Positions 1 through 24,307 of a DNA stretch of 24,307 nucleotides are shown piece by piece. The notes beneath the pieces are model-generated. The model ran no database searches. It saw nothing but the letters and a program-made list of their open reading frames with translations, and was not told where the DNA came from. The position numbers and the translations under genes were made by a program. Each line of letters begins with the position of its first letter. Positions within the stretch are counted from its first letter, which is position 1. The DNA is from a virus (Duplodnaviria > Caudoviricetes): positions 1 through 24,307 of the IMG/VR virus record IMGVR_UViG_3300014656_000971; one strand, given 5' to 3'.

Positions 1-872
1 TTAACATGGGTGCCCTCAAATGTATTCAGTCCAAAATGACAAAACTTGGTACACTTCCACGACTTATTTAATTTGGGTTTAATATCCTGTTTAATTTCTT
101 CAAATTTAATTCGTAACATTTCTTCCGTATCTTTCAAGTCTTTTTTCTCAAAACATACAGTATATGGTCCTCCGGCATTAATATAGAAGACGGTCACCAA
201 AACTTGGTCCATCTTATACATTCTGTGTGCTGCATAATGATATATTCTTAATTGAGGGTCTTTCTTAAAATCCTCATAGTTTTTATCTTCACCAGTTGCC
301 CAGTTTTTACGATATTTACCAGATTTCCAGTCTATTATTTCATAAACCCCATTACCAATTTGTGTAACTAAATCAACAGTTCCCTTAATAGAAAGAAATT
401 TCTTTACTAAATTGTCTTTTATAGCATACTTATACATTGCCCACGGTTCTGCTATTTCTATATCAAAAAACGGTTCAGCATCTATGACGATACGATTTAA
501 CGGATTAAACTGTCCATCATTATACTCTATTGCTTTATATACCCACTTTCTACATTCTTGAAAATGGTCGTTCGTCCAAGTATGATGAGTAATGTGTGTA
601 GAATAGTATTTATAAATTTGTTCTATAATTATATCTAACTTATATTTATCTGTTTGTATATTACCACAAATCTCGTGTTTTATACGGGTTTTTTTCTCTT
701 GTTTTGCTTTTTTAATTAATGCTAATATTTCTAATACTTTATGAACTATTGTGCCTTTATCGGCAGCCATATTACTCAAAGTTGGCAAACCTAAATTATA
801 TTCAAGGAAGTATGAGTGCGGACACATTTCGTGAGTATTAAAACTTGAACTTCTGAAATATTCAATATACAT
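1..872 (-). CDS. PD-(D/E)XK exonuclease, Cas4/AddB-like (3' end runs off the window)
   Basis: Not in the ORF track; manual translation from ATG at 872: MYIEYFRSSSFNTHEMCPHSYFLEY...KGTIVHKVLE...KGTVDLV...EIIDWKSG...DPQLRIYHYAA...WKCTKFCHF. Has D..D-x-K and QLxxY motifs plus N- and C-terminal Cys suggesting an Fe-S staple. Confidence 0.85.
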   Translation of the reverse strand, partial: MYIEYFRSSSFNTHEMCPHSYFLEYNLGLPTLSNMAADKGTIVHKVLEILALIKKAKQEKKTRIKHEICGNIQTDKYKLDIIIEQIYKYYSTHITHHTWTNDHFQECRKWVYKAIEYNDGQFNPLNRIVIDAEPFFDIEIAEPWAMYKYAIKDNLVKKFLSIKGTVDLVTQIGNGVYEIIDWKSGKYRKNWATGEDKNYEDFKKDPQLRIYHYAAHRMYKMDQVLVTVFYINAGGPYTVCFEKKDLKDTEEMLRIKFEEIKQDIKPKLNKSWKCTKFCHFGLNTFEGTHV

Positions 873-878
873 AGTATT

Positions 879-1118
879 TTATTTATTAAGTTTCTTTTTC
901 GATTGTTTAACTGGTCTGAAGTCTTCCCATGAAATAACTTCTTCTTTACCAAACCCATTTCTAATTCTTAATACTTCGTGTGGGCCTCCTGCATATTTAG
1001 CTGGTATAAGACGCTTTGAATTTAACCATGTGTTTAATTCGTGTTTCACAGTCCATCCACCAAGTATCTCTCTACTTTCCGTCGCTCTTAGTATGTATAT
1101 ATATTTAGATCGTGGCAT
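879..1118 (-). CDS. hypothetical protein
   Basis: 79-aa ORF abutting the upstream stop, with GGAG just upstream; fits the operon. Confidence 0.7.
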   Translation of the reverse strand: MPRSKYIYILRATESREILGGWTVKHELNTWLNSKRLIPAKYAGGPHEVLRIRNGFGKEEVISWEDFRPVKQSKKKLNK

Positions 1119-1901
1119 TTATTCTCCTATTTCCGGTATATAATTCCATGCTCTTAATGCTCTATACACCTCTTTATTTTGTTCTTTAATAGTCATTTTG
1201 GCATTATCTAATATAAAATCAAACTTATCATTACTTAAATTATTTAATGCTAGTTCGCTTTCGTGACTATCTTTTAGAGGATTTCTGGTAAATTTAATAA
1301 CCTTACCACCAACCTTTTGAATTCCTTCTACTTCATTGGGGAATCTACAATCTGTAATAACTGCTAATTCTGTTTGTTCTTGTTCTACTTGTCTAAGCGT
1401 CACATCTACCCAAACATTATAATACATTCTACGAAAAATGTTGGTGCCAATATATTGTAAAACTTCTCTAGCACTCATATATGCATCAACATCGTGTGTT
1501 GGATCGTTTTTTTCAACGGTTGGCATATCTGACCATTTATAGTCTGTAAGTGTATTCTTGTGAGCATCTGTCAAATAACATTGGTCTGAATGTAATCCCA
1601 TAATATCAATACATAATCTTTTAAGCGGGTCGGCAAAACTATACAACTTTACATAAGGAAAAATACACTTTTCTAAAAAATTAACCATTGTGTCGTTGTT
1701 TGGTTCATATCTACGATTTACATCAAAAACACCTTTATATTCTTCTTCTCCCCATAGGTCACCAATATTTAGTTGCCCGCCATCATCTATAAACATACTT
1801 TTAGTATATCCTAAATGAATCATATGAACACCTAATATAAAGTTGGCACTTGTATTTTTACCACTTTGTTTTTTACCAGCTAAACCTAATATCTTAACCA
1901 T
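1119..1901 (-). CDS. deoxynucleoside monophosphate kinase (phage dNMP kinase)
   Basis: N-terminal P-loop GLAGKKQSGKNT, plus SFADPLK, REVLQYIGT, ITDCRFPNE and HESE motifs. Confidence 0.9.
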   Translation of the reverse strand: MVKILGLAGKKQSGKNTSANFILGVHMIHLGYTKSMFIDDGGQLNIGDLWGEEEYKGVFDVNRRYEPNNDTMVNFLEKCIFPYVKLYSFADPLKRLCIDIMGLHSDQCYLTDAHKNTLTDYKWSDMPTVEKNDPTHDVDAYMSAREVLQYIGTNIFRRMYYNVWVDVTLRQVEQEQTELAVITDCRFPNEVEGIQKVGGKVIKFTRNPLKDSHESELALNNLSNDKFDFILDNAKMTIKEQNKEVYRALRAWNYIPEIGE

Positions 1902-1903
1902 AA

Positions 1904-2176
1904 TTATTTATTTTCCTTTTTCTTTTTGTTTTTATTTTTTATTTTAATGGGTTGGTCGTTAGCAACTTTTTCTGGCCACCCCGCTCGTCCTTTTTTAAGA
2001 TATTCAACTGCCATTTCTAATTTTTCCATAGTTAAGTTTTCTGAATCAATAAATACCCATCCTAGCGGGGTTTTATTTATATTTACTACAGAAGACACAA
2101 AAACACCTAAATGATTTCCACATGTAATCATTCCATATCCGCGTTTCACTATCATTTCTAAATATTTGCTGCTCAT
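1904..2176 (-). CDS. hypothetical protein
   Basis: 90-aa ORF with ATGA overlap on the primase stop; basic C-terminus. Confidence 0.7.
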   Translation of the reverse strand: MSSKYLEMIVKRGYGMITCGNHLGVFVSSVVNINKTPLGWVFIDSENLTMEKLEMAVEYLKKGRAGWPEKVANDQPIKIKNKNKKKKENK

Positions 2177-3309
2177 ATCTCTTTGATTTTATCTATTTGT
2201 GGTCTTAACTCATTATTAATTTGCTCTATAGACATTTCACCCACATCATTACATTGAAAATTAAGTGTATGAATATAATATGTATTATTACATTGCTCTT
2301 TAATAGCTTGTATCGCTCTTTGTCCCGCATCATCGTTATCCATTAAAAGTATTAAAGATAAAGCTCCAGAACTATCCAATAGAACTTTTTGTCCAACGCT
2401 TAATGCGGTTCCAAACAAACCGACACTATTATTTATACCAGATTCTTCTAGTCTCCATACATTACCGGGACTTTCAACTACAATAGCGATTCTATTATTA
2501 GCTATGTGTTTTTTAGCCTTCCAATAATTGTATAAGTAATTAGTACCTTCAAATCCATCACTATGTTTCCATTTTGACACTTTATTACATTCTAGTGTAG
2601 GATTATGCCAGCTATGACACTGAGGACACTTTTCAAAAACACTACGACCGGTACAACCAATCATATACTTATAATTATCGTCATAAATTGGTACTACTAC
2701 TCTATTAAACATCTGTTTTTTAGGATTATTACATAGTCCAACATCATATTCATCAAGTATTTGTTTAGAATATCCACGATTTAAATAATATGATGCAGGA
2801 ATAGAGAGTGCGTTACGAATTTGTTTTCTAGTAATGTGTCCTTGTTTATTTTTTACATTCAAAATGTCCGTTGTTTTAACAAACTTATTTCTTTCTATTT
2901 CCTTTTGATTGATTTGGATAGCAGAATAATCTTCATCAAGGAAGTTTAGAACAAACTTAATTGTCTCATTAAAACTAATACTTTTGTCGGATGGTCCTTT
3001 CCAGTTATATTTTTGATGTGATAAAATACCCCTAATAAATCCTAACACTGTAGGTTTAAAATATTTCTCACACTGAAGAGTATGGCACTTCCAATTTCCC
3101 CTATAAGTATTACCGGTATGAAATATGTTAAGTGCGTTATATTTATCTCCTCCGTGAACAGGACAACACCCATAATACATTTTGCGACTATATTTTAAAT
3201 TAATGTCTAATAAATCCAATAAGTTCTCAAACTTATCCATTACTTTTTGAGAGAGTATATGAAGTTTAGTTTGATCGGTATACTCATTCAAACTGGATTC
3301 GTTCATCAT
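2173..3309 (-). CDS. dnaG: DNA primase (DnaG-type: CHC2 zinc finger + TOPRIM)
   Basis: CPVH...CHTLQC zinc finger, RVVVPIYD, VVESPGNVW, LMDNDDAG TOPRIM motif; adjacent to the helicase. Confidence 0.92.
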   Translation of the reverse strand: MMNESSLNEYTDQTKLHILSQKVMDKFENLLDLLDINLKYSRKMYYGCCPVHGGDKYNALNIFHTGNTYRGNWKCHTLQCEKYFKPTVLGFIRGILSHQKYNWKGPSDKSISFNETIKFVLNFLDEDYSAIQINQKEIERNKFVKTTDILNVKNKQGHITRKQIRNALSIPASYYLNRGYSKQILDEYDVGLCNNPKKQMFNRVVVPIYDDNYKYMIGCTGRSVFEKCPQCHSWHNPTLECNKVSKWKHSDGFEGTNYLYNYWKAKKHIANNRIAIVVESPGNVWRLEESGINNSVGLFGTALSVGQKVLLDSSGALSLILLMDNDDAGQRAIQAIKEQCNNTYYIHTLNFQCNDVGEMSIEQINNELRPQIDKIKEI

Positions 3310-4741
3310 TATCTTCTACAATAAAACCCGACTTCTCTCTTTCTTGTTCTGTTGCTATTTCAAATTTTGTTTTACCCTCTGTTATTTTAGCACACCACCC
3401 CTTCATATGACAATTAATATAATCTAGATGTTCCATTCCTGGTCCATGTCTTGTCACAATTGGCACCAATTTACGATTTCCATTAGACGAACCATCTTGT
3501 TGTATTTCTTCATCTGATTTCATCTTAAAGATAGTAAAGTTGGAACACAACCAAATAATTCTATCAGACCCGCTTGCTGCATCAGTACTCTCTTTAGTTA
3601 TACCATCTCTATTTAATTGAATGAATGCTAAAATAGGAATTTTATACCGAGTAGCAAAGTTGTGTAAAGTAGTCATCATAAAGCCCAATAATTGATATTC
3701 TTTTAAGTCTTGAGATATACCTTGAGTATCCATCAGCTTTAAATAATCATAAATTATTACACAGGGTTTAGCAGTTCCGTCATCGTTAAGTTCAACCACT
3801 CTTGTAATCCACCTTCTCATTAAAGCAATCTGTTCTTCAAATGGTTTCCCAGCAATACTTTTATAGTAATAAGGTAGTCTTTTTAAGTGTGTGGCACTTT
3901 CTAATACTTTATATTTCCAATCTAATTTTTTAGCAAACCGTCCAGTTTCTATAGAGTTAATTGGAATCTCATTTATTAGTGCTAACATACGATGAATATT
4001 ATCTTCTGTAGTCATTTCTGTGTCTAGATTAAGCACGGGAATATCGTTGTTGGCAATATGATAACCTATATTGTTACCAGCGGTGCTCTTTCCAATCTTA
4101 CTTCGTGACGCAATAATATTAATTGTAGCTGGTCTTAGTCCACCACCTATTGCTTGGTCAAACGCAGGGAACCCAGTAGAAATACCAACTTGTTCTACTG
4201 GATTATCTATCAAATATTGTAAATACTCATCTATGTGTTCGCCTAATTGTTTTGGACTATTATCATCATCGTTTAATAAAGCAGTGAAATCTAAAACGGC
4301 ATCTTCGGCAATGCCTAATATTTGAGCAATGTTTTCATCACCTTTAATTTCAAGCATTTTATCTTGTGCTTTTCCAAGTTGTTTGTGTAAGAGTTTTGCC
4401 ACTTCTAATTTTCGTATTTTAGCAGCAAATCGTCTTATATTATCTAAACCAATAGGAAAGTCAAACAATGCCTTAATATATCTTAAATGTTCAGATTTAC
4501 TAATAACATGAGATAGTCCAAAGGTATGTGCCGCAGATTGTATAAGTGAAATTTCTATTGAAGCAGCATCATCGTTATCTAGAATGTACTTTATACATTT
4601 AAATATAATACTATGTAAATCATCTGTAAATGTACTTTCTTGTATTATATCTGCCATATCGGCATAAGCATTATTTCCATATTGACATAAACCAGCTAAC
4701 AGTGCTCTTTCTGATGGGGGGTCTGATAAAATTAAACTCAT
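3284..4741 (-). CDS. dnaB: replicative DNA helicase (DnaB family)
   Basis: DnaB N-terminal SERALLAGL, GISTGFPAFD, Walker A SRSKIGKS, DTEM, IIYDYL, QLNRDG. Confidence 0.95.
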   Translation of the reverse strand: MSLILSDPPSERALLAGLCQYGNNAYADMADIIQESTFTDDLHSIIFKCIKYILDNDDAASIEISLIQSAAHTFGLSHVISKSEHLRYIKALFDFPIGLDNIRRFAAKIRKLEVAKLLHKQLGKAQDKMLEIKGDENIAQILGIAEDAVLDFTALLNDDDNSPKQLGEHIDEYLQYLIDNPVEQVGISTGFPAFDQAIGGGLRPATINIIASRSKIGKSTAGNNIGYHIANNDIPVLNLDTEMTTEDNIHRMLALINEIPINSIETGRFAKKLDWKYKVLESATHLKRLPYYYKSIAGKPFEEQIALMRRWITRVVELNDDGTAKPCVIIYDYLKLMDTQGISQDLKEYQLLGFMMTTLHNFATRYKIPILAFIQLNRDGITKESTDAASGSDRIIWLCSNFTIFKMKSDEEIQQDGSSNGNRKLVPIVTRHGPGMEHLDYINCHMKGWCAKITEGKTKFEIATEQEREKSGFIVEDNDERIQFE

Positions 4742-4750
4742 ATACTTTTC

Positions 4751-5269
4751 TTATCTTCTTTGGTGTATTTGACAATTATTACATGTATATAGTAATTCTT
4801 GCCCTTCTGTACGCACTAGTTGTTTAGATACTTGAAACCATTTATTACATATATCACACTCCACCTCAATCAATGATTTTTGTCTTCTTGTTGTTGGTTG
4901 ATGTTTTCTAGATACTTGTTTATCAAACTTAATTGCGTCTAGTTCTTCTTGTGATACTGGTGCCATTTGCTTACGGTGTTTTAAGAACAGGTTTTCTCTT
5001 GGTGTGCGAGTATCTATAGGTTCTATTCTAGCTGGAATTGTTCCGACGTGTGAAGAAGTATGTCTTTTTGGTCTACGAGAGCGTTTGTTTTGTCTAGTTG
5101 GGGTTGGAATAGGAACTTCTTCGTTGATATCAATGGCTTGAACTGTCGTATTTTTCTTTTTGCGTTGTCTTTTCTGTTTAGGTTCAACAGATAAAATAGA
5201 TTTTAACTCTTGAGACAATATTTTCATCTCTTCTTTGGTAAGATTTTCAAGTAGTTCTTTGACCGACAT
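4751..5269 (-). CDS. hypothetical basic protein with C-terminal zinc ribbon
   Basis: K/R-rich; CDIC...CNNC at the C-terminus. Confidence 0.7.
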   Translation of the reverse strand: MSVKELLENLTKEEMKILSQELKSILSVEPKQKRQRKKKNTTVQAIDINEEVPIPTPTRQNKRSRRPKRHTSSHVGTIPARIEPIDTRTPRENLFLKHRKQMAPVSQEELDAIKFDKQVSRKHQPTTRRQKSLIEVECDICNKWFQVSKQLVRTEGQELLYTCNNCQIHQRR

Positions 5270-5756
5270 ATTTACTCCTTTGATTTGCTTTCATTGTATT
5301 GCTTAAATTAGACAGTAAAAATGCCATATTAGTTAATCGTTGGGTACGCTGTGTGGCATAATTTACAATTTTATGTAATTTTGCAGCATAAGGGTCTTGT
5401 TTAACTATCATTGCCACTTTCATTTCATGTTTCCAGTATTTATTATATGAATCTATTTGGGTAGCTAATATACTATTAAGTTCATTCTGTGCCCACAATA
5501 TACGGGCCTGTTCCCTATTATATAGTCGTTGGATATAAAACGCTGTTTGGTCTAATCTATAGGCAATTTGTACACAGTCTTCACTGCTTAATTTTTCTAT
5601 TTGGGTGCGATTCATTTGAAGATATTGATTAAGTTCTTCTTGTTGACAAGGATTAGTTAAAGATGGTAAACCGCACTTATCTTCATATTCATCTAATACT
5701 TTAATAACAACATTCATCTTATCTGTTGCTGATTGGCAATTTACATTTCCACTCAT
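5247..5756 (-). CDS. hypothetical helical protein
   Basis: 169-aa ORF overlapping both neighbours in the recombination/replication block; no motif recognised. Confidence 0.7.
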   Translation of the reverse strand: MSGNVNCQSATDKMNVVIKVLDEYEDKCGLPSLTNPCQQEELNQYLQMNRTQIEKLSSEDCVQIAYRLDQTAFYIQRLYNREQARILWAQNELNSILATQIDSYNKYWKHEMKVAMIVKQDPYAAKLHKIVNYATQRTQRLTNMAFLLSNLSNTMKANQRSKYVGQRTT

Positions 5757-6132
5757 CTATATCCTCGTTATAATTAAATACTATTAATTGAATACTGTTT
5801 AATAAACACCACTCTTGCTTTTGACTATCTCGTTTTTTTTGTAAGAAAAAATTATATTGGGTTCTATGAAAGTGCTGTATAAATTTAAAATGTTGTTCCC
5901 CTTGAATTTCTATAGCAACTTTATATAGTGGCAAGTAGAAATCTAAATATAAATAATTACTAATAGCAATAGGGATTGGAATTTCTTCTAAAATTGTTAG
6001 GGTTGGATATGTTTCTTTTAATAGTTCCCGTGCTTGTATATGGTCTTGAGACTTTTTATGTTTATTCGCTATGGTTGTTTGACCACGCAAATTCCACTTT
6101 AAGACATTGCCCGCTAAATCAACCACCTTCAT
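5719..6132 (-). CDS. PD-(D/E)XK endonuclease, DUF559/Vsr-like
   Basis: LEE...YLDFY...AIEIQGEQH...RDSQKQEWC pattern; directly downstream of recA. Confidence 0.8.
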   Translation of the reverse strand: MKVVDLAGNVLKWNLRGQTTIANKHKKSQDHIQARELLKETYPTLTILEEIPIPIAISNYLYLDFYLPLYKVAIEIQGEQHFKFIQHFHRTQYNFFLQKKRDSQKQEWCLLNSIQLIVFNYNEDIDEWKCKLPISNR

Positions 6133-7142
6133 AGTCCCAACATTTCCTTTGCTTGTTTATATAAACCAGCATATAGGTTGGTGTCATTACGTAATATTTC
6201 TGATGTTTTATCTAACCCTTGTCCTTTTTGTCCGTCTGGTAACTCAAACCAAGACCCCTTTTTAGCAACTAGTCCTAAATCAATTGCAATATTTAACAAT
6301 TCTGCTTCTTTATCAATGCCGTATCCATATCTGAATTTAGATACACATTTGCCACCCGGGGGGGTGTTTAAGGCCGTTGCCTCACATATCCAATTAATAT
6401 CTTGTCCAATTTGATTTTCACCAGACTTCCACGGAGTAAAATACGCTGCTTTCAATTTTACATCTGTTTGATATTGTAGTTTTCTGCCAGATGCTTCTAT
6501 CCAGGGCGACATACCTATTCCTTGATTAGCAATAATATGTGTAATTCCTATTACAATAGATTTATTGACTGGTATTACGTTTGAGAGACGACGACAAAAT
6601 TTTGCCAACAGCAAAGGAGCGTCCGCTCTATAACGATCTCCTATATCTGCTTTCATTTCTCCAGCAGTACATAATGCAGAAAAAGAATCAATGATAAAGA
6701 TATCTCCTGGCTTGTCGTTAATTAACCTTTCATTAATATCTATAAAATTTTCACCACTTAAAATGTTACCCAATTGAGAGCCAATAATGGTAAAGTATTT
6801 TGGGTCTAAATTAAGAGAATGTATCCCTTTTAAATCTCTTTTTTTCAACCTACCCTCAATATTGGAATAATATACATGCCGACCTTCTTTTCTACCGAGA
6901 TCACATGCATATTGAATTTGTTGTGCGGTTCCTGCGAAATCTAATGCTAGTGTTGATTTTCCACTTTTAGGTACTCCGGTTAATACTACAAAACTACCCT
7001 CTGGAACACCACCTCCCAATACAATATCCATACTAGGACTGACAGGAATAGTCATATTGTTTGCATCTAAAATAGACTGACTATTAGAGAGGATGTCTTT
7101 TCCAAATTCTTTTAAAATGGTATCTTCAATTGATTGTGCCAT
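6129..7142 (-). CDS. recA: RecA/UvsX-like recombinase
   Basis: DIVLGGGVPEG, Walker A GVPKSGKST, IIDSFSAL, GYGIDKEAELLNIAIDLGLVAKKGSWF. Confidence 0.93.
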   Translation of the reverse strand: MAQSIEDTILKEFGKDILSNSQSILDANNMTIPVSPSMDIVLGGGVPEGSFVVLTGVPKSGKSTLALDFAGTAQQIQYACDLGRKEGRHVYYSNIEGRLKKRDLKGIHSLNLDPKYFTIIGSQLGNILSGENFIDINERLINDKPGDIFIIDSFSALCTAGEMKADIGDRYRADAPLLLAKFCRRLSNVIPVNKSIVIGITHIIANQGIGMSPWIEASGRKLQYQTDVKLKAAYFTPWKSGENQIGQDINWICEATALNTPPGGKCVSKFRYGYGIDKEAELLNIAIDLGLVAKKGSWFELPDGQKGQGLDKTSEILRNDTNLYAGLYKQAKEMLGL

Positions 7143-7560
7143 CTAAATCCTTTAATTTATTAATTATATTTTCTTTTACCTTTGGTTCTCTTGGTTTACT
7201 ATTAATTGTGCGTCTATTTGTGGGATTAGGTATACTAGATATTGATGATTTTTGTTTTAATCTAGCTTGTTCCTGCTTAACTAATCCCATAAATCTTTCT
7301 GTGAATACAGAGTAAGAATTATTGTATTCTGGTAAGTTAAGTGCGTTTATTATAGATTTAGCTTCAAACTGTTTTAATAAAGAATGAACTTTTCTTAGGT
7401 TCCTTTTGAAGAAATCCTGCCACACTTCTAATTGCCAAAATTTCATTGGTAATTCGGTTTTATCAAACCTTGCTTTTTTTTCACAAATCAATTCTATAAT
7501 ATATTGAGCAGCAGTTACTTCTTTATTTGGGGAGTAACGAGATGGATATTTATTTATCAT
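7126..7560 (-). CDS. hypothetical protein
   Basis: ORF track gives 7126..7578 with a non-ATG start; the first ATG at 7560 (MINKYPSRY) is chosen. Confidence 0.7.
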   Translation of the reverse strand: MINKYPSRYSPNKEVTAAQYIIELICEKKARFDKTELPMKFWQLEVWQDFFKRNLRKVHSLLKQFEAKSIINALNLPEYNNSYSVFTERFMGLVKQEQARLKQKSSISSIPNPTNRRTINSKPREPKVKENIINKLKDLDGTIN

Positions 7561-7590
7561 TATAATTTGATTTATCAATAATAACTATTA

Positions 7591-8169
7591 TTATTCTCCA
7601 ATCATTTTTCCATCTAGCGGAGCAAACAAGTTGTTACGAGCAGTTCTTGAAATGGTTTTTGGCATATTCTCTCTCATTGCATCTCCTTGTTGAGAAGCAG
7701 CCTCTGTCATCATAGCAACCACATTTTCGCGTTTACCGGCAGTTTGTGTTACCATTTTGTCTTTTGCAACCTGTGATTGCATTGCCCATTGAAACAATAC
7801 CTCTTTGTTTGGAGGGTTTCCGTTTTGTACCAAAGCTCTTTGTACTAATTTAGATGATTGTCCGTCCGGCATACCCATATCAGATAATCTTTGGGTGACA
7901 TTAGTAACCATATCGGCGACTGACATTTGTTGATTTTGTAAATTCGCTATTTCTTGATTTTTAGCGTTTAATTCTTTTTCCAAATCTTTAACTTGTTTAT
8001 TTCTGACTCTTTTGACTGTTTTATGAATATTTTTCAATTCTCCGTCTACATATTTTTTTATTGTAGCCACTGGTCTTTCTAGAGTTTCAGCAATAATTTT
8101 GACACTTTTGTTGTCTTGTAACATACCTTGAATAGTATATTTTTCTTTTGTACTTAATCTACCTCTCAT
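7591..8169 (-). CDS. N-terminal helix-turn-helix protein with coiled coil
   Basis: LSTKEKYTI...KSVKIIAETLERPVATIKKY looks like an HTH; start re-called to ATG 8169 (TAATG coupling with the upstream stop). Confidence 0.65.
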   Translation of the reverse strand: MRGRLSTKEKYTIQGMLQDNKSVKIIAETLERPVATIKKYVDGELKNIHKTVKRVRNKQVKDLEKELNAKNQEIANLQNQQMSVADMVTNVTQRLSDMGMPDGQSSKLVQRALVQNGNPPNKEVLFQWAMQSQVAKDKMVTQTAGKRENVVAMMTEAASQQGDAMRENMPKTISRTARNNLFAPLDGKMIGE

Positions 8170-8648
8170 TATATAAGCTCCCTTTGGGCTGTAAGTAACC
8201 ATGCTATATTTTGTGTGCGAAGAAATTTTAGATAGTGTGAAAATGTCGTATAACCAACTTCTATAAATTTATACACGGGTAATCCAACATGTTTAGTTTT
8301 TGTGCTTTGCAGTTCTGTATATAATCCCATTGGATTAAAAAGTCTACCACTTCCTTCTGTTTTAATATAATATTTAATTCTATGTCCTATTTTTATACTT
8401 TTAGCATATGCTTCGTCTAAGTCTTCAGCAAAAATATCTCCTTTATCTGCTAATACTGGGTATCCTTCTTGATCTTTGATTCCGCGTTCGTCTGTTAGTT
8501 CGTCGTGTTTTCCAAATAGTGTGAAGACTAATACATTTTCTACAGTAATGTCCGCTTCTGTCATGTGGTCTTTTGGTCTATACATCGCTGCTAACATATC
8601 TTGTTGGCGAATGCGTGTATGTTTAGGTTTTTGTTCTTGTTGTTTCAT
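8169..8648 (-). CDS. hypothetical protein
   Basis: 159-aa ORF overlapping both neighbours; AAGG upstream. Confidence 0.7.
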   Translation of the reverse strand: MKQQEQKPKHTRIRQQDMLAAMYRPKDHMTEADITVENVLVFTLFGKHDELTDERGIKDQEGYPVLADKGDIFAEDLDEAYAKSIKIGHRIKYYIKTEGSGRLFNPMGLYTELQSTKTKHVGLPVYKFIEVGYTTFSHYLKFLRTQNIAWLLTAQRELI

Positions 8649-9021
8649 GTTTGTTCCTTCTACTATCGTTTTTGTGTTTTTTTGTTAAACTACCCATCCT
8701 ATTCATACCTTTTGGTAGGGGTTTTGTGGGTTCTTCGTATTTATAAGCGTTGTGTTTTTCTGTCAGATGATCTTTTTCATCTGAACTTAATCGTTCGCTA
8801 TTACGCTTGGCTAAATGTCCAACTGTAATATTGTCGTCGTTTAATTTGATGTTTTGACTAAGAGTGGGCAAATCTATGTCGTAATCTCTACGGACACTTT
8901 TTTGTTTGTTACACTGAGGACACTTTTGTTTATTTGTATATGTCGTCATAGACATAAATAAAGAAAATTGGTGCCCACACCCTTTTTGGTTGGTATCACA
9001 TATGAAACTATAGGTAGGCAT
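8623..9021 (-). CDS. FmdB-family zinc-ribbon protein
   Basis: MPTYSFIC...CGHQF...CPQC is the FmdB N-terminal signature; start re-called to ATG 9021. Confidence 0.8.
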   Translation of the reverse strand: MPTYSFICDTNQKGCGHQFSLFMSMTTYTNKQKCPQCNKQKSVRRDYDIDLPTLSQNIKLNDDNITVGHLAKRNSERLSSDEKDHLTEKHNAYKYEEPTKPLPKGMNRMGSLTKKHKNDSRRNKHETTRTKT

Positions 9022-9022
9022 T

Positions 9023-9463
9023 TTAATTATACACCATTTTTTTAAAATCGTCAATAATTTCTAACTTGGTACATACTATATCTTTATCACGACCAATAGC
9101 TATCACATCTTTTTTATCAATTTTTACTGATACTATAAATGGATTATAATTGCTATAAATTTTTTCAAAAAGATGAAGTTTTTGAAAATATTCAAGTGTT
9201 AAATTAGCATGGTGTTTTAATATATATGCATGAATTCCACAATTAATTCTACCATCAGATAATTCGTCTAAGGTTGGTGTTGAAATACGTGCTGAATCCA
9301 TAATTTGGGTATCAATTTTTATCATGCGGTATGGTGTATATATACTACGATTATTTCTCTCATAAAACAATACTTTATAAGCATAAACATAGCGTTTAAA
9401 TGGATTTAACATTCTTACAATTTTAAATAATAAAGTTTTATATTTACTTACTATTAAACACAT
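9023..9463 (-). CDS. hypothetical protein
   Basis: 146-aa ORF filling the gap; YAYKV...GIHAY pattern seen in small phage proteins. Confidence 0.65.
   Translation of the reverse strand: MCLIVSKYKTLLFKIVRMLNPFKRYVYAYKVLFYERNNRSIYTPYRMIKIDTQIMDSARISTPTLDELSDGRINCGIHAYILKHHANLTLEYFQKLHLFEKIYSNYNPFIVSVKIDKKDVIAIGRDKDIVCTKLEIIDDFKKMVYN
9026..9035 (-). promoter_or_regulatory. putative phage promoter, GNGTATAAT class
   Basis: GGTGTATAAT 4 nt before the FmdB-like ATG; motif recurs at 4 other gene boundaries. Confidence 0.55.
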
Positions 9464-9466
9464 TGC

Positions 9467-10024
9467 TCACTTTCTAAATATGGTTGTTAAATACATATTC
9501 CATTCTTCGGGTATAGTATCCCACGGCACTAACCCCATTACATAACCGTGTGAATTAGGCACGGAAGGTTGTCTAACAAGACTCATACCAGCCTCATCAG
9601 GAGTTCTATTTGCTTTGCGTCTATTACAAGAGATACATGAGGTAACTATATTGTCCCATATTGTTGGGCTCTTTTTATGATTTTGTTTTTTCCATTTTGC
9701 TTTTGGAATTATATGGTCGTATGTTAAGTTCTTGATGCCAAACGACTTACCACAATATTGGCAAGTTAATCTATCTCTTATAAAAATGTTTTTTCTAGAA
9801 AACGGTACTAAATGTCGCTTTATTTTAATAAACGTAATAGAACGCACTACAGCGGGCACAGGATAGTGTTTCCCGCTTGTTCCAACGATATAGTCGTCTT
9901 TATAATAATCCACAATTTCTACATTATCAGATTTAAAGTATCTTTTGATGGCACTTTTCCAAGAAATTACCCCTAGAGGAAAAAAATTCGCGTTTAGAAC
10001 CAGGGTTCGTTTATTTTTTGGCAT
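9467..10024 (-). CDS. HNH endonuclease (McrA-like)
   Basis: LVLNANFFPL, FSRKNIFIRDRLTCQYCG, TYDHIIPK, WDNIVTSCISCNRRKANRTP; GGAGG SD precedes ATG 10024. Confidence 0.9.
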   Translation of the reverse strand: MPKNKRTLVLNANFFPLGVISWKSAIKRYFKSDNVEIVDYYKDDYIVGTSGKHYPVPAVVRSITFIKIKRHLVPFSRKNIFIRDRLTCQYCGKSFGIKNLTYDHIIPKAKWKKQNHKKSPTIWDNIVTSCISCNRRKANRTPDEAGMSLVRQPSVPNSHGYVMGLVPWDTIPEEWNMYLTTIFRK

Positions 10025-10042
10025 AGAATCCTCCAATAATTA

Positions 10043-10070
10043 TATCGGCACAAAGCTACGAAAACTTGAG
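10043..10070 (-). promoter_or_regulatory. sigma28 (FliA/SigD)-like promoter CTCAAG-N17-CGATA
   Basis: CTCAAG TTTTCGTAGCTTTGTGC CGATA (GCCGATAT -10 box) upstream of the HNH SD; identical spacing at 23447-23474. Confidence 0.65.
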
Positions 10071-10086
10071 AAAAAAATGAAAATTT

Positions 10087-13000
10087 CTACAAAAGGCAGG
10101 CACCACCAGAACAACTTACTTCTTCTTCTGGTTTTGTGTTATCTTCTAGTTCTGTAAGCTGTGTATAATCCACATGTTGAAAGCTATCTTTTAAATCACA
10201 ATATAGCTTCCAATTATATACATCTTTCATACAGAATGTTAATTTCTTAAAATCATCATTAAAATATTTTTGAGCAAACTTATACGCCTTTTCGCAGAAA
10301 GTTGCTTGTTTGTGTAGTTTAGCAAAAGTAGATGAAACAATGGGGTATTTATCTATATCTATGGTTTTCAGTGTTTGTTTAACAAAGTCTTTATTTAAAA
10401 TAGCATCACAAGCTGCCCACAAATTGTTATCAAAAGCAGATAATCCCAACTCAATTAATCCAGAACACCATATAGCACCATCACCATATTGTCTAACTAT
10501 TTCATGACTCATATGAACAGCATATAGTGGAGCTTGTGGAAAATCTTTGTCTCCGCTTATAGGTATAAGTGTAATACCATTAAAATATTGCTGATTATCA
10601 AAAATATAATCAATTACACTTGACCACTCATCATCTTTAACAGTAATAGTATTGCTTACACTATGATTTAACCACTGTTTTACACATAAGGACTCATCCT
10701 TGCCATTGTTTACCCAGTATTCCTGAATGTCTTTCACAATTTCTAACATTTGTAACGCAGGAAGTTGATTTTTTGTTTTTGCTCCAACAGGAACCTCAAT
10801 AGGAAAGTGAATAATATCATCTGTATCATTACTATCCCATACGGATTTTTCACACGCTTGACTATTAAATTTACGAAACCATTGGTATGCTGTTTCTGTT
10901 CTGTTGGCTTGAACTCGTCTTAAATATCTAGTAGCATGATGTGGATGAACCCCCGCCGATACACCCAACACACAAGAAGTATTACCGTCTGGTTTTAAAC
11001 AAGTTGCTCTAGCGGCAGGATTAATACCAATCTTTTTTGCCATATTTTTATTTACGGTAAGAATATATTTAGCAACTTTCATTAGATATTCTTTATTTAA
11101 AACAATTTCATCGTTTTCCATGATGCCGGTGATAGATACACCCAATAAAGCTTCTCGTTCTGTAATTTTTTCTGAAGTACTACCTAAATAATCAAACTTA
11201 GTAAATCCTGCTTGTAATGTTCCAAGGATAGCTGCTGCTTTAGCCCTCTCTAAAAAATCATCTAACGATTCTATGTTTGAACCATTGATAGTACACAAGT
11301 TACATACTTGCCAACCACTTTTATTTGTTTCTATATCTATTGGATATAAAGAAACTTCACCACAATTAGCTACATTACACCCATTTGTCCAATATGTATG
11401 AGAATTATTATTCACTGTTAATGAAAAGGTTTCTTCATTAGATAGTAATGTATTATTGTAAATTAAATAAGTTTTCTTTCGATGTGATTGTTTGCGTGTT
11501 TGTTTAATAATATCTTCTAATTTTTGCTGTTTATATTGTTGAATAAAACCTATATATTTAGCAAAGATATCTCTATTACAAGTTATGTTTAAATCATAAC
11601 TTTGTTTACACTTATATTTTCCATTACTAAATTGTATATTTTTTGACTTATTGGTTGTATAATACGATCTAATACCTATAGCAGACAACATGTTTTGAAC
11701 ATTAAGTATTACTGTTAAAGATGATGCTTGAAGAGTAATTCTATTGCCACATATTCCACCGTTGGCAGAATATAATCCTCTTAAAAAACCGCAAACAGTA
11801 TTAAAGTTACCATATAAAAAACGTTTTGGTACAACCCTATCATAAGTTAATGGTAGTTCTTCGTATTTTATAGTGGTTTGAATTTCATAAGCTATGTTCT
11901 TTTTTAAACCCGGTCTATATTTTATAATAAATTCATTTATAGAATCGGCAAAATAATCTTGATCGTTTTTACCAATACATAAATAAACTAAATTATTAGA
12001 TGCTTTATGAACAGACCCGTCTCCAATTACCAAACCATCCATAACATCTTGTTGATTTATTGTAACATTTGCTAATAGCGGACCTTGTAGAACATCAATA
12101 GATTTTGCATCTTGTATGCTTGTTTTTTGACCATTAACAAGAACTTGATGATTATCTGTGCCATAAAAAACGTTAGCGGTTGTTTGATATTGATATACAT
12201 TATTATAACCGGTTGATATCTTATTGTTTACCGTAGTCCAACCTTCTTGACTCCAAATTTGATCTCCAACATTAATATCTTCGACGGTTGATATCCCCCT
12301 TGGTGTCAATACCGTTGCCCATTTTGGCTGACATGGATTAATTACAACTTCAACATCCTCTTCAAAAATAAATCCAGGTTCTCCATATTCTTTACAATTA
12401 TTTACAATATTAGTGAATGTTTGTTTATCGAATTGTCCTCTAAGCAATACCACAGAATTGTTTGCTCTTGCCCTTTGTGGATTTTCTTCTCTCCAACTAC
12501 CGGTTTTAGCTTTCATCATTTCTTCATCGTCTAATGAAAACATTGCTAAAAGGGCTGCTCGACGAAGCCCTCCTGATAACGTAGCATTAGACACATGGCA
12601 TACTATATCATAAGCATCAATTGGTCTTAATCTTTTTTGATCGTTTTTAATACACCTATTTAATAAAATTTTTATTTGATGTAGAGCATTTCGTAAGCCG
12701 TCTGATCCAGGAGCTTTACCAACACCAGAACTTAGTGAAGACCCTTTCGGACGAATATGAGTATAATCAAAGTCTATATTACAAGGTTCTACAAAATATG
12801 ACTTTAATAATTCTCCTAAAGCGTCTGCCCAATGTTCTATGCTATCTTCTATTATATAAGTACGTCTAGATAAATTATCCCGAGATTTAAATGTAGGTAA
12901 TTGTTTTACGTGATGGTTTTGAACACTAAATCCTACACCAGCCCCACACAAACTCATCCAAAAACATTCTTGAAAAAATCTTAATCTATTACAATGAGAA

Positions 13001-13272
13001 CCAGAACAATTAAAAACTCTTGCATTTTTAATTAATGCTGGTCGGCCACCATATTGTAAAATTCTTTGACTTCCCAACACCTTCTTTTTCTGCATCATAT
13101 CATATGCCCAATTAATATCATCATCAATATTTTTATCAGCATATTTTTCTAACATCATCTGTCGAACACGATCTACAGCTTCTACCCACGTCTCACGTCT
13201 TTGTTTTTGTTTGTTCCATCGGGCATATTTAGAAACAAAAGTATAGTTTTGCAACTCCTTTAACGCCGTCAT
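10087..13272 (-). CDS. nrdJ: class II (adenosylcobalamin-dependent) ribonucleotide reductase, RtpR/NrdJ type, intein-containing
   Basis: KYARW...RRETW, FNCS, GAGVGFS, GGLRRAA, NP[intein]CGE, QVCNL, TCLKPDGNTS, C-terminal CSGGAC redox cysteines; no small-subunit gene in the window. Confidence 0.92.
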   Translation of the reverse strand: MTALKELQNYTFVSKYARWNKQKQRRETWVEAVDRVRQMMLEKYADKNIDDDINWAYDMMQKKKVLGSQRILQYGGRPALIKNARVFNCSGSHCNRLRFFQECFWMSLCGAGVGFSVQNHHVKQLPTFKSRDNLSRRTYIIEDSIEHWADALGELLKSYFVEPCNIDFDYTHIRPKGSSLSSGVGKAPGSDGLRNALHQIKILLNRCIKNDQKRLRPIDAYDIVCHVSNATLSGGLRRAALLAMFSLDDEEMMKAKTGSWREENPQRARANNSVVLLRGQFDKQTFTNIVNNCKEYGEPGFIFEEDVEVVINPCQPKWATVLTPRGISTVEDINVGDQIWSQEGWTTVNNKISTGYNNVYQYQTTANVFYGTDNHQVLVNGQKTSIQDAKSIDVLQGPLLANVTINQQDVMDGLVIGDGSVHKASNNLVYLCIGKNDQDYFADSINEFIIKYRPGLKKNIAYEIQTTIKYEELPLTYDRVVPKRFLYGNFNTVCGFLRGLYSANGGICGNRITLQASSLTVILNVQNMLSAIGIRSYYTTNKSKNIQFSNGKYKCKQSYDLNITCNRDIFAKYIGFIQQYKQQKLEDIIKQTRKQSHRKKTYLIYNNTLLSNEETFSLTVNNNSHTYWTNGCNVANCGEVSLYPIDIETNKSGWQVCNLCTINGSNIESLDDFLERAKAAAILGTLQAGFTKFDYLGSTSEKITEREALLGVSITGIMENDEIVLNKEYLMKVAKYILTVNKNMAKKIGINPAARATCLKPDGNTSCVLGVSAGVHPHHATRYLRRVQANRTETAYQWFRKFNSQACEKSVWDSNDTDDIIHFPIEVPVGAKTKNQLPALQMLEIVKDIQEYWVNNGKDESLCVKQWLNHSVSNTITVKDDEWSSVIDYIFDNQQYFNGITLIPISGDKDFPQAPLYAVHMSHEIVRQYGDGAIWCSGLIELGLSAFDNNLWAACDAILNKDFVKQTLKTIDIDKYPIVSSTFAKLHKQATFCEKAYKFAQKYFNDDFKKLTFCMKDVYNWKLYCDLKDSFQHVDYTQLTELEDNTKPEEEVSCSGGACLL
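11365..12333 (-). mobile_element. intein (323 aa) with LAGLIDADG homing endonuclease inside nrdJ
   Basis: Splits NP|CGE: starts CQPKWATV, ends YWTNGCNVAN followed by +1 Cys; block B TDNH; LAGLIDADG-like helices MDGLVIGDGS and FLRGLYSANG. Confidence 0.92.
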
Positions 13273-13520
13273 TATGATTTACCATATAAGTTAGTAAGTA
13301 TCTGATTTGTTTCTTTGGCGGTAGGTAATTTTCTTGTTGTTTTTCGTTTTGGTTTTCCCTGGTGACGCATCCAGAATTTCCATATATCTTCAGCAGAATC
13401 AGATACACAAGACTTCCTTTTTTTAGTGGGGTTTCCCATAGCGTCTTTGACTACTATATCTAATTCAAACAATGGAGAAAAATCTGAAGTAAAACCTGAA
13501 GTAAAATCTACATTTGGCAT
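13272..13520 (-). CDS. hypothetical protein translationally coupled to nrdJ
   Basis: Start re-called to ATG 13520 (MPNVDF), which has an AAGGA SD; the GTG start at 13595 would run through a terminator hairpin; TAATG overlap with nrdJ. Confidence 0.7.
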   Translation of the reverse strand: MPNVDFTSGFTSDFSPLFELDIVVKDAMGNPTKKRKSCVSDSAEDIWKFWMRHQGKPKRKTTRKLPTAKETNQILTNLYGKS

Positions 13521-13538
13521 TTTTATTAGTTCCTTGAT

Positions 13539-13571
13539 AGAAAAAGACCCTCTGATTGAAAATAGAGGGTC
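13539..13571 (-). terminator. intrinsic terminator
   Basis: GACCCTCT-N10-AGAGGGTC 8-bp stem followed by TTTTTCT. Confidence 0.7.
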
Positions 13572-13692
13572 GGAATGTTCTTTAAAAAGTGACACTATGA
13601 CTATTAAGTTTTTTAAATTAGTAATTGTTTATTACCGTAGGGGGTTAGTGTCACTTAACTTCAAATTATTGAGGTTGCTTTATATTCCCCTT
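13539..13692 (-). ncRNA. candidate structured ncRNA or cis-regulatory leader of the nrdJ operon
   Basis: Lies between promoter motif 13696-13705 and the terminator; perfect 11-bp inverted repeat AAGTGACACTA/TAGTGTCACTT plus two small hairpins. Confidence 0.5.
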
Positions 13693-13695
13693 CTA

Positions 13696-13705
13696 ATTAT
13701 ACGCA
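13696..13705 (-). promoter_or_regulatory. putative phage promoter, GNGTATAAT class
   Basis: TGCGTATAAT overlapping the dCMP deaminase stop codon. Confidence 0.5.
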
Positions 13706-14236
13706 TTTCTTCGTTTTTATAGCACGAATTTTTAATTTATCTTCAGTCAATTCTTGTAAAATTTCCATTTGTATTTTAGTGTCCTTGTCTTGTAACATAT
13801 GAGATTGAGTATCACCATAAATAATTTCTACAATACCAGCTTGCCATAAACATTGATAACAATGAAGACAGGGTTCACCAGTAATATATATTTTTGTATT
13901 AAGAGTAGGTTTACCCTGTCTCGCACAAGAAAGCAATAAGTTGATTTCGGAGTGAATAAAAAATGGATATTTAGAATTTCTTAAATTAGGTAATATATTA
14001 TCTTCTATATTTCTAATTGTTCCGTTATAACCAGTAGCAATTATTTCATTGGTTTGAGACACTAATACAGAACCGTGTTTAGTTTGTCCATCTGGACTAC
14101 GCTTTGCTACTTCATAAGCAATATTTAGAAAGTAAGTATCCCAATCTGGTCTATTATCATAAACACTTTTATCATACTGAGAAAGTTTCCATCTTTTAAT
14201 TAAGTCTTTGGCTGGTTTAGATAGATTTTTCAACAT
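13697..14236 (-). CDS. dCMP deaminase (ComEB/DCTD family)
   Basis: RPDWDTYF, IIATGYNG, IHSEIN, PCLHC zinc-binding motifs; start re-called to ATG 14236 (TAATG coupling). Confidence 0.9.
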   Translation of the reverse strand: MLKNLSKPAKDLIKRWKLSQYDKSVYDNRPDWDTYFLNIAYEVAKRSPDGQTKHGSVLVSQTNEIIATGYNGTIRNIEDNILPNLRNSKYPFFIHSEINLLLSCARQGKPTLNTKIYITGEPCLHCYQCLWQAGIVEIIYGDTQSHMLQDKDTKIQMEILQELTEDKLKIRAIKTKKCV

Positions 14237-14637
14237 TAAGGTTTGAATCCAGTTTTGAATATCCACCCAAACGTTCTAACAAAATAGAAAACTACAATAC
14301 GCTTCCATAATGGTACATCTAATTGATACATAGCTTCCCTAAGCATTGCATCTGCTAAGAATCTAGAACAATTAGGTAATCCATATAGATAATCGTGTAA
14401 GACAGCCGCTTTGGAATAGCGTCCGGTCGGAGGAAGAATTGGCCAAAATATTCTAGGAATAGAAGCAAAATCTGTTTCAAATCCTTGTGGAATTTCTATC
14501 TCTAAACCACCACCATTAATTTGGTATGTAAATTTTAATGGTCTTAATAGTATATATACGGGTCTTCCTTTTACAATTTTGCCCGTATCTTGAATAATTA
14601 ATGCTTCATCTTTAAATCCACATATGTTTTTATTCAT
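14236..14637 (-). CDS. DUF1353 family protein
   Basis: IPQGFETDFASIPR, AAVLHDYLY, ADAMLREAM, VRTFGW signature. Confidence 0.85.
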   Translation of the reverse strand: MNKNICGFKDEALIIQDTGKIVKGRPVYILLRPLKFTYQINGGGLEIEIPQGFETDFASIPRIFWPILPPTGRYSKAAVLHDYLYGLPNCSRFLADAMLREAMYQLDVPLWKRIVVFYFVRTFGWIFKTGFKP

Positions 14638-14642
14638 AAGTA

Positions 14643-15017
14643 TTATGTTATTAAAATTAAAAGAGATATTACTACAGACAATACGGTTGATATTAAACTA
14701 GCAATAAATATTAATGCTCCTCCATATCCCGCTATCTTTGCTTGCCATTGTTTCATCTCTGATATATCGTTTATATTTGTTTCAATTTTATCTAATAACA
14801 CTTTATTTCTAAGGTCTAGTTCATTTTTTTTAACAAAGAGTGTTCTATCTGTAAATACCCTATCGTGTAAATTGTTTAAACTCGAAAGTCTTCGTTCTAT
14901 TTCTTCTCGATGTATAGTTGCTTCACGCAGGGTTGCATTTAAAGTAGCTGTTTGAGCTTTTTCTCGTTCATCTAACATACGTTCAATATATTCTTTTAGT
15001 TCTATAGTAGGAGTCAT
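14643..15017 (-). CDS. coiled-coil protein with C-terminal transmembrane segment (possibly holin/XhlA-like)
   Basis: Charged helical N-terminal region and hydrophobic tail GALIFIASLISTVLSVVISLLILIT. Confidence 0.6.
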   Translation of the reverse strand: MTPTIELKEYIERMLDEREKAQTATLNATLREATIHREEIERRLSSLNNLHDRVFTDRTLFVKKNELDLRNKVLLDKIETNINDISEMKQWQAKIAGYGGALIFIASLISTVLSVVISLLILIT

Positions 15018-15056
15018 ATGGTGCTTCTTTTGAAATAGTTATATAAAATGTATAAT

Positions 15057-15081
15057 AAAAATTGTGGGGCCGAAGCCCCAC
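15057..15081 (-). terminator. intrinsic terminator with UUCG tetraloop
   Basis: GTGGGGC-TTCG-GCCCCAC then AATTTTT, just after the 244-aa gene. Confidence 0.85.
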
Positions 15082-15094
15082 CGTTTTAAACAAA

Positions 15095-15829
15095 CTACAT
15101 CGTTGTTCTGACTTGATAATCTGCCAGTGTAGGAATCAAGATGGTACTTGCATTTCCACCAATGAATACTAATTCTCCAGGAATAGATCCAGTAGGAAGT
15201 ACTGCTTGGTCAGCCGTTGCAGCAACATCCTGATCACCAGCAGCACTACCACCTACAGTACCCAAACCATCAGTACTTGAGGTTGGAGCTTGTGGTTGCA
15301 GATAGGGAACGCCTCCCGCACCAGTTTGTTCAACAAAAAAGATACCACTAATTGCGTGCCAATATCCAGCACGAATAGCAGTTGCGGTTAACGGGCCTCT
15401 TACACGTTGTCGTGCGTTAATACTTCTACGAACGGTATATGCTGGTAGTCCACCAGATCGTAAGTTCGTATCAGCAGTTCCAGCTATATACTGAGTATTA
15501 GCTCCACCACGAACCATAATATATTGTCCAGCAACCATACTAGCAAAAGTACGGGCTGCAATAGCGGTTGTGCCTTGTCCAGAACCCCAAAACCCACCAG
15601 CACCACCTGATAAATTGGCGTTTAATTTTGAACCATATAGATTTTCTTGAGACCGTGAAATTCTAGATGCATCCAAATTAGCTGGAGAACGACTGGAAGT
15701 ACCAGGCATTGTTGTGGCACCACCGTCTACTTTTGGTTGTGTAGTTGCGGCAGTAGCACTACCATTGGTATCAAAATAATCATTACCGTGGGCAGGGTTG
15801 ACAATCCTATAACTATTAAAATCACTCAT
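15095..15829 (-). CDS. Gly/Ala/Thr-rich protein, probable virion structural protein
   Basis: Rich in small residues, poor in Lys, visibly more GC-rich than neighbours; has its own promoter motif and a strong terminator. Confidence 0.55.
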   Translation of the reverse strand: MSDFNSYRIVNPAHGNDYFDTNGSATAATTQPKVDGGATTMPGTSSRSPANLDASRISRSQENLYGSKLNANLSGGAGGFWGSGQGTTAIAARTFASMVAGQYIMVRGGANTQYIAGTADTNLRSGGLPAYTVRRSINARQRVRGPLTATAIRAGYWHAISGIFFVEQTGAGGVPYLQPQAPTSSTDGLGTVGGSAAGDQDVAATADQAVLPTGSIPGELVFIGGNASTILIPTLADYQVRTTM

Positions 15830-15900
15830 TTTTACTACCTTTCATTAGTAGCAAAATATGTCCTTTTTCTCCTTTAATAAGTATCCTAATCCTATTATAT

Positions 15901-15910
15901 ATTATACACT
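15901..15910 (-). promoter_or_regulatory. putative phage promoter, GNGTATAAT class
   Basis: AGTGTATAAT in the intergenic region upstream of the 244-aa gene. Confidence 0.6.
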
Positions 15911-15920
15911 ATTTATCAAC

Positions 15921-16310
15921 TTATTCTACAGAAATAACCAACCCTTTTTCTTTCATATCTTCCCAACTATCATCCATTATATGTTTGTAAATTTTAGCAT
16001 ACCAAACACCCCAGGTTTCTCCATGCTCTTTTTTAGGTCCATCATCATACCAGTGTGCCTCCCACTCCATAGCATGTGCCCACTCATGAAACAAACTATC
16101 TCGGCGAACTAACCAAGAGGTTTTATTGTTTATTTTTATAACAATTTCAATCAAACGACCTAGTTTAATAACACCTTTACACATTGCCAAAGAACTATCA
16201 TCTAACGGGACCGTTTTAACATATACAGGAACGCCCGGAGAAAATTTTGTTTTAAGCTGGTTAATAATATAATACCAGCACCGCTTGTGTCTTTTATTAA
16301 GCGTCCCCAT
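15921..16310 (-). CDS. HExxH zincin-like metallopeptidase domain protein (SprT-like)
   Basis: DSLFHEWAHA followed by HGETWG. Confidence 0.7.
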   Translation of the reverse strand: MGTLNKRHKRCWYYIINQLKTKFSPGVPVYVKTVPLDDSSLAMCKGVIKLGRLIEIVIKINNKTSWLVRRDSLFHEWAHAMEWEAHWYDDGPKKEHGETWGVWYAKIYKHIMDDSWEDMKEKGLVISVE

Positions 16311-16776
16311 TTTTGACCGTTTCTAAAACATGTTTGTATAATTGTTGTTGAATTTTATAGCGTACTTCAGCAGAGTTAAATGCTTTTCCTATGCCTATTC
16401 TCATACGATATCCTGTATAAATATCTAATGTTTCAACCCCATCCGTTCTGTCTATTTTTTTTCTAATAGCGTCGGTGATACGAAAATTTGTATGGCATAC
16501 CCAAAAATTAAATACCTTACTTGGGTTCGTATATTCGGTTAACGGTACAATTCCCATTGGTGTGGCAATTATTTTAATTGGTTCTTTTGAATATAAATTA
16601 TCATTTTCTGCTAAATTCATCCCCAGTTCCAATAAATCATATTCATCATCTTTATCAAAAGATTTCTCTTTTTGGTCTCTATCGTTCCAGTGGGGAAATT
16701 CTATATCATCTACATTGCTACCATATGGACATGCCCATTTTTCCCATATAAGTTTAGGTTTAAGCATATTCGTCAC
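16297..16776 (-). CDS. hypothetical protein
   Basis: 159-aa ORF overlapping both neighbours. Confidence 0.7.
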   Translation of the reverse strand: MTNMLKPKLIWEKWACPYGSNVDDIEFPHWNDRDQKEKSFDKDDEYDLLELGMNLAENDNLYSKEPIKIIATPMGIVPLTEYTNPSKVFNFWVCHTNFRITDAIRKKIDRTDGVETLDIYTGYRMRIGIGKAFNSAEVRYKIQQQLYKHVLETVKNGDA

Positions 16777-17191
16777 CCATTTTAATATTAGTAATTTTAA
16801 GTGCTTTTGAAGGTGGTATTAAAGGTATATTATTTGCTTGTCTAATTAACGGTTTAGTAATAGCATCGGCAAAGTCTTTTCTAATAATCTCATGTGTGGC
16901 ATAATTTTGTATTTGAGACACTATAGATTTCGTTACATCTCCAGATAATACATGTTTTAGAACATTGCGACTTAATTCAATCATATCATCTGATTGGTTT
17001 TCCCACGACATTACAATTTGTAGATTTCCATCCGTCTTAATAAAAAACGATAATCCAAATAATGTAGATACTAATTGTGAAGAAACTTCACTTTCTTGTA
17101 AATTATGTATGTTAGAATCATCCATTATGTCAATTTGTTCTTTTAAGTCGTCTTCAGAAGGAATGCCTAGCAGTCTATTTATTAATGCCAT
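16760..17191 (-). CDS. hypothetical protein
   Basis: 143-aa ORF overlapping both neighbours. Confidence 0.7.
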   Translation of the reverse strand: MALINRLLGIPSEDDLKEQIDIMDDSNIHNLQESEVSSQLVSTLFGLSFFIKTDGNLQIVMSWENQSDDMIELSRNVLKHVLSGDVTKSIVSQIQNYATHEIIRKDFADAITKPLIRQANNIPLIPPSKALKITNIKMGDEYA

Positions 17192-17741
17192 TATATATTT
17201 GTAATTGTTTGATGCCCTTGGTGATAATTTTTCTTATACCCTCGCTGGTCATATGATATGTATTGCCCAGTTCCTTTAGTGTATAGTTATATAAATAATA
17301 TAATTTTATTATTTCTAAATCTCTATCTTTAATAAGGTTTTTATTTATAATATTGTCTAATATATCATTTAAAAATGTTGCAGCAAAAGAAAAGTGTCCC
17401 TCTTTATCCCCGGTTGTGTTTAAGGAGACTGTTTGTATTTGCACTCTTTTTCGTCGTAGGTATTTTTGAAGTGCCCACATAATACTTTGATTTCTATAAG
17501 ATTTTCTGCTGCGTAATTTATTTTGAGTCCATGCCCAATCAGCCCATATTACACTAGTGACTATATTAGAAAAAGCGTCCTCGTTGTTGATAATTTCTAA
17601 TGGATTTATTTTGTATTTAGGTGCAAAATAATTGATGGCACCTTTTGTAATTTTAAAATATTCTTGTAATGATAAAAAGTGTTCGGTATTATAGTGTATA
17701 TTTGGACTCTTTTTACTTTCAATTGCTACTAAATCTATCAT
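17175..17741 (-). CDS. sigma-factor-like protein (sigma-70 region 4 HTH, degenerate region 2)
   Basis: C-terminal RDLEIIKLYY...TLKELGNTYHMTSEGIRKII; RKSYRNQSIMWALQKYLR resembles region 2; start re-called to ATG 17741. Confidence 0.7.
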   Translation of the reverse strand: MIDLVAIESKKSPNIHYNTEHFLSLQEYFKITKGAINYFAPKYKINPLEIINNEDAFSNIVTSVIWADWAWTQNKLRSRKSYRNQSIMWALQKYLRRKRVQIQTVSLNTTGDKEGHFSFAATFLNDILDNIINKNLIKDRDLEIIKLYYLYNYTLKELGNTYHMTSEGIRKIITKGIKQLQIYNGINK

Positions 17742-17744
17742 ATA

Positions 17745-17754
17745 ATTATACACA
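17745..17754 (-). promoter_or_regulatory. putative phage promoter, GNGTATAAT class
   Basis: TGTGTATAAT 3 nt upstream of the sigma-like ATG. Confidence 0.55.
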
Positions 17755-17767
17755 TATTTAAAGTGTC

Positions 17768-18904
17768 CTATTCATAATTTCTCAATTTGCCTATTGGAAA
17801 ACGCGGCACCGGATTTTCTGATGAAGTCCAAGCGAAAAATTTAACAGTCAATAAATCTCCAGGTTTAATGCAACCACTCTGCCAATCTTTATATAATTGT
17901 CTACGGTATTCTTCTGACCCTTCTGGCATACATTTAAAAGTCGCTCCTTTTTGAGTTTGACAAACAAAACTACACATGCCTATCATTTTACCCTTACATT
18001 CTTCTACTCCCACAATGGGGAACTCCATATCTATAAACCTTTTCACTTTTTGTAGATTAAATGACCTTTTATTTATTTCATATGGACCCAACATATTTCT
18101 TAATATAGCACCTTCATAACCATCTTTTGTAAATATAGTATGTTTTTCCCATATTTCTGATGGATTGTTACATACACAAACAGCGACAAGAGGAATATCT
18201 GTTTTTACAATTCCATAAACGGTTGGTATAGCTATAAGATGTTTTGGTAATAAGTACTGACTTAACCATTCAAATCTATCTTTATAGTCCTCATTACTTA
18301 TCATATCATACACATGATATTCTATATCTTTTGAGCGTTTTGATGGAGTGTCGCGTTTGATGGCGGAAATAATATTTTGAAAGTCTTCACCGTGTATATA
18401 TAATTCTCCATCTAATATTTGTCCGGGTTTTAACCACATTAGTTGTTGTTCTATATGTGGAATACTAGTAAATCTTTTACCTTGTCGTGATAATAACTCT
18501 ACACCATCTTTTGTTCTTTTAGCTAAACACCTCAGACCATCTAGTTTTGGTTGTATAAAACAAGGAAATTTGATATGATGACTATCTTTATCATATGACT
18601 TTGCTAACATTGGTCTTAATGGTTTGGCATTTGGAATATTTTCAGAATATCCTTTTCTATCTTTTTGTTTTGTCCATAATGAGTCTGCTTCTAAACAACA
18701 TTGTTTATAAACACCTGTTTCATTAGCACGGCCAATATTTTTTCCAGTAGCAATTATAGTAGATGTTTCTTGTAATTTTCCATCTAATTGTCCATGTTCA
18801 ACAATATATTGATAGGATGGTAGGTCGTATTCTTCAACTCTAATAGACCACTGTTGAATGGCACCAGTCGCAATCATTTTATACAAAGTTGGCCAAGTTT
18901 CCAT
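17768..18904 (-). CDS. ATP-dependent DNA ligase
   Basis: PMLA, motif I QPKLDGLR, LDGELY, YHVYD, GYEGAILR, LQKVK, PRFP. Confidence 0.93.
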   Translation of the reverse strand: METWPTLYKMIATGAIQQWSIRVEEYDLPSYQYIVEHGQLDGKLQETSTIIATGKNIGRANETGVYKQCCLEADSLWTKQKDRKGYSENIPNAKPLRPMLAKSYDKDSHHIKFPCFIQPKLDGLRCLAKRTKDGVELLSRQGKRFTSIPHIEQQLMWLKPGQILDGELYIHGEDFQNIISAIKRDTPSKRSKDIEYHVYDMISNEDYKDRFEWLSQYLLPKHLIAIPTVYGIVKTDIPLVAVCVCNNPSEIWEKHTIFTKDGYEGAILRNMLGPYEINKRSFNLQKVKRFIDMEFPIVGVEECKGKMIGMCSFVCQTQKGATFKCMPEGSEEYRRQLYKDWQSGCIKPGDLLTVKFFAWTSSENPVPRFPIGKLRNYE

Positions 18905-18909
18905 TTAAA

Positions 18910-19089
18910 TTAATCCTTGGTAACACTAGCTGGCTTATCGCTTAGGGTAACTTCAATTTCTTCACACCTAAATATACTTTCACTGTTTTTGTGTTTTTTG
19001 ATTGCTTCGCTTTCACTATTGGCTTCTACTTCGTATTCTTGAGTTCCCTCGGCATCTATAATATCGTAAACTAATATATATTTTGGCAT
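18910..19089 (-). CDS. small hypothetical protein (59 aa)
   Basis: Below the ORF-track cut-off: MPKYILVYDIIDAEGTQEYEVEANSESEAIKKHK...; AAGGA SD; EVEAxSExEA pattern typical of small phage proteins. Confidence 0.7.
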   Translation of the reverse strand: MPKYILVYDIIDAEGTQEYEVEANSESEAIKKHKNSESIFRCEEIEVTLSDKPASVTKD

Positions 19090-19154
19090 TATCTTTTTTC
19101 CTTTTCAATTTCTAAAGCTTCTTTTATTTGTTCTTTAATAAAGATTGTTATCTC

Positions 19155-20225
19155 CTAAACATCCAATTCTAAAAGTGTTTTGGCTGAATTTTCCCAAGTA
19201 AATTTTTTTCCAGTTTGTATTCCTGTCTCATTACTAGGTCTATTTTCATACATATAACGCATATACTCTACCATTTGATCTATTTGATCTGCCCCTATAT
19301 GTGCCCATTGTCCTTGTCCATGAAACCATTTTCCATCATAAGCATCTTCTAAACTATCTATATTTACTAAGTAAGCATTCTCATTATTACAATATTCAGT
19401 ATGTCCGCTGTAATTTGTTGTTATAACAGGTTTCCCACATGCCATTGTTTCGAGAACTTCTAGATCCCACCCTTCCCCACGGCTAGGAAAAATTCCACAA
19501 TCACATTGTTGTATTATTTTTGCTAATTCGTAATGAGTACTGACAGGTTCTAAAAAGTATATTTTATTACCCAATGGACTTTCTTTATATTTATTTATCC
19601 ATTGTTGTGTTTCTTCTTTTGTTAAGAACGGATTGTGCCACATTATATTAAGAGCAACATCATCGTCTTTAGTAAATGCCTTATTGAAGATGTCTACTAG
19701 TATATCGTGTCCTTTTCTAACCTCTATTTTACTAATATTAATAAAGTTGTATGTTTTAGTATTGTTATGTATTACTGGTTTAAATATATCTGTATTAACA
19801 CCAAGGGGAACCACAAAGGCACCTCTATCTATTTCGTTTCTTATTATGTCTTTTGCCCATCTGGAATTAACTATCAAATAATCTGGAAACTTTAAATGGT
19901 GTTTCTCTAACTTATTAAAATGTGTCAACTCAAAAATTGGCATTGCCATATATGGTCCTTTGCCAATTCTCTCCATTAATTGAAATTGATGCCATATTTT
20001 TAAAAGTGGTGTATCTATTGGACAAAACTTGCCCATTTCTAAATGTTGTTTGACAAAGTTGAGTTCATTTGTGTCATTAGCATGGATATATTGACCCATC
20101 AATGTTAAATACAAATTATTATGTTCCAAACCTTGTTTGATTAGTGCTTGAGCTAAATTGAGCGTGACTACGCCATAACCAGTTTGTGAGAGAGAACCCC
20201 AAACATTAAGAGATTTTATAGACAT
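19155..20225 (-). CDS. glycosyltransferase family 4 (GT-B)
   Basis: TGYG, VVPLGVNTDIF, RKGHDIL, PSRGEGWDLEVLETMACGKPVI, FTWENSA. Confidence 0.9.
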   Translation of the reverse strand: MSIKSLNVWGSLSQTGYGVVTLNLAQALIKQGLEHNNLYLTLMGQYIHANDTNELNFVKQHLEMGKFCPIDTPLLKIWHQFQLMERIGKGPYMAMPIFELTHFNKLEKHHLKFPDYLIVNSRWAKDIIRNEIDRGAFVVPLGVNTDIFKPVIHNNTKTYNFINISKIEVRKGHDILVDIFNKAFTKDDDVALNIMWHNPFLTKEETQQWINKYKESPLGNKIYFLEPVSTHYELAKIIQQCDCGIFPSRGEGWDLEVLETMACGKPVITTNYSGHTEYCNNENAYLVNIDSLEDAYDGKWFHGQGQWAHIGADQIDQMVEYMRYMYENRPSNETGIQTGKKFTWENSAKTLLELDV

Positions 20226-20298
20226 ATATTTTTAAGCCTGTTTTTCTCGCAATATCTATCGTATGTTTTGTTCCTTTGCTTTATCCACCCCACACGAT
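20206..20298 (-). pseudogene. C-terminal relic of a DUF2493/YspA (SLOG-fold) gene
   Basis: Frame reads IVWGG*SKGTKHTIDIARKTGLKIYVYKIS*, resembling the WDGxSxGTxHxIxxAxxxG tail of that family; has an internal stop and no N-terminus. Confidence 0.55.
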
Positions 20299-20307
20299 TC
20301 ATTGGTC

Positions 20308-20631
20308 TCATCTTATTCTATAATTCCAATAAAATCCACTAGAAACACCATTTCCATAAATACCATAAGCAAATACTGGTTGTTGATACAATGGACTATA
20401 TCTATAATCCCAATAAGGTTTCAGTCTATAAGTTGGAGGATAATGATAAGGATTGTATAAATTTGGCACTCTTGGATTTATAGGTTGCAAATACGGGGTA
20501 GGAGATTGCGGCAATACTAATCCTCTTTTATATGGATGATTATCAGCATATCTCCATTTTGCCATTTGAGCATTAGTTATACAACATGTAAAAAAGAGAA
20601 TAATAGCAATTAATAAAACTTTTCTAATCAT
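20308..20631 (-). CDS. secreted-type Tyr/Pro-rich small protein
   Basis: Signal peptide MIRKVLLIAIILFFTCCITNA followed by a low-complexity Y/P-rich region; AAGGA SD. Confidence 0.65.
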   Translation of the reverse strand: MIRKVLLIAIILFFTCCITNAQMAKWRYADNHPYKRGLVLPQSPTPYLQPINPRVPNLYNPYHYPPTYRLKPYWDYRYSPLYQQPVFAYGIYGNGVSSGFYWNYRIR

Positions 20632-20671
20632 TAAATTGTCCTTTCAAAAACTTCATTTAATTTAAAATGTT

Positions 20672-21769
20672 TCATTTACTTATTCTACAAAATTGACCAC
20701 ATTTACTCATATCTTTTAAGGACTGTGCTCCAATATATGTGCAGCAGGAACGAATGCCACCGCATATTTCTTGAACGACATTATCAATCGGTCCTTTATA
20801 TGGAACTTCACTTATCTTGCCTTCAGATGCTCTATAGTTTTTTTTGCCATTACCGTGTTGTTCTTGAGCATAATGAGAGGACATACCATAGAATTTTAAA
20901 GATTTTTTCTTTTGTTCGGTAAACTCCTTCTTTACCATCTGTTTTTTAATACCGTCATATGAATAAAGCGAATGATTAGATTCGTAAGTCCATATTCCTT
21001 CACATTCTTCTACACCAGCAAACATTCCGCCCAGCATTGTGAAGTCCGCTCCTCCACATAAACTCTTACATATATCTCCCGGGGTTTTGCACCCACCATC
21101 GCTACAAATTAAACCTAATTGTTTATCATTAGATTTTAATCCGTGAACCGCTTGCGAACACTCTATTACTGCTGATAATTGTGGATATCCTACACCAGCT
21201 ACTTGACTAGTTTGGCAACACGACCCTTGTGAAATGCCCGTTTTTATAATATCTACTCCCCCATGAATAATTAGTTCTTGTGCCATTCCACTTGTACAAA
21301 CATTTCCGGCAAGAATAATAGCGTGTGGTAAACTACTTCTTACTTGTTTACAAAACTTTACGAAGCACTCCATATAGGCATTTGGAACATCAATACATAA
21401 ATTTGGTGCAGTGCCAAGAATACCAGTCAATTCATATACCTTTTGGTGGTCTTCTTCGCCGTATCCTATACTGACCCAATTATATTCAATACTACCTTTC
21501 GTTTGAAAGAATTGTGCTAATTCGCTTAATGTATAATATTTGTGTAAACATGTAACCATTTTATGTTTATTTAAAGCATTTGCTAATGTAAAATTTGCTA
21601 TTGGCACCATATTTGAACATATGATAGGTATTCCAGTCCAAGTTCTAGTAGAGTGATAAAATTTAAAGGTTCGTTCAAGTTCTACATTATTACGACTATT
21701 TAATGTTGTTCTTTGTGGTACAATAAAAACATCATCAAAACCAAGTTTTCTATCTTGAATAATTTTCAT
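20672..21769 (-). CDS. guaC: GMP reductase
   Basis: LGFDDVFIVP, catalytic loop GSCCQT..VAGVGYPQLSAV, SDGG, GADFTMLGGM, FYGMSS, YRASEGK, GGIRSCCTYIGA. Confidence 0.9.
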   Translation of the reverse strand: MKIIQDRKLGFDDVFIVPQRTTLNSRNNVELERTFKFYHSTRTWTGIPIICSNMVPIANFTLANALNKHKMVTCLHKYYTLSELAQFFQTKGSIEYNWVSIGYGEEDHQKVYELTGILGTAPNLCIDVPNAYMECFVKFCKQVRSSLPHAIILAGNVCTSGMAQELIIHGGVDIIKTGISQGSCCQTSQVAGVGYPQLSAVIECSQAVHGLKSNDKQLGLICSDGGCKTPGDICKSLCGGADFTMLGGMFAGVEECEGIWTYESNHSLYSYDGIKKQMVKKEFTEQKKKSLKFYGMSSHYAQEQHGNGKKNYRASEGKISEVPYKGPIDNVVQEICGGIRSCCTYIGAQSLKDMSKCGQFCRISK

Positions 21770-21775
21770 TTTAAA

Positions 21776-22210
21776 CTATATCTCCCAAGGAAATGTAATC
21801 CAAAAATTTGTAATTTTCACATAAAAATTAGGTTCTGGTTTACCTTCTGGTTTCCAAAATAAACTAGCAATATGTACTTGTGAGTTATGACCCCACTTTT
21901 CAATAAATGTTCTCACCGTTTTTCCTTTATCTACAATATCGTCTACTAATAAGATATAATTCCAATAATTTTCCTCAAAATCTATATTCTCTATTACCGT
22001 ATCATTATCATAATAACTTATGTGTACTTCTCTATGTGGTAAATGTAGTGCTTGGGCAATTGGTTGACTAATATGTAGTCCGCCGTTTTTTATTCCAACA
22101 ACCACCTGGTATTTGTGTATTGTTTTAACTTGATATTCTTGAAGTTGACGAATCAACTCTATCGTCATATCTTCTATTTGGGATGGGGTACAATATGTTT
22201 TATCCATCAT
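21776..22210 (-). CDS. purine phosphoribosyltransferase (Gpt/Hpt-like, type I PRTase)
   Basis: GIKNGGL, PRPP-binding LLVDDIVDKGKT, C-terminal WITFPWE. Confidence 0.85.
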   Translation of the reverse strand: MMDKTYCTPSQIEDMTIELIRQLQEYQVKTIHKYQVVVGIKNGGLHISQPIAQALHLPHREVHISYYDNDTVIENIDFEENYWNYILLVDDIVDKGKTVRTFIEKWGHNSQVHIASLFWKPEGKPEPNFYVKITNFWITFPWEI

Positions 22211-22686
22211 CTTCCGCTTGACCCAAATCCTTGTTTACCTCTTTTGGTTTTCATTAATTCATCCACTACTTTTGGTTTAATGTTTAGTAACGGAATAAAT
22301 ATAAGTTGTGCTATTTTATCGCCGGGATTAATTGTTTGTGGCAAAGAACTCAAACTAACAATACACACTTTTATCGGGCCAATGTATCCTGGATCTATTA
22401 TTCCGGCGATTACATGTAAACCTCTTTCTGACGCATTTCCAGACCTATCCTTAATAAAACAACCATATCCTTCCGGACAAGCGATTTGTATACCTGTACT
22501 GAATAAGTGTCGCTCTCCAGTATACAAAGTATATTGTAGTTTTTTGTCTTCTTTGTTATGATGTAAATAATTTTCCGGTTGAAATTTCTTATCTTCTACA
22601 CAATATAAGTCCCATCCTAAATCATTATCATAATTTTTTGTTGGAACCTTGGCATCTTTGTGTATTAATTGCACTTCAAAATACAT
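22207..22686 (-). CDS. dut: trimeric dUTPase
   Basis: Motifs GWDL, DRSG, AGIIDPGYIG, IAQLI, RGKQGFGSSG; start re-called to ATG 22686 with GGAG SD. Confidence 0.93.
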   Translation of the reverse strand: MYFEVQLIHKDAKVPTKNYDNDLGWDLYCVEDKKFQPENYLHHNKEDKKLQYTLYTGERHLFSTGIQIACPEGYGCFIKDRSGNASERGLHVIAGIIDPGYIGPIKVCIVSLSSLPQTINPGDKIAQLIFIPLLNIKPKVVDELMKTKRGKQGFGSSGR

Positions 22687-22698
22687 TTTTTCTCCAAT

Positions 22699-22733
22699 AA
22701 TAAAAGAACCTGTCACTTCTAGAAGTAACAGGT
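22699..22733 (-). terminator. intrinsic terminator ending the tRNA/ncRNA operon
   Basis: ACCTGTTACTT-CTAG-AAGTGACAGGT 11-bp stem (one G-U) followed by TCTTTTATT. Confidence 0.75.
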
Positions 22734-22765
22734 AAAAATATATTATAATAAACCACATCTATCAG

Positions 22766-22838
22766 CAGAGGCGTAAGGAGTTGAACCTTAGAAAAATATG
22801 CTTCAAAGACATACTGTAGAACCGTCTACAACACCTCT
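22766..22838 (-). tRNA. tRNA-Gln(UUG), atypical D arm
   Basis: Acceptor AGAGGTG/CGCCTCT, discriminator G; D arm TGTAGA-CGGT-TCTACA; anticodon loop CTTTGAA; T arm TAAGG-TTCAACT-CCTTA; no encoded CCA. Confidence 0.8.
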
Positions 22839-23039
22839 CTAGTCCCACCCACCCAACCATTCCTTTATACTCTGAACTAGAGTACATGAAAGGCATCGAC
22901 AAAAACTTAACCTCATTATGACGAGTAATAAGATGTCCATTTCGTCAGAATACAATTATTTGCACGAAATTGTGCTTTTACTAATTATATTCAAATGAAC
23001 TGTTTTTGTTTCAACCAGTTGTAGTCATAAAGACTACAG
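22839..23039 (-). ncRNA. candidate 201-nt structured RNA in the Ile-Gln tRNA spacer
   Basis: Several hairpins with G-U pairs on the minus strand and a 6-bp bulge-loop complementarity (TGACGA/TCGTCA); no listed ORF. Confidence 0.6.
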
Positions 23040-23112
23040 TTGTGTGCTTGAGAATCGAACTCAACTAAACAGGCTCATCAGACCAGCATCTTCTCCAGAG
23101 GATCAACACACA
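23040..23112 (-). tRNA. tRNA-Ile(GAU)
   Basis: Acceptor TGTGTGT/GCACACA, discriminator A; anticodon arm CTGGT-CTGATGA-GCCTG (one U-U); T arm TTGAG-TTCGATT-CTCAA. Confidence 0.8.
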
Positions 23113-23115
23113 ATT

Positions 23116-23178
23116 TGAGCAGAGCACACACTTACAACTGTCCAACGATGCTCAGCGTTGACTATTTTTGTTGTAAGT
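23116..23178 (-). ncRNA. 63-nt pseudoknot motif, copy 1
   Basis: ACTTACAAC AAAAATA GTCAACG CTGAGCAT CGTTGGACA GTTGTAAGT GTGT GCTCTGCTCA; covaries with copy 2. Confidence 0.8.
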
Positions 23179-23184
23179 CTAAGG

Positions 23185-23257
23185 TGGCGAGAGTCAGAAT
23201 TGCACTGACGCCAGTGTGCTTATGAGACACACGGTGGAACTAACACCACTTCTCGCT
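23185..23257 (-). tRNA. tRNA with CAU anticodon (Met, fMet or Ile2)
   Basis: Acceptor AGCGAGA/TCTCGCC (A1-C72 mismatch), then A73-CC; anticodon arm TGTGT-CTCATAA-GCACA; T arm GTCAG-TGCAATT-CTGAC. Confidence 0.78.
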
Positions 23258-23285
23258 ATGTTTTATTATAAACAAAGTTATTAAA

Positions 23286-23354
23286 AGCCCCTTCAGAGAA
23301 TCGAACTCTGCCTAATTGTTTACAAAACAATCGTACAAACCATTAATAAGGGGC
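23286..23354 (-). tRNA. tRNA-Thr(UGU), short and poorly paired D arm (69 nt)
   Basis: Perfect acceptor GCCCCTT/AAGGGGC; ATTGT-TTTGTAA-ACAAT; CAGAG-TTCGATT-CTCTG. Confidence 0.75.
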
Positions 23355-23356
23355 GG

Positions 23357-23438
23357 CGGAAGCAAAGGGAATCGAACCCCTAAATCTTTCGATCAACTGT
23401 TTTCAGGACAGTTTCCTTAGCCAGTTCGGATTACTTCC
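23357..23438 (-). tRNA. tRNA-Ser(UGA)
   Basis: Acceptor GGAAGTA/TGCTTCC, then G73-CC; ACTGT-CCTGAAA-ACAGT; long variable arm GATC-GAAA-GATT; AGGGG-TTCGATT-CCCTT. Confidence 0.88.
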
Positions 23439-23446
23439 TTATATAT

Positions 23447-23474
23447 TATCGTCAAAACTCTCAAAAATCTTGAG
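23447..23474 (-). promoter_or_regulatory. sigma28-like promoter CTCAAG-N17-CGATA for the tRNA operon
   Basis: CTCAAG ATTTTTGAGAGTTTTGA CGATA ending 8 nt before the tRNA-Ser 5' end; same spacing as 10043-10070. Confidence 0.65.
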
Positions 23475-23509
23475 TTAAATTTTGAGAAAACCATACAAAA
23501 TTTCAAAAA

Positions 23510-23572
23510 TGAGCAGAGCCCCATCGTATCTCTGTCCAACGATGCTCAGCGTTGACTACTCTTGAGACACGA
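23510..23572 (-). ncRNA. 63-nt pseudoknot motif, copy 2
   Basis: TCGTGTCTC AAGAGTA GTCAACG CTGAGCAT CGTTGGACA GAGATACGA TGGG GCTCTGCTCA; starts 5 nt after the stop of the 150-aa ORF. Confidence 0.8.
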
Positions 23573-23577
23573 CACGC

Positions 23578-24030
23578 TTATGGCGTAACTCTTTGATAAC
23601 TAAATGTATTAACTCTACTAATACCAGAAAACATTGGACTTCCACTATATCTAATATATCTTCTATCTCCAGACACATTGACTTGTGTTGTAAAATTAGC
23701 ACCTTGTGGCAACCATATAATTACTGGCCTATACCCAACGTGTTGATTAATTATATTGCGTGTTCTTCTATCAAAATCTTGTTGTGCTAAAAACTGTCTC
23801 ATTGACAAAGGTTCTGAAAGTTGTCTATTCCATATTGGACCAAGGACTTTTTCAATTTCCACTTTTTCCTGCTCTATAAACTTATTAACATTTTCTAAAG
23901 GGGTATCGTCAAAGATATATTCTTGACTATATGCCTTTTGACAGTATAACGGCACTATTACAAATATAACAAATAAAATAATCAAAATAAATATTATATA
24001 ATTAAGATTGTCTAGTATCTTGTTGAACAT
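23578..24030 (-). CDS. signal-peptide/TM protein with a planctomycete-type secretin-like C-terminal motif
   Basis: Hydrophobic N-terminus ending AYS; C-terminal VGYRPVIIWLPQGANFTTQVNVSGDRRYIRYSGSPMFSGISRVNTF. Confidence 0.65.
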   Translation of the reverse strand: MFNKILDNLNYIIFILIILFVIFVIVPLYCQKAYSQEYIFDDTPLENVNKFIEQEKVEIEKVLGPIWNRQLSEPLSMRQFLAQQDFDRRTRNIINQHVGYRPVIIWLPQGANFTTQVNVSGDRRYIRYSGSPMFSGISRVNTFSYQRVTP

Positions 24031-24196
24031 TTAAATTCTCTATAACTTTTTCTATTAAACCCTTTGATTTGTTTACTTCTATGGCACGACCTTGTTTAGC
24101 AGCTTTTTTTTTGGCATCCGGACCAGTATAGCATTTTCCAGACTCTCCAAACTTCCATCCACTTACCCCATTATTTGTACATCTCATTAATGGCAT
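24002..24196 (-). CDS. small basic conserved phage protein
   Basis: MPLMRC...GWKFGESGKCYTGPDAKKKAAKQGRAI resembles a small uncharacterised phage family (from memory); AAGGGG SD. Confidence 0.75.
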   Translation of the reverse strand: MPLMRCTNNGVSGWKFGESGKCYTGPDAKKKAAKQGRAIEVNKSKGLIEKVIENLNVQQDTRQS

Positions 24197-24266
24197 TTTT
24201 AACCCCTTTTTATAATTACTTGATTTATAGCCACTAAAGGAATTGAACTAAGCGGCTAACTAGTAT

Positions 24267-24276
24267 ATTATACTCA
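24267..24276 (-). promoter_or_regulatory. putative phage promoter, GNGTATAAT class
   Basis: TGAGTATAAT upstream of the leader of the 64-aa gene. Confidence 0.45.
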
Positions 24277-24307
24277 TTTATTACTTTCTTTCTTCTTTCT
24301 TTTTCAA

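Follow-up and report, generated by a model that had tools for sequence, protein, structure and literature searches.

The closest described systems include the phage-encoded structured RNAs GOLLD and ROOL, which have no assigned function, often lie near tRNA islands and form kissing loops; many of the GOLLD RNAs treated in the same report are longer than 800 nt, and the word "quadruplex" does not occur in its main text (PMC12286853). The RNA family described here shares the tRNA-island placement in four of its five lineages. Unlike GOLLD and ROOL, it has one kiss and no match to an Rfam covariance model, and its members measure 126–224 nt, or at most ~415 nt in one genome (G021). The family thereby adds a tractable member to the unexplained structured RNAs of phage tRNA islands.

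A likeness of topology is offered by the Alu domain of the bacterial signal recognition particle (SRP) RNA, a three-way junction in which two arms meet through a five-pair pseudoknot and the 5′ and 3′ parts are clamped by a helix (PMC4231752). In contrast, the family lacks the UGU of the Alu linker and the S domain, its kiss is often bulge-to-loop, and it carries a tail of G tracts; the hairpin found where an S domain would be, P7, is not conserved. The packaging RNA of phage phi29 is also built on a three-way junction, in which a bulge-loop of one arm is the complement of the following hairpin's loop. Junction, bulge/loop complementarity and size are all similar in the family, whereas its bulge lies on the 3′ side and Rfam yields no match. 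Moreover, the phage analysed here has a primase, a DnaB-like helicase, a UvsX-like recombinase and ribonucleotide reductase, unlike phi29-type phages.

Two further comparisons concern the 3′ end. In the MALAT1 and MEN-beta RNAs, RNase P cuts at a downstream tRNA-like unit and the resulting 3′ end is protected by a triple helix. The analogy is one of working, in that an RNase P cut on the tRNA side of the phage RNA would create a protected 3′ end; MALAT1 and MEN-beta are eukaryotic, use a triple helix and not a quadruplex, and have no sequence relation to the family. In Spinach, Mango and sc1, obtained by in vitro selection, the binding surface is a two-tier quadruplex resting on a duplex, and the family, with its predicted quadruplex–duplex, would be a natural and conserved phage case. 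In bacteria, according to a review, RNA quadruplexes are depleted and have been little studied, the mapped cases lying in coding regions (PMC8191793). A selected quadruplex in a phage non-coding RNA, if true, would be a surprising counter-example. It would also allow a direct test of whether quadruplexes fold and act in bacterial cells.

Other known RNAs were considered and set aside. The helix P1 has a likeness to the Ro-binding stem of Y RNA; it is not kept in the homologues, Rfam gave no Y RNA match, and no Ro60/TROVE gene was found among 34 ORFs of the analysed DNA (PHROGs) or two ORFs upstream of it (Pfam), the genome being a fragment. Of the T-box riboswitch, which has a stem I, a full T-box and an antiterminator ahead of a gene, only the GGUGG of the tail is reminiscent; Rfam gave no T-box match either, and downstream of the G021 copy there is no gene on the same strand. 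The rod with a central bubble that characterises 6S RNA differs from the branched fold of the family and is likewise without an Rfam match.

The tRNA cluster and its setting

The window, that is, the whole stretch of DNA analysed, is a virus record of 24,307 nt that is present in groundwater metagenome runs. Its long ORFs lie on the minus strand, and their products serve replication and nucleotide metabolism in a large phage; they include (PHROGs, 34 ORFs) helicase, primase, recombinase, ribonucleotide reductase, ligase and dUTPase. No cultured phage is close to it: ligase identities stay below 36%, and a clade-typical ORF is unmatched. On the minus strand the cluster reads tRNA-Ser(UGA), -Thr(UGU), -Met(CAU), -Ile(GAU), a spacer of 201 nt, tRNA-Gln(UUG), a terminator-like hairpin and the dUTPase gene. 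The 5′ neighbour of the spacer RNA is tRNA-Ile (23040–23112), whose discriminator is A 23040, the ARAGORN call stopping at 23039. Its 3′ neighbour is tRNA-Gln (22765–22838), which lies downstream of four of the five family members, and a hairpin resembling an intrinsic terminator (22708–22733) closes the cluster ahead of the dUTPase gene.

The spacer sequence is not an assembly artefact, since contigs from two further studies carry it: a contig of 3,674 nt spans it with no differences, and in a third study a pair of contigs from run X3 spans it jointly with one differing letter, in a piece that also covers the flanks. In run X1 there is a second allele of tRNA-Gln and the terminator (22676–22849), with 12 substitutions and two insertions; it has compensatory changes in the anticodon stem, keeps the anticodon and shows no listed difference within the RNA tail. 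The five tRNAs of the cluster (22765–23438, minus strand) are unusually divergent, four scoring 20–37 bits in Rfam and tRNA-Ile being unmatched; tRNA-Ile has G at position 37, and tRNA-Ser and tRNA-Thr almost abut. Directly 5′ of the cluster lies an ORF of 150 aa (23578–24030, minus strand) with no relative in a near-length search of 5.8 billion proteins, and farther upstream in the same phage, beyond the window and ~2 kb from the cluster, an ORF encodes a PARP catalytic domain (PF00644, E 3e-20; L149:32–877, plus strand).

Predicted fold of the spacer RNA

The predicted RNA fills the spacer between tRNA-Ile and tRNA-Gln (22839–23039, 201 nt), and all of its elements are read on the minus strand. 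At the 5′ end stands P0, a hairpin of 7 bp (23038–23032/23026–23020) that is optional and not part of the core, and whose 5′ strand includes a GUCUU motif (23034–23030), an alternative partner of the tail end. The closing helix P1, of 6 bp (23018–23013/22844–22839), joins the 5′ region to the last six bases, and P2, of 8 bp (23009–23002/22906–22899), closes a three-way junction (domain 22899–23009) around a long arm and the kissing hairpin. The arm (22935–23000; outer strands 23000–22993/22942–22935) is made of P3 with 7 bp, the 11-bp stem P4 (22992–22982/22958–22948) and the cap P5, GCAC/GUGC (22975–22972/22965–22962), and its 3′ side bears a 6-nt bulge, the kissing strand K1 (22942–22947). 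The complement of K1 (22924–22919) lies in the loop (22925–22919) of P6, a hairpin of 9 bp (22934–22926/22918–22910); A 22942 is assigned to the arm helix and to the kiss alike. A variable hairpin, P7 (22862–22893), precedes the G-rich tail (22858–22839), the conserved part of which (22843–22858) has four G tracts and ends in GGUGGGA (22849–22843).

An earlier, sequence-only reading had proposed most of this fold, and its helices and complementary hexamers are all present at their minus-strand positions, the helices P1 and P2 being additions to its list. Folding of the spacer against shuffles, which that reading had called for, gave a minimum free energy (MFE) of -54.3 kcal/mol and a z of -4.15 on the minus strand, and no shuffle out of 200 folded as well. 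Across 61 minus-strand tiles of the contig the lowest z was -3.4 (20 shuffles per tile), short of this value. The plus strand of the spacer reaches a nearly equal z of -4.10, with only -39.6 kcal/mol, and folding by itself therefore cannot fix the strand. The G-U pairs do speak for the minus strand, as had been suggested: across the family, the helices chosen as P2, P3 and P6 comprise 87 pairs, 80 Watson–Crick and seven G-U, with no mismatch.

Several other identities for the spacer were rejected. A hidden ORF is contradicted by stops in five of the six frames, the one stop-free frame, of 60 codons, running into tRNA-Gln. The first 32 nt have a likeness to a CRISPR repeat that is not kept in the homologues. 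A hammerhead using the anticodon loop of tRNA-Ile was dismissed on inspection, the required stems not forming, as was the tail as a complement of 5S RNA or of the anti-SD.

Relatives of the RNA

Direct sequence searches failed. The window RNA and three of the homologues described below (L190, L207 and L157) gave only chance-level blastn matches in 50,697 phage records; a scan of viral contigs with the kiss pattern gave 102 loci, none similar by nhmmer, and a viral-contig scan with the exact tail pattern gave none. A covariance model built on one sequence found nothing besides the window in 31 sources and one match at E 0.87 in 26 records; the model is insensitive, because those 26 records contained four true members. 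Anchoring on the PRTase gave no relatives in viral contigs, and searching GTDB with the ligase led only to four distant loci, all without tail plus kiss. Relatives were therefore sought by conserved gene order: 18 of 120 listed ligase relatives were aligned and 33 viral loci were fetched, several of which keep the order tRNAs, dUTPase, glycosyltransferase, ligase and sigma factor.

Four further lineages were found in five records. L157 and L158 (IMGVR_UViG_3300029807_000001 and 3300029925_000021) have identical spacers and are counted as one lineage; L159 (3300026519_000198) is a copy cut by the contig end; L190 is in G002 (3300031227_000050); and L207 lies in G021 (3300030329_004457), a phage that has in common with the window a glycosyltransferase, dUTPase, GMP reductase/IMPDH and an ORF of 64 aa. 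Since L157, L159 and L190 were located by their position upstream of tRNA-Gln(UUG), their G tracts were not selected by pattern; those of L207 were, this member having been reached by the tail pattern alone, run on 24 records. The tail pattern matched 17 of 50 records, five of them the family records. In G003, G009 and G013 the matched sites do not pass the core descriptor; for a further nine records the sites were discarded on visual inspection of their folds, not by the descriptor. The near-complete or larger relatives G003, G005, G009 and G013 had no member in the sequence fetched. Carriers occupy three of the main branches in a 14-row tree of the glycosyltransferase, with no clustering beyond chance (166 of 500 shuffles were as low), and the non-carriers on carrier branches are fragments, 15–40% complete.

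Rfam, which the sequence-only reading had wished to see searched, returned no match for the window RNA or its homologues at gathering score or at E ≤ 10, and the RNA is distinct from GOLLD, as that reading had expected. No paper listed by literature searches describes the RNA in its title or the opening of its abstract; the supplement of the 224-motif paper (PMC5737381) is outside that coverage and may include non-Rfam motifs. The family is thus without an Rfam match and apparently undescribed.

A shared architecture with a kissing contact

The members share one order of elements: P2, P3, an optional insertion, the 6-nt K1, the return of P3, a linker, P6, the return of P2, a linker, P7 and the tail. 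A closed three-way junction is present in the four complete members, in which the insertion measures 46, 31, 16 or 0 nt. P3 has 5–7 bp and P6 has 5–9 bp with a loop of 6–7 nt; the linkers between P3 and P6, of 0–5 nt, are none, UA, CGAAA, GAG and GA. P4 and P5 differ among members and are both absent from G002, which at 126 nt is a natural minimal form. The 201-nt RNA proposed at the outset stands as a member of the family, while the conserved unit is smaller, a core of ~125–170 nt, with P0 and the long arm as optional additions.

In all five members K1 and the P6 loop can form five or six pairs, and the letters differ among all five lineages: UGACGA/UCGUCA in the window, GGGCA/UGCCC in L207, GACUA/UAGUC in L157, UGGGGA/UCCCCG in L190 and GGCGAA/UUCGCC in L159. 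When each K1 was set against its own and the non-cognate loops, its own duplex was the most stable in five of five rows. The distance between K1 and the loop (the P3 return, linker and 5′ strand of P6) is kept at 15–17 nt in every member. The kissing contact that had been proposed from one sequence is supported because the sequences have turned over completely in five lineages, each pairing best with its own loop. Of course, the strength of this support should not be exaggerated. A joint probability of 3.8e-12 that the kisses arose by chance overstates it, because the helices were hand-delimited and only five lineages are available, one of them truncated; MAFFT misaligned the members, so that no multi-sequence model was built and the segments were delimited by hand. 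The kiss descriptor alone is common, occurring in 310–737 of 2,000 shuffles (16–37%) and in 20 of 80 regions upstream of tRNAs, and the full core descriptor is passed by six of 76 non-family four-tract sites in 2.16 Mb. Taken alone, the homologues fold less strongly than the window RNA (z -1.94, -0.74, -2.48 and -2.26), L159 has a possible alternative fold without P3, and overall alignment of the window with the other members is near noise (z -0.6 to 2.7), L159 and L190 reaching z 7.0 with each other.

The case for a family rests on a conjunction of genomic position, tail, a fold that stays the same while its letters change, and L207, which met a kiss descriptor written from the first four members before it was inspected. 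On these grounds the spacer is very probably a member of a conserved structured RNA family. At 126–224 nt the RNAs are small enough for probing and crystallisation, and the five mutually different kissing pairs, together with the minimal G002 form, suit swap tests.

The G-rich tail

Only the tail and a short partner, GU(U)CUY, keep their sequence in the family. GGUGGGA is invariant in all five members, and the two GG tracts upstream of it are kept, with loops of 1–2 nt that vary in letter and length. The tail had been read at first as a minor alternative pairing with the 5′ end; such pairing is possible, but the tail is the most sequence-conserved part of the family. GGUGGG within 60 nt 5′ of a tRNA occurs at two of 80 tRNA calls, both family members, and four-tract sites are rare in the counted stretches of carrier phages (0.04–0.15 per kb). 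The G4Hunter score of the window tail, 1.75, is the maximum of the contig, barely over the next sites (1.7 and 1.65).

All five tails show the sequence pattern of a two-tier RNA G-quadruplex, namely four runs of two or more G separated by short loops. When quadruplexes were allowed and the core helices enforced, a two-tier quadruplex appeared in five of five MFE structures; in the window it was ahead by just 0.3 kcal/mol under these constraints, a near tie. Without constraints, the MFE structure contained the quadruplex in four of the five members, the window being the exception. Formation of the quadruplex, as the folding software predicts it, is somewhat more probable than its absence. In the window and L207 the predicted quadruplex takes two G of the last tract, and the third G begins a duplex with the 5′ region, which would explain why this tract, and no other, invariably reads GGG with an A after it. 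Pairing of the GGGA end with GU(U)CUY is possible in every member and may account for part of the conservation of the tail, and closing helix and quadruplex may coexist as a duplex–quadruplex junction. About 127 nt 3′ of the G021 member there is a degenerate second copy of the end of P7 and the tail, with a complementary stretch beyond (L207:1620–1650 and 1730–1750, plus strand).

Placement of the copies

The GGUGGGA end lies 4 nt from tRNA-Gln(UUG) in the window, 3 nt in L190, 5 nt in L159 and 33 nt in L157. The 5′ neighbour varies, being tRNA-Ile in the window, tRNA-Trp in G006 and, in G002, an ORF whose stop codon the copy follows directly. Ends set by processing of the flanking tRNAs, as the sequence-only reading had it, accordingly fit the 3′ side of four of the five copies; they do not fit the start of the G002 copy, nor the G021 copy, which has no tRNA and a predicted promoter of its own. 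That promoter is a 12/12 match to the sigma-70 consensus ~260 nt upstream; the 415 nt beginning there have a fold of z -3.88 in which the tail pairs with the 5′ end, the copy lies on the strand opposite to the flanking genes, and it overlaps no stop-free frame of 50 codons.

The placement and predicted promoter of the G021 copy suggest a stand-alone RNA. One that usually rides a tRNA operon is favoured because this copy is tRNA-free and because the relatives G003, G005, G009 and G011 have tRNA-Gln(UUG) and no tail. G021 also encodes a tmRNA with the tag AEPSFAMAA (L237:2829–3293, minus strand) beside ferredoxin, Fe-S assembly and prepilin-type genes; the tag and the prepilin-type and Fe-S proteins are typical of Planctomycetota.

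Proposed function and competing explanations

The reading that we prefer, at a probability of roughly 40%, is a processed, nuclease-resistant decoy or adaptor RNA, in which a kiss-locked scaffold would present a quadruplex-capped 3′ end to a binding partner. RNase Z and RNase P are the standard enzymes of bacterial tRNA processing. The spacer RNA would be transcribed within the tRNA operon, cut at its 5′ end by RNase Z after tRNA-Ile and at its 3′ end by RNase P before tRNA-Gln. The tail quadruplex, predicted in the window and G021 to sit directly on a short helix between the tail end and the 5′ region, would then shield the 3′ end. Because the junction and kiss sequences are free and the tail is fixed, the kissing domain would be a shape scaffold and the quadruplex–duplex junction the recognised surface, the tail binding a protein partner as decoy or adaptor. 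That the RNA acts in trans on a protein is, on its own, somewhat short of an even bet. More tentatively still, the family might be a new natural class of phage RNA, a conserved G-quadruplex–duplex junction on a kiss-locked scaffold that matures from a tRNA operon and has as its partner a factor of host or phage, or else a guanine-type ligand; the tracts of the window and G008 (2+3+3+3 G) could form a three-tier quadruplex with one vacancy filled by a free guanine nucleotide.

The main rival of the quadruplex is a closing helix, in which the tail and GU(U)CUY would form a G-U-rich duplex that is itself the recognised feature and a competing 5′ hairpin would make a two-state fold that closes only with a complete 3′ end. 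Each of the five members has a single GU(U)CUY, which in three of them stands close to the 5′ end (positions 6, 17 and 7), its pairing with the tail has a probability near 1 in L157 and L207 and ~0.7 in L190, and in the window and L157 a local 5′ hairpin does compete with it. On the other hand, the pairing probability falls to ~0.16 in the window, and the motif is internal in L190 and inside P6 in L159. Moreover, the helix leaves the two upstream GG tracts unexplained, their partners differing among members, and gives no reason why U-G pairs never turn into U-A; we regard it as rather unlikely. The tail might instead act in cis, by pausing or ending transcription or by forming an R-loop, and so control the release of tRNA-Gln or prime DNA synthesis. 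Cis action of this kind is exerted by the G-rich tracts of ColE1 RNA II and mitochondrial CSB II, and it would suit the four copies that precede tRNA-Gln(UUG), three of them at 3–5 nt, and the U-rich runs 3′ of the tail in L157, L159 and L207. It does not suit the absence of such a run in the window and L190, the G021 copy without a downstream tRNA, its position at 48 kb when the GC skew of that genome flips near 60 kb, or the tail-less tRNA-Gln(UUG) of the four relatives; a cis element is thus distinctly unlikely. A DNA-level element (a single-stranded DNA fold or a DNA quadruplex serving replication or recombination), or common ancestry of an unselected spacer, would be consistent with the folding of both spacer strands at z ~-4.1 and with G-T pairs, which form in single-stranded DNA too; it is highly improbable, given that four of the five copies share the strand of the tRNAs, three abut tRNA-Gln, and the helices and kiss outlast the sequence.

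Other alternatives keep the kissing fold and change its use. An intermolecular kiss would yield dimers or rings, as in the GOLLD and ROOL cages or the phi29 packaging RNA. The ROOL kissing loops were at first taken as tertiary and proved quaternary in the account given there (PMC12286853), and in the window P3 and P6 are joined without a linker, which favours coaxial stacking with the loops pointing apart. The other members, however, have linkers of 2–5 nt, the similar lengths of P3 and P6 and the fixed span are what side-by-side intramolecular docking would lead one to expect, and there is one kiss per RNA where cages have many bridges, so that intermolecular pairing appears improbable. Mimicry of the Alu domain, by which the kissing junction would dock at the elongation-factor site of the ribosome and slow host translation, draws on the same topology, the Bacillus domain being described as a helix-closed three-way junction with a five-pair loop–loop pseudoknot (PMC4231752). 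The absence of the UGU linker in all five members, of an S domain and of any SRP family match makes it very improbable, and it leaves the tail unaccounted for. For the window copy only, a latent, non-circularly permuted hammerhead of type GCS can be drawn, held off by the kiss and cleaving after C 22898. Its three blocks, GAAA (23012–23009), CUGAnGA (22948–22942) and GUC (22900–22898), stand in the described GCS order (PMC10085705), with stems III, I and II of 8, 5 and 3 pairs; none of 20,000 shuffles reaches this arrangement and 10–18 of 20,000 reach relaxed versions, in a test that was post hoc. Yet none of the four homologues has CUGAnGA, the aligned strand reading CUGGCGA in L159 and CUGGGGA in L190; a position that is invariant in hammerheads changes there together with the loop. 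Stems I and II are weak (-2.7 and +0.9 kcal/mol) against the competing P4, P3 and kiss (-7.7, -4.5 and -6.4 kcal/mol), and the source paper reports a single natural GCS case, a weak one (PMC10085705); a hammerhead is exceedingly improbable.

Other RNAs in these phages

The window contains two copies of a second RNA motif (23506–23576 and 23112–23182, minus strand), 71 nt long and 82% alike over 55 nt, one filling the spacer between tRNA-Met and tRNA-Ile and the other following an ORF stop. Its outer helix of 9 bp differs in letters between the copies yet remains paired, the inner hairpin is identical, and the loop pairs over 6 bp with the 3′ tail. No Rfam match was obtained, nor any homologue by pattern scans or a covariance model in 1.08 Mb of relatives; the motif is a candidate ribozyme or nuclease block.

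Further non-coding sequence lies in the tRNA regions of the relatives. In G006 and G007 (L157:1200–3200, plus strand) most tRNA spacers are long and, by eye, rich in hairpins, the Rfam matches being to tRNAs only, and more undescribed RNAs are likely there. A group I intron occurs inside the tRNA cluster of G003 (L191:8582–8865, minus strand). Finally, the close relatives G009 (L194, ~1730–1790, plus strand) and G013 (L198, ~8240–8180, minus strand) have in their tRNA regions a common non-coding stretch that is unrelated to the family and, in G009, lies upstream of tRNA-Gln.

Follow-up and report, generated by a model that had tools for sequence, protein, structure and literature searches.

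Two copies of a 63-nt motif on the minus strand of a 24,307-nt phage fragment (hereafter the window, meaning the whole stretch of DNA analyzed) constitute a real, selected, and uncatalogued RNA element present twice in one phage. Judging from its sequence and placement, the element likely marks or cuts a long tRNA transcript, and it is possibly a ribozyme. Few classes of natural self-cleaving ribozymes are known; a new fold, if true, would matter for RNA catalysis and for the maturation of phage tRNAs without host enzymes. The weight of the case is limited by its sample of two sequences from one phage.

The fragment, a virus record by classification whose sequence is present in groundwater metagenome runs, carries genes for DnaB, primase, a RecA-like recombinase, ribonucleotide reductase, ligase, and dUTPase. 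Its DnaB has more than 3,000 environmental relatives (E value of ≤1e-30), the best of which are 60 to 70% identical, and the matches to cultured phages among those listed are <30% identical. On the minus strand, a 150-aa orphan open reading frame (ORF) is followed by copy 2, a 71-nt spacer, tRNA-Ser, tRNA-Thr, and tRNA-CAU, and then by copy 1, tRNA-Ile, a 200-nt structured spacer, tRNA-Gln, a terminator-like hairpin, and the dUTPase gene. The tRNA-Ser and tRNA-Thr genes, which lie between the motif copies, were absent from the initial annotation. The features of this region are as follows.

23578..24030, minus strand: 150-aa ORF immediately upstream of copy 2, with no family match and no homologues
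23510..23572, minus strand: motif copy 2, 63 nt, 5 nt past the stop codon of the 150-aa ORF, with a U-rich run next
23439..23509, minus strand: AT-rich spacer, 71 nt, with a U-run and then a long hairpin (z of -1.8)
23357..23438, minus strand: divergent tRNA-Ser(UGA), 36.9 bits
23286..23354, minus strand: divergent tRNA-Thr(UGU), 33.1 bits
23183..23257, minus strand: divergent tRNA with a CAU anticodon, 20.5 bits, ending 4 nt before copy 1
23116..23178, minus strand: motif copy 1, 63 nt, occupying nearly all of the gap from tRNA-CAU to tRNA-Ile
23039..23112, minus strand: divergent tRNA-Ile(GAU), starting 3 nt past copy 1
22765..22838, minus strand: divergent tRNA-Gln(UUG), final gene of the array, 36.2 bits
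22708..22733, minus strand: intrinsic-terminator-like hairpin ending the tRNA array, by consensus match only

The placement given in the initial annotation was confirmed for both copies. Copy 1 takes up 63 of the 70 nt between its two tRNAs (gaps of 4 and 3 nt) and thus nearly fills the spacer, and copy 2 stands behind an mRNA stop codon, starting 5 nt after it and ending 71 nt before tRNA-Ser. Three tRNAs and a distance of 394 nt separate the copies, and the window contains no third copy. Common to both contexts is the 5' side: each copy starts 4 to 6 nt after a tRNA or coding sequence ends (for copy 1, 4 nt past the tRNA end called by ARAGORN and 6 nt past the discriminator), and a G occupies position -1 in both. 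The gap to the next tRNA differs (3 nt for copy 1 versus 71 nt for copy 2). No RNA run was among the listed sequencing runs that carry the motif sequence. All five tRNAs of the array (22765-23438, minus strand) are divergent, with Rfam scores of 20 to 37 bits, versus mostly 53 to 74 bits for the tRNA arrays of two related phages, and tRNA-Ile was not listed at an E value of ≤10. Most of their stems are still paired, and none of the five encodes a full CCA.

The two copies, reported initially as minus-strand repeats of exactly 63 nt, align without gaps and are identical at 47 of 63 positions. The 27-nt core and the 3' 10-mer described as identical are indeed so (motif positions 15 to 41 and 54 to 63). 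Of the 16 differences, 11 fall in the 9-bp outer stem (P1), 2 in a purine-rich junction, and 3 right after P1; with boundaries chosen post hoc, the probability that all 16 lie outside the 37 core and tail positions is ~1e-8. The core pattern was found in none of 100 shuffles of the window. Copy 1 recurs without differences in contigs from two other studies (P2, run X2, and P3, run X4) and with one difference, at an unlisted position, in a contig of run X3; another X3 contig spans copy 2 except for its last 5 bases, again with zero differences, and a metagenome contig of the same phage (L462) has an identical copy 2. Because these contigs cover the copies, the motif is not an assembly slip; these contigs represent the same phage and therefore add no variation. 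The parts of the motif are as follows.

23170..23178 (copy 1) and 23564-23572 (copy 2), minus strand: 5' strand of P1, a covarying 9-bp stem, pairing with 23130-23138 and 23524-23532, respectively
23138..23164 (copy 1) and 23532-23558 (copy 2), minus strand: invariant 27-nt core, comprising the end of the purine-rich junction, a predicted inner stem with a bulged G, and an 8-nt loop
23149..23154 (copy 1) and 23543-23548 (copy 2), minus strand: loop hexamer, the predicted 5' strand of a pseudoknot, by complementarity only
23116..23125 (copy 1) and 23510-23519 (copy 2), minus strand: invariant 10-nt tail, consisting of 4 conserved unpaired bases and then the predicted 3' strand of the pseudoknot

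P1 is supported by covariation. Its nine pairs (motif positions 1 to 9 with 41 to 49) comprise, as first described, three unchanged pairs, five double changes, and one change from A-U to G-U, and 18 of 18 cells are paired, compared with only 19 to 42% of cells when the alignment is slid by 1 to 3 columns. Pair probabilities in P1 are 0.83 to 1.0 for the isolated copies. The G-U pair had also been taken to fix the strand as minus. The plus-strand reading does break one pair there (A-C), so the strand call rests on that single pair together with the strand of the flanking tRNAs. The hairpin proposed inside P1 folds as predicted, but its loop measures 8 nt and three more pairs are possible past the bulged G; the upper pairs of this inner stem form with probabilities of 0.92 to 0.98, and the three lower pairs and the bulge register form with probabilities of 0.15 to 0.53. 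As for the 6-bp pseudoknot, the claimed complementarity between loop and tail exists in both copies, but its pairs are invariant. Neither the seven pairs of the inner stem nor the six of the pseudoknot vary between the copies, and both helices are therefore predictions; because no homologue was found, the pseudoknot has no support from covariation. A 6-bp match between loop and tail arises by chance in 0.8 to 1.0% of tail shuffles and in 0.35% of the 14-mers of the window. The pseudoknot helix would contribute about -8 kcal/mol before loop costs, and, taken by itself, the nested fold does not stand out in stability from shuffles (z of 0.04 and -0.80).

The fold of copy 1 is kept in its genomic context (P1 probability of 0.85 to 0.98). 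For copy 2, the P1 probability ranges from 0 to 0.98 depending on the flanks chosen, and a register-shifted competing fold is lower by 2 to 7 kcal/mol, the energy of the knot not being counted. The bases directly before copy 2 (23573-23577, minus strand) repeat the first five bases of P1, which makes the register-shifted alternative possible. In these folding models, the competing fold counts against the proposed structure or hints at a switch.

Statistics bear out the initial description of an invariant core on a swappable stem: six of nine pairs changed in P1, versus none of the 13 pairs of the inner stem and pseudoknot (Fisher's exact test, P = 0.001). Had pairing been the sole constraint, changes would be expected among those 13 pairs as well. 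From this pattern, the core is likely held at the level of sequence, as it would be in a catalytic center or a binding surface. Since no homologue was found, recent copying could be part of the reason that the core is frozen, and such copying would need to skip the 3' strand of P1, which is located between core and tail.

No homologues were found outside this phage; a diverged family could have escaped, because the scans need near-exact words or a two-sequence model. In viral contigs, the inner-stem pattern with a free loop matched 24 times, the junction-base pattern 45 times, and the loop-plus-tail pattern 69 times, in no case with the motif. In one viral contig, an outer stem of 6 bp and a complement to the loop were present at other spacings, and the match was attributed to chance. 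In a viral scan of 18 of 64 parts, 54 of 120 matches had the motif's gap, and these were set aside, the matches listed being mostly from one protein-coding family. In genome contigs, there were no matches to the exact core, and none of the seven matches to the junction pattern had the motif. Three loci were recovered from metagenome contigs: the window itself (L463), the contig of the same phage mentioned above, and L464, which shares only a 17-nt hairpin in an unrelated context and was regarded as a chance match. Searches with blastn against phages and plasmids returned only chance pieces of 18 to 25 nt. A covariance model, narrow because it was built from the two copies only, had no match at 80 loci around relatives of a nearby 64-aa ORF. 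Against 50 of the 81 DnaB-related phage records, it gave one match at an E value of ≤1 (12.6 bits), which was rejected on inspection, and against six loci that included the tRNA arrays of two relatives, it gave four weak matches (≤11.7 bits), none credible. Topology-only descriptors returned 11 other matches at 9 loci in 1.25 Mb and 9 matches in 0.56 Mb, none alike in sequence, and the window contains no antisense target of >9 nt for the motif.

The initial annotation had named a strong hit to an existing Rfam family as what would remove novelty. No family matches the motif: with Rfam 15, the window yielded only tRNAs at an E value of ≤1, and the array (22750-23600) yielded only subthreshold noise for the motif at an E value of ≤10, including weak C/D-box matches attributed to chance (15 to 18 bits versus cutoffs of 42 to 45). 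The core, in three spellings, was absent from a full-text literature search, and the listings of topic searches contained no description of such a motif. It was likewise not in 6 supplementary files, a part of the material, of a large survey of structured phage RNAs (PMC10690425).

The initial judgment that the motif does not fit known self-cleaving ribozymes holds for the features of hammerhead, HDV/theta, pistol, and hatchet; for twister and twister-sister, it holds through Rfam only, whose models had no match at an E value of ≤1 in the window or ≤10 in 22750-23600. Neither copy, with 15-nt flanks, contains the hammerhead CUGAnGA, and GAAA occurs once, in one flank. The nested double pseudoknot of HDV and theta (P1-P2-P3-L3-P3-P1-J4/2-P2) can be placed loosely 6 and 5 times in the two copies, with no placement common to both among those listed. 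Self-scission by HDV-like and theta ribozymes depends on Mg2+. In theta and HDV-like ribozymes, the catalytic C is the first position of J4/2 (PMC10879173); because the HDV topology is absent, the motif offers no J4/2 in which a catalytic C could be placed. Theta ribozymes are defined (PMC10879173) by a cleavage site ≤5 nt from the 3' end of a phage tRNA and also occur isolated near ORFs. The 5' edge of copy 1 lies within that distance (4 nt), and copy 2 follows a stop codon instead. The motif resembles theta ribozymes in being small, pseudoknotted, and located in a phage tRNA array, with P1 first and the last strand closing the knot; in contrast, its 5' knot strand lies inside the apical loop, and its source is groundwater, theta's being gut. 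Pistol has three stems, a knot between L1 and the P2-P3 junction, and cleavage at the P3-P2 junction (PMC4604425). The motif shares with it a size class and a hairpin loop knotted to a downstream strand, but it has no third stem, its flanks differ between copies, and Rfam gave no match. Hatchet, with four stems (P1 to P4), 13 conserved bases, and a length-constrained P1 (PMC4604424), is similar in size class and in its P1, but the motif consists of two stems and a knot, with flanks that are not conserved and no Rfam match. The closest known systems are theta ribozymes by place and the exoribonuclease-resistant xrRNA-D by layout, and the motif lacks a defining feature of each.

The occurrence of two copies in two contexts suits a cis-acting element, and we lean slightly toward a boundary element of this kind, by whatever mechanism it might act. 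Within that reading, our tentative best guess is a processing element that would cleave itself near its 5' edge. It may, more doubtfully, represent a small self-cleaving ribozyme of a new structural class, with a layout not related to HDV/theta, which would cut tRNA and mRNA 3' ends from the array transcript. In the proposed mechanism, the purine-rich junction would bend P1 back along the inner stem; the similar lengths of P1 and the inner stem, together with the one-sided junction, mean that P1 could fold back with the 8-nt linker reaching the loop. The 8-nt loop would pair with the last 6 bases, and the resulting knot would place P1's 5' end next to the four unpaired, conserved bases that precede the terminal strand, where an active site could sit. 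Catalysis at the 5' edge of P1 is a guess. A cut there would serve tRNA and mRNA alike, as for theta ribozymes. Self-cleavage is put first among the guesses because a 3' cap would make little sense behind a tRNA that needs trimming, because a 5'-edge cut would serve both transcript types, and because the core is frozen.

Consistent with self-cleavage, P1 is free in sequence and yet pairs in a common 9-bp register in the two copies, the inner stem and knot show no change, and both copies begin 4 to 6 nt past the end of a functional unit. This spacing is weak evidence, because tight gene spacing is common in phage genomes. The size and pseudoknot of the motif also fit the profile of ribozyme candidates, at ~50 to 80 nt with a complex structure (PMC10085705). 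Against it, Rfam, core-word, and descriptor tests revealed no known ribozyme core in the motif, and 10 of 10 nonhammerhead HRIMA motifs tested showed no cleavage (PMC10085705). Self-cleavage is held no higher than tentative because such candidates often fail and no known core is present.

The frozen core would also suit the binding surface of a stable small RNA that binds a host or phage protein as a decoy, aptamer, or antitoxin mimic, and maturation of the flanking tRNAs would release copy 1 as a piece of ~70 nt with the knot guarding its 3' end. If true, this would add a new phage decoy RNA. Copy 1 takes up nearly the whole spacer and, as an excised piece, adopts the predicted fold (P1 probability of 0.85). 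Type III antitoxins are made as tandem short repeats that are cut into pseudoknot monomers, and they bind a cognate endoribonuclease and inhibit it. The motif resembles them, and the phage pseudo-ToxI RNA that mimics them (PMC5449768), in being a small, repeated, phage-encoded pseudoknot of fixed sequence; however, its copies are not in tandem but 394 nt apart with tRNAs between them, it has an extra outer stem, and Rfam gave no match. With no evident 5' release site for copy 2 and no partner protein indicated, we consider this reading doubtful. A mechanical exonuclease block is unlikely. In this reading, the knot would halt 5'-to-3' decay before it reaches the tRNAs, or 3'-to-5' trimming where the upstream mRNA ends; if true, a DNA phage would be added to the carriers of xrRNA-like knots. 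The knot strand forms the last conserved bases, and a U-run follows copy 2. The predicted layout (P1, internal loop, P2, and pairing of the apical loop with the 3' end) matches that of xrRNA-D from Tombusviridae and Luteoviridae (PMC6299227) and can be drawn in both copies, with P2 and the knot lacking covariation; bacterial RNase J1 is also stopped by xrRNAs (PMC8374639). The resistance of xrRNA-D to 5'-to-3' exoribonucleases depends on its knot. However, the motif resides in a DNA phage rather than a plant RNA virus and matches xrRNA-D neither in Rfam nor in sequence. The stems and knot of xrRNA-D are little conserved in sequence (PMC6299227), and because the inner stem and knot are frozen here, a mechanical block is somewhat disfavored. 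Known rings around the 5' end comprise 15 to 16 nt (PMC8374639), whereas 27 nt separate the knot strands here, a rough comparison by a count from sequence only. Such a block would also be of little use 3 nt before a would-be RNase P cut site.

Two further readings appear improbable. One is a nascent-RNA antitermination signal similar to the HK022 put RNAs, by which RNA polymerase would read through the array. The HK022 put RNA consists of two adjacent stem-loops that bind RNA polymerase. One motif copy stands at the head of the array and one inside it, terminator-like hairpins lie downstream, and a frozen core suits polymerase binding; however, the two-hairpin layout of put is absent, the motif being one nested hairpin with a knot. 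The match to a boxA consensus is just 7 of 12, nor does a promoter-like site above background account for the position (11 observed; 7.6 ± 2.6 expected). Equally improbable is a DNA-level hairpin, serving recombination or as the end of a single-strand transposon, or a nonfunctional duplicated relic. Single-strand DNA recognition sites resemble the motif in combining direct repeats and a bulged hairpin, the collections searched held no homologue, and the nested fold has ordinary stability. However, under DNA energy parameters, P1 of copy 2 does not form on either strand, and the G-U change favors RNA; a relic would not retain nine of nine pairs through 11 base changes. A riboswitch was considered in view of the nucleotide-metabolism genes downstream and was rejected, copy 1 having no room for an expression platform. 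Likenesses to a CRISPR repeat, attC, and REP were rejected as well, because P1 is not conserved in sequence and Rfam yielded no match.

A second candidate noncoding RNA is the 200-nt spacer that separates tRNA-Ile from tRNA-Gln (22839-23038, minus strand). It folds at -54.1 kcal/mol (z of -4.55, with none of 200 shuffles as good) and has no Rfam match, and one of its hairpin loops is complementary to a hexamer upstream of that hairpin. Behind the terminator-like hairpin that ends the array, genes for dUTPase, a phosphoribosyltransferase, and a GMP-reductase-like dehydrogenase follow one another (20672-22758, minus strand). The ribonucleotide reductase (10087-13272, minus strand; 1,061 aa) exceeds the length of its family profile, with an intein-like insertion apparent by eye. 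The 64-aa ORF (24002-24196, minus strand) belongs to a small unannotated family of 22 proteins, and tRNA or transfer-messenger RNA genes lie ≤4 kb away in 7 of the 80 viral loci around its relatives. Two related phages, L489 (3993-4079) and L490 (8155-8241), have a common array order that includes tRNA-Ser(ACU) and tRNA-Ile(UAU), anticodons that are unusual for bacteria.
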